64,000 nucleotides of DNA from the NCBI RefSeq assembly GCF_041956535.1, contig NW_027192197.1:889647-953646 (forward strand), read 5' to 3'. Of this stretch, positions 1 to 64,000 are shown piece after piece. Made by a program: the position numbers and the translations under genes. How positions within the stretch are numbered: position 1 is the stretch's first letter; each line of letters begins with the position of its first letter. Origin of the DNA: Calcarisporiella thermophila CBS 279.70 (lineage: Eukaryota > Fungi > Calcarisporiellomycota). The notes under the pieces are model-generated. The model did no database searches and had not been told where the DNA came from. It was given only the letters and a program-made list of their open reading frames with translations.

Positions 1-73
1 TTAAGCACCCACATCAACTCTTCCAACCCATTTTTCACCCTATCTCAAAGAGAAAACCCCAAACCTATCTAAA

Positions 74-337
74 ATGTCTGACACTGGACGCAAAGGATTC
101 ATGGAGCAGGCCAAGGAGAAGATGACTCCAGAGGACCAAAAGTCCACCGGCCAAAAAATAAGTGAGTCGGTTTCGGGCGCAGCCGACAGGATGGCGGCGG
201 GAGTTACCCCCGAAAGCCAGAAATCGTACGGCCAGCAGGCGGCGGATTCAGCGCGCGGTGGAGCCGACCGTACCAGGGAGCAAGGCTCCTCGATGCTTGA
301 CAAAGCGAAAGACGCTCTTGGCATGAACAAAAAGTGA
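74..337 (+). CDS. HSP12: Hsp12/Hsp9-family small hydrophilic stress protein
   Basis: Intronless 87-aa ORF MSDTGRKGFMEQAKEKMTPEDQKS...VTPESQKSYGQQAAD matches the Hsp9/Hsp12 pattern; AATAAA downstream near 415. Confidence 0.88.
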   Translation: MSDTGRKGFMEQAKEKMTPEDQKSTGQKISESVSGAADRMAAGVTPESQKSYGQQAADSARGGADRTREQGSSMLDKAKDALGMNKK

Positions 338-910
338 TCTTGAGCTCTCCCAAAGTCATGTTCCCAACCTGGGGATCTCCCCTCTAAAGCATTGTGATAG
401 CGCTTTCACTTGTCAATAAATAAGGATTTAAAAAAAAAACCATCCAATTCCAAATTTCTGGTTATGTTTGGTCAACACACAAAACTATATTTATTCCGCA
501 TACTGATAAAATGAACAATTATTCTATCTATACGTCAAATGCAACGTAGAGAATCAGCTTTTCTTTGGCAGCGTTTTACTTTGCATGGAGATACTTGTAA
601 GTCTTATGGGAGCATCTTTTAGCGGCGAATTTTCTCAACCATCCCTATGGTTCTAGGAAGAAAAGCATTATAGCCATCCTATCTTCTCGAAGCCTTGTCT
701 TTTCTGCCCAGCTTTAAATTCTTATATATAAACAATGGCTTGTCCTTCAAAACAGCAAAGCCAGCTTACCACTCTATTCTGCCGAATTAAGTTCGCCCGC
801 CTCACCTCTACCGATTTCTAAAAATACCAAGAAATTCCAATCTTTTTTTTTTAATTTTCATTTTTTTGTCCTTCTCAACGATCATTGTAAAATTCAATTG
901 CATTCATCCA

Positions 911-2003
911 ATGTTCTCATTACCAAAAGCTTTCAAAGGCTCATCTCAAGCCAACAATGCAATACTTGAAAACGATGCATTTGCCGACTTTCCTTCTGTC
1001 GCCAAGTCCGAGGTAACCTTACTTAATTTCTATGAACAATTCATCCAACAAACTAACTAATGTGGTCATTGGGTGGACAGAATATTGCCCAATTACAAGA
1101 ATACATTGTAAGAATCCACAAAGCACACTACGAAAATGTAAATATCCAATCCTATCCCTAGTACAGCCTCAGAAATTTTAATCTTTCTTTACTTTTTTAC
1201 TCCACTCAAGTCTATCGCACTTCGCGACGCGTACGGAAAGATAGAATCCCTCACCAATGAGAATAGAGAGCAGAAGACAAACATACTTGATCTAACTGAT
1301 GAGAATTCAGAGCTCCGACGTGAGATGAAGCGTCTAGCGCGACAGAGTACGGACTTGGAAGACGTTTTTTCAGTGTGGCAATCCAAACTTGTGGAACAGG
1401 CGCAGCATGATAGAGCATTGCTCAATGAGGAGCATTTAGCAGAACGTGAGCGGCTTAAAAATAAGGTGAGTTTTGACGATGGGGCCCAGTAGGTGCCTGC
1501 AATTTACCCATCGCCTGTGAATGTTCGATGTTAGGTAGCGGAATTGGAGGAGGCTTTGCACATCGCCAACGATGAGATCCATCGACAAAGAATCCTCCTT
1601 AATGAGCACACTGCATCCGAGCGAGCCACTTCCCCCACTGCGCCCTCTTTCTCGTCTTTTTCAACCGCTCCAACGGAGGACCCTCCCAAACAGGAAAATG
1701 GGTCCGTTCCTTCCTATCCCCTTGAGAAACAAATTATCGACATCACCGAAAAGCGCGTCTCATTGCAGTTTGAGTTGGAGAAGGCTGAGGAGGAGAATGA
1801 CGTGCTCAAGGTACAAAGCTTTGTTGAGTTGAATAGCTCTCGTATGTTTTAACTCTCCTCTGTATTTTGTTTGGCCCGCTTAGTTGAAATACTTGCAGGC
1901 CCAGGAGCTCATCAACACTCTGAAAAACGAAAACAAGAGACTCAAGGAGCAGCTGCTAACAATAGAGGTGAACCGATCGATGGAGTCCATCAAGCTCGAC
2001 TAG
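911..2003 (+). CDS. Uncharacterised coiled-coil protein (5 exons, about 270-290 aa)
   Basis: ATG 911; GT-AG introns starting near 1013, 1108, 1466 and 1811 join E/K/L/Q-rich heptad-like segments (SIALRDAYGKIESLTNENREQK..., LKYLQAQELINTLKNENKRLKEQL); TAG 2001-2003. Confidence 0.65.
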
Positions 2004-2197
2004 GGTCCACTGGTGGAGCTTCTTGTATAGCTATTTATATCCTCTAGTTCTTCTGTGTAATAGTAGTCTCATTGTCTGCGTTCCCGAATCAATGGTTGTA
2101 TTTAGAATTATATCCCCGCACTCCCCTATATCCCCCCCCCTCGTCCCCGCATTCTCCCAACTCATCTAATAAATTCAGCATTAATGCAATTTGTCCG

Positions 2198-2382
2198 CTT
2201 GGCCCAGGCTACAGCCAGTGCAGCTTGATTTTCCCCCGCACAATCCACGGCGGGCCAAGGAAAAACGCACTCGGAAGTCCAGGTTGTTCCAAGCGAGTGC
2301 ACGGATCCCCCAGGTCGTGGATTCAATCTAGATGGGCCAATTCTGGGATCTCCGCCCGCTACCACGACTCTATCACCTGGGG
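2198..2382. ncRNA. Candidate structured RNA or element with three consecutive stem-loops, family unknown
   Basis: Pairings CTTGGCCC(2198-2205)/GGGCCAAG(2252-2259); GCACTCG(2267-2273)/CGAGTGC(2294-2300); CCCCAGGT(2308-2315)/ACCTGGGG(2375-2382) with inner GTCGTGG/CCACGAC. Confidence 0.3.
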
Positions 2383-2544
2383 CTTATAATCGGATGTGAT
2401 CTGCCCACGAAGTTTTAATTAAGCAATAAAAAGCCTTCAATTTTCCTGCTTATCAACGTGTCCTTCGAGTGGGATTTCTTTCAGTGATATTGCGAGTTTT
2501 TTTTTTGGCATTCCTTGATTCGCTTGCAGACGAAATTGAGAATA

Positions 2545-3593
2545 ATGCTGCTCAATATCCCTTCGCTCCCAGATCATTCCAAACTTCTGCTTTGTTGTGG
2601 TATATCGATTCCCTCCCTTTTTTTTCAATTTGCTTAGAATCAATCTTAATTTCATCCCTTCATTTCCATTCCATAGAATTCGCCTCGCGTAAACACGCGC
2701 TCCAAAAGAGAAAAGATGGAGTGACACGTAATTTTCTCTTTTGTTTGTATATAGCTGTTGTAGGAATTTAATGTGCTCTGGGTTATTCCAGCGTATATAG
2801 TGCATCCTCTGGGGGTAGCCAAATTACTTGTTGAGAGTGGTGTACATGATCTAGCAACGCTGCAGGTATGAGTCCTATGCTTCTATGCATTCGCATGTCG
2901 CTAATAGGAATACGATATACCTACGTATTACGTATATAGGCAGCCGTTTTACACGATTTAATCGAAGACACGGATACTACTTTAGAAGAGGTATTGTTAA
3001 TATATTATTCAGCGTGGAACTAACCCATCTTACCATGGTTGTGTCCGGGCAGCTCAACCAATGTTTCGGAAAAGAAGTGAGTGATCTCGTGGTTGAATGT
3101 AGCGACGACAAATCACTTCCCAAACAGGTCCGCAAACGCTTGCAGATTGAACATGCCCCCCAGGTTTCATTTAAGGTGATTCCTCAACTCTTGTCAGATT
3201 ATTTCTGTGTTTAATAGGGTTGGAATGTGAATTTTGACGCACAGGCGAAAAACATCAAGCTGGCCGACAAGCTATACAATCTCCGCGACTTAACGCAATG
3301 CGTTCCTAAAGGATGGACACCTGAGCGAGTGCAGGAGTATTTTGTATGGGCTAAACAAGTGACGGATCGTACGTAGCCCCTTCTACCCTCCTCCCTTCCC
3401 CCATAAAAACCAACCTAATTCCTCTCTCCATTCTTGGCACACCCTCTATTTGTCATTGGTGTGGGTAGAGCTTAAAGGGACAAACCACTTTCTCGAAATG
3501 CAGCTGGACTCGGTCTATTCCACAGGAGAGTTTACCTTTGAGGGTAAGACCTACAAGGCCTATCCGGAGCATACTGAATCTGAGAAAGTGTGA
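2545..3593 (+). CDS. MESH1: MESH1/HDDC3-type HD-domain hydrolase ((p)ppGpp hydrolase / NADPH phosphatase family), 7 exons, catalytic motifs intact
   Basis: Spliced translation: [26 protein letters not shown]...[17 protein letters not shown]...[22 protein letters not shown]...[12 protein letters not shown]...[17 protein letters not shown]...LKGTN, colinear with animal HDDC3. Confidence 0.93.
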
Positions 3594-4014
3594 CGGACAA
3601 GGTACCTTAGGGCTAGCACGTCCATTCAACCTCAAGCAGGCTATAATCTCTCTTTTTTTGTACAGCTAGTGTATTATTCTAATTATCTCAAGAACAGCTA
3701 TAAAGTGGTAGTAAAATGGTATAAAATAGCATAACAAAGAAACGAAAAGCATTAGAACCATGGTCTTCAAATGAACACAGGTCATTCCCATTTAAAAGAG
3801 GGGGGTGGGTGGTATGATATCCAAAATGAAAAAAAAAAACAAGAAAAAAAGGAGGGAGATCTTTGCCGAGTCATCGGAAGGTATCATCCACTTCAAAATA
3901 CAATAAAGATAGGAGACTAGAACTATACGTAGAGGTGGCATCAGTTTTGTGGTATTTTTTTCGGGGGGAGGGGGGGAACTATCAAACAGAGGCGAAGAGA
4001 TTCTCTAAAAAGCT

Positions 4015-5239
4015 TTATACAAGGCAAACCTCTAAAGTCCAAGTTCTCCGACACCATACTCGAGCAGGGATGGTCCGATCCGGGCCAACTCTGAGATCGA
4101 CTCCTTCCCACCAAACCTTTCTCTGTAAATTAAATGAAGAACAAAGCAAACAAAATGGATCAGCCTATCTTGGTTTGGAGCCATCTTAACATTGGCAGCG
4201 GAGCACTTACAGCTGGTTTCTTCCAGAATAAGAGCAGCTTTTGGGCACCCGCAGTCTGGCCCGGATTCTCCGGCCTCAAGACCGCCATGGCCAGGCTATT
4301 AATGAGGGTACGCCCAGGTTCCAAGTGACGGTAACCCCACTCCGCCTCACGGGAGAATCCTGACACGCACAGCAAATCAATCAGCTGTTGTTCAGTAGCG
4401 TTGCTCGTCGCATTGCGCTTAAGGGCTTCGAACACTCCGCGCTGAAACAGAAGTTGCTTGCCGCATTCGTCCTTGAGCTCGCGCAAACTTGGGGTAGAGT
4501 CCTTGTAAATTTTACTTACAGGCGGGTGAATCGACGCGATAAGGGGAGAGCTAGGGGAAGAGGGAGAGGAAGAGGAGGCAGAGGAAGGGGAGACGAACGG
4601 GAGCTTGCGCTTGATGGAAATGGGAGAGATCATCCTTGCTTCGGTGGCGGAGCCAGCCTTTTTCCCATTAGGGGGGGAGAAAATGGTAAAATATTCAAGC
4701 TCTTCTTTAAGTGCCAACACAGGCAGACGATTAGCATCGAAAATCTGGGGTAAAGTGGAGGGTATTGATGCCGGCATCTCAGCGGCAGTTTCTCTTGCAT
4801 GCTCGTAGAACTTGAGAATGTAGACTAGACAGCCGGGATCAAAATCAACAAAGAATGTTTGCGACTGCATCTTGTACGAGTATTGCTTCTGGTCTCTCCC
4901 ACCATTCAGCTCCCCATCATCGTCATCCAGCACGCGGGGTATTGTTCCATCAGGAAACATGGAAAACATTATGGTCTCTGGCAATATTGGGAAGGTGTCG
5001 CGATCGAGCTCGATACGAGTCCCACGCATGTCAAGATAGAAGCGACGCAAAGGCGTGTCACTAGTAGAATGGTATATATAGTCGGGGGGTCTAGAGCTGA
5101 GGGACGAGGATGTGGAGGGATCGGGGGTATGATTTATTGGGGATCCATTGGGTTTGAGACAGATGGAATCATTGGTAGAGCCATCGACGGTGCGCTTGCG
5201 GAAGGGAAAAGGAAGGCGGAAGGAGCGCTCAGTTGCCAT
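4015..5239 (-). CDS. WHI2: Whi2-like BTB-related stress/nutrient signalling protein (2 exons)
   Basis: FVDFDPGCLVYIL, LKEELEYF, EQQLIDLLCVSGF, WGYRHLEP, KLLLFWKKPA then after an intron RKVWWEG...VWCRRTWTLEVCLV*. Confidence 0.85.
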
Positions 5240-5635
5240 TTTGACTCTCCCCTTGGCGTATCAAAGAGAATTGGGAATATCAGAGAGCTAAAGGTAGCGG
5301 ATGAGGGTTGGATATATGATTAGGGCAAGGAAGCATTAATGAGCTACTGGCGATGATAATCGTAATATAACATAAGCGGCGTGATAATTAGGATGATCTG
5401 TGTTTATTTTGTTTTTTCCTACAATTTACTGGAAAAGGGCCACAAAGTCATATTATATTTATATGTATAAAAAAGGTGGGGGAATTTTCGCTTCTATTCC
5501 GCGTTTGCCACAGATATAAAAAAGATTGCCGATTTACACGCTTGAGCCGTACTCTTATTTTTTGCGCCTTGAGAAAAAACAACATTTTTGCTTTCTGGTT
5601 GCACACACAGCATGAGTCTCGGGCACAAAGCTAAC

Positions 5636-6319
5636 TCAGTTCGAGAGTTGGAACTTTCTCAGATATTCCGTGGTGGCTAAGGAGAATCCTTCGCCCGGAG
5701 CGTAGAGGGTCTCGTTCATGGCTCCATCCATATCATAGCCATACTTGCCCATGATGCGCTCCACAGCCAGCGAGGTGTTTCCCTCGCCCTCACACCCTCC
5801 CTCGTCCCCAAGCGACTTCCCGGGGTGATCCTCATTTGTTCCCTCTTTTCCAAAATGAACCGAGCGACGGTATTTCGAGGTAGACGCCCTCTCTGCTGTA
5901 CTTGGCGTGAACACTAGCGAACATGCTTCCCAATCCTCTCCCACAGCCGCTTCGCCAACACAACATTTGTCACCCAACTGGGCCTCCAACATTAACACCT
6001 TTCCCTTCACTCTTTCCTCTGTCCAACATCTCACCGCGTCCCTTTCGCTCTTAGATCTAGCGCCATTCCAGACGGGAAGCACGATGTCATCTCGCAGCAG
6101 GTAAGTTGGCTCTCTTTTTCCATCGCGCGTTGTCTTTCCGGGATCGAAACGATCGATTATCAAGCTCTCTTCTTGCCATCGGCCCAGGAGAAATGCATTA
6201 GCTTGTTGGGTTGATGCTACAAAAAAATGCGTGTGCATGACTTTGAGGACCAGGGGACGAACAATAAGCACATGAGGCACTAAGCCTATTGTGTGGGTAG
6301 GATACAGAGTATCTCGCAT
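5636..6319 (-). CDS. Compact STIL/Ana2/SAS-5-like protein (STIL_N-like segment plus STAN-like motif)
   Basis: Intronless 227 aa; AFLLG...LIIDRFDPG...PTYLLRDDIVLP resembles the STIL N-terminal block; C-terminal TSLAVERIMGKY...FSLATTEYLRKFQL resembles the STAN motif. Confidence 0.62.
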   Translation of the reverse strand: MRDTLYPTHTIGLVPHVLIVRPLVLKVMHTHFFVASTQQANAFLLGRWQEESLIIDRFDPGKTTRDGKREPTYLLRDDIVLPVWNGARSKSERDAVRCWTEERVKGKVLMLEAQLGDKCCVGEAAVGEDWEACSLVFTPSTAERASTSKYRRSVHFGKEGTNEDHPGKSLGDEGGCEGEGNTSLAVERIMGKYGYDMDGAMNETLYAPGEGFSLATTEYLRKFQLSN

Positions 6320-6653
6320 ATACGGTTTGAAGTTTCAATCAATTTAGGAAGCTCTCATGAATGGTTGCGATTACGAGAATATACCAAACAAAATCAAAAC
6401 GTGTCGCGTCGTGTCTAAAATAAATCGAAAGACGCTGTCTGAAACTCGATTTCAACCCTCCCAATTTCAAAGGTGTGAAGAAATTATAAGGATGAGAAAG
6501 GGAATCAAGCATGATTTTCAAAGGAAGTGGAGTGGGGCTGGCAGCCCAGCTGGAAAATATTTTAAAAAGTTATATGTATTGATTTTCGCATCGACGATAA
6601 AAAGGCAAAAGAAAAAAAGTTATGAACTCAGGAGAGGCGGCCTAAGGGGTGAT

Positions 6654-7535
<882 letters not shown>

Positions 7536-7895
7536 TTAGATCATCATTACCAAAACACAATAGTGCTACGCATGCATCAATCCATCCATCATTTGCCTCC
7601 ATCCAACAATCCTATCTTCTTGTGTTGGATATTTTACTGTCTCATCCATCCTCTTTTGTTCCCCTCAGCATGCTTTCTTTCTCTATTTCGATACTCACCT
7701 TCTTCGGCGAAAGAGGGAGAACTAAAAATCCTGCGCTCACCCTTCTCTTTTCTTCCTCTCTCGGGAGGCAGGATCTCAGTGACTGTTACTACGCCACAAA
7801 TGGGACTGCAAATGTGATGACAAATGGTATATTAATTACCAATTCGTCCATTGCTGATTCATGCTTTTCAAACTTGCAACCATTTAACTGGCACT

Positions 7896-9134
7896 ATGCC
7901 CACACGAGAAGATATACCATCTGAAGCCCCCGAACACTGTCCGGTAAATCATCAAAACCCATTACCCAGTAATTGATGTTGGCTTACTTTTGGATCCTTA
8001 GGGCACCAACAGTACGGAGGCCGGGAAAGCGGATGCTTGTGCCGGCTGTCCCAACCAGCAAGCCTGTGCCACGGCGCCCAAGGGTCCTGATCCAGGTAGA
8101 AGAAACGAAATGATCGCGGCCTCATTCTTGTTCTCATACCGTTTCTGCTTTAGATCTCCCGCTGATTCAGGAGCGACTCAAAGATGTGAAAAACAAGATC
8201 CTGATTCTCTCTGGTAAGGGCGGGGTTGGAAAGAGCAGCTTTACTGCCCAGCTCGCTTTCGCTCTTGCGCACATTGCTGATGAGGACGAGGAAGAAAATT
8301 TCAATCAAATTGGCGTGGTGGACATCGATGTATGTGGCCCATCCATTCCCAAGATCATGGGATTGGAAGGCGAGCGAATCCATCAAAGCAATTTGGGATG
8401 GTCGCCTGTGTACGTGCAGGATAATCTAGGGGTTATGTCTATTGGATTTCTGTTGCCGAATGCAGACGATGCAGTCATTTGGCGCGGACCAAAGAAAAAT
8501 GGACTGATCAAGCAGTTCTTGAAAGATGTGGAGTGGGGCCCTCTGGACTTCCTCCTTGTAGATACCCCTCCCGGAACCTCCGACGAACACCTTTCTATAG
8601 CTCAATTTCTCAAAGACTCGGGTGTGGATGGTGCAGTTCTTGTCACAACCCCACAGGAGGTCGCCCTCCAGGATGTGCGCAAAGAGATTGATTTCTGCAG
8701 GAAGGTGAAAATACCTATCCTTGGAGTGGTAGAGAATATGAGAGGGTTCGTATGTCCAGGATGTAAGAAGGAATCTCAGATATTTTTGCCCACAACGGGT
8801 GGGGCCGTGAAAATGGCATCCGATATGGGAGTGCCTTATTTGGGGGCGATCCCACTAGATCCGAGGATAGGTAGATAATTTTACACGTTTTACATTGACG
8901 TATATACTCGAAAATAACCTCTGGAATCCCCCATTCTTTAGCAAAGTCATGCGACGCCGGCGTTTCCTTCCTAGAAGAATATCCAGATTCGCCTGCGTGC
9001 CAGTCATTCAAAGATATTGTTAACAGTAAGATCATTAGTTTCCTTTCGCTTTCGAGGGTTTTCATTGATTTTTTTTTCCTCGGCACTCTTTATCTACAGA
9101 TTTGAAGTCCCAACTGCGTGCAAAACTAAATTAG
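7896..9134 (+). CDS. NBP35: Cytosolic Fe-S cluster assembly scaffold Nbp35/NUBP1
   Basis: N-terminal Cys motif PEHCPG...[12 protein letters not shown]-loop [32 protein letters not shown]; 4 introns. Confidence 0.96.
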
Positions 9135-9455
9135 AGGATATGCCTCTCGCAGTGCCTCTCGCTCCATATCTTAGAATTTCTTTTTTGTATTAACTCTCCT
9201 ACTGCACTTTCTTCAAATCAGATTGAAGCGAGCTATGCATTGTATTTATATATTTCGTGTGAAAAGAATTCGCCTGCGTTGTTATAATAAACTCAATATT
9301 CACCACGCTATTCTATCAAGATCTTGTTGAATGAATACTATCAATTCTCGAGTGCCGTTTTATTGAATTCGAAAATACTGGGTGGCAAGAGTGGCGGTGC
9401 ATCAAGATCCCAGCCCTGCACCTTCCGACCCTTTTTATTTTCCTCTCTAGATAAA

Positions 9456-12400
9456 ATGAACGATTCCATTCGGCGACTACTTCGCACAGAAGATCAATGT
9501 TTACGAAGCTATAACATCACACTGGAGGGGGTGGGCTGTGTGCTGGCGATTATTGAAAATAAAGGGGAGAAATGGTTTGTGTGAAATGCATTCTTTAGGC
9601 TCATTGCAGTCAAATCTTAGGTCACATGCTTACAACAGTAAATTTGGTACAGTTTAATTATCGTGAAAGAGAAGGGTTCAACAGAGCCAAAAATCGAGGC
9701 TACATTTAAAGTGGACAACGAGTTTACAATTACGCGCGGTAAGTTTCCAAAGAGCTCAATATTATTGACAAAATAGTATTGAATATTGCACCAATTTCAT
9801 TCCGCTCAAAAGAGAATGGAGTGGAACATCCAACGATCGTTATAAACGGTTCCGGAAGGACAATGAAAATACAAACCAGCGAGGATGCTGTAAGAGATCT
9901 ACTGAATATACCTAAACCAGCAGGTCTAGTTTTATAATATATATGAACCCCTTAGCATACATACTCATAGCGTGTTCTCACTATAGAAAATCTGGAATCG
10001 CATCGCTGGGTAGAGTACTATGAAGCACTACGACGTCCTGAGTTAGCGAGCACTGAACATTCACAGTCGACAACTGAGGGTGCACATCACTAATTTGGAT
10101 TATGTGTTTTTTTCGGAATACTCATATTTACTCTTTTCCAAAATATAACACAGACCCAAAGGCACTCCTCGAAAAAAGTAGCGCACCCATGCCACCCATC
10201 AATCCTTTTATGAGTACTTCTCATGGTGGAGCCACTATGGAGTCTCCGCTTGGCAACATGTCATTAATGAGAGCGGTGAAGGAAGAATGGGTTTCGAATG
10301 AAATGATGCGGAGAGAGAGCGAGTTTGTCACTTATGAAAACATACGGTAGGCCTCTCCGCTCTCTGTGCTTTTGATCACGACATTTAAAGAACCTGTTTA
10401 TCCTCCTTAGTATCTTCGTCGGCACCTATAACGTCATGGGCAAGACTTCGGAGGATTGTCTTCACCCATGGTTTGCATGGGAAGAGAATGAGATGCCTGA
10501 TCTCATAGCATTGGGATTCCAGGAGGTAGACATTGGAGCCGAGGCACTGATCATTACCGACGTTAAGCGAGAAATCAATTGGCATAAGGCGGTGTGCTCT
10601 GGACTTGGGAAGCATGCAGAGCTATACGAAAAAGTAAAGATATCATTGAGCTGCAAAATATAACTGCAGAGGGAATGGTTAGACACTGAAAGATTATTCT
10701 GGATTTTACTGGTTTAGGTTGGGTCTTGTCAAATGGCGGGTTTATTGATCCTTGTATTTGCCAAGATGGAGTTCTTACCGTTTATTCATAACGTTGCTAC
10801 TGACTTTGCGGGCACTGGCATCATGGGCCTGATGGGAAACAAGGGCGGAGTCGCGGTGCGCCTGGGCTTTCGTGATTCGTATTTTACCTTTGTGAATGCC
10901 CATCTCGCCGCCTTCACCAACCAGGTCGAGCGCCGCAACCAGGACTATGCGGAGCTGTGTCGCCGTTTGGGCTTTCCTCTTCCCTCCAGATCCACCAACG
11001 ATCTTGGATACGCCCCGTGGTTGTATGCGTCCAATCGATATATGAACGCGGTGCCGGGGGATATGCGTGCCTTGTCGTTATTCGAGAGCGACCATGTCTT
11101 CTTCTTTGGAGATCTAAACTATCGGGTCACACTTCCCGAAGAGGATGTAAAAAAGCTCCTGAGCCAAGGGGAAATGGACCTGCTATTGGGGCACGATCAG
11201 CTCACGGTGGAGAAGCGTGCCGGTCGTGTTTTCGACGGATTCCACGAGGGCAAAATTCAATTCGCACCCAGCTACAAATACGTGGTCGGGACAGATGATT
11301 TGTACTCCAACGAAAAGGCGAAGCGCAGCCCTTCCTGGACGGATCGCATTTTGTGGTTCAATCGAGGCGATATAGAGCTTCTTAACTACACCAGCCATCC
11401 CTCAGTTCGAATCAGCGACCACAAGCCCGTCAGTGCACTCTTCAGTGCCTCTGTCCGCCGAGTTCTTCCAGAAGAGCGCCACAAGGCCCAAGCGGCTTTA
11501 TTGCGCGAGTTGGACCGATTCGAGAATGAGTGTATCCCAGATGCAAGTGTCGAGCCTTTAATGCTCGACTTTAGCGACGTAAGGTATCTAGTAAGTGAGT
11601 CTAGGACAATCACACTGTCCAACCGAGGACAAATCGCTGCCGCCTTTCGTTTTCTGCCTAAATCCTCTGGTGAAAAAGTATTTAAAAGCTGGTTGCGGGC
11701 AAGCCCACCCCGTGGTATCGTTTTGCCTGGTAAGAAATGGGAAAACTGCGCCTGTTGTTTCAAATACACCATGTCAAGCAACTCTCTAACCGAATTGCTC
11801 CCATTCATAGGCGAGAAACTGGAAATTACGCTGACCATTTTTGTGGACGAAATCTCGGCTACTCCTCTCAACCTCGAACCAAGCTCACTAAATGACATCC
11901 TCATTCTTCACCTTGAGCATGGGCGCGACTTCTTTATCTCCGTATCCGGAAACTGGCTGCCTACCTGCTTCGCGCAGCCGCTCGAGAGGCTGGTGCGTTT
12001 CCCTTGTCCAATCCGAGAGATAGATCCAACCAAAGAAGTCGAGGACCAACTCTTGCCGCACGACCGGCAACTCTCCCTGCCTCGCGAGCTGTACAGAATG
12101 ATCGACTTCATTGCCACACAGCCTCCACCACGATCGCCCTTATTCTTGACCTCCGGCGATCAGCGGACCATCGTATATATAAGGGAGTGCTTGGATACCG
12201 GTGCCGATTTCGACCTCGACAAGATGCGTCATGCAACTACGGCTGCCTCCTCTTCCGAAGAGAACCCACCTTCTGGGGACGATCCCAGTGTGGATGAGCT
12301 CGAGCTCCCCACCCACTCCATGGCTGAAACCCTCATCAAGTTTTTGGCCGCACTCCCGGACCCACTCATTCCATTTTCCGCCTACGCGCAGTGCGTGGAG

Positions 12401-12760
12401 GTAGGGTGGAAATCGCGGGAAAATGCCTACTTGGTTTTGGACAAGATGAGCCATGTCCATGTCAATGCTTTCTTGATTATCACCTCCTTCCTGAGAGAGA
12501 TGATGATCCGCACGGGGCGGACCAGTCAGGCCGATATCGAAAGTCTTGGTAAGTAATCGATCATGACAGAAAGCCAAGCTGGCAACCCACACTGACTTTG
12601 ACGTTTTGGCACTTATCTAGTTATGGTATTCTCGGCCGTGATGATACGTCTTCCTTCACCCGGACAAGACTTGCCTTCCGCCAACAACCTCGTGCGCTCA
12701 ACCGAATCCGCCCTCCGGAAACGCATCGCCTTCCTGACGCATTTCCTTGTTGAGGAATAA
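9456..12760 (+). CDS. OCRL/INPP5B-type inositol polyphosphate 5-phosphatase (5-phosphatase, ASH and RhoGAP-like domains)
   Basis: GNKGGVAVRL, FFGDLNYR, PSWTDRIL, SDHKPV; RELDRFENECIP; DILILHLEHGRDFFISVSGNW; RhoGAP-like tail AETLIKFLAALPDPLIPF. The 5' exon boundaries are approximate. Confidence 0.9.
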
Positions 12761-13176
12761 CCATTACCATCCCCCTCCCTTCTTTTTTTTTATAGTGGCG
12801 TGATACCTCTTTTTCGATTAGGGCTCGTTTCGCCATGATTTTTATTTGAAGATTAGGATATCTGTTTGAAATTTTGTATAAAACGATAGAGATTTTGCTC
12901 AAACTCCAGCGAAAGGATACAGCCCCCTTACCCATATATTTGTGCGCGGAATTTTAGAAAAGTCATCATTTTTCTAAATTTTATACACTGAGATAAAAAG
13001 AGACAAAAAAAAAGGCGTAAAAGAGTATAAAAGAGAAAACATTGAATTAGTCAAGGAGAAAACTGTTTCGACATTCCTTGAAAATTATCTAAAATTTAAC
13101 AAAGGACATGGGCATCAAAAGCATCTACAAAATTCAACCAACTAAATCGCATCCTTAGTTCCCATCACACCGGGAT

Positions 13177-13359
13177 CTAATGGTGCTCTCCCTTCGGCGT
13201 AGTTGCCCACTCGTACCCACAGTAGACAGCGAAAGCAACCGTGGCGATGCCTAGGCCGGGGAACATGTTCCGTACCATCGTGCGGTTGGTAAAAAGGCTG
13301 TGCTTGCGCCAGGCGTCCCGACGAGCCCAAGGATCGTAGAATCTGGGGGTTTCAGCCAT
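13177..13359 (-). CDS. NDUFB3: Complex I accessory subunit NDUFB3/B12
   Basis: DPWARRDAWR...MFPGLGIATVAFAVY...HH signature. Confidence 0.9.
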   Translation of the reverse strand: MAETPRFYDPWARRDAWRKHSLFTNRTMVRNMFPGLGIATVAFAVYCGYEWATTPKGEHH

Positions 13360-13523
13360 GGTTCTCTCTCGCTTTTGTGTTGAAGGTTGAGATCGATGGA
13401 TTCAAAGTAAGCTCCTATCCACCTCAAAAATTTGAATGTTTTTGAAGGGGGGTACTAAGCCACATCGGAAAGCACCAAATTAAGAGACTGTGTTAAAATT
13501 TCGAACGCGAAAGTTCCTTGAAG

Positions 13524-15062
13524 ATGTCTATTCGGGAGGAAGGCTATGTCGTTATCGAGACAGGATCCTATCAGATCCGGGCAGGCATAAACGTCCATGA
13601 CACCAATCGGGCGCCCTCTGTGGTAATTAACATGACTCTCATCTGATCAGTTTTCTCCACGCGCTGCAATTCATCCCCCTCCCTTCTCTACATTGAACAG
13701 GAAATCGGCACCCGTGTTGCCAAACTAACCGTACCAGAGGCCCTCGACACATCAGCGCAGCCTTCAGCATCAGGGGAGACCCCGGCTGCGGGCGAGACAC
13801 CTCAAGCAGAAGCAGACAAGCCAAAAGCAAAGCAGCAAGACAATCGGTATGTGGTAGGGAATGCACTGACAGAACTGCTGAGGGAGCCAACTAAGGAATA
13901 TGAGGTGATCCATCCGATAAAGAATGGCTTGGTGGAAAACTGGGAGGCATTGGAGGCGCTATGGTAAATATTTGGAACGCGGGATCCTGCTCCCCATGCT
14001 CCCCTTTTATCGCAGATTCCAACTGGCCATTATTTATCCTCTATAGGCATCACATACTTTTCAAGGAGTTTGCCCTGAAAAAATCTCGGAACGAGTCACC
14101 TGTATTGCTCGCGGTTCCGTCCACTTGGACTAAGGATGAATACGAGCGGGTAGCGCAAATCTTCTTCGAGAGTTTTAATTCTCCCGGCATCTACATCACC
14201 GAACAGCCATTGCTTGCTCTCTACGGTGCAGGTTCCGTCACCGGCTTAGTGATAGATATTGGTCATGAAACAACAGGTGAATATATATTTATTATAAAAA
14301 AAAATGCAAACTTGAGTCCCTGTATCCCTAATCCCCTTTTATTACCAACTAGACATTACGCCCGTCATTGACAGTATCGTGCAACACCATGCCACACAAC
14401 AGCTGCACTTGGGTGGAAAACATTTGGAGGAATATTTACTGAGATTACTCAGCGCCAATGAGCAAATCAAGTCCCAGCTAGAGGGAAAGCCCATTGACTT
14501 GAGCCTGGCCCGCCATATCAAGGAATCAGGGGTGTGCAGGGTCATTCCACCGAGCACAGAGGCGGAAGCGAACGCAGAGATGGAGGTGACTCTGCCCGAT
14601 GGAAATGGCAAACTTCGACTCGGGGAGGTGGGCTCGCAGATTGCAGACCCCCTCTTTCGCCCGGAGCTCCTTGGGAAGCAGTGCATCTCACTCCAGGAGG
14701 CTGCGATGGTCTCGATCCTCGCGTGTGAGCCCGAGCGCCGCCCGAACCTTTGGGACTGCGTTGTGGTTACCGGCGGAACCAGCCTTATCCCGGGCTTGCG
14801 AGAACGCGTGCAGCAAGAGATCGAGGCGCTGCTTGCGGTGTCCGAAAATCCAGGCGAGACTCAGTCGCATGAAATCAAGCCCCGCGTGATCCCGGAATAT
14901 TTCACGGCCCTTAAGGACACCAGCGCACAGCACTATGCAACCTATCTGGGAGGGGCAATTGTAGCTAAGCTGCTCTTCCCGGATGCGAAGAATTACACTA
15001 CTAAGGTGGATTACAATGAGCGTGGCCCCTCCGTCGTGCACAACATCGAGAAAAACTATTGA
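13524..15062 (+). CDS. ARP9: Actin-related protein, Arp9-like (SWI/SNF/RSC)
   Basis: Actin-fold motifs (QIFFESFNSPG, GLVIDIG, VVVTGGTSLIPG) plus Arp9-type tail IPEYF...YLGGAIVAK...DYNERGPSVV; 3 introns. Confidence 0.8.
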
Positions 15063-15276
15063 CGAGTGGGGTGAAATGCAAGTAGTTTTGTTTGTTTATT
15101 GCTTTTCTTCTTTCTCTATATCTCTTTCTTCCTCCTCCTCTCTCCTCCCCCCCCCCCCCTTCCCCTTAATCATTCTCCGCTCTTGTTCGACTCTACATCA
15201 GCATGTTTATAAGTAACAAAAAAATAAAAATAAAAGAGAGAAATTAATAATTACAAATCACAAAAAAAAACATGCA

Positions 15277-17912
15277 TCATTTTTTCTTTTCTTGCGACTC
15301 ATCTTCCTCTTCCTCCTCCTCTTCACCTGTGGTTGCTGCATAGACCGGCTTCGGCTGCGTGTGGGCATAGGCTGTAAAAACGGAGTTGGGTCAGTTTCAT
15401 GTTCCTAACAATAACGCCACAATCATCTCACCTTTGCTGATCCAAGTCGGCTCTTCCTCGGCGATCTTCGCATACTTAAGCAACGCCTCACGCGGATCTT
15501 CCTCTATAAAAGGTTCAACACGGCCAGAAGTTAGTATGCAATATCAAGGAATAGCTGAAGGGATGATGTTCAACCTCTGGTGGTATCCTTGATCAGAGCC
15601 CGCATAATATGCTGCGTCTCATTCGTGCCCAGGTTACCTCCTCGTCCATGACCAGTTAGGGAGTCTAGGAATGTAAGAAGAGAGTGGGAAAAAGGGACGA
15701 AGAAATAGAGGTGAGTACTACGTCTATTTCCATGCATGGGTGGTATGGGCTTGCTCCTACCAGGCTTCTTGCTGGCGGCCGGGGCTGCCTTCTCTCGCTT
15801 CCTCTTATGACTTCTTTGGCCCTCATCCCGGAACATTGGCAGTGCGTGTGGCGTGAAGATGGGTCGCTGTATTTCCATCTCATCCACCGCGCGTCGTTTA
15901 GGTTCCTTCACGACACACAGCTTCGCTCCGCGTACTGATATAGATGGATCGTAGAACACATGCACTGATCCATCGGCAGAACCAGTCACGATCTGATTGA
16001 TGCCCGGGTGCCAGAGCACCTTGACCACACTTGACTTCGTGATATCTATAGAGTCAGAGCAGAGTTAAAATAGAGCCCCGTAAAAAAAAGGGTGATAAGA
16101 GACACGTCGCAACTTACGCATTGTCTGAACTATCTCCATGGAATCTCTGTTCAACATGACCAACTTTCCGAAATCTTCTCCCTTTGGTGCAGCAGTGCCT
16201 ATTAAAGGGGGATGAGGGGGAGAATTGGTCGTGAGAGAGTGGCTCACAAGTTAATCCGATGGCAATCCTTGAATACCTGTGACTATAAGCCGCTCATCCG
16301 GAGAGAATACCACATTTGTCTCTGGGTTGACAGTGGGCAATTCAGTGGCCACGGATACTGGCTTTTTGAAATTACGAATGTCAAACACTTGAACATAAAA
16401 AAAGTGCCAAGGAGAAAGTTAGCAAAAAAATGGCAAAACCCAGTCTGTAGTTTTAATGGTACCTTTGACAGTGTCATCACCACCCCGTGTGACCATGGTG
16501 TAGTTGTTCTTTGAGAAGAGTATCGATGAAGTTTCCGTCCCTACCATATGCGCCTCTACTTCCTTTATATGCAAGCACAAATTTCAAGAAGCTTAGAACA
16601 GACCCGTATAAAAATCGGTAAGAGCAAGAAATAGAGAATTACATGGGATGGCCGCAAGTATGGCCCATTGACTGGCCACAGGCATATTCCACCGTCAGTA
16701 GAAGCTAGAATTAAATGATAAGTGCCATTAGTTCTGTAAATAACCACATGAAGTCGTTTAGCAATGCCTACCTCCCGCGATATATTTGCCGTCCGGACTA
16801 TATCCAACTGCAGTGACGGTGACCCGCTGCCCGACTTTCTTCTTGGACCGCACCACGATCACCTGCTTCTGTTTTTGTGTATAGTTGGCGTCCCATATCC
16901 TACAAACATGTCTAGAAGTTAAATATGCAATCCTGGTCAAGCAGAGGGTCCAAGTTTACCGAATGGTGCTGTCCATGGATGCCGTTGAAAAATTCTCTTT
17001 TGTAAATGGGTCCCACGCACCACTGGTGAGCGTCGCCACATGGCCGCTAGAAACAAAGCAGTTTGGTTAAGAGGGAGAATACAAAATATCATGTGGCGAG
17101 TAAGGGGAAAAGGCTGCGGCAAAACGCGCTTACTTGGTATTTCTCATATCGCGTATATATGGGTCACCCTTTGAAAACTCGGCGCTGGAATGGTTAGCAC
17201 ACAGGGTAAGCAAGAAAGATCAACCCTATCCTATGTACAATACAATACACTACTTACAGCTGGAACCCATTGCGATCATAGAGCTTTGCTCTTGCAGACG
17301 TGGTCACGACAAGGAATTGATCGCCCGTTATGCTATATTGGAGATCACGGACTTGATTGCCCTCGGACGGCTCGATGCTCCGAAAAGGCTTAAAGCTTCG
17401 ATCCATGCCAGCAAAATCCCAGAATTTGACCTCGTAATCATATCCTCCGGTTAATAGGCGCGAACCCGATGGGTCCAGAGAGAGGGCAGAGACTGTCTAG
17501 AAATAGCAATAATACATATATGGTGAAGGTTGGATTCAAACAGAGATACAGTAGCAGATCAAAAAGCCAGTATTACCCTAAAATGATCTTTGAGTACAAT
17601 CTCATGCGAGATCGGCAGATTGTCATATCCATCAGCTTCCCCGTCCAAATCGTCATCATCGTCATCGTCATCGCTGTCATGTGCAACAGACACTGCTTCA
17701 CGATTATTCTTTGCTCGTTTTGACGAGGAGGTGGAGTGAAGGGAGGGAGGAATCGGCGGTCCTATTTCATCGCCCTCACCCTCCACCCGTCTTCGAGTCT
17801 TTTCAAACTCTTCGACTACATTCTTTTTCTTGGACTGCTTTCCAAACGAAGTGGGAAGGAATGAGCTGAGGAGGTCGCTCGCGCTGCCTCCGCCTTTCTT
17901 TTTCTCGGCCAT
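15277..17912 (-). CDS. WDR70: WD40-repeat protein WDR70
   Basis: LPTSFGKQ, LPISHEIVLKDH, FWDFAGMD, KGDPYIRDMRNTKGH, WHPGINQIVTGSADG, IFTPHALPMFR, DPREALLKYA; many introns. Confidence 0.92.
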
Positions 17913-18080
17913 GATCGCTAGCAACAAAAAGATCTGTACGGTGTTCGAAGCACTTAAATTACTCTAATTATGTCTGCTAATTTTCTGAAACTCGTGTTTT
18001 ATTAAATTGGATATCTCGGCAAAAATGGATACATTCTAAAAGATGCTAATTGAATTGATAAGACTCCAGGGAAGAGCGCT

Positions 18081-19154
18081 CTATTTTTCTATTGTGTCGT
18101 CACCCTCTCTCCAGGTTTCCATTTTCTCTTGGCGTGCTTTGTGCATTCCCTCCTCGAAGGTAAACCCTATAGAGCTGTAGACCGCATCTAGTTGTATTTC
18201 AAGAAAGTGGTTCGTCCCCTTGAGGCCTGGCAAAAGAAAAAAAGCAGTAAGAGTAATAAGAGATAGGAGTTAAAATCCGCGAGCTAAGAAATGAGGGAAA
18301 AATGGGGGCATTGTTTTGGTGGATTCACATACGATCCGTTACTTGCTTTGCCCACGAAAAATATTCTTGGACTTGCAGAGGTGTCCAACCACTAGGCACA
18401 CGCCTAGTCAAATCGCGGAGCCTGTAGAGCTTCAGTGCTAGCCTGATATTCTTCGCCTATGGCAAACCATGGACATGTGTTGAATTGTGAGTGCTCAACC
18501 AGCCTGAGAGCATACAAAGTAATCTCACCCTGAAAGAAACGCTCGATGCCCGTTCTATCTGCAAGTGCTTGCGTACCATCTTGGGCAGGGATTTATCATC
18601 GCTACACTCTTCCACAAGATTGCGCACTTCTTTCCCAAAGGATTGCTCCAACTGTCCGCAAATTGCTTACATTAATGATATAGAACTCGCTGGAAAAACA
18701 AAAAGCGATGTTACCTCCTCTAGAGTGGTATTAGAGGCTTCGACGGTGTTGCACAACATGGCTGCCTATTAACGTGGGTTATTTGCTTGGGTTACCAGGA
18801 ATACGCGCATATGGAGTTAGACAGGGATGATTACCTGCAGCGTTGCTAGGTCATGAACGCCGCTCTCTACAAGTAACTTTGCTACTCCCAAGGAATGTAT
18901 AATACAGGCTGTCCATAATAAGCAATTAACAGGCGTTGCCCAAGTAAACAAGGAATTTACAAGCGCTTACATGACACGGCCTCTTCATTTCGTTGTGTTG
19001 CATGCTTTCGGGAGGTATATTCTGTGTACGAAAGAGTCAAACAAATAAAGAGCACATTAGCGTACAAGAGGTGCTGAACTTTGTGTAGTTGCTTACCGCA
19101 ACAGAGAAGAAGCTTGGAATGGTCTGGGAGAGATGGGACATTGAGTATCAACAT
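18081..19154 (-). CDS. MESH1/HDDC3 paralog with substituted catalytic residues (predicted pseudo-hydrolase), 7 exons, open frame
   Basis: Spliced translation [46 protein letters not shown]...AAMLCNTVEASNTTLEE...[10 protein letters not shown]...RLALKLYRLRDL...GWTPLQVQEYFSWAKQV; same six intron positions as the 2545-3593 copy. Confidence 0.88.
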
Positions 19155-19349
19155 TTGAGTAAATTCCTTCGCAATTCCAACGAATTAACGATTAAACAAG
19201 CAAGCAAACAAACAGTCTATAACAGCCAATGTCTAAATGTCTATATAAATAAAGAGAAGAGGCACCGAATATTACAAAATGGAGAGTAAAATGACAAGAG
19301 CCTTCGTGCTCAAGCTGCACCTTAAATAAGCACATGTCAAAGAGGATCG

Positions 19350-20450
19350 AAGGTCAAACCGCCTCCTTGCTAGCAGCGCAGGGTATGACTGGGATTCCAA
19401 AATGGGTGCTCTGAGCAAAGGGTGCGAAACCAGATGAATAATTCACTCTCTGGTTTGTCGCTTTCCACACGCTGGAGATCCTCTCTCGAGCCCTCCCTCT
19501 CAGTCCACACTCGCCTGATCCATATGCCCAGGAAAATCTTTCGGAGTACCAATAAAGCTTGATTAGCCCAGAGTGCTCACACCGCTGGTTTCAGGTTCTG
19601 CGGAACCTATCTTCTATCCTCGCCTTCGATTCCTCGAGCCTACGCCGCAAATCCTCAGGCTGGAGCGCGAACACACCTTGCGCCATTTGGAGAGGGTTGT
19701 GCTGGAGAGGAGGAGAGCAGGGAATCATTCTGGGATCCGTTGGGTCCGAGGAAGCTCCCGTCGTTGACCACACAAACCGGTCCGTGGACCAATGGCTTAG
19801 GGAGCACTTGGAGGCTCTGTCTCACTCTTCGAGATAGGTTGGTACCGGTGGAGAGAGACTTGGCGACTGATGCGGCACGCTGGATTGATACCGGCCCTCC
19901 CGCGCGCGGTTCCACTGAGGATACAAGTTCGGAGTGGCTGGCTGTCAAAAGATGCTGCGCAATCGTGGGTGGTTCCCTTTGGGCTTAATCCGCTATCTAC
20001 CCTCCCGCCACCTGGAATACAAAAGACGAAGGTTGGGCAACCGGCATTCGCTCCTTGGCTCTCGCCCACACTGGCGGTCGTGCTGGCGGTGGACCTTTGA
20101 GCTCTGCTTGATCATATACTGCAACGGTAGGGTGCAAAGCGAGCATGTGTCAATGGCTGACAGGTCTTGCTCTGGATGCCCCGCACTTGCCCCCCTCAGC
20201 CAAGGATGTATTCATGGTATCAAGCTTTAGACCCACGGGTCTTCATTTTTTTACAAGCCACTCCTTTCGCTAATTTGAGCTGCCAAGGCTCTTCTTTAGT
20301 CGGTAAGTGTACGCAACCGAAGGAACGTGCTCTGATTGAACTCTTTGAAAGGGTTGCAGTGCAGCCCCATGATTGCTACCCTCCTCCCATCCCCTTTGAC
20401 ATAATTTGCTATGGGATCGGCCCTCCACCGCGCACTACGCCCTAGGTAAT
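19350..20450. pseudogene. GC-rich coding-like tract without a coherent ORF (possible decayed gene or mobile-element relic)
   Basis: Elevated GC with only short ORFs in several frames on both strands and no recognisable domain. Confidence 0.2.
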
Positions 20451-20712
20451 TCAAGATTCAGTCTATCGCCCTCCCAAGAGTACTCGAATGATAAATATAA
20501 GGATTTTGCCATTATGAGGCGGAGCTTGCATCAAAAAATGAGTGTATGGAGAGATAGTCTACAGCACAAAGCAAGATTGTGTATTTCGAACTCTTATCTT
20601 ATCTAAGGTTTTATGTGAGAGTGGGGGAGGGGTTAAAAAATAACAATATCACAAATAACGGAAAAGCGATTTAATATCAGAGTAAAACTGGAACCCAGAT
20701 TCCAAAAATGCA

Positions 20713-23200
20713 TCAGACGTTGAGGGGAATACTCATCACGTCTTTTCCAGCCCGTATCTCACTGGCAGTGGGCATTTTTCCGAGACGTATCTATTGAGCA
20801 AAAAACGAGAGTCAATTGCCAGAACAAGCCAAAAACCGCCTCCGGCATTCCCCCTTACCAGCTCGGTGCAATAGGATACCACTGGATCTTTCTGCAGCGA
20901 AGCCACTGCGAGTACCTTCTCGCCCAGCACGTAAAATGCGACAAAGGCGAGCCCGTCCAAATCCCCTTGGATGATCACATCATCGAAATGGGAGGCGAAG
21001 CCGCAGTAGCGGAGAGATTTGCCGTGTTGCGCCTATTAGCATATCAGAGGAGGGGTCAGATCCAAGACGGGGAACCGATGCTCTTCATCCCACTCTTCGT
21101 CACCTACCGTCCAGAAATAGGGAATGTGCGTAAACTCTTGGCTATCCCCGTGCACAATATTCAGGGCCGCCAGTCGTCCCATGTTGAGCCCCACATTCCA
21201 GTGCTCGATCCGGATGGATTCGTCAGTGAGTCTTCGCAGCGGGAAGTGAGCGACATCGCCCACGGCATACACATTTTCGACGCCAGGCACTCGCAAATGG
21301 GCGTTTACGCGAAGCCCGCCATCCTTCTCCAGCTGGAAGCCTGGCGAATCCCGAAGATAGGAGGTTTGCGGCGCAACCCCCGTGCCCAATATAACAAGGT
21401 CGGCGGGCAACACCTCTCCGGATTGAAGGACAACGCCGCCCGCGCGGGAAGCGTCGTTGCCTATCGATGGATAAAAAAAAAGTTTGGTTCAAGGTCCGTC
21501 AGTACCCTTTGGAGGTTGGAAATCGTTAAGAGGGAAAAGGATATTCACTGTCTGATTGGATATGTGAAACTCCCGAGCCCATCCTGAAGGAGACCCCTTT
21601 GGATTCGTGCAGTTTCTGGAGCGCGCGGCCGATCTTTTCTCCCAGCACCCGATCGAACGGCACCTTCCCCATTCCCACCACCGTCACCTCTGCACCTTTA
21701 CTCACTATTGCCGATGCAAGCTCCATCCCAATGAAAGAAGAGCCGACCACAACAACCTTGGGCTTCTGCTTTGCCTCTAAGGCTAGACCAGAGATAAGGG
21801 GCGTTGTAAGGAGTCGAACTAACCTGGAGAGGGAGAACTTTCGATTACCTTGAGTAATACTGATGTTGTTCTGGAATGTGCGAAGTGTGAAAACATTCGA
21901 GAGATCAGATCCACTGATAGGGGGAACTCGAGGCTAGGGAGGGGGGGGGGAGGGCAAAGACGTGAGCAACTTTTGGATATCTCCCATCAGCAACCCCAAT
22001 CGTGAATGAGATGAACGTACCCAGCCCCCGGTGCCAATGACAAGGTAGTCGTAGTTGAGTTTTCTGCCGTCGGCCAAGGTGACGAACTTTTGAAGAGGAT
22101 CGACACGCGTCGCGTCCTACCGGAGAAATTGGAATGCACTAGGAGGTCAAACGCGTTTTTCCATCCGAGAAGACAGAACTTACGGTCCCTAGGATGAACT
22201 CAACGTTCATTTCGCTATAAAACGCATTTCCTCGTAGCGCGATTTTATCGGCCTCTCCCGAATGCAAGGCTTTACTGAGCATCGGGCGATCAATGGGGAA
22301 GTACGTCTCCCGGCTCACCACAATAACGCGACCTGCATATCCCTCCTCACGGAGTTTCTGCGCACATGCCGAACCACTTGCCCCACCACCCAGAATGACG
22401 GTGCAGGTGTCGGGCTTGATTTGCTTGGCGAGAGAGAGGCGAGGCTTACGCCGGCCCACTTTCAACTCTGTTCCAAACCAGTGGAGAAGATCAGCATGCT
22501 AGGTCTGGCATTCGGCTAATTCTTATGGTGTGCTTACGCTCTTCATCGGCCTTGACGTAAATCTTGCCGTCTTCTACGCTCACCTCATAGATGCACAGGC
22601 TATCTAAAGCTGGTGCGTCCTCTATATACGATAAATACATAGGCATATGTTCAGTTATTGTGAATGGAACCACGGCTCTTGGCATGTCTCAAGGCATTAG
22701 ACTTAAAATGAAAAATGAGAGCAAAATAGCGCACCTATATCCCCTGTCGCCGAGTTAAAGCAAGCTCCGTGCCAAGGGCACGTAATTCTACCATCTTTCG
22801 CGAGCACGCCCTTTTCTAGGGGGGCCTGTTCATCCACAAAGTATAAAAAGAGTATCTATGAGTGCTCTGGCTCAAAGGAAGGGAGAAGAGAGAATCTTGA
22901 CAAACCCCATAGTGCGTGCAGCGCGGAGACGTGGCATGGTATTTGCCGTTCAAGAATGAGAGCAGCACGGAGTACTCACCGAACTTGAACTCTTTCCTGC
23001 CAGAATGGAATACGCGATTTGGATGTGAATGGAACGGTAACATATATGATTTTCAATGTCATTTACAATTCTCCATCGCGAAGATCCCCCTCCCTGGCAA
23101 CCTCGTGTTTGAAAACTGGCATTGCGAGCGGACACGTAGTAAAATAAGTCTTTGAGAATCTGGGGAGCGCTGGTAAAGCCCGCCTAAATAATGTTCTCAT
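20713..23200 (-). CDS. AIFM3/Aif1-like Rieske [2Fe-2S] plus FAD-dependent pyridine nucleotide oxidoreductase
   Basis: Rieske motifs CTHYG and CPWHGACF; [51 protein letters not shown]; multiple introns. Confidence 0.9.
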
Positions 23201-23490
23201 GCGGAAGAAAGAAAAATACCCTGAGGAACGGAAATTCATCCCTGGCAGAGCAGAACGCCAGCGGAGTTTCACGCGATTTCTAGTCAAAATAGGAAGTCAC
23301 GATAAATTCCCTCTCTCTTTCCTTCTTTGCACAATGTCTCTACTAAGATCGTAGCCTCCCTCCACCCCTCCCCCTCTCTTTCCCCTCGTCCGGAGAGGGA
23401 GGAGAGGGAACGGTCAGAAAGCCATCTCACTTGTCTACAGTAAACATTATAATGTATCTTTATTCTATAGCAGTAGGGAAAAATTTCATC

Positions 23491-24902
23491 TCATGATGCT
23501 TGCGACGTGGATTCTCCGGCTTGGGTGATCCTCCGATCAGGCGATACCACCCCACTCTCCCTCCCCTCCTCAACGTCGACACTCGGTGCAAATAAGAGCA
23601 AGGCAATGCAGCAGCCCGTGAGGCAGCAGAAGATCGCCAGCACAATAAACAGGGGGATGAAGACATAGGCCAGCCGCATGCCCCCTTGGGCGTTTTCGTC
23701 TAGGAGACGCGCCAGCAACCCAAGAGTGGTGTAGAAGAGAGCGCTTCCAATCACCAGCAGGACCCCCAGTATGATGGCGGTCAGCTTGCCCTGCGCCGCC
23801 ATCTCTGGAGGGTACTTGCGCACGCGGATGTAGAGCACAACGATGCGGAGGGCCAGGAGCACCGCCACCAGATAAAGTGGGACGAAGATCGCACCCCAAG
23901 AGCTGCGTATGACCCCGTCTATCCGCAAGACGATCAGAACCACCTGCAGGATCCGGATCAACCATCCTCCAAACACCTCCCACGTCAGCACCGCCTTCAT
24001 CAGCGGACCACCGAGCTTGGGCTGCTCCTGTCCGCCCACTTCGGCGGCTCTCCGGTCATGCTCAGCCAGCATCCGTGAGGCGACCACATAGTTGACGACA
24101 TTCTTCACCAACATAATGGCCTCGATCGCAAAGTAGGGGGCAAACACCGCGCCTGCCGACCACGAGACACGCCCATCCGCATTCAAAACAATAAACACCT
24201 CGAAGAGTACCGTGAGGAAAAAGAATACGGCCGTGAGGATCCGTGCCAACCTTCCCAGGCGCTGTTTTGTCTTTGTGCGGCGTTCTCGGCGCTCGGCTCT
24301 CTGCTCCTCGCTCAGCATCTCATCCTCCTCTCCTGCCTCCATTTCTTCGCCCTCCTCCTCGCCCTCCTTGCCCTCCGTTTCTCCCTTCAGCAATATGGGC
24401 CCCACCGACACGATGGCTATTACGTTCAGGACCCATATAGGTATGAACACCACGGCCCAGCTCCATCCGACTCCGCTGTCGATCTTGACGGTGAGGAATG
24501 CGAGGAAGATTATGCTAAGCAGGATAAAGAGGGTGAAGGTGAGCGACAACGAGCACAACATGCTCTCCATGTCCGGATCAAACAGCGGTATGGTGCCCAG
24601 CATATTGACCCCCATCTCTCCATATTTGTCATAGATCTGACGTTTTTTCGGATCACTCAGGATATCGTATGCGTGGCTTATAGATTTGAACTATTCAAAA
24701 AATGGGGGGAAGACAGCAAATGAGGGGGGAGGGGTAAAGAAAGAGAGGAAGTTGTGTGCGGGCGTACCTGTTCGCCTGCATTTGGATTTTTATCGGGGTG
24801 ATAGCGGAGGGCGAGTTTGCGATAGGCTTTTTTGATTTCATCGGGGGATGCGGTCTTGGCTACGCCAAGTGTCTCATAAAGATGAGTTGTATTGCGATCC
24901 AT
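23491..24902 (-). CDS. J-domain protein fused to a TMEM185/FAM11-like multi-pass membrane region
   Basis: LYETLGV...[18 protein letters not shown], then after an intron [17 protein letters not shown]; repeated W-x-W-x-x-V-F-x-P motifs ([31 protein letters not shown]); Cys cluster FCCLTGCC. Confidence 0.85.
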
Positions 24903-25341
24903 CGCCTAGACCAGTATTACTATATAAATAACAATTGGAAATTGCAAATGTGAAGCGAAATGACTGAAGCAAAAGACTATGGGGGGGGATGTTTTAGATC
25001 ACCAGAGGATCTGGAGATCAACGTAAAAGAAATAGAAAAAGAAAAATATATATTATAGGATGACTAAAGCAAAAGAATACAGCTCTCGTTGGGGAATGGG
25101 AAGATCCGATCGACTAAAGGAGAGGCGATATGCAAATAAATACAAGGGGAAGGATCGATTGGGATGGGCAATCGTAACAGAGGATCTACTCTGTTTTTTG
25201 AAACAAGCCGTTTAGAAAAATAGATGGTTCCATTGACAAGGCGGCTTAGATTCTCATGAATGGCCCAGGCCGGAGGTGACCTATTTCAGTGACTTATTTT
25301 CGAGATTGCGGCCGTCGTCACGATCCCCTCAATCATACACC

Positions 25342-25785
25342 ATGTCCACCACGGCTGGTACGTTGTTTCATGAATTCCCGGACTCCTCGCAGCTCATCAC
25401 TGAATCGAACACCAATGCTTTTGCCCTTTACTGTCCCCAGCCTAATTGCAACTGTCTCATACTTCGCTCTGGAGTCGGAGAATGGGTCGAACGCGCTTCC
25501 ATCCCAGTATAGTTTTCTTTCGGCTCCTCCACTATTGGCTTTGATGCTGACCATTTGCTATAGTTGCCAGAGCAAAAGCCGACCGAGGGCAGCCCACAAC
25601 GTTACTGGCTGATTCGAAAGATGATGGACTTTGAGAATATTGGCTTCTCGAAAACAGTAGGGACCGTGAAATATCTTTCCTGCGCAGACTGTGATGTCGG
25701 CCCATTAGGCATGCATGACACCGATGGCCAAGAGAAAGAATATTTGATTGCAGTGGACAAAGTGAAATATGCGCCGAAGAAATAG
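25342..25785 (+). CDS. RABIF: Rab-interacting factor Mss4/RABIF/Dss4 family (2 exons)
   Basis: Zn-binding YCPQPNCNCLIL and MMDFENIGFSKTV...YLSCADCDVGPLG. Confidence 0.92.
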
Positions 25786-26171
25786 TGGATATAATGTTCT
25801 TTTTATATATATAAATAGATTGTCATTGTTTATTATATGGGATTTATTTTTTTTTTGGTTCTCCCGCCACATCCTAGACAATAATGTCTGAAAAAAAGGG
25901 AGAGAATGAGGGAGGGGGAGATGAAGGGGATAAAGGTGAAGGAATGCAGGATAAATGGGTGAGCAGATACAAGTAGGATGTACGCTGGCACCTTTCAACT
26001 TTTCAAAGGGCAAGCAGAAGATAAATAGTCAATAAATAGGGGAGGATATAAAGGTGGAGGGCAGCAAAATAGAAGTGTTCAAAGTAGAAAACACGCGGAT
26101 ATATTGTACAAGAAGCGAACTAACGGCGGATATTGCATAGAGGAGAGAGGGGGTTTGGTTCCCTCGTTTTT

Positions 26172-26975
26172 CTAGAGCTGGTTCTCGGTAATGGTGATCA
26201 TATTCCGGAGCATGTGTCCGTTGCCATGTCGAATTTCTCTAAGGATCTCTGCCTCCGGCACCATGTCGGCCTCATCCCCCTCCTTCAACTCGACAAAGCT
26301 GGCCTGCAACTGCTCCCACTCTGCGCCATCCTCGCGCAGCTGCCTCACCACTTGCTCGATGTTATTCTTGACGTTGATCCAGATGACGGGCACCGACTTG
26401 CGCACCGACGCGGTCACCTCGACCACGTGCTCGGACAGAGCGTCGTCCAACTTTTGCGTGAGAAAGTCGGCGTTCCGGCGCAGGCAGTCTTGCGGGGTCG
26501 ACGTCGGGCTCTGGGTGGGAGGGCAGTGGGCCAGCAGCAGATTCTCGATGGATTGCGCCAGTGGGGTGGTGTAGAGGGGCGAATTGGCAAGCACAAGCGG
26601 GATCTCGTCCTTGACGTAAGTGTCGACCGCCCCGGCCAGCTGTTTTGAAAACACCTCGAGGTCCACATCGCTGCCTCGCTCGAAGTCCATTGATGACGAG
26701 TCTCCAGATCCGCCAACATCGTTGCTGCCGAAGCTCGAGGGTGAATAAGCGATCTGGATGGCATTGCGGAAATGCGTCCCGATGCGGTTTGTTGTCTTCG
26801 TCAGAATGGTCTCGAGCGACTCGTGATAATGATTAGCAATGTAGGAGGCCAGCTGGTGGGTATCGAATGGGCGGTGCGGATGGGGGGCATTGTCGGAGAG
26901 GTCGAAGGAGGAGGCTGGGAATGCTGAGCAGAGGGCAGCGAGGATGGGGATGGCGAACAACAGGGCGGGTTTCAT
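26172..26975 (-). CDS. Secreted, probably helical protein of unknown function
   Basis: Intronless GC3-rich ORF; signal peptide MKPALLFAIPILAALCSA; one Cys pair (HCPP...QDCL). Confidence 0.7.
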   Translation of the reverse strand: MKPALLFAIPILAALCSAFPASSFDLSDNAPHPHRPFDTHQLASYIANHYHESLETILTKTTNRIGTHFRNAIQIAYSPSSFGSNDVGGSGDSSSMDFERGSDVDLEVFSKQLAGAVDTYVKDEIPLVLANSPLYTTPLAQSIENLLLAHCPPTQSPTSTPQDCLRRNADFLTQKLDDALSEHVVEVTASVRKSVPVIWINVKNNIEQVVRQLREDGAEWEQLQASFVELKEGDEADMVPEAEILREIRHGNGHMLRNMITITENQL

Positions 26976-28049
26976 TGGGCCAGATTCCCGAGCACACCGG
27001 ATGGAATGGAGAGGATGGAGGGCGAGGGGCGAAGCAAACTGATAAACAGACTGGAGCGAGAGCAAGAGGGCTGGCGAGTGGATAAGCGCTAGCAAAATAA
27101 TAGGCGATTGTCATCTCGGTATCGCTCGAATCGAAACGGTGTGTAACCAGCCCGAAGGTTGCATGCCTCCTCAGCTTCCCCATTTGGCCGCAATCCGGGT
27201 CCCGCGAGACTGAGTGTCATATTTTTAGAAAACCGAGGACCGGGCCACGGCCAGAGGCCGCTGCGCTTTGTCAGGCCGGCAAACAGGATCGCCGGGGAGC
27301 TGAGCCGGGCTTCCCGCGAGATATGCAGCTGCGCTTTCTCATTGTTTTCCCCCCTCCCGCTTTGCCCAAGCCGCCCTCCTTGCCTTGATCTCTGCTCGGG
27401 GCCAGAGCTATCGATGAGGGGGCTTTTCTGCCCGCGCTTTTCGCCGCCCGTCAGATCGATAGCGTCGATCTCACCGGTGCTACCCTCCCTCACACCATTC
27501 AATCGTGCGGCGGCCCAACTCGTGCTTGTGGATGATTAAGCGTTTTCGGAAAAGTGTTGAGCTGTTGAGTTGTTACTCAACCGCCCCCCGGCCTATGGGC
27601 GCGGGAGTTGGGGAGGTTCCAGGAAAATCTCCCTCTATGGCCCGACACTGGCGGCCGCAGCAGGGGGGATCCGGATCCCATTTTTGATCTACCTCAGCTT
27701 GATGCGGTTTGGCAAGAGGTTGGCGGCGGCGCACACACCACCGCAAACAAAGTTTATTGCGTTTTAGATCGGTACAGGTTTCAGAATGATATAGCTTTTG
27801 TGCACGGGCGAACTCTTAATCAATCATCGCCTCCAAGCATATTATTAAATTCGAATCTTCCTCAATCCGTCCCATCATCTGCCACTTTTCCCCACCCCCT
27901 CTTCCAAATCCGTGCTCTTCCTCCCCTCCCATTCCTTCCCCCCCCCCTCCCCCCGCCTTCTCGCCTTCCTCCCCTTATACCCCCTCCATCACGCTCATTT
28001 CTCTCTTTCCTATCATTGCGGCAAGCGGCCCCTCCTATCTAGTTCGACT

Positions 28050-29929
28050 ATGCGGATCCTACAAGTTGCATTGGTTGCCCTGCTAATCTTCGCGTGTGTC
28101 TGCGCTGCAGATGTCGCATCCTTCAACCTGCCTAGGACTCAGGCCTCCTCTTCCGTTATTGGGTCGAAGATCTGGTTCTTCGGTATGATTACGATTGCGC
28201 GGATTTTCATTGCTTGATAGATGTTCCCAACGTCCCTCACCTCCTCTCTGCTTCCTTTGTTTTAGGCGGAACGGTGCCCAATTTAAACGAGACAAACAGC
28301 CTCTTTTCACTTGATATGAGTGCTAGCTTTTCGGGCGCATCTCCGCCATTTGTTGGTAATGATCTCGCGCAATCGACACTGGGCGGACCTCTCCCCCTCT
28401 CCAGTTGGCATACCGCAGTCAAACTCCCCGACTCCACCATGCTGGTCTATGGTGGAACTATGAATCCTAGCCTCAACTTCGTCTATCGCTTCGCCCCGAA
28501 GAGCAACACGTGGTCCGTGCTACGGATACAGGGCCAAACGCCGCAGCGGCGAAGGGAACATGCCATGGCGGCCCATCCACAAGACGGAAAGGTCTATATG
28601 TTTGGCGGGGCCATCACGGACCCCAACGGCCGAGTTGTTTCCTTCACAAGTGAGGTCTGGTGTCTGGACACCGTCGCAATGACGTGGGCGAATATCACCC
28701 CTCCCAGTGGTGGCCCTGGCCCCCTGGTGGACCACACCGCGACCATGCTGCCCGATGGCCGCGTGGTGATCCTTGGCGGAAGGACTAACACGCCCGAGGG
28801 CATCCAGCCCTTGAATAAGCTGTGGCTATTTGACACCACCAAGCTGGCGTGGCAGCTTGTTAATACGGGCGGAGCAGTGGTGCCCTCCGCAAGAGCCCAC
28901 CACACCGCGACCCTGGCCAACAACCAGGCCATTTACGTGTTTGGAGGCTCCGCCAACCCCGGCGCCTCGCAACTTTTGAACGATCTCGCCGTGCTCGACC
29001 TGAACACCTGGACCTGGGCCGTAATCCCGCCTCAGGCTGCGGCGCCCAGCCCACGAATTGGGCATTGTGCGGAGTTCTTTGCTGGCCAGCTGATGGTCGT
29101 GTTTGGGCAGGACCCACAACGCATTCTGACCGACGTGGCCGCGTACGTGTTCAATACCGAAACCATGCGGTGGGAATTGGGGTACGCCGCGCCATCCAGA
29201 TTGACCCCCTTGACGACCGAAGACGCTGCCGCGGGAGGTGCTGTCAATGTGGGTGCGATAGTTGGAGGAGTGGTGTGCGCGCTGGTCGTCGCCGGGGCTA
29301 TCGTAGGATGGGTGGTATATAAACGACGACGAGGCCAACCTACGTCTCCAAGCGAAAAATCGGCCCCCCAAGACTGGAGCACGATGCCCTCCCCCCATCT
29401 GTCGCGCAACCCCACCTCTGCATCGCTGATGAGTGCCGACGGGCTCGGTGGCCCAGGGCAGAGGCCCCGAAGATACGAGACGCTACGGCGGAAGCCCCCC
29501 AAGGTCGACGTGGTACGCCCTAGCCTTGAAATGCAGCATACATCCCACGGCGCCGACCCTTCCGCCGGCGGTCCCGAGAACGGCGTCGATATCGAAGCTC
29601 AGGCCGTGCGGACCTCGTCCACGTCGAGCTTCCTCCGGCTCGGCAACGCACTCTCCCTAGGCTTCTCGTCCCGCTCGTCGTCGGCTCCCTCGGAGAGGCA
29701 GTCTCAAAGGACGACCATCTCCTTCCTGCAGCTACCGGAATCCCTTGCCGAGAGACTCTCGCCCCACCCCCCGCCACGGCCCAACCCCGCGCCGACGCAG
29801 GCAGAAAGGGGGGGCGAGGGTGGGGTGCGAGAATCACGCATCAGGCTTCCCTCGCTAGGCTTTGGGAACCGATGGCATGGCTATCGCGGGGGAGGAGAGG
29901 GGTCGGACCTCCCTCCGCCCATGAGATAA
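28050..29929 (+). CDS. Type I membrane protein with extracellular Kelch beta-propeller
   Basis: Signal peptide MRILQVALVALLIFACVCA; one intron; Kelch repeats (HTA...YGG, HAM...FGG, HTAT...LGG, HTAT...FGG); TM helix VGAIVGGVVCALVVAGAIVGWVVY followed by KRRR; Ser/Pro-rich tail. Confidence 0.88.
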
Positions 29930-30280
29930 CGGGGCACCGCTCCTATGGCGGCTTATTGTTTTGTACTTTTACATCCCTCTCCCAGTTCTTGTTCTTCGCA
30001 TCGCTTTTTGAATTTCTGGAATCCAGTTGTACTCTATGCTCCCGCTCTCTCCTCCTGTTCCCCTCATCTGTAGCTTGTTTTTTACTAAATAAAACAAATA
30101 CAATTCATTATGCTCTTTATAAAACTTCACAGGTATACAAAGGGTGTCGTGCAGCTAATGAAACATTAATGTCAGCCTAGATGAACGAGCTAGAAAGCAA
30201 ACAGGTATGAAAAAGGCCATTGAAAAAATAAGTTAAAACGTGAGAGAGAAAGACGAGACAGGTGCACGTGTGTTTGTGTG

Positions 30281-30326
30281 GGTGGGTGTGAGGGGGGAGG
30301 GGAGGGGAGAGGGGAGAGGATGGGGG
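30281..30326 (+). other. G-run cluster (potential G-quadruplex) between convergent 3' ends
   Basis: gggtgggtgtgaggggggaggggaggggagaggggagaggatggggg contains at least six runs of three or more G. Confidence 0.35.
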
Positions 30327-31982
30327 CTATCTAAGTTTGGGCAAGATGGTTATGGGACGAGGGGGTTTCGAGGTGGCCGCGTTCCGCCCCTGGATCTCGC
30401 TCTCAGTTACCAATCCCTCCTTGACGAGCCCACCGAGGATCTCCTCCAGGATCCCCATCAACCTTCTCCCGTATCCGCAGCGCGGCATCGGGCTACGGTT
30501 CACCAGGTGATAAATGTGCACTAAGGCCTGGGCAGAAGCTCGGGCCGCCCCGCGGTCTGGGAGCGACAACGCGCACCTCCGCAAGGCCCGAATGGGGGTC
30601 GTGAAGGCTGAGACGACGAGGACGCCGCACCATCCGACCTCCTTCACGGCCAGCTCAAAAATCCGGATGATTTCGAACGCGCTGATCATGCACTCCTTCA
30701 GGACGACCGACTCCTCCAACCGGATGCGGGTTTGGAGCTCGGGCTGCAAGAGCCGCCACCACAGCTCCACACTATACGAGTAGTAGTCGATGTTGGCCGA
30801 ATAGCCCGCCTTGCGCCGGAGGTAAAGGCTCTCTCCCGCATACGGATCCCCGGCCCAGTAGTGCTGCAGAAGCGAGTTAATCTCCGCCACGGTGGTGAGC
30901 AGCTCCGCGTCCGAGCACAGGCTGGGATCCAGGTCGGTGAACTCGAGCAGTTGGGCCAGAACCCGCGTCTCTCGCACCATTTCGACAAGATTGGTGCGCA
31001 CCGCCTCAGACTCGTCCGGAAAGGCAGCGGGCGGGGTGACGTGCTGGATGGCGCGGGGGGAAATGTGCGGACACGCCCCCGCGTGCAACACCATGCGGAA
31101 ATCGAGCATGCACACGGTCCACCAAAGGCGGCGTCTAGCCTCCGCCCGAAACGGGTCCACCTCGTCGGGGTCCTCCCACTCGAGATCGATGGCGCGCGCC
31201 ATATTGGTCGCATGGGCAATGTACACCGACTGCGCCTCCCACTGCCCCTGGAGCGCAAGGAAGCAGGACAGGTTGATGAGGGCGAGAATGCCGTCCATCG
31301 AGGGCTCGTCGACCTCCAGGGCCTCCTTGGCCCGATCCAAGCATGCTATCGATATATCGCAGAGCAGGGTATCTCTTTTGCATATCTGAGGATGGCACAT
31401 ATATGCGTGGAGTGCGGCCCAGCCAAGGGCGGAGTAGAGGAGCGCTGGCTCGGTTTCGCCGTTGCGTAGGCGGTGGTAGAAGCCCTCGCGATCGACGGGT
31501 TGGTGGGCAAAGAAGCAGGGAGAAAGGTATATCTGCAGCAGCTGATCGGAAAGCCGTGATAGCAGTGGGCTGCAGTCCTCGTACTTCACGACCGTGGCTT
31601 CACTCTCCGCGATGCACTGCTTTGGAGCAAGACTCCGTAGAAAGACGGTGCATTGACGTGCGGGTTTCGAGTAATCTTTCTTGGTTTGCGGCGGAAGATG
31701 CTTGGACAGCAGGGTGTGTAGGTCGCTGATGGAGCGCAAATGCAGTTGAAAGCGTAGATCGAGCTTATTTCCTAGGTAGAGAACCGCCTTCTGCTCGTCG
31801 TCATTTAAGGAAATGGTAGAAGAGCTACTGCTGGATGGGGAAGAATGACTAGTCGGTTCATGGACGATGATCTGAATTTGGTCGATGGAGGATTCAAGCA
31901 GCCTGAGGTTTTTGGAAAGCTGTCTGAGTTGTAATGAGAGCCGCTCCACTGCTACGGGTTGTGAGGAGGGATCTAAGGCCAT
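30327..31982 (-). CDS. Fungal-specific transcription factor domain (Fungal_trans/MHR) protein with no Zn2Cys6 cluster
   Basis: ALLYSALGWAA, ILALINLSCF, AHATNMARAIDL, EARRRLWWTVCMLD; a possible tiny upstream exon (ATG near 32061) adds only four residues. Confidence 0.78.
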   Translation of the reverse strand: MALDPSSQPVAVERLSLQLRQLSKNLRLLESSIDQIQIIVHEPTSHSSPSSSSSSTISLNDDEQKAVLYLGNKLDLRFQLHLRSISDLHTLLSKHLPPQTKKDYSKPARQCTVFLRSLAPKQCIAESEATVVKYEDCSPLLSRLSDQLLQIYLSPCFFAHQPVDREGFYHRLRNGETEPALLYSALGWAALHAYMCHPQICKRDTLLCDISIACLDRAKEALEVDEPSMDGILALINLSCFLALQGQWEAQSVYIAHATNMARAIDLEWEDPDEVDPFRAEARRRLWWTVCMLDFRMVLHAGACPHISPRAIQHVTPPAAFPDESEAVRTNLVEMVRETRVLAQLLEFTDLDPSLCSDAELLTTVAEINSLLQHYWAGDPYAGESLYLRRKAGYSANIDYYSYSVELWWRLLQPELQTRIRLEESVVLKECMISAFEIIRIFELAVKEVGWCGVLVVSAFTTPIRALRRCALSLPDRGAARASAQALVHIYHLVNRSPMPRCGYGRRLMGILEEILGGLVKEGLVTESEIQGRNAATSKPPRPITILPKLR

Positions 31983-32225
31983 GCTATTAGTCTAAATGAA
32001 TGTTTTTTTTTCTGCGGTTGCTTGGCTCAGAGGCATCCGTTTCGATATATGAGCTCACCATGACTTGGCTTTTAAGATTCAGAGAAGGGGGGGCTATCTC
32101 AAAATTAAAGGTGAAGGATAGTCACGTACGAAGTTAGGAATTTGTTTTTCTAATTTATCGCCTTATCTTTATCCCCTCCCCCCCTCCCCTTTCGCCTTTC
32201 CTTGCGTGTATTCCAATCCTCTAGA

Positions 32226-32876
32226 ATGAGCGGAAAGAAAACGCCACAGCGCACTCGCCCCCGCCATTTCTCCATGGTGCGCGATTTCCATCTCGCCGAT
32301 ATCATTACGCTTCTTAATGGGATCTGTGGTTCACTCAGTATCTTCTCCAACATGAAATACATTCTTACCCGCGATCCTCACCAACTCTGGTTGGCCATGG
32401 CATTCATACCGTTCGGCTTTGCCTTTGATGTTCTAGACGGAAGAGTTGCACGCTGGCGCAAAAAGTCCTCACTCTTGGGACAAGAACTGGATTCCCTTGC
32501 CGATCTAGTCTCCTTCGGCGTTGCCCCTGCCGTGTGTGCCTTTGCGGTTGGAATGCGCACGTGGGCGGACACCCTCGTCCTTACTAGCTTCATCGCATGC
32601 GGAATCGCTCGCCTTGCCCGCTTCAATGCCACGGTTGCTGAGGCTCCCAAAGATCAAACAGGGAAGATCAAGTATTTTGAGGGGGTTCCGATCCCTTGCA
32701 ACATGTTCCTGGTTGGAATGCTCGCGTATTTTGTGCGGCGAGGATGGACTGAGGACCGACTTCCCGGAGGCGTTATCGAATGGGTTCCGGGATTTGAATT
32801 CCACGCTATGGTGCTAATATACGGCCTCATGGGAACAATGATGATCAGTAAAACATTACGTATTCCCAAGTTTTAA
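32226..32876 (+). CDS. CHO1: CDP-diacylglycerol:serine O-phosphatidyltransferase (phosphatidylserine synthase)
   Basis: HFSMVRDFHLADIITLLNG; CDP-alcohol phosphotransferase motif DVLDGRVARWR...GQELDSLADLVSFG; YFEGVPIP; ISKTLRIPK. Confidence 0.96.
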   Translation: MSGKKTPQRTRPRHFSMVRDFHLADIITLLNGICGSLSIFSNMKYILTRDPHQLWLAMAFIPFGFAFDVLDGRVARWRKKSSLLGQELDSLADLVSFGVAPAVCAFAVGMRTWADTLVLTSFIACGIARLARFNATVAEAPKDQTGKIKYFEGVPIPCNMFLVGMLAYFVRRGWTEDRLPGGVIEWVPGFEFHAMVLIYGLMGTMMISKTLRIPKF

Positions 32877-33281
32877 ACGCAAAAAAAAGGGATGCGTCCC
32901 TCCTATGGGACCCGTGTTTGGTGGTCGGGAGCGTCTTCACTTCCCTGTTGCTACGCGTTTCCCTTACTGTGAATGTGATTCTTCCTCTAGTATATGCTTT
33001 TTACTGACATTTTTCTTTCTGTATGGTTTATTTATTAACACTATTCTTTTACTGCACTTTTGGGAACCTTTTTTTTTTCGTTCTCTCCAAATTGCTCCAC
33101 CCCCTATCGCTATTTTTCTAATACTTCTATTAAAACGGATGATTATGGAATGCCAAGGGTTCTCATATAAATTGATTCGTTTCCATCCATTTTATTGTCA
33201 AGAGATAGGGAGTCAAAGGTGGACTAAATTATCAAGCAAGATACAACGTCTTTTTCACCTCCAGCCAGAGTGGCGAGTCGA

Positions 33282-33674
33282 TTACAGGACGAAAACGGCA
33301 GCCACGGCAGCAAGGCCCAACACGGCGCCCTCCATGCGAGAAGCACCGCTCGAGGCACCAGTGGGCTTGGGCGAGATGGAGGCGGAGGCCTTGCTTGCGC
33401 TAGCCAATGCACTGCTGGCAGAGCCAGCGGCAGAGGTGGCGGAGGCACCGGCGCTGGACGCACTCACGGAGGCAGAGGAGACGGAGGCGGCGGCAGATTC
33501 GGCGGAGGCAGAGGCTGAGGCGGCACCGGTGGGCAGGGTGGTGGCGGATGCGGTGGCAGGCGCGTCATCGCCCTTGGCGGCCGACTTCGAAGGCGCTGCA
33601 GAGGACTCGGTGCCCAGCGCCATGACGGCGAGGATGAGGGCGAAGCAAGAGACGAGGAAGAGAGCCAACTTCAT
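33282..33674 (-). CDS. Ser/Ala-rich, probably GPI-anchored surface protein
   Basis: Signal peptide MKLALFLVSCFALILAVMA, low-complexity S/A/T core, SSGA omega-like site and hydrophobic tail; TATA-like TATATAA near 33834. Confidence 0.8.
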   Translation of the reverse strand: MKLALFLVSCFALILAVMALGTESSAAPSKSAAKGDDAPATASATTLPTGAASASASAESAAASVSSASVSASSAGASATSAAGSASSALASASKASASISPKPTGASSGASRMEGAVLGLAAVAAVFVL

Positions 33675-35894
33675 TTTTGGAGTAGGATTAGAAGAGGGTT
33701 GCTAAGATTAGAAAATAATGGGTTGAGATTAGAGGTTAAGGATATGTAAGAGGGGGTTGGAGAGGAGATGTGGGGAAGATAGAGGGGAGGAGAACTGGCA
33801 CGGTGGGGAGGGGGAGGGGTGCCAGGCCATTCTTATATAACTCGCCAGGCTTTGTTGTTTTCTTTTTCGATGTTCAGTGATTTAGGCGTGTCGATCCATC
33901 GTGGACCAACCGCTCGTTTGCGAAATTAATGGCTTCGATGCTTGCAGCCATTATGCGGTTGCATCACAGGCCTCGCTGCTCGCCTGGAACCCTTGTTTGC
34001 AACCGCTTGGTGCATATTAGGCCTTTTTCGTGAGCAGAGAGTCGGTGAACCGGCTGGGAGCGGAAACAAGCTCGCGGCTAAACGATCCCTCCAAGCCGCC
34101 CCCCAAGGCCCCGCCGGCCACTCCCCAGCGCCGGGGCAAATGACGCAAAAACCGAGCCCACCGGGGCCAGGGCCACAAACGGCTTGGGGGGCGCATAGCG
34201 AGGGAGCCTCCAGTGTTTGTTTTGTTTCTGGCCCAGAAACGCGCGTGTGTAGCCTGTTTGTTGCACCAGACCTAAATCCCCTCTGATCATTCCACAGATT
34301 AATCAGGGGCAATGAAAACCGGTAGCCTCGCTTACCGCAAATAGAAATGCCCTCTCAGCCTGAGGACGAGCACGCCTGCGACCAACTTTGGCGGCCACCG
34401 TCTCTAAGCAATGAAACCCGTTCGCTGGGCGGGCCTTCCGCCTTTCCGTTTCCCGCCCGCACGCATCCACCGATCGGTCAGCGGCGACAGGGCTCCTGGG
34501 CGGCGACGGCCGGGCCTGGGAATGGGAGAAGTGCATAGATTCGAAATAAATACAGAAACTGGATATTGAGCAGAGTTGGCCGATCGGGTGCCCACAGGAG
34601 GGCGGGAGGGGGCCCGGTCTGGATGGCTCAGCAAGATAGTAGTGCATGGCATATATGCGGCGATCCGTACATCTCGATAACTAAAGGGCCACTGTCATTT
34701 ATTATATTGCGGGTTCTCGTTGAGATTTTCCTGGATGCATGTGTGTGCATGTTTAATTTTTCTGCATGTAGCCCTGCGACGCGCAAGGATAGACCGATTT
34801 TCTTCACAGAGAAATTGGGGGAAGGAAACCAGCTTCCGGGCGGGCTTCGCACAGGGCCGCTAGAGGAGGGAGGCGCTGCTGTTGGGCGCTAGCGCGGTTT
34901 GGTCGCCGTCCCCCACCGAGTCCACTCTTGCTTTACTCTCTAGGGCCTCCTATGGCACTCGCCCCGGAGGCTCGCTTTCCCCAGCTTGCTGAAGCCGCGT
35001 GGGAGAAACTCTGGCTCCAATATACCAGTGGAACCGCAAAGAGCTTGCGGTATCCCCCCCCTCCGCGCTGGTAGGCAAGCTTATGAGCATCCCAAACCTT
35101 GAAGGGATACAGGATCCTCGATTTTGGCCATTCCATCCACCAATCCAAATCGGGTGGCATTTTTGTGCCCGACTTCCAGTCCCCCGTCTTCTCGATTCGT
35201 AGGGATACGCGTCTTCCCGGCTTTCGAATCGCGTTTTCTGTTTCAAGGCATCGCAGAAGAATTCGCCACGATTGCTCCTCCTGCAGTATGCATGGTTTAT
35301 ATTAGACAGGTGCCGGAATACTTGCAATATTCACGCCGGATGGGGTTTGATGTTTCGAAGCGGCATTGCTGTGGCTCGATGGATATTGTCCTTGGCTCCC
35401 ATGGAAAAGGGCGGAGGGCTCTCTCTCTCTTTCTCCAAGACGCTCCTTGCGGAAGCGGGCCATGCCGGAGCAAATACCCCTCCCTTCCCGAGTGTAGCTG
35501 CCCATTCAATTCAATCAACGCGAATATTCTGCATGCGGCTCTTGAAAACTTGTTCAAAGCCCTACCCCCCCCTCCTCCTCCTCTATATCAATGCTCAAAC
35601 TTCTGAATAAAGTCGAACCTATTTGCTTGCATGCCTCTAGCCACTGAGAGTATTGAAAGAGAGGGGTGGGATGAGGAGCGGTTGGTCTGGGTGCGTTCCC
35701 ATAGCTTGGCATTATATCTCTAGGCAGTGAATCTTCTGTCTGGTCCGTGGAGGCATGTACTAAGAAGTAACAACTCTAACCCACTAGCAGCTCCTCAGTC
35801 GACATGTGACTGCCAATTTCACGAATCGTCAAAGATGGCCAACCTTTGATTATCGGTCGGGTTGATCGATGTTCGCAAAAGGCCTTTTGTGGGA

Positions 35895-37433
35895 ATGACC
35901 ACCCTTTCGCAGAATGACAGCATTGGAACCCCTTCTGGCACACTTGCCAATAATCCAGCGGTAGATGATGTAGATGATTCCGAGTCCACTCTTGCTGTTG
36001 CCAACGTGTCCCTCCCCCTCACTTCCCTCTCCTCGGATTGTGTCGATGATGCAACCATGTCGGCCACTCGCGATGATTTGGAAGGGGTGGATGAAGCCAA
36101 TACCCACGACGATGATGACGATGTCACTGGGGCAGAACAGAGAAGCAACTCTATTGCTGGATACGATGCCATCATTCAATATCTCAAGACGAAAAGCTAC
36201 CCCCCCAACTACACGAAGAAGGATAAAACCAAACTGCGAGTGAAATGCCAGCGGTACGTCCTTATTGGCGATCATCTCTTCTATCGCCCCTCGGATTCGT
36301 CCGATCCCCGACGTGAGGTCATGCCCGCAGACAGGCTCGAGATCATACGGGCTGTCCACGATGATCCCATGTCCGGTGCTCATTCTGGAATCAACAAGAC
36401 ATTCGATAGATTGAGCGCACGATACCACTGGAAGGGCATGTACGACGATGTGAGGCGATATGTGCAACAGTGCGAGATTTGCCAGCACCAGCGTGCCAAT
36501 ACTCAGGAAGGAATGCGCCATAACAGCAAGTGCCAATTGCCAGTCAAGTTCGAGCGCGCCTTTGCCCGCATCGGGGTTGATGTGCTTGGGCCATTTCCAC
36601 CGTCGGCCCGCAATAATCGGTACATTTTCATGGCGACCGACCAGCTAACCAAGTGGGCAGAGGCTACCGCCGTGCCCGAGATGACACCAGAGAGGATGGC
36701 GCGCTTTATTTTCGAGGAAATCGTATGCAGACACGGGTGCACCGAACTCATTCTGTTGCCAGAAGAGTTCTATCACGGTGTTCATGACCATGGCGGCGGG
36801 AGTCAAAACGGAGGGGGTTTCGGGCAGCGCGCTTTGCAAGCGCTACGAGAGATCCTTGGTCCTTCGGCCTCGGTGCATGCCGCTGAACACTCCGATATCT
36901 TCAATGTCGTTCTTCACAATCTCTTAAGCAAACTCGTGGTCGACTCACCGAATGACTGGGATGCATCCTTAGCATGGACTCTCTTTAATTACCGCGTGTC
37001 ACGACACGCAGCCACTAACGAGGAACCTTTCTTCCTCCTCTATGGACGACGCGCCACTTTCCCTTCTACTAGCGCCACCCCTATTGGGGAGGAGCTACCG
37101 AGTCAGCAACTTATGCTAACCCCCGAGGAGGGGCCTCATGTTTCCGCCCAACCCCCGCTGTTACCCACCACAGCTCTACCCTCTGCATCGGCGAACGTCT
37201 CAGACCCCCTTCAACAAATATACGCCATGCAGCTCGTGCGAACACTTGAGCACGTCCAGCTGGTGGCCCGTGCAAATGAAGTGAGATCTCGGAAGCGGCA
37301 AAAAATTGAAGGGCAATTACAGCAAGGTTGGGCGGATCGAATTATCAATGAGGTCGAGGGTGCAGAGCACTCCAATGTTTTGGTTCGGGAACATCGCAAA
37401 GGCGATGGGGTTGAATCTGTATCGGCGTTATAG
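35895..37433 (+). CDS. Stand-alone Gypsy/Ginger-type integrase-derived protein (H2C2 zinc finger plus degenerate rve core), probably domesticated
   Basis: IIRAVHDD...AHSGINKT...YHWKGMYDDVRRYVQQCEICQ; IGVDVLGPFP...ATDQLTKWAEA; FNYRVSRHAATNEEPFFLLYGR; no gag, protease, RT, LTR or TIR seen nearby. Confidence 0.85.
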   Translation: MTTLSQNDSIGTPSGTLANNPAVDDVDDSESTLAVANVSLPLTSLSSDCVDDATMSATRDDLEGVDEANTHDDDDDVTGAEQRSNSIAGYDAIIQYLKTKSYPPNYTKKDKTKLRVKCQRYVLIGDHLFYRPSDSSDPRREVMPADRLEIIRAVHDDPMSGAHSGINKTFDRLSARYHWKGMYDDVRRYVQQCEICQHQRANTQEGMRHNSKCQLPVKFERAFARIGVDVLGPFPPSARNNRYIFMATDQLTKWAEATAVPEMTPERMARFIFEEIVCRHGCTELILLPEEFYHGVHDHGGGSQNGGGFGQRALQALREILGPSASVHAAEHSDIFNVVLHNLLSKLVVDSPNDWDASLAWTLFNYRVSRHAATNEEPFFLLYGRRATFPSTSATPIGEELPSQQLMLTPEEGPHVSAQPPLLPTTALPSASANVSDPLQQIYAMQLVRTLEHVQLVARANEVRSRKRQKIEGQLQQGWADRIINEVEGAEHSNVLVREHRKGDGVESVSAL

Positions 37434-37670
37434 TCATTGCTATAATTTTTTTTTCCCAATAATTATCTTCATTTTATTCTCCATTAAATATTTTATTTCT
37501 TTCCCGACTCTCTTGTAATTTTCCCCATCCATAATCTCTTTATTGCTGTTATTTTTTCTTTGTACCATTGTTCAATTGACTGTTTATCTGGTTTTTTTTT
37601 CTTTATTATACATGTTTATCGCAGTGATTATTGCTACATTTCCCTATATCAGGTGATGGTTCCTGTAAGT

Positions 37671-38217
37671 CTATGTCGCAGTAACTATGGTGTGCAAACA
37701 TGCAAAGATTGAGCAACCCCAAAACCATCCTATGTAAAGATACGCGTATGGCTTACCCCAAGGTCGCCGATCCATTGGGCAGAGCTGTCGGCTACTCTCC
37801 GTGCTGATCCATTTGAGTAGACAATGCATATGAAACACATGTTTGCATTCTCCCCAGACTAGTGTTGCGCAAATGTCATTACGAATCACTTATACAGAGT
37901 GGGAAACTCGAGGAACACTTACTCAGTGGACAGTCATCCCCCGGAGTTTTACACTCTGGGCAACACCCATCGAACGCATTCTGGCAGATACCACATACGT
38001 CTTCTATATCTTCCACGTCCCAATGCCAGAATGCCACGGCATTCCAACTAGATCCATGGTTTGAAAAACATATTGAGCAAGAAAATGGATTATATACACG
38101 AATGTAATTCTTTTTACCCTACAAATTAAAAAAAAATCGTTTCCATTATTAGCGAATCAATCCTCGGATTACTGCCATGGGTTGTCTCTTGTCCTTACTT
38201 TTGATTTTCACTTTCAT
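37671..38217 (-). CDS. APC11: Anaphase-promoting complex RING-H2 subunit Apc11 (5 exons including a 1-nt exon at 38118)
   Basis: MKVKIK(S)WNAVAFWHWD...DVCGICQNAFDGCCPECKTPGDDCPLIWGECKHVFHMHCLLKW...CPMDRRPW. Confidence 0.96.
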
Positions 38218-38980
38218 TATTCGCTAAGGCAGGTTTTCAGAAAATAGGGACGAAATCGACAAGCTTGTGTCTTTAATGTGACTGCATTTAATAAAACGCG
38301 TAACGCGCTCTATATATGTATTCCACGTCTCCCCCGTTGTCCATCCAGACCCACGACTATTCATATCGGGTGATCTCATTCCCGTATTAAGGATTATCCA
38401 TAAAAAACCCTTAGCGGCTCTTGATCACTCTGATTGAGAATTCGACAAAGAAGGAAGGAATTAATAACAGGCACTAGGGGATATCGTTTCAAGAGACAGG
38501 CTCCTCACGCCCCTTATCACGAACCTTCGTGTTGCTAAAGCAAGCACCTTTACAGTAGACTCCTGGGCGTCGCATCGCCTTGGCCGCAAATATAAAGTTC
38601 ATAACTCTTGAGGATAGAGTTGGATGCTGGAAATGCTCAAAATGTTAGTCTGAGATCTGTGGCTTTGCTCTCATCGGCTTGTTTTGGCCGTAGCTTATGC
38701 AATCCACGGTCAAAACTGGCCGATTGGCCATTTGGGCCACTTGTCTCCAATCCTGGCCTCTCAACTAGGTTTCGGACAGTCTGCGTTGACAAGACTCATA
38801 TGAATAAGTAGGGAGAGCCGGGGGAGTTGTGTCATATTAACGGTATATTCCTGCCGATTCAGTAAAATATAAGCTCACCTGTTCCCTTAAATAATTCCTT
38901 GTAATAGTTTTCCACTTTGCGTAATTTTTTTTACTTATTCCTCTCTCTCTTGTTGCCTCGGATCTTGAAATATATCAGCC

Positions 38981-40004
38981 ATGATCGAAGTAGACGTTTT
39001 TTGGTCATTTGCATTTGGGGCCTCGTTTGCCGCCGCTGCCGCTGCCGAATTAAAACAGGCCGACGAGCCTTGGGTCAACCACGTCTTTGTCAAGACCCTA
39101 TTGTTCCTGTCTCTGATATTCGGGCCGAGTGGCATTTATTTGCTGTGGGACTTTCCAGGCTGGGAGTCAATGTGAGGCGCCACTTATATTTGTTAATGAG
39201 TTGTTTCCTCTTTTTGCTCTTTTGCGCTCACCCAAGCATCCCATGTTTAGGTTTGTTCTTGGCGACAAAAACACAATCCCCGCTATCCTGCCCACGCTCT
39301 TCTCGTTTACCAACGTTTTGCTGGGGATCCTTGGCCACTACATCACATGGCGAATGATCAAGAGCTCGAAAAACATAGGCCAGGATTTGAGCTATCATCG
39401 CCCATGGATCTGGGCTTACGCGTAAGTGTTGGTGTTGGGTGAATGGCAGCCGAATGCACAGAGCCCCCACTATGAAGGAGAAAGCACTCACTTAGCAATT
39501 TTATCTGACCCGCTTTCATATCCCGTAAATAGATGCTTTAATGCCATTCTTGGGATGGGATATTATCGATTTACTTATGCAGGAACCCACGAGGATTGGG
39601 CCGCTGGCCGTACGTTCCCCATGCTAGCGTTTTTCACGTCCCCCGTCTTTTTCACGCTCCTTGCCATGGGCGTGGTGTTTGTTCCTGCAATGGTCATCCT
39701 TACCGTTCAGTATGCGCGCGTTACGCTCCGGGCCCATCCCAAAATTGCGTACCGCTTCGTTCCCTTCTTCATCCGTGAGGTGATAGTCAGTAGTTCGGTG
39801 ATAGTGGCTGGGTGGTTTGCGTATATGTTCGGCCTAAAGAGCGAGAGGGAGAGAGAGTACTTCGTGCATGAGCCGGTGGGAATCTACGCGCCACTGGTTG
39901 GATTTGGAGTGTTCATTGTTGCCATTTACGGCCTGGTGCTATTGCCTTTTGCTTATGTTGCTCTCCTGGAGCAGTTCACGGCACCTAAGGAAAAGACAAA
40001 ATGA
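38981..40004 (+). CDS. Multi-pass membrane protein of unknown function (3 exons)
   Basis: MIEVDVFWSFAFGASFA...FGPSGIYLLWDFPGWESMF...ILGMGYYRFTYAG; about 7 hydrophobic segments; introns near 39172 and 39422. Confidence 0.75.
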
Positions 40005-40397
40005 ACTTTTTTGACCTTCTGCTAATAACTATGGTTGCCTATTATTTGTCCCTACTTTATTCGTGCTTTGTATTTTACCATGGGTGAACAGGACCAAGCA
40101 TAATTACTCTATCTCCCCTTTTTTTTCCAACTTCATTCGACTGTAGAGACCTCGTCTAATATGCATTCATAATCTGTAATGACCTTTCACATGATTTTTA
40201 TTGAAATACACGCTAGTTTGCTCCTCTCAACCCTTCTATCACGAAAAAATTGGATTCCAGCAACACTACCAGATGAATCTGAATTAAAAATTTATTTTGT
40301 TCGAATAAAATATACATCAAAAAAAAAAAAATTGTTCGCTTTCAAAGGGGTGGAAGGACCTTTAGGAAGTGGAAAAAACAAGGAGTGCCCGGGGGAT

Positions 40398-42084
40398 TTA
40401 GTTCCTAGGGTCGAGAAGAGGAGAGTGAATAGAGGTGTCGGCGGAGTGCTTAAGAAAGTTTGAACTTACTTCTTCACAATCTGTACAACGTCTTCGTCCT
40501 GCAATACATGGTCCTTGCCACATTTCTGCGGTGCATGTTTAACCGAGGCTCCCCACACATTCGCACTATCGATCGAGTGAAGGGTGGATTAGCTGAATTC
40601 AATGGCATTCTGCTTGCCCAAAATAATGAGCGGCTACTTACTATTTGAATTGGCTGAGGATGGCTTTGTGAATTGTGTTGCAGAAGTCTTCAATCGTGCT
40701 TGCATCCCGTTTAAGAACCACAGGGGCTGTGTAGTCGGGCAGCTGGCCTTTAGGTTTAGTGTAGCTGCAAAAAACCCCGGACAAGTTAGTTATCTTTTGA
40801 CGAAGGCTGTATAAAGGGCATCTTACATTCGCACAAGGTCTAGCTTCTCCCACATCACTTCTAATAGTTCATCAAAATTCCACTCTAATAGAAAGGGAGC
40901 GCTTAGCAGAAATGAAGGCAGTCAGGAGATCCGATGAAAATTACCATGGTGGGCAGAGATAGGGACTGCGTGTGGAATCTTGTAAATCATGTCAAGCTCT
41001 TCGATGGAGATTTGATCGATCTTGTTAAGTACATAAATGGCTGGAATATAGATCCGATTGCTGGACACAAAATGGAAAGGATGAGTAATGGAGAGAGAGG
41101 TGTTGAAAAAAAAAAGCCCAGCATCTCACCCCTCAATAACGTCAATGAACTCATCCACAGTGGGGTCGCATCGGAAGGAAATATCGGCGTTATGGATGCG
41201 GTATTCGGCGAGCACAGCCTTAATTTCATCTTGGTCAAGATGCGTTAACGGAACGGTGTTCGTGATGTTGATGCCTCCTTTTTCCTTCTTTTTGAAAGAG
41301 ATATTGGGGGGTGACTTGTTCAGTCGAATTCCATACCCTTCAAGTTCGCGCTCAATAATGTATTTGTCGGTGAGGGGTTTCAAAACATCTAGCACAAGGA
41401 AGATCAGGGAGCATGTGCGTGCAACTAAGGGGGGGGGAATGCAGGATATAGGGTTAGTCTTCCAATCCATAAGTGGCAAGATGACGCAACGAAATGAAGA
41501 AAGAAAAAACGCACCAGCAATAACTTGGCGACCACGACCCTTGCCATCTTTGGCGCCTTCCAAAATACCGGGCAAATCAAGCATTTGGATCTTGGCACCT
41601 TTGTACATGATGATACCTGGCACAGTTGTCAAGGTTGTGAATTCATAGGCGGCAGCTGTTGAAAATTGAAAATGAACATTAATATCGTGTTTTCTTGGCA
41701 CTTTGCAAAAAGTCTCAATTCCATTTTTTTCAAGCAACATTACCTTCCGAATGGACGCCAGTCAACTTTGACATCAGAGTGGATTTGCCCACTGAGGGGA
41801 AACCCACGAACCCTACACGCGCCACGCCCTGTTTTGCAACTTCAAAAGACACACCACCACCACCACCGCCACCACCTCCAGGCTGGGTGAGCAGTTCACG
41901 TCGCAATTTTGCAAGCTTCGCCTTGAGCTGACCCAAATGGAAAGCAGTGGCTTTGTTCCTCTGGGTCTTGGCCATTTCGGCCTCGATCTGAGCGATCTTC
42001 TCGATTGTCTGTATTCAAATCCAAAAAGAGCGATGAGTCAAATTTAAGAAATACTCGAGATGTGTAATAGGAGCTTACCGTCAT
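40398..42084 (-). CDS. RBG1: Developmentally regulated GTPase DRG1/Rbg1
   Basis: [55 protein letters not shown] tail [14 protein letters not shown]. The final mini-exon is uncertain. Confidence 0.96.
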
Positions 42085-42535
42085 CGTGCCTGACTAAATC
42101 TTCACGATCAAATGATCTGGGTAGAAAAAAAAATGATATAGGTAAACTATCGGTGTTTGTTTGTTTAAATCGTGATGTCATTGAAGGCGCAGCACCCTAC
42201 ATTTGATCCTATGAGTTTAGAGATTAATTAGTCATTAAAAGGGAATTCGTCTGCAGTTTTCGATTTTAAACTCGATGTATCCGAATCAGATAAGTCATAT
42301 TAATTTTCAATGTAGATGAGAAACGTGAATATACAATGGAAGAATTGAGTGGACATATTTGTTAGAGGTTTTCTGAATATCCGAGAGGGATTTTACAGAA
42401 GTGAGCAGAAATTCTTTCGGGGCGTCACAGCGGGGAGGGGTGCACACTGCTTTTTCATATGACAATGGCACTTCTCTCATTATAGAGTCCCTGGTTAGAT
42501 TCAGACAATATTGGTACAATTGAAAAGAAAACAGA

Positions 42536-44115
42536 CTAAATAAAATCATCGTCCACAGGTTGTGAATTTCGCTTTCGCTTTTTCGCTCTTGAGTTGGTCA
42601 ACTTGGGGGTAGAATCTTGACAAATAAGGAAAAAGCAATATAAACAATTGATTGAGGATTAGATGTAAAAATCATATATACCACTCGGTTCGTCGGATAG
42701 TGTCGATGGCTGCGATTGTGCCGGCGTCGAGTCGAGAGCTTCTGACTCTCCGGACTCGTCCTCTTGAGCCTTCTTCTTTGCCTCTCTTTGTCTGATCTGC
42801 TCTATTAGTTCAGAAAATTGATCTGCATATTTTTCAAGTGCAATGTTGTTAGGGATAATATGGAGATATTTGCTAACAATAGAAGAGTCAAGTAGTGGGT
42901 AGTAAATACAAAAGGATATCATGTGCAGCCGCCTCCTGTTCGGTAGAGATTCGACCAGGCTTTTTGTTGTTTTTTTCTTTGGTATAAATACGTTCCAGCG
43001 TTTCTAGCTCCTTCAGAAGTTCGGCATGACTTCGAGGTTTTTGGGAATCACAGTTGGCATTATGCAAATTCAGGAATTCGCGATGACGATATTGAAGTAA
43101 TTGTCGGTCCCCATTTGTTGGTAGATTCAAATCCTTTGTGCCAGAAAAAAGGGAATAGGGTTGATAAGATGAATGGGGTGAGACTTTTAGCAGAAAATAG
43201 GTTACCTTCAGAATCTTTCGTAATTGTTTGTCCGTGTATACTGAGTAGCAGAGTTTCGTCAGTTTAGTTCGAGTCCTTAAAGCATATGAATAAAACATAA
43301 ATTAAACATGCTCCTCTATAAGTGAATAGAGAATGATAGGATACCCATTCGAACTACTGGGTGTTGATAGTGTATTGATTGCTGAAGGTGATGAAGCGGG
43401 TGAAGATGTTGGTGGGTTGGATTTCATAAGACAGCGATCCAAATGTGAATTTATATCAGAGGGAGAATAGAGGTTTCCGCATATCGGGCACGGAAAGCCG
43501 GTACCTTGTCAAGATAAGTTGGGATCAGCCAAGATAGAGAGAGGATGTAGAAAAAAAAAATAGCAAGGACTACCAGTTGAAGTGCTTCGTTGCTTAGTTT
43601 GAGGAAGTACACCTTGGGAGTCTAACTCTTTAGTTGATATTTTTTCTGATTTCTCGGTTATAGCAGTAGCTGAATCAGTGTCGTTATTTACTTTCAAGAA
43701 GTGACCTTTTAAGAGAAAAGATCTAGCAAAGAGCAGTATAAAGGCTATATTAGTATATTGCGGCGTTTGCGAGTAAAACAGCATAAAATGGGGTACGCAA
43801 AGTATTGTATCTGGCTGGAACTGAAATGACAGAAGTTAATAGAAGAGGAGCTACGAACCTTAGGCGAGAAAACGATTGAACGAGATCGTCAAGTAGTATG
43901 TTTTTTTGTATATGTGATTCTTCAGAAGGAGTGCGACATACCGGGCAGACTTCGGCAAGATTCAAGCTACGACGGATGCACAGAGAACAAAAGTTGTGGG
44001 AGCACTTAATAAGCATTACAGCAGCCTGGAAATGATCTTTGCAGATTGGGCAGCGTAGCTTGTGATCAATGTCGCTCAGTTCTGGGGACGACCACTCTGA
44101 TGGATCTTTTTCCAT
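42536..44115 (-). CDS. RAD18: Post-replication repair E3 ligase Rad18 (RING, UBZ, SAP)
   Basis: RING LRCPICKDHF...CSHNFCSLCIRR...CPVCR; UBZ CPICG...INSHLDRCL; SAP YTDKQLRKILK-DLNLPTNGDRQLL...HNANCDS. Confidence 0.9.
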
Positions 44116-44182
44116 TTTCTCGAGTACATTAGCTAATGTTATATTTGAAAACAATCGAATTTTTTTGAAAATGGTAATGAAG

Positions 44183-44273
44183 ACGCGACGCGTAAATTTC
44201 CTGCGCCATACATTCTGACAAATTAAACAACTCGCGTTTTCATTAATAAATATGCTGCCAAAATCAGACGCGC
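44183..44273. promoter_or_regulatory. MCB-like (ACGCG) cluster upstream of RAD18
   Basis: ACGCGA 44183, ACGCGT 44188, TCGCGT 44232, ACGCGC 44268 in an AT-rich background. Confidence 0.6.
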
Positions 44274-44627
44274 AAAGGCAAGCACTATTTATTTTTGGAG
44301 GATGCCATCTAATGAATAGAATAGGAGAATCGGAATGTTTAATTACGGCTTCGGTCTCGTTTATGACTAGTAATATTTCTAGTTTTGCGATGTGTTGGTG
44401 GGTATACACGTTTGAAACATCCAATATTATGTGCGTCTCTCTCACTTATTTGAGGATGAAAAAAATTACAAAAAGTCGGTGCTTTTTATTCTATCGTAAA
44501 CTTGTCTTAGGTTGCCTAGTTTCTACGAACGAATTGTCTAGGTAATTCAAATATATATACCGCATGTGGCCACTGAGTGCTCTGACAATGTCCACCACAG
44601 CCAGCAATTCTAGTAATGAATGTTTCT

Positions 44628-46510
44628 TTACAGGGTCGCCTCAATAACGTGAACGCCTTCCTTTTCTAGCAATTCCATAATGGGGTTATTAATCTCAGGA
44701 GTCATAGGTGCGAGGACACCGCGCTCTTTGAGAACCCCATCCAGGATGAGCTGCACAGCAATCCCACAGGGGACACCGACTGTTCGAGCCATCGCACTGT
44801 CTCCACCTGGAACTCCATACTCAAGTAATGTAGAAGTACGCGTTTGCTGTCCAATAGTAAGGTGAGTTTAGTTTTAATTACAAACTTGCACGGGCGAAGG
44901 GGCCTCATTTACCTTGGTGCCATCCTTTAGCTCTACTTCGAATTTATGCTGGAGCATAATCATATCACGCTCGCGCTCCCCATAGCTCATCTTCTCTTCG
45001 AGAGTTGCACACAAGGTATCTAAGTAGTTTCCGCGGCGATGCACAGGTGTTTGTGAGAAAAGTCCAAGCCTGGATATCCGTAAAGTAGATAAGCGTGAAT
45101 GTGAAATTACATGGAAATAGAATCCAATATAATCTTACCATTTCATCCCTTCAAGGACACGCTCCACTTGCTCGGAGGGGAGATTTAATTTGGCAATGAT
45201 CGAATTTCGTAATTTGCTAATCAGCGGAGTATAAGCCGGTTTAGTATAAATGTGAATCTTGAAAAGGCTGTGCTCAAAATAAAATACCTTTCTTCTGTGC
45301 TATTGACATTCAAGAGCTGAGCAAGCGTTTGCGCCCAAGTGATTTCAGAAGACTCCTTCTGCAAGAAAGCGACTTCAGTGTCGTCTAGCAGGCCAATATC
45401 AACAAGGGCCTTGATAAATTCAGGGAAGCCTTGGTAGCGAAGGGTTCCGCGACAGATAGTGTGGGCCTCAGGGATATTGTAGCGTTCTTTGTACGGAGTG
45501 CTGTCGCGATTTGCGTACGCGACAAAAGCAAACGCAGGATAGATATAATACGGCTTAGCCGAAGACATCAATTCCTTCCCTGGGATCTCGACGACCTGGA
45601 AGTAAAGCGCAGTCGCGAATTAGTTTCAAATAAATGGGTAGTATAGCGAACTAAGCAAATATTAACCTTGCCGTTCTCATAGAACTTGGCATTATTTTTC
45701 AACGCCAGAAGAACCCCCCTCGATGACCAGCTGAATTTGTAGCCAAGAGGATTATTAGAGGCCTCAGGAGCGGGCAAACCACCGCAGAAAGAGAGGAAGG
45801 AGAGGATTTTTCCACCTTCCTTGTGGACTTCATCAATAGTTTTCACGGCGTATAAGTGGTCAATTCCGGGATCGAGTCCAATCTCGTTCATGACCGTGAC
45901 TCCTGCTTGCTTTGCACTTAACAGAGGAAAATGGAGTGGATATTCAAGTCTATACAAGCATCCATTATACAATTGAACTTACGCTTCATCAAAAGCCATC
46001 ATTGCTGGAGAGACATAAGATGTCGTAACAACGTGCTTCTTAAACTTGATAGCTGTTTTGATGACGGTCGCATGATGAATATAAGGAATCAAGCTAAAGA
46101 TATAATTTAGTTAAGAAACGCGGATTTACAGCTGAAAATTAGTCAGCCTTACCTAATGACAAGATCGTGCTGAGAAACCAACTCATCAAAAGCTTTCTCA
46201 TCGTTAATATCGAGAGAGACAGCTTTCGTGCGCTCAAATTGTTGGGCAAGGGCTTGAGCTTTTTCAATTCGCCTCGAGGCTAATTAGGAAAAAAATAAAA
46301 ATGCGTTATATAGAGTTCAGTAACAAATGAAAGAGAGAAGAAGAACTACCAATCGTGATGTGATTCTCGGGACGACGCAGAATATATTCGGCAGCAGGGC
46401 GGGCAACGTAACCTGCACCAAGGAGCAGAATGTTCCTAAGTAGGGAATAGTTATAAGCCGATTGAGAAATGCTGCTGATTAAGGGAGACTACATACTTTT
46501 GGGATGCCAT
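44628..46510 (-). CDS. LYS9: Saccharopine dehydrogenase (NADP+, L-glutamate-forming)
   Basis: ILLLGAGYVARP, VVTTSYVSPAM, MNEIGLDPGIDHLYAVK, SFCGGLPAPEASNNPLGYKFSWSSRG, RGTLRYQGF, MARTVGVPCGIA. Confidence 0.96.
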
Positions 46511-46679
46511 GTTGTTTTGCTTTTATAAAAGTGGTTCTATTTAGTATCGAGGTGAGTTAGAGAGTTGAGACGTAAGATATATCTTAATCAAAGCTCTGAT
46601 TATCTGTGGGAAAATCAATCTTCGTGGCAATTTATGTGACGAGTTTTTGTGATTCATTAGCGGTGGCGCATTCAATTTA

Positions 46680-46724
46680 ACGCGACCACGAAATTATTCC
46701 GTTTTTTTTTTTCCCGCTACGCGT
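46680..46724. promoter_or_regulatory. Stacked G1/S boxes upstream of SMC1 (MCB-like, SCB, E2F, MCB)
   Basis: ACGCGA 46680, CACGAAA 46687, TTTCCCGC 46710, ACGCGT 46719. Confidence 0.55.
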
Positions 46725-46747
46725 CGATAAAGTAGGCAAATGTTGAA

Positions 46748-49700
46748 ATGGGGCGACTAGTGAGACTCGAATTGGAAAATTTCAAGTCCTATAAGGGGCA
46801 TCAAATGATTGGGCCCTTTCATAACTTTACTTCGGTGATCGGACCAAATGGTGCAGGTAGGCTACCATCTTCGAGCTCCTCCATTTACAATTACCTATTG
46901 TAAAATTGTTTAACTACTCTTCTAAATTAAGGAAAATCAAATCTTATGGACGCTATATCATTCGTACTCGGCGTACGATCACTCCACCTCCGTTCGATGC
47001 ATCTTAAAGATTTAGTGTATCGAGGAGCAGGAGATCAAGAAGAAAGCGACAAATTAGCGGATCCAACCAATTTTCCCCAAAAGGCATATGTAATGGCAGT
47101 ATATGAAGACGACAACGGAGAGGAAATTATCTTTAAGCGCACGTAAGTTACTCCATGAGGATAGAGGCTTAAGGGGGGGGGGAGGCAGAATGACTGATAG
47201 TGTTGTACCTAGTATCTCCATATCTGGCTCAAGTGAATATCGTATAAATAACATTGTCGTCAGCTTTAATCAGTATAACGAAGCTCTGGAGCGGGAGAAT
47301 ATTCTTGTGAAAGCTCGAAATTTCCTGGTATTTCAAGGCGATGTCGAAGCAATTGCTAGTCAAAGTCCTAAAGATCTCACAAAACTTATCGAGCAAATAA
47401 GCGGGTATGCTTTCGCTTTTTTATCTTCATTTGAAGTTGATAATTTAGCGACCTTTTTTTTGCATTTGCTGCAACAGTTCATGGGAATATCGCGAAGAAT
47501 ATGAGAAGCTTAGAATTGAGTTAGAACGAGCAACAGAAAACTCTACTTTTAACCTCAATAAGAAGCGCGGGATCCATGCTGAAATCAAACAATACCAAGA
47601 GCAAAAGAACGAAGCTGAGCGTTTTGAACAAATGCAAAAAGAAAGGGTAATTAGTTAAGATCGAATTTATCCAACCATATCGTTTTTAACTAGTGTTATC
47701 CTTGTTTGTTATTGCCTTTATAAGGCGAAAGTACTCGTAGAATATTTGCTATGGAAGCTCTTTCACATTGAGAAAAACATTAAATCTCATCAAAACCAGA
47801 TAAATGAGAATAACGAGAAGATCCAACTTACCCAAGAGAAGCTGGTACGATAATTTTTTTTACTTTAATATACATGCATAGACCTAACTCGGTTATCGCA
47901 ATGTAGAATAATGCAGACAATGCGCTTAAAACCGCCCGTCGTAAACATGCAGACAAATCTCGAGATATTTTGAAGCTTGAGGATAAGACGCGAAAAAAAG
48001 AGCGGCAGCTAGAAAACAAGGTGAGCCCAGATATTCTAGAGCGCAATATAAAACATTCAGTAATCTTGCTGTATTATTCGATAGTGGCCACAACACCTGG
48101 AGCTAGAGGAAAAGATCGCACATATTAATAAGCGATTAAAACGTTCAAGGAACAATGCAGAACAGCTTCAACAAGAGTATCAACATCAGGTTAGGAAATC
48201 ATATTTTTATAGATCCAATATCGAGAGAAACCTCCCTAAACATCGAAATATTACAGGAAAGCCATATTGAGGCCCTTCAAACCGAGCTACGAAATGTAGA
48301 AAGAGCGCTACAGCAAACTGAAGGTAATGCTGATAAGCTATTTATTTTACACTTTACAAATATTCAAACTTAAACTTATGACTGCTCCTTTTTAGAATCT
48401 TTTCAGAGTATATTCATTAAAAAGGGAATAAGCCTTAGCGAAAGTGATTTGGCTGAATACAATAAGCTGTACCGTCGCTCTTCTAATCTGTAGCGAGTTG
48501 GTGTATTATACAAATTAATATTTCGTTTGTCAATTTACAGGAAGCAAGAGGTTAATCTCAAAACAGTGGACAAACAGCAGCAACTCGCCAATCTACGAAG
48601 ACAAGATAATATAACTCGTGAGTCTTTGCTCCGCATAAGTGAGAGATTGAACGAGAAAGAGAGGCAGAAAGCTCAACTCGAGGACGAGGAGAAGTCGCTC
48701 AATGCTCGAAAGAAAAAGGTTGAGTCAATATATTGTGGGACACGTAATGATTAGAAATTGTAACCTAGAATGATCTGCTAGACTGAGGACTATATCAAAC
48801 AATTGAGCGAAGATTTACAAGCTGCCCAGAAGAGTCTGCAGGATTTGGTCACTGAGCGAGAGAATATACAGTAATTATCTTTTTTAATGGTATAGCATTA
48901 AATCACTCCTCTAAGTCAATCAATCATAGAAAAATGGAAAAATATTTGAACAACGAGCTTCAGCAAACCTTGAATAAACTGCTACAAGCCCGAGTGGATC
49001 AGCATGAGTCTGAGAAGCGCCAAAGAATGAAAGAAACTCTGGACAACCTTCGACGGATTTATCCTGGTAAAGACTTCGTCATCGGTTATAATTTTGCTTT
49101 TTGATTAAGTGTTATTTTTCTACGGATTTACAGGCATCCATGGAAGAGTGAAAGATTTATGCACTCCTAATTTGCAAAAGTACAACGTTGCTGTTAGTGT
49201 GGTTCTCGGACGAAACTGGGACGCGATTATTGTGGATACCGAAAAAACGGCGATCGAATGTATTCGGGTATGAATACTGGCTTATAACTCCCCAATATTT
49301 TATCTCACCGTATATTCCTCTATGTAGTATTTGAGAGAGCAGCGAGCTGGGCACGCAACGTTTATTCCACTTGATACTATCTCGACAAAACCAATCCATC
49401 CAAAATATCGAAACTTTGTAAAAGGCGCATGGCTTGCTATTGACATTATTTCCTATGATACTTCTTTGCAAAGGGCGATGGAGTACATATGCGGTAACAC
49501 ATTAGTGTGTGAAACTATGGAAATTGCCAAATATATTTGCTATGATCGCAAAGAGCAAGTTAAGGGTAAATACAATGAAATATTTGGTAATGGATAATTT
49601 CGACAGACGTTTAAATTGTCCTATTTTAGCGGTTACTTTGGACGGAACTGTCATACATAAAAGTGGTTTAATCACTGGTGGAGAAGTTCCTAACAGAGAT

Positions 49701-52195
49701 GCAGTACGTGCGTGGGAAGATAAGAGTGTTGAAGGTATTTTTTCATATTCCCTACCGACTTTATTTGAATCCGTATCTCTCTAAATCTCCATTCTCACTA
49801 TTTTAGAGTTAAAACGCAAACGTGAAGAACTCCTCTCAAAACTTAATGAACTAAGCAAATCGAAACGCCGAGGAAATGCCGAAGAGGCATTGCAAAACGA
49901 AATTAATGGATATAGGAGCAGAATAGATTACTCAAGAGAGGATTTGGTATGAATGTCCTCTTTACTTTAGCCCTGTTTTATTTAACATACGGTGCTTATT
50001 GCTGAATTTACCTGCATCTAGGACATAACGCAAAGAAAGCTTGATAGTATTAAAGATGAGCTCAAACACGTTACGGAGGAAATCAAGGAGTTATCTAACC
50101 AACATGCAGAAGTAGGAATCACACTCATACGATGATGCTTTTTTTTTAGTTACAGTAACGTCTTATTATTTAATCCTATAAATTAGGCAAAGTCAAAAGT
50201 TGAAATAATTGAAGAACAGATTCAAACCTTGGAAAGCACCATTCATCAAGTTGAGGATGAAGTGTTCAGCGATTTTTGCAGAAAGATTAATGTTCAAAAT
50301 ATCAGAGAATACGAGGAGTTACAAATTGATGCAGCTAACACACGCGTGCGATATGCAACCCAGCAGTCAAAATTGCAGAATCAGTAAGATTACAAGCAAT
50401 TTTGTCTTTAATGTCGGCTCATTAATTTTTTTTTTCGTGAATAGAATTGATTTTGAAAAACAACAACTCAAAGAAATTGGAGACCGGATTTCCTCATTAA
50501 ATGAGCATTTGACAAAGGACGAGTCTCTACTTGCTGCCTTTGAGAAATCCCGTAACAAGCTTGGGGGGGAGATTGATAAGATTAAGGAAGAGATCAAGGC
50601 TTTACATGATGAGCAGAAGACAATGTCAGACACGCTGGCGGAACTAGCAGTAGAAGTGGAAAATCGTAAAAAAGAGGCGATGGAAGTGAGCAAGGACTTG
50701 GATAAATTAATGAAGGAAGTGGCACGAGCGGTAAATACAAATTGTACCGATTTGTTTTTCCTCGAATTTTCATGTCCTCTCGGCTTTTTACCCTTAGGAA
50801 TCAGTAATTGAGCGACTTAATGCCGAGCGCTTTTCCATTTTCCGTAAATGCAAGCTCGAGGAAATTAAACTGCCGTTAAAGAAGGGAAATCTCGAGGCAA
50901 TATCGATTGAAAGAGCGGAGGTAAGTCATTTGCCTCAGTTTACCGAGTGTAGTCTTTGCTAACCAATGTGTTTAGGCTATTTTCGGAGAGGATGAAGATG
51001 CGATGGAAGTTGATACGGAAGAAAGAGCAGCCGAGGCCCTGGGCTTTGGTGAAATTGAGGTTGATTTCAGCAGATTAGGAGCAGATAAACAGAGGGTTAG
51101 TGAAAAACAAAAATGTTATGCACATCATGTGTATATACTAACCGACCCTTTGCATGTAGGATGATAGAGGTGGAGAGATCGAAATCGAATTCCAGAATAG
51201 GATCAAGAATATCACAACCGAACTAGAGCGAATGGCACCAAATCTAAACGCGAATAATCGGTTGGTACCTTTAACAACTTGGGAAGTTGAATGGGTTGCT
51301 CATGGATTATTTTAATAGGTTGAATGAAGTGGAGAGACGATTAAGAGCCACCAAGGATGACTTTGAAGTAGCCAAACGCCGAGCAACTACTGCGAAAGAA
51401 AAATTTAATGCCATCCGCGATGAACGGTATAGTTTTTCATATTATCTGTCCCCCCTAACCCCTCATGCTTATTCTTATTTGTAACAGCTATCGACTCTTC
51501 TATGATGCTTTCTCCCATATCTCCCAGAAAATCGATCAAATTTACAAGGAGCTGACAAAGAGTAAAGTGTTCCCACTGGGTGGTACTGCCTATTTAAGCT
51601 TAGGTGATAGTGAGGTGAATATAGAGAAATTCAAATGAGGATCTCGTGACCTTTGATGATATTGAATTATTTAATCTTATTTTTTTAAGGAGCCTTACTT
51701 GGATGGAATTAAGTATCATGCAATGCCTCCAATGAAGCGTTTCCGTGATATGGAACAGCTTTCAGGAGGGGAGAAAACCATTGCCGCCCTTGCGCTTTTA
51801 TTTGCATTTCATAGGTAACGTCATGCCATTTACACAACTTTTCATATTCGCTAAAGAGATGCTTTGCAAATTAGCTATAAACCCGCGCCATTCTTTGTGC
51901 TTGATGAGGTAGATGCTGCTTTGGATAATGCTAATGTTGCACGAATCGCGAACTACATACGGAATCAAGCTGGAGAGCAGTATCAATTCATTGTAATATC
52001 ACTCAAAGCCGCATTATACGAAAAAGCAGAGGCACTTGTGGGTATTTATCGAGACCAAGATATAAATAGTAGCAAAACACTATCTCTTAGGGTAAATTAT
52101 TTCTCCCTTAATTTTTTTAAACTGTTCACTCATGACCTCATATTTTTTTTTTTTCCTTTTATTTTTTATAGTTGGATGCATATCCTGATCACTGA
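46748..52195 (+). CDS. SMC1: Cohesin ATPase Smc1 (about 25 introns)
   Basis: [11 protein letters not shown], Walker [34 protein letters not shown], hinge [24 protein letters not shown], Walker [14 protein letters not shown]. Confidence 0.97.
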
Positions 52196-52403
52196 GGGGA
52201 AGAGGAATTTTTGTTTTTTGTATTTCTTAGATCACATTGATAAAAAAAAGAAAATCCAGAAAATAATTTGTTCTATTAGTGCTTTAATGCAAACCCAGAT
52301 TTGGATTTCTACTTCAAGTTAACGTGGCGTTGAGTTTAAAGCCATTATAAGCTACACTTGTTGGGCTCAATTAAATATTTTATTTTTAATTGATAAAATA
52401 AAA

Positions 52404-53749
52404 ATGAATTGCAAGTTCAGGAATTGGAGAACTGGGACGAGAGGTCGTATTCTTTCTTACCTTAAGGACTGGATTCTTGTCATTGTGTTGCTTCTCGGCT
52501 TTTTTGCTATTGAACTTGTAGAGCCTTTTCATCGAGAATTCTCGCTAAAGGATCCCGATTTGATGCATCCTTTTGCTGTCAAAGAGCGTGTAAATCTCGT
52601 TGGACTCATGGTAAAACATTAATTTTGATGATTGTAATAATACTTGTTAATCACTGCATCCTTCTCATTCAGTTGATTTCAATTGTGGCGCCTGTCGTCG
52701 CAATCTTTTTTACCTCTATCGTCATAAGAAGAAGCCTATATGATTTTCATAATGGAGTGCTGGGTAGCTACTGTTGGCTGCTATCTTTATTTCCAACCAA
52801 TCTTACAAATCATTACTTTGTTAGGTCTACTTCTTTGCATCACCATGGTAGTAATGGTAACGGATGTATTAAAGGTCGGATATTATTTTTCCTCGAAAAG
52901 GCAAAAAGAGGGATTCCTTATATCCTTTTCTGTAAAATACCCTTATCAGGTCTCTGTGGGACGACCGCGACCAGACTTCATTGACCGCTGTCAGCCTCTG
53001 CCAGGCTCACAGGACCCCCTGTGGGCCTTATCTAATGCAACTATCTGCACGCAAACGGACTCCTACATTATTCGTGATGGGTACAAGAGCTTTCCTAGTG
53101 GGCATTCATCTTGTATGTATCATAAATCGCACGCTTTTTTTTTATATTGCGCTTCTAATCAACTGTAATCTATACGGTAGTATCATTTGGCGGTTTGACT
53201 TTCTTGTCTCTTTTCATTGCCGGGAAATTGCACGTTTTTGACCAACGTGGCCACACTTTCAAAGGATTTGTTGTTGTTCTTCCAATGATCGGAGCGGCTC
53301 TTGTGGCAATCTCGCGAATTGAAGATTATCGTCATCATCCAACCGATATCATTGCGGGCGCTATAATCGGCGTCTTGGCAGCTTATTTCAGCTATCGACA
53401 ATATTACCCGTCATTGACTTCCCCTGATTGCCACAAACCGTTTTCCCCGAGGCTACGGGACAGCATTCATCCTTTGACAGCTGATTATGATCTGAACGGA
53501 GACGAAACAGATGTGGAGGCAGCGCATCATGAAGAATTACCAAGCTCGTCGATCAGCGACATTTCGCGTCCAATCACCTTTACAGAAGATACACAAGCAC
53601 ATCAAGATTATAGAAAATATGACTCCGGGCACTTAACGATACCGATACGCATTGAAATTCCTCGCTTGCCTGATGAACAATCTTCGGCTGACAAGAGATT
53701 TGAAAAGCTCCCTGCGAGTGATAGTGATAATGAAGAGGGGAGATATTGA
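52404..53749 (+). CDS. PAP2-family lipid phosphate phosphatase (Dpp1/Lpp1-like)
   Basis: Motifs K...GRPRPDFIDRC, SFPSGHSS, SRIEDYRHHPTDII; several TM helices; 4 introns. Confidence 0.92.
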
Positions 53750-53931
53750 TGATATACCGTTGGCGTTTTTGTTTGCTTGCTGCAGTATTTATTTTTATAT
53801 GTTTTCTTAGGCATGTATTCAGTGTAAATATAATATTTTAAGTCTCCCGGCCATAACCAAATTAGGAAATTGTCGTTAAATTAGATCATTAAATCGTGCA
53901 GAGAATCCAGCATATACAACATCAACAAACG

Positions 53932-55350
53932 TCAGAAACCCTGGCGGGCAAGAAAGGAGACTAGTTCTGCGTAGAATTCTTTCTCGTCAAATTTACTCGA
54001 AGTCAACATTCCCATCGAATTTGTAAAATCCCCTAAATAACCATAGAGGTGAGAGGTTTGATTGACAAGAAACTTCATAAAGTCAGAGAAGGCTGGCTTA
54101 CAATGATTGCATTCTAGTGTCCCTAGATATTGTCCCCATTTCGCGCTCTTCGTGCTCACCAGTCCATCATTCTCTCCCTCGTGATTTGTCACTATTGTCC
54201 ACGGAATCCAAAGCGGATGGGCGAAGGGGATATCCTTTGCAGCTGCTCCATATGAATAATAGGCAACGTCTGGTGAATCGTTAATGGTTGGATTAAAATG
54301 CTCTCCGAGAAATTCGGTAGATAGGTTAGAAAATGCTGGGGCATCAAGCATATGGCCAATTTTGTTAATAAGCGGAGTGAAGAGTTCAACCAGTGAAAGG
54401 GAGGTGCCACTACTTGACTCCTTATTTGAACTCGATTCTTTCAATTCTGTTCGGCGGCCCTCATTTTCAGCTACAACTGTCGCCTCATGTCGCTCTCCCG
54501 AATTTAGCTTCACTGCAGCAGAAACACCCGGCGATATCTTTTCGCTCACTTTTTGGGCCGCATTCAATGTTTCAATCACCCCCACTCCGAAATGATCACG
54601 GCACCAGTCCATAAAGGAAGAACCGTGGTGAGGTGTCGAGAGGGTAGTGAGCGATAGAGGGCGATATGCATTGCAAGGAAACCGGGAGATCAGGTATCTG
54701 CAATCTAGCCCGCCCTAATAATAGCATTAATATTGGCTATGGAAGAATAACTAAATAATGAAAGATAAATTACCATTGAATGTGCAATCAAGTTAATCGG
54801 TTGATTCGGTAGTGCTGATTTAATAATACTATCTAATGCAAACGCCCGCTGCTCTATAGAACCAGCTCTAGAAAATATGGCGATATTTCAGCAAATTTAA
54901 AAGTGATTGCCGAGCGATACACAAATAATGATTACCTTGGAACTTTTGTCAAAATAATCTTACATCCCATGTTCCGTAGAAAATCTGGTACTGATCCCCA
55001 GTAGTTAATCCTTATCGCCGTCCCAAACGTAATGGTATCAAACCCAAAAAGGCCTAGAAGAGCAAAGATAAATCTTCCGAAAAAAAAAACATATACCAAA
55101 ATTACAAACCATGACAAAATACTAGTGCATGTCGCGGCGCAATATAGCGTGGTGAGGCAGTCATGCTCAACGCCTCTTTTCTCAGCTCTTCCACCCCTCG
55201 GTTTTTACAAACCCCCTCCTTTTGCGACTGTACATACTTATCCGAACTTTCGGAGATATCATGGCGAAAACGCTGTTTATGTAAGATAGAAAATGGTAGA
55301 TTGAGATTGATTGATGAACGTATATTAGAGATCGATTGTAACGCCAGCAT
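53932..55350 (-). CDS. Alpha/beta-hydrolase lipase, Tgl2-like
   Basis: FCHGLFGFD, LIAHSMGGLDCRYL (nucleophile motif split by an intron), LTTLSTPHHGSSFMDW, ENDGLVSTKSAKWG. Confidence 0.88.
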
Positions 55351-56469
55351 ATTAGCACTTTACGAAGACAAGTGATAAAATGAGAAGATCTGTGAAAACC
55401 GAGTCACATATCGGCGAAAATTCGGCGGGTTGGCTGAGTGAAATTGAAACATATAGGTATATTAACTTATTATTAATAATGTCGTTAACTCTCTCTGTTT
55501 CTTGAGATATCCAGGGAGTTATTTTTCGTATTACACTGCATATGGCCACGATTTACTTGGAGTTTTCATTGTCAAAATATGGGTGGGATGGTTGTGGAAG
55601 TATTGAGTTTAGGTCTGTAACTCTAAACAGGATCCTGCGAAGCAGGATAGCAGAGTAACAATGATATCGCGCCAAACGGAGCGGCATTTGGACCCTTCGA
55701 GATAGGCATGATTCCATGTTGCATTCTAAGCAGTACGTATCATTTATTTATACTATTTGGATTTGCGGTCCAATCGATGTCCACCGACAGGTACTATCAA
55801 CACTACATCACTAATATATACTTACAAAGATATTATGGATCTTATCAAATCTTACCTCCTGCGCTAAGATACCTCGGATTTCAATCAACAGGTAGTGAAG
55901 GGAATACCCCCATGTCTAGGAGAAAATTAGTGTCTTGATGGGTATATTCTGATACGATTTAATGAACAGCTGATGAAATTCGGGATCACCTGAGAAATTA
56001 CTGCGGATAACATCACGCATTTCCGAAAGATATGTAAACTTATCCTTTTTTCCTAACTAGGGGCGTCTTGACAAACCGAGATCCTAAGTGCTTTATCTCA
56101 TTACCAAATCGTCAAGAGTTTAGCCCTAGTGATTATCAAGGGAAAATGAACTTAAAAAACTCCTCATGATAATACCATTCCCTGTGAAATAATATAATTC
56201 GACAATCCAATTTTAATTTTATTTTTCTATCTATTGCCAAACCTTTCTTATCATTTCGAAACCTGGACTGCGCCACATTTTCCCGTGCTTTTTGAGTTTT
56301 CTTGTGAAATTGAAAAATATTTCTTAACAACAAAAAAAAGTTCGTTTTTTCTGGGTGATTATTTTCTCTATTATAATCATATTACTGTTGGGGAATTTTC
56401 TTTTCTGTTTCTTTCTCTTGTTCATCTTGTTCATCACATTCCTATTCCATTTGCTCGCCTACGAAGATT

Positions 56470-57966
56470 ATGGCTGCCAACAGCCTCAATCCGATATCCA
56501 ACACAAGTACGCAGACAGTACTCGAAAAACAGCAAGCCAATGATGTACTGTTACTCGACCCAGATATTCATATTGCAGCACAAGCGCTTGCTAAATTAAA
56601 ACAGCCAAAGGATTCTGGTAGGTCATCTAAGAAATAATTGATCTGGTACTATGATGTATTCCTTGAATTCGCTCACCATTAATACCTTCTAGAATTATCC
56701 GGTACTTCTGAATCAGAAAGCAATCACATTCGCTCGGAGAAACGCCAGGGACACGGAGTTGAATTGAGAAGGAGAAGAGTACTTGATGATACCTCAGCAC
56801 ATCGTAATTATCCATTCTATTCCTTTTAATAAGTTCTTTGTTGGCCTTAATATGACCATCTTTACTTTCATTGTCGTGTAGCATATGCTCCTCACTCTCG
56901 CGCGCTCTCGCCTGCAAGGATTGTCCCCGACCGAACTTCTGTATCTCACCTACGCACTCCGAACGGAGGCCCTTCCACAGAAAACATGAGTAATATTAAC
57001 GTGGCTATTGCTAACAAGCCCGCTCGAAGTCGATGGCAACAGCTCACAGTGGAGGCCGGTGCAGTAGTCGGAGCTGGCGCAGCAGTTGTAAGTGAAGAAG
57101 GCATGAAGCGACTACGTTACTGCCAAGAATGGCTGCAGTATGCTTTGGGACAAGTGGAATATCAAATCGCACTGCTTCATGGATTCCTCGCAACATTGAC
57201 GAGATCCTCTGCTTCATCGGAGGTTGTACAAGCAAATACTAACGCAACCCTGAGAAAAGTGAAGCGCGATGTGGTGCAAGTGTTGCGGAAAGTGGTCGAC
57301 GTTGTCTCGCGATATGCAGGAAGCTTCCTGCCGGAACATGCGAGGCGGAATGTCAGGAGCTTTATTCTTAGCTTACCTTCACGATGGGCACAACTGAACA
57401 CTCTCAACGACCGCTCTGCTACACCATCTCCTGCATCTTCTCCTGTACTACGACCCGTTTCTTCAACTTCCCCCTCTAATGCATCCCACCCAATTCCTCC
57501 TACAGAGGCCGCTCAGCGTGTTCTCAACCTCGCTACTGAATCGGCGGATACATTGCGCTCCATTGCTGGAATATTTTGCGATACAATTGAGCGTGCAGAT
57601 GCTTGGCTTGAACGACTACGTGCAGTGGGCGTGGCTACTAACAGGAAAGACACAAATACCACAATGGAAGTGGAGCCGATGGATAAGATTGATGATGATA
57701 AGCTAGAAGACGAAGGTGTGATCTCTGATGAGGATGAAGAAGAAAGAGAGAATCTTCGAATGCCCATGCCATCCTCTGTGGGTGAACATCAGTTCCAGCG
57801 GATGCGAACAGATTCGGAAGGAGGCATATCCTATTCTTCAAGTTTTGAGCTGCATTCGACGCAGAAGCAGAACGGTTTTACGTCCCATGCTAACGGATCA
57901 TCTGTAATGCACCAAACTCATCGCCGAAAGCAGAGGAGAAAGGTTTCAAATGAAATTGATACTTAA
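56470..57966 (+). CDS. OPI1: Opi1-family transcriptional regulator (3 exons)
   Basis: DPDIHIAAQALAKL; SRWQQL...SEEGMKRLRYCQEWLQYA; KRDVVQVLRKVVDVVSRYAGSFLPEHARRNVRSFILSLPSRW; RVLNLATES. Confidence 0.87.
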
Positions 57967-58420
57967 AAAAAAATCAATATATAGCATTAGTTTTTATTCT
58001 GTTTTATCCTTTGTATTTTTTTTTTCCTTCATTCTTCTAACTCTTCTATTTTTCTATTTACTTTGTCTTATTTTCTTTTTATTTGTGAAAGGAAATAACA
58101 TTGCTACATTTCCAAATACATGTATGCATCAAGTAAATCAAATAGAAGGAACTGGCTAAAAAATGGCACAAGAATCAAAACATTTCTCCCACTTTAACGG
58201 GCACACAATGTAAATAAATAAAGAAAATAATAATATACATGAAGTGCAGGAACAACAAATAAATAAAGGCTCTGCTCAAGCTCCAACAGGTATAATCCCT
58301 TGAAATAGAGCAGATAAAGGCAACTCTACATGGAACAATTTTAAAACGATGGTTAAAAAGCAAAACCAGGTAAATGTTTGCCCAATGATCTATGAATTAA
58401 AGAAAAATAAAGATCCACCG

Positions 58421-59574
58421 CTATAATGCACTCACAGCTCCCGCAGAATTTGTGGATGCGTTTGAATTCCGCCGCGCAAGGTAAATATTGCTCGTTGGAC
58501 GGCCGCGAAAGATTTCTTCTACTACATCACAAGGCGAAGGCCCCATAGAAGATCCACTAAGAAATAGGGATGGATCAAGTGTAGTGTTGCCGTGTTGAAA
58601 TCTAGATATGAGTGTGCCAGCTTGTGGATGATGGCTGAGTGAAAATTCGTTATTGCTTTTTACATTACGTGCTAAAAATAATGGTCGCAAGATTGGATGA
58701 CAAATTTCCAGTCAGTAAATATATATATGCGTATATTCATAGATCAAAATTCCTTATTACATTTCACTGATATAGAATCAGGGTCTTTGCGAGTTTGCTC
58801 CGCAATGATACTGGTGATACCGCTAAATAGCGGGGAGTTTTTGGATTGTGGCCTGAATTGAAAATAGTATGTAAGCAGAGTTATGAAAACTTGAATGTAT
58901 ATATCACACAATACATACACCATGTAATCTGTGGATCCAGATACCTGCTTTAGTTCAAATCCAAGCTAGCAGGTTACCAATTGGGTTTGTTAAAACTTGA
59001 AGAGAATAGCATAGCTGTAAGAAAAATACCTTAATTGTCGAGTTAAATTTGCTCTCCTGCAAAAGATAACGGCGAACCACATTTCCAGCGTTAACATATT
59101 CCGAAATATTTACTGCTATAGTGCCCACTGTCTCAACCTCTCTCCCGCTGTTCATCTCCTAGTGTAACATAAAAAGAATCATGTTTGGCGTTAGCTTAAT
59201 AATGCTCTTTACCCTTTAAATGGGTACACCAATACCTGCTTAATCGTAAGCCGAAATTCACAAGGCGTTAGCATTCTATCTTTCCCTACAATAAGCTGTA
59301 CGATTGCCTGTGATTTCTGGTTCCATCGCACAGTATGATCTTTAAGAGGTGTTCTGGAATCCAAAAATAAGTTGAGTATACGAGTATATACGATTCCATA
59401 AAAATTATACACAAACCTCTTTGTTACGCCCTGTGCTCCAGAAGATTTTACTTTCCACTTCGCGAAATAGTGGCCTGACACGAGCGGAACGTTTGTGAGT
59501 TCGTAAATATGCAAGTGTAGCTCAAAATCTGCTTTACGATGTTTTGAGATAAAGAGATTACTAAGTGCCGTCAT
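58421..59574 (-). CDS. NT-C2 (EEIG1/EHBP1 N-terminal C2) domain protein
   Basis: FELHLHIYELTNVPLVSGHYFAKWK, DHTVRWN, GTIAVNISEY, RRYLLQESKFNSTIK, DVVEEIF. Confidence 0.85.
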
Positions 59575-60737
59575 ACCAACTAGAATATTGTTGAAAGGGA
59601 AAAACACAAGAGAATTTAAGAGAAGTATATAACGTAGCAAGTAAGTGCGAGCTGGGAAGAAGAGAGGATAATATAAAGTGAGATTCTTGATTGGTGAAAA
59701 AGTAATAAAAGCCTTTATATGAAAATTAATAAAGGAATTCGAAAAGGAAGAACGTGGGGCTTGGAAATAGTCCAAAAGAAAATTATGCTCAAGACTCCGA
59801 TCGAAGTATGCACATAATGTTTGAACAAGGGCATACATTACATCGCTTTGTCTAACGAAAGAAAGTCGATCTTTACATATGAGGAGTTTCACTTGTACTA
59901 TCTGAATTATATAATTCCATCCATTCAAGCCCCATTGTTTTCTATTTCATAGTTAAATATTATTATTTATCAAATGCATGGAACAATATAGCAAAATATC
60001 CAGCCCATATACGTGGTATCTACAAATAAATCAATAAAATATATAATAGAATAAAAAGAAGGATGGCTCCCAGAATGAATTAAGATAAAGAGCTATTCCA
60101 TCAAAAAGATCAGTCTATACCATCCAGTAACGAAGTGTCTTATACATTTCCTCATCTCTATATTCCCCATCGCCGTAACCAGCCAAGGCATTAAAATAGA
60201 AAATATATAAATCACAGTAAGAAAAAAAATTAAACCATAGCCTTTTACGCTGAAATTCCAATATGAACTGGCCTGCAGAAAAGAAACAGAACAGCCTTTA
60301 TCAACACAATCCTATTCTATTCACCTGAAGATGTAGGAGCCAACCAAAAAGAATCATGACCCAATATGCTTCTGCTTTTCAGTAGAATATCGTCCCCCAG
60401 CCTATATCCATAGGTGGCATAAAAGAAACAAAACCGAGAGCAAAGGGTTAAAAAGAAACACTCTCATGGGATGAAAAATCTTAGCTTACCTATAAAATAA
60501 GAATAAAAGCAGAGATGAAATAAGAGAGGATAAGATAAGATGAGGAAAAGAAAGAAAAAAGAAAGGTGAGGAAGGACAGCAAACAACTGAAGGACCGATA
60601 ATAGAGGTCAGATAAGTCAATTGCAATTGCAAGAGATTCAGCCATCCTAGTCTTTGGACTAGAAAATGGCCAAATACAAATGCAAGCGAGCAAAATTGAC
60701 TTAATTCCAGAGGATGGCCCTTGCTACTCACTCAGGG

Positions 60738-60769
60738 ATATAAAATGAATATAAAATGAATATAAAATA
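60738..60769 (+). repeat. Short tandem repeat, about 3 copies of ATATAAAATGA
   Basis: atataaaatga atataaaatga atataaaata read directly. Confidence 0.6.
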
Positions 60770-60852
60770 TGAAAATGAAAAACGTATCAAGAGAAAATAC
60801 GTGGCAGTCCATTTCACTGTTAGCAAGCAGTAGTAGCTATTACACACTTACG

Positions 60853-63800
60853 CTACAGATAACACCGTCGGGAGGAAAATATTGCACATTCTTTAACACT
60901 GATGTTGGAACTAAAATTGAAGAGATACCATAAACATATGTGGTTAATTCAGTTAGCGTCACGATTCAACGAAAAAAAGGTATAAATCAAAATACTCACA
61001 GGAACTTTGATTTGAGGTGATAGGATTTTATTAGCCATATTTTTCAAATGGCTAGCGTGTTTTTGATTTGCAAAAACTGCCTTAGCACTATCCAATTTGA
61101 TGGCACTAATTGCAAAGTATAGTCAGACTGTTTAAAATAGAATTAAATAGTAATATACCAGCTCCATAAGAACTCATCGCTGATGCCCGCTTCGATTGCT
61201 TCCATAAGGGCTTGTCTTACAGCCGACAAATTAGGAGGATCCTGTAAATACAGCTTGGCCAAACTATAACAAACAACCATTAGAGATAATTGCAAGTATG
61301 CTTATTGAATCATAGTAGATTACATCAACTTTAGATCTGCATTGTCTCGCATGCGGTTAGTGACTTCTGCAACAAAGTTTCGACGTTCTTGCGCGTTATC
61401 CGTTAGAGTCGGTATTAAGCACGCCAATATTCGGTTAAACGAATAGTAGTTCTATTGCATATCAAGGGTTGAAAAACTCGTATAAATTGTGGGAAAAAAA
61501 AGAAATTACCTTGGTGGGAATGATTTTAACGAAATCATGAGGGGCGTGTGTATTTTCAATATAAGCATAGGGGGCTTCTAGTTTTTTGTTCAAGAACTCA
61601 TCCACCGTAGAAGCATAAGTTAATGCATCCTCTAACGCCCATGCTCGGGTCGAAGCGACTCTACTGGCAACCTCAATCAGGCTTGCATGTCTACGTAAAC
61701 GTTATTAAGATAAATAAATATTGCTCGTAAACCTTTGTAGCAATCATGAGAATTACGCTAGTATAGCAATGCTAAATGAGTCGTCGCTACGATGGCCAAG
61801 ATCACTTATCGCCTTTCCACATATTGCTAGTGCTTGTTTGTGCACATCACGGAATCCATTAGCTGGTCCAAGTGCTCGCAATGCAAAATAATTAAGCCAA
61901 ACGAATCCAAGAGTGGGCCAAGGCTGTGAATCTCTATCGGGCAAGAATGACACTAAATTTTCGGTTTCGGATCCACCCATCCCGAGAATTCGTTCATAAA
62001 GCTGGACACCCATATTGAATACATCACTGCTAGCCTCTTCTTTCCATTCAAATATTGCACCCATTACATTAACGAGACAGAGGACAAGTTGATCCTTACG
62101 CGTCCTATCGTTATTGCGGGACATCTGCCGCCAGGCAAGTTTAGCGATCATATGCGCAAATGCAAAGCGAGTTGGAACATCCACTGTCTCAATGGCCTCG
62201 CATAGCATTGCAGATGCTCTTTCTAGATTCTCGTACTGCTCTTCGACATGTGACCTCAATAATATAAGCTCAGGAAATTGCGGATGCACCAACTGCGCAG
62301 TGTCAATAATCTCACGCACATCGTCAACGGGTCTCTTACACGAAATAAGGAACTCAATATAATTACGAAGTAGTGCAACATAGCAAGCACGGGCATCCTG
62401 ATCTTCCCCATTTTCCACGAAACCAACCCAAAAACCGATTATCGACAAAAAGAGACTATTTATGGTGTCTTCTACTGCCGGAACGAGTGCTACGGTATTC
62501 CATTGAACAAGGAAGAGTTGGCGTTTAACCATATAGCGATGTGGGTCGGAATGAAACATTTCTGGGGGCAGAGTATTGTGAGCAAGCAAGTGCAAATAGG
62601 CTAGCCAACAGATGGTTAAGTCTAGTGGACGGAGAAGCGCAAAGGAGGCAGTTTCGTCAAGTGATGAATTTAGCTCGTCAAAGGCTGTGTGTTCAGATTC
62701 CTCAGATCTAAGCAATAAATTCTTGTCACTCGTGGATAAGAAATTCCATAGCCGGAATTTTGCTCTAGAAACATCTCTATTATGGAGAGGTACCAGCGTA
62801 AATTGAAGGGCAATATCCAAACAAAGTCTGGACCGAATATTGGGGTCTATATTGAAGAAATAGATAGATTAGTTTAAAAAACTAGAGATATAATCAACGA
62901 TAGTAAATCTACCTGAACTATATGATACCCCGCCAGGCATTAAAAATGATTCAAATATATTCCGTAAGACTGTGTCTCTGGAGCTTTGATATTTCTCCCA
63001 AACGTATTGTTTCCATCGCAATGAGATGCTTGTAGGTGCAATCTGTATTGATTGATCAAAAAGTTTGCGTACGACCTTTTCGCTACTCTGACGTAGGCAA
63101 TGAAGCTCCAAGTAAAAATTCCACAGCCATTCTGATTCTGGATTAATTGTGAGGGCTCGTGATAATACTGCCAAAGCCTTATCAAAGGTCGAATTATTTG
63201 TTTGAGAGGCTACATTCTTAATGTCTGAGAGGCACGACATTGCATATAATATCCACAGTTCAATATCGTGCTTGCGTTGTTTCACCGCCTTCTCATAATC
63301 CTCTTTGGTACCATGTTGAAAATAGCGTGTCTCAAGGAGACTGGAGCTTTCATTTACAGCGAGATAAATTCCACGAACTGTAATGGGATAAAGCAGAGGC
63401 TTGAAAGTTATGGCGGCCGTCGTCGAAGTCTCTGATGCCTCAGGCGTGCTATGTTTATACCATTCGTAATTGCTTTGATTTGGTGCGAGCCTCTGTTCAT
63501 TATTGGATATCGTAATATCAGATGCAGATCCCTCTTTGGCACGCAGAGCGGAAAAATTGGAACAGGGCTTGTTAGCAAGGCATTTCTTACGGTGTTCTAT
63601 GATATGGGTTGCAAGAGAATCGAATGGAGGCATTGGATTGACATGTTTTAGTTCATTAATGGAGTCATATAGGTTTCTGTAGTATTTAGCACGCGCTTCA
63701 GATTCGGATTGGCAACCTGGTATGCGATTTAAGATCTCTTCATCGCAATACTTAGCCAAGTCAAGTAAAATATCTATATCTAATGATTTGAAGTTCAAAT

Positions 63801-64000
63801 AAAAGGTATTTAGATTTGGGAAAATAGCCATTGTTACCTGATCGATTGAAATCACGAAAATGCCGCGAAGTGCATCTGTCATCATTGCAGACACCACCCG
63901 ATAGTTCGTACTGGCATAGAATTGCAAACGGATCTGTTTTCTCTGTGAAAGTTTCTGACCGATATCCTCCCGTTTTGGCAACCCCCAGATAATCTGTATT
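60853..64000 (-). CDS. ZFC3H1/Red1-like nuclear exosome adaptor, 3' part only (runs off the window end)
   Basis: C3H1 finger DPFAILCQYELSGGVCNDDRCTSRHFRD near 63850-63935; HAT/TPR-like IELWILYA...DKALAVLSRALTINPESEWLWNFYLEL. The 3' exons are approximate. Confidence 0.78.

What the first reader, a model, noticed from the sequence alone, without database searches (positions are those of the whole stretch)
18081..19154. MESH1 enzyme/pseudoenzyme pair: intact paralog with the catalytic site rewritten
Seen: the copy at 2545-3593 (+) has canonical motifs. This inverted copy about 14.5 kb away keeps an open frame, all six intron positions and about 70% identity by hand count. Its changes concentrate on active-site motifs: QKRKD>QRNEE, PYIVHP>SCIIHS, LHDLIED>LCNTVEA (HD>CN, ED>EA), ADKLYN>ALKLYR. 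Several need 2-3 base changes per codon (CAC>TGC, GAC>CTG, AAT>AGG), while scaffold blocks such as [19 protein letters not shown] and [10 protein letters not shown] are unchanged. Established: these residues bind Mn2+ and drive catalysis in RelA/SpoT-type HD hydrolases; MESH1 hydrolyses ppGpp and NADPH; bacterial RelA carries a regulatory pseudo-hydrolase domain. Inference: a maintained non-catalytic partner (nucleotide sensor or heterodimeric inhibitor), i.e. a possibly undescribed eukaryotic small-alarmone-hydrolase regulatory module.
Basis: partly seen in the sequence, partly recalled or inferred. Interest (0 to 1): 0.85.

Follow-up and report, generated by a model that had tools for sequence, protein, structure and literature searches.

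The report
Dead MESH1 paralog beside active copy
The thermophilic fungus Calcarisporiella thermophila keeps, 14.5 kb from its normal MESH1 (ppGpp/NADPH phosphohydrolase) gene, an old intact sister gene that has lost most metal- and substrate-binding residues but kept its fold and dimer surface, so it is probably a non-catalytic partner protein, not an enzyme or a decaying pseudogene.

Summary
The window is from Calcarisporiella thermophila. Copy A (2545-3593, +) and copy B (18081-19154, -) are 7-exon genes with the same intron positions and phases, and 69% protein identity. My exon models equal the deposited proteins VTP21DRAFT_10657 and VTP21DRAFT_10666 exactly.

B is not a young pseudogene. 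Synonymous sites are saturated (pS 0.71), introns are randomised and pairwise dN/dS is about 0.1. Neutral decay to the same protein divergence would rarely leave the frame and splice sites intact.

Nearly all change is on B's branch (0.50 against 0.057). It hits 9 of 14 literature-defined metal or substrate contacts (R24N, K25E, Y32C, H61C, D62N, D66A, D122L, N126R, R142Q), against 9 of 65 other conserved columns.

B's fold is kept (pLDDT 90, TM about 0.9 to human MESH1). The N-terminal three-helix dimer surface is almost unchanged between A and B. An A+B complex is predicted with score 0.90, against 0.00 for the best control.

Best reading: a maintained pseudo-hydrolase that dimerises, probably with A. 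The "nucleotide sensor" idea is weakened, because base, ribose and phosphate contacts are gone too. Expression is untested, since no RNA run was listed, and no B ortholog was found elsewhere.

The parts
18081..19154 (-). Copy B, whole coding region (ATG to TAG), 7 exons, 208 aa. It equals the deposited protein VTP21DRAFT_10666 (P0228). MESH1-family pseudo-hydrolase.
   Evidence: Exon model; exact match to P0228; PF13328 54.5 bits against a cut-off of 27.2; AF2 pLDDT 90.1; Foldseek match to human MESH1 5vxa/3nr1.
19097..19154 (-). B exon 1 ([19 protein letters not shown]); helix 1 of the predicted dimer interface.
   Evidence: the block [14 protein letters not shown] is identical to A, with 7 third-position differences in 14 codons.
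18971..19021 (-). B exon 2; the R24-K25-D26 substrate loop is replaced (QRNEE).
   Evidence: low model confidence here (block 31-40 pLDDT 66, against 95 in A).
18835..18908 (-). B exon 3; Y32C, H35 kept, P36S; then the 21-residue block identical to A (helices 2-3, interface).
   Evidence: inverted repeat I1, 80% DNA identity.
18715..18765 (-). B exon 4; HD>CN and ED>EA (H61C, D62N, E65 kept, D66A, T67S).
18529..18651 (-). B exon 5; D91 and K97 kept ([10 protein letters not shown]).
18333..18456 (-). B exon 6; D122L, N126R, R142Q; Y146 kept.
   Evidence: (aligned to PDB 3nr1, E 3.9e-10).
18081..18226 (-). B exon 7; conserved LKGTNHFLE, then a diverged and longer C-terminal tail.
   Evidence: pLDDT falls to 50-70 after residue 190.
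2545..3593 (+). Copy A, whole coding region, 7 exons, 200 aa. It equals VTP21DRAFT_10657 (P0123). Canonical MESH1 with all 14 ligand residues.
   Evidence: PDB 3nr1 E 8.3e-15; PF13328 75.7 bits; pLDDT 95.1.

Best explanation
Copy B encodes a MESH1-fold protein that can no longer carry out the family's Mn2+-dependent phosphohydrolysis. It has nevertheless been kept by purifying selection for a long time after a duplication private to the Calcarisporiella lineage. It retains the compact helical fold and the N-terminal three-helix surface through which MESH1 and bacterial small alarmone hydrolases dimerise. It therefore most likely works as a non-catalytic dimer subunit, most plausibly paired with the active paralog A. 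That would give a dimer with one active site instead of two, and would set the amount, stability or activity of the enzyme, as a prozyme or decoy does. Shown here: the intact gene, loss of catalytic and substrate residues, asymmetric but constrained evolution, and a retained fold. Inferred: dimerisation with A, and any regulatory effect.
For: (1) Homology and fold. Exon 6 of A and of B both align to human MESH1 3nr1. B passes PF13328. The B model has pLDDT 90.1 and TM 0.89-0.91 to 5vxa/3nr1.
(2) Old and constrained. pS is 0.71 (saturated), pN 0.19, dN/dS about 0.10, and the introns are no more alike than shuffles. Identical protein blocks carry 38-60% third-position differences, so there has been no recent gene conversion. 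Under neutral decay to 31% protein difference, only 2% of simulations stay stop-free, and about 0.9% would keep the 24 splice bases and the ATG.
(3) Asymmetry. A and B are sisters (support 100/97) with terminal branches of 0.057 and 0.50. There are 26 B-derived changes against 6 A-derived.
(4) Active site gone. B lacks 3 of 4 metal ligands (H61C, D62N, D122L), D66 of the ED pair, and the contacts R24, K25, Y32, N126 and R142; A keeps all 14 (residue roles from bioRxiv 10.1101/325266, and PMC11554896). These columns are 100% conserved in 208 other family members.
(5) Scaffold spared. Other conserved columns differ in 9 of 65 cases against 40 of 119 variable columns, p = 0.005.
(6) Dimer. Published MESH1 and SAH crystal dimers use the three N-terminal helices (PMC9293644). 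The predicted A+B complex scores 0.90 with a best control of 0.00. That mark was reached by 51 of 78 solved complexes and 2 of 108 mismatched pairs. The runs agree in at least 95% of contacts, and the partner's pLDDT is at least 79. The interface is A 8-63 with B 9-60. At family-variable columns of that interface A and B differ at 2 of 21, against 38 of 98 elsewhere, p = 0.010.
Against: No expression evidence: no RNA run was listed, and a deposited gene model is not proof of a transcript. The complex score may be memory of the solved MESH1 homodimers, and it cannot tell A:B from B:B or A:A (caveat). The interface test has modest significance and depends on a predicted interface. Branch-specific dN/dS could not be measured, because no B ortholog exists in the data reached. 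B's own omega (at most about 0.18) is therefore derived from a saturated dS and a protein tree. H35, E65, D91, K97 and Y146 survive and two new cysteines sit in the pocket, so a different chemistry is not excluded.
Confidence: 0.5

Rival explanations
1. Neofunctionalised protein acting on its own, probably as a B:B homodimer. The remodelled pocket (C32, H35, C61, N62, E65, L122, R126) would bind a different ligand or a softer metal such as Zn, or carry out a different, thiol-based chemistry.
For: Two new cysteines lie at or beside former metal-ligand positions next to the retained H35 and E65. The pocket changes are non-conservative and fixed, while the scaffold is constrained. The C-terminal tail is diverged and longer. 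The identical interface would allow B:B as well as A:B.
Against: No positive evidence for any new ligand. The substrate hairpin is modelled with low confidence (pLDDT 66). L122 removes a ligand without replacing it. No family of B-type proteins exists that would point to an established new function.
Confidence: 0.25
2. Non-hydrolysing sensor of the same nucleotides (ppGpp or NADPH).
For: D91, K97 and Y146, which touch the diphosphate and ribose in human MESH1, are kept. N126R adds a positive charge in the pocket.
Against: R24 (base stacking), K25 (ribose, diphosphate, base N7), Y32 and N126 (2'-phosphate), R142 and the metal that bridges the phosphate are all lost. K25E and R24N reverse or remove charge.
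Confidence: 0.1
3. Unexpressed relic: a pseudogene that happens still to be open.
For: No RNA data; single species; B's branch is 9 times longer than A's.
Against: Saturated synonymous sites with pN of only 0.19. All 12 splice sites, the start codon and the frame are intact. Neutral simulation gives about 2% x 0.9% for that outcome, before counting indels. Changes avoid conserved scaffold and interface columns. A recent silencing after long function cannot be excluded.
Confidence: 0.05
4. Still an active ppGpp/NADPH hydrolase despite the substitutions.
For: H35 and E65 are retained.
Against: Single substitutions E65A or D66K already cripple human MESH1. B lacks three of the four Mn ligands and D66.
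Confidence: 0.02

Closest known systems
MESH1 / HDDC3 (human 3NR1, 5VXA; Drosophila 3NQW), the eukaryotic small alarmone hydrolase
   Same: Same fold and family. B has 45-48% identity and TM 0.89-0.91 to the human structures and passes PF13328. It has the same length class, and the predicted dimer uses the same N-terminal helices. Copy A is an ordinary member with all ligand residues.
   Different: B lacks H61, D62, D122, D66, R24, K25, Y32, N126 and R142. These columns are 98-100% conserved in the 208 other members compared, apart from K25 at 92%.
Inactive hydrolase (pseudo-HD) domain of bacterial RelA
   Same: A RelA/SpoT-family HD hydrolase domain that arose by duplication (RelA/SpoT), lost hydrolysis, diverged faster than its active sister and was retained (PMC3153485).
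   Different: In RelA it is a domain inside a long multi-domain synthetase and acts in cis. B is a free-standing single-domain protein in a eukaryote with no synthetase partner, and would act in trans.
Bacterial small alarmone hydrolase dimers (RelH of C. glutamicum and L. levettii, PaSAH)
   Same: Dimerisation through a hydrophobic patch of the first three helices, and dimer disruption destabilises the protein (PMC9293644). This is the surface conserved between A and B.
   Different: Those are homodimers of two active subunits. No mixed active/dead dimer has been described in the papers I searched.
Prozymes: dead paralogs that pair with and control the active enzyme (e.g. trypanosomatid AdoMetDC prozyme). 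From my own knowledge, not checked here.
   Same: Lineage-specific duplication of a dimeric enzyme, loss of catalytic residues in one copy, and retention of the dimer interface.
   Different: A different enzyme family. Activation or inhibition by B is untested.

Membership tests
MESH1 / small alarmone hydrolase (RSH hydrolase, Pfam PF13328 HD_4) | Sequence profile match above the curated cut-off | tested here: met
   B 54.5 bits and A 75.7 bits, against a cut-off of 27.2.
MESH1 / small alarmone hydrolase (RSH hydrolase, Pfam PF13328 HD_4) | Compact all-helical HD fold like the solved MESH1 structures | tested here: met
   B model pLDDT 90.1; Foldseek 5vxa_A E 4.4e-12, TMt 0.91; 3nr1_A rmsd 1.8 over 170 columns.
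MESH1 / small alarmone hydrolase (RSH hydrolase, Pfam PF13328 HD_4) | Mn2+ ligands H35, H61, D62, D122 (the signature HD motif plus two more) | tested here: not met
   B has H, C, N, L; A has H, H, D, D.
MESH1 / small alarmone hydrolase (RSH hydrolase, Pfam PF13328 HD_4) | Invariant ED diad (E65, D66) | tested here: not met
   B has EA; A has ED.
MESH1 / small alarmone hydrolase (RSH hydrolase, Pfam PF13328 HD_4) | Substrate contacts R24, K25, Y32, N126, R142, Y146, K97, D91 | tested here: not met
   B keeps only Y146, K97 and D91; A keeps all.
MESH1 / small alarmone hydrolase (RSH hydrolase, Pfam PF13328 HD_4) | Hydrolysis of ppGpp / NADPH | not testable with these tools
   Needs recombinant protein.
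Pseudoenzyme paralog retained as a partner of its enzyme | Intact gene under purifying selection long after duplication | tested here: met
   pS 0.71, pN 0.19, dN/dS about 0.1; introns random; intact frame and 12 GT-AG sites; neutral simulation.
Pseudoenzyme paralog retained as a partner of its enzyme | Catalytic residues lost while the scaffold is conserved | tested here: met
   9 of 14 ligand columns against 9 of 65 other conserved columns, p = 2.5e-4.
Pseudoenzyme paralog retained as a partner of its enzyme | Physical association with the active paralog | tested here: inconclusive
   Predicted complex 0.90 against a best control of 0.00; the mark was reached by 51 of 78 solved complexes and 2 of 108 mismatched pairs; at least 95% contact agreement; partner pLDDT at least 79. 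It may reflect solved homodimers. The interface is preferentially conserved, p = 0.010.
Pseudoenzyme paralog retained as a partner of its enzyme | Expressed as RNA and protein | not testable with these tools
   No RNA run was listed, so read laying could not be used. The protein is held only from the genome record.

The most novel reading that the evidence does not exclude
B is an obligate regulatory subunit: the physiological MESH1 of this fungus is an A:B heterodimer with a single active site. B's rebuilt pocket has two new cysteines (Y32C, H61C) next to the retained H35 and E65. This pocket would be a thiol or soft-metal site that couples the NADPH-phosphatase activity of A to redox or metal status. 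That would be the first trans-acting pseudo-hydrolase regulator of a eukaryotic RelA/SpoT-family enzyme.
Probability: 0.1. Interest if true: 0.7.

Novelty: new variant of a known kind. Interest (0 to 1): 0.5.

Why it matters
MESH1 is the only RelA/SpoT-family enzyme widespread in animals and early-diverging fungi. Its physiological substrate (ppGpp, NADPH or others) and its regulation are still debated. No regulator of it, and no free-standing dead paralog, turned up in the papers I could search.

This natural enzyme and pseudoenzyme pair differs almost only in the pocket and keeps the dimer surface. It is a ready-made system to ask two questions. Does MESH1 dimerisation matter? Can a pseudo-hydrolase control an alarmone/NADPH hydrolase in trans, as RelA's pseudo-HD domain does in cis?

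The reach is limited. It is seen in one species, is unsupported by expression data, and pseudoenzyme paralogs as a class are well known.

Tried and rejected
- **Exon-by-exon Pfam scans.** They gave only sub-threshold hits, because the exons are too short.
- **The spliced models.** They were never typed or joined for any search tool. I searched exon by exon by reference. After that I used the database proteins P0123 and P0228, which proved identical to the models.
- **Representative-library search with B exon 6.** It returned only canonical or fragmentary relatives.
- **RNA runs.** None was listed, so read laying was not run and splicing and expression remain untested.
- **B orthologs.** I looked with a profile containing B's exons, then with A, then with B, and in JGI metagenome contigs. 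No B-type sequence appeared. The two metagenome loci are canonical, intron-less MESH1-like genes. The Atlas look-up added nothing.
- **Young pseudogene: rejected**.
- **Recent gene conversion as the cause of the identical blocks: rejected**.
- **Segmental duplication with conserved flanks.** Not seen. Only exons 3 and 7 register as inverted repeats. The flanks share one 11-mer of doubtful meaning.
- **Functional link to the genes in between.** None is evident. They include an OCRL-like inositol 5-phosphatase with a RhoGAP domain and an actin-related protein.
- **Structured RNA.** No Rfam family in 1-24000.
- **Multi-base codon changes as a sign of positive selection.** Not accepted, because they are expected when dS is saturated.
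- **Homodimer complexes.** A:A and B:B could not be compared with A:B, because only one complex job is allowed.

Full report
**What is there.** Reading both loci and translating them gives two 7-exon genes.
- Copy A lies on the plus strand, 2545-3593.
- Copy B lies on the minus strand, 19154 down to 18081.
- All twelve introns are GT-AG. Exons 2 to 6 have identical lengths (51, 74, 51, 123, 124 bases) and phases. Exon 1 differs by one codon.
- The two are inverted, with 14,487 bases between them. At DNA level only parts of exons 3 and 7 still register as inverted repeats.
- The whole 28.2 Mb assembly holds just these two copies.

**How the spliced proteins were searched.** I did not send joined, typed exon models to any search tool. 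Exons were searched one by one by reference. A profile of five full-length relatives plus the separate exon rows (A1) then retrieved a deposited protein, and a search with it retrieved a second. A local comparison showed that P0123 (VTP21DRAFT_10657, 200 aa) and P0228 (VTP21DRAFT_10666, 208 aa) of Calcarisporiella thermophila are letter for letter my models of A and B. All later full-length work used those ids. The genome is that of strain CBS 279.70, published in PMC11393059.

**Family.**
- Exon 6 of A and of B both align to human MESH1 (3nr1, 5vxa) and Drosophila Mesh1 (3nqw). The E-values against 3nr1 are 8.3e-15 for A and 3.9e-10 for B.
- Both proteins pass Pfam PF13328: A 75.7 bits and B 54.5 bits, against a cut-off of 27.2.
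- AlphaFold2 models are confident: A has pLDDT 95.1 and B 90.1.
- B's model superposes on human MESH1 with TM 0.89-0.91.
- The only weak stretch inside B's fold is residues 31-40 (pLDDT 66, against 95 in A). This is the hairpin that carries the R24-K25-D26 substrate loop in true MESH1.

**The active site.** Residue roles come from two papers.
- The human MESH1-NADPH structure (bioRxiv 10.1101/325266) gives the metal ligands H35, H61, D62 and D122. Y32, D66 and N126 contact the 2'-phosphate and E65 is catalytic. K25 and Y146 contact the ribose, K25 and K97 the diphosphate. R24 stacks on the base and R142 lies near the nicotinamide riboside.
- The binuclear model (PMC11554896) has the ED pair and D91 holding a second metal.

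In a 210-sequence family alignment, A keeps all 14 of these residues. B has R24N, K25E, Y32C, H61C, D62N, D66A, D122L, N126R and R142Q, and keeps H35, E65, D91, K97 and Y146. The changed columns are 98-100% conserved in the other 208 sequences, apart from K25 at 92%. Because E65A or D66K alone cripple the human enzyme, B cannot plausibly perform the family reaction. The base, ribose and phosphate contacts are also gone, so binding the same nucleotides in the same pose is unlikely.

**Not a decaying pseudogene.**
- A and B are 69% identical in protein, yet synonymous sites are saturated: pS 0.71, dS above 2, pN 0.19, dN/dS about 0.10. None of the six intron pairs exceeds the best of 50 shuffles in matched bases; three only equal it.
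- The blocks of identical protein sequence carry 38-60% third-position differences. They are therefore held by selection on the protein, not by gene conversion.
- In an ML tree A and B are sisters (100/97), so the duplication is private to this lineage. Change is very lopsided, with terminal branches of 0.057 for A and 0.50 for B. Polarised by the family majority, 26 changes are B-derived and 6 are A-derived.
- Giving B 80-90% of dN and half of a dS of at least 2.2 puts B's own omega at about 0.18 or less. This is an estimate, not a branch test.
- Simulated neutral decay of A's coding sequence to the observed 31% protein difference left the frame stop-free in 2% of runs. At that rate the 24 splice bases plus the ATG would survive about 0.9% of the time, before counting indels.
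- B's changes also avoid the scaffold. Conserved non-ligand columns differ in 9 of 65 cases, variable columns in 40 of 119 (p = 0.005) and ligand columns in 9 of 14 (p = 2.5e-4 against the other conserved columns).

**How it may work.** PMC9293644 reports that small alarmone hydrolases, including both solved Mesh1 proteins, form crystal dimers of 1200-1350 square angstroms through a hydrophobic patch of the first three helices. It also reports that breaking the bacterial dimers destabilises the proteins.

- The score was 0.90, against 0.00 for the best of 3 controls.
- That mark was reached by 51 of 78 solved complexes and 2 of 108 mismatched pairs.
- The three runs agree in at least 95% of contacts, and the partner's pLDDT is at least 79.
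- The interface is exactly those three helices: A residues 8-63 and B residues 9-60.
- The tool warns that a pass for a family with solved dimers may be memory, and that it cannot say which family member binds.

An independent sequence test helps somewhat. At family-variable columns of that interface, A and B differ at 2 of 21 positions, against 38 of 98 elsewhere (p = 0.010), or 26 of 74 within the folded core (p = 0.029). So B, while changing nine times faster than A overall, has held the dimer surface nearly fixed and identical to A's.

Paralogs of a homodimer heterodimerise by default unless the interface diverges (general knowledge, not tested here). Here it has not diverged. My best reading is therefore a non-catalytic dimer subunit, most plausibly pairing with A. 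The interface helix 2 also carries Y32 and H35, so a partner could influence A's site. That step is inference.

**Limits.**
- No RNA run was listed for this stretch, so read laying was not used and expression and splicing are unverified. The deposited gene model is not proof of a transcript.
- No B-type sequence was found in any other organism, by profile, by A, by B, or in metagenome contigs.
- Branch-specific selection therefore could not be measured, and the phenomenon is so far confined to one species.
- A:A and B:B complexes could not be compared with A:B.

**Surroundings.**
- The genes between the copies are unrelated to them. They include an OCRL-like inositol 5-phosphatase with a RhoGAP domain, and an actin-family protein.
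- No Rfam family lies in 1-24000.
- The flanks of A and B are not alignable. One shared upstream 11-mer is of doubtful significance.

**Comparison and novelty.**
- The nearest named thing is MESH1 itself. B fails the defining catalytic features, so I file it as a MESH1-fold pseudo-hydrolase, not as a MESH1 enzyme.
- Functionally the nearest precedents are RelA's inactive HD domain, which acts in cis within a bacterial multi-domain protein, and prozyme-type dead paralogs (my own knowledge).
- I found no paper describing a free-standing dead MESH1/SAH paralog.
- MESH1 in early-diverging fungi is itself ordinary in current databases. Glomeromycota, Blastocladiomycota, chytrids, Zoopagomycota and Endogone all have annotated copies, although the 2011 survey saw it only in Cryptococcus.

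**Verdict.** This is a real, well-supported pseudoenzyme paralog and a new variant of a known kind, of moderate interest. An earlier scan note on copy A (s1-606380) agrees with what I found for A.

Noticed in passing
window 2545-3593 (copy A): The active copy is not fully canonical. N34, which is 98% conserved (YINHP), is V in A and I in B, so it was lost before the duplication. A alone has T63L and V64I (LHDLIED), where B keeps the family's T and V.
   Followed up: partly
ML tree: The Calcarisporiella pair sits on a long stem (0.54). It groups weakly (82/85) with an amoebozoan and the animals rather than with other Mucoromycota (Endogone) or Glomeromycota. This is probably long-branch noise, but the placement is unresolved.
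   Followed up: no
window 2218-2228 and 19320-19330: A single shared 11-mer, GTGCAGCTTGA, lies upstream of both copies (327 bases before A's ATG, 166 before B's). Shuffles give a mean of 0.06 shared 11-mers and a maximum of 4. It could be chance or a common promoter element.
   Followed up: partly
window 10733-12556 (+): A long open exon encodes an OCRL-like inositol polyphosphate 5-phosphatase with an ASH domain and a RhoGAP domain (Exo_endo_phos2 2.5e-59, OCRL-like_ASH 7.2e-30, RhoGAP 2.7e-8).
   Followed up: no
window 13961-15062 (+): Two adjacent open frames both match Pfam Actin (1.8e-14 and 1.7e-25). This is probably one intron-split actin-related protein gene.
   Followed up: no
window 17559-17927 (-): Another gene starts only about 160 bases downstream of B's stop, on the same strand (ATG at 17917, Lys/Gly-rich N-terminus). 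It has no Pfam match, so B's 3' UTR must be short.
   Followed up: no
P0120/P0142 (Rhizophagus clarus), P0157/P0264 (Cetraspora pellucida): Two deposited MESH1 proteins per species in these Glomeromycota are near-identical in the aligned core (tree distance about 0). They look like alternative models or very recent copies, not dead paralogs, and all keep HD, ED and ADK.
   Followed up: partly
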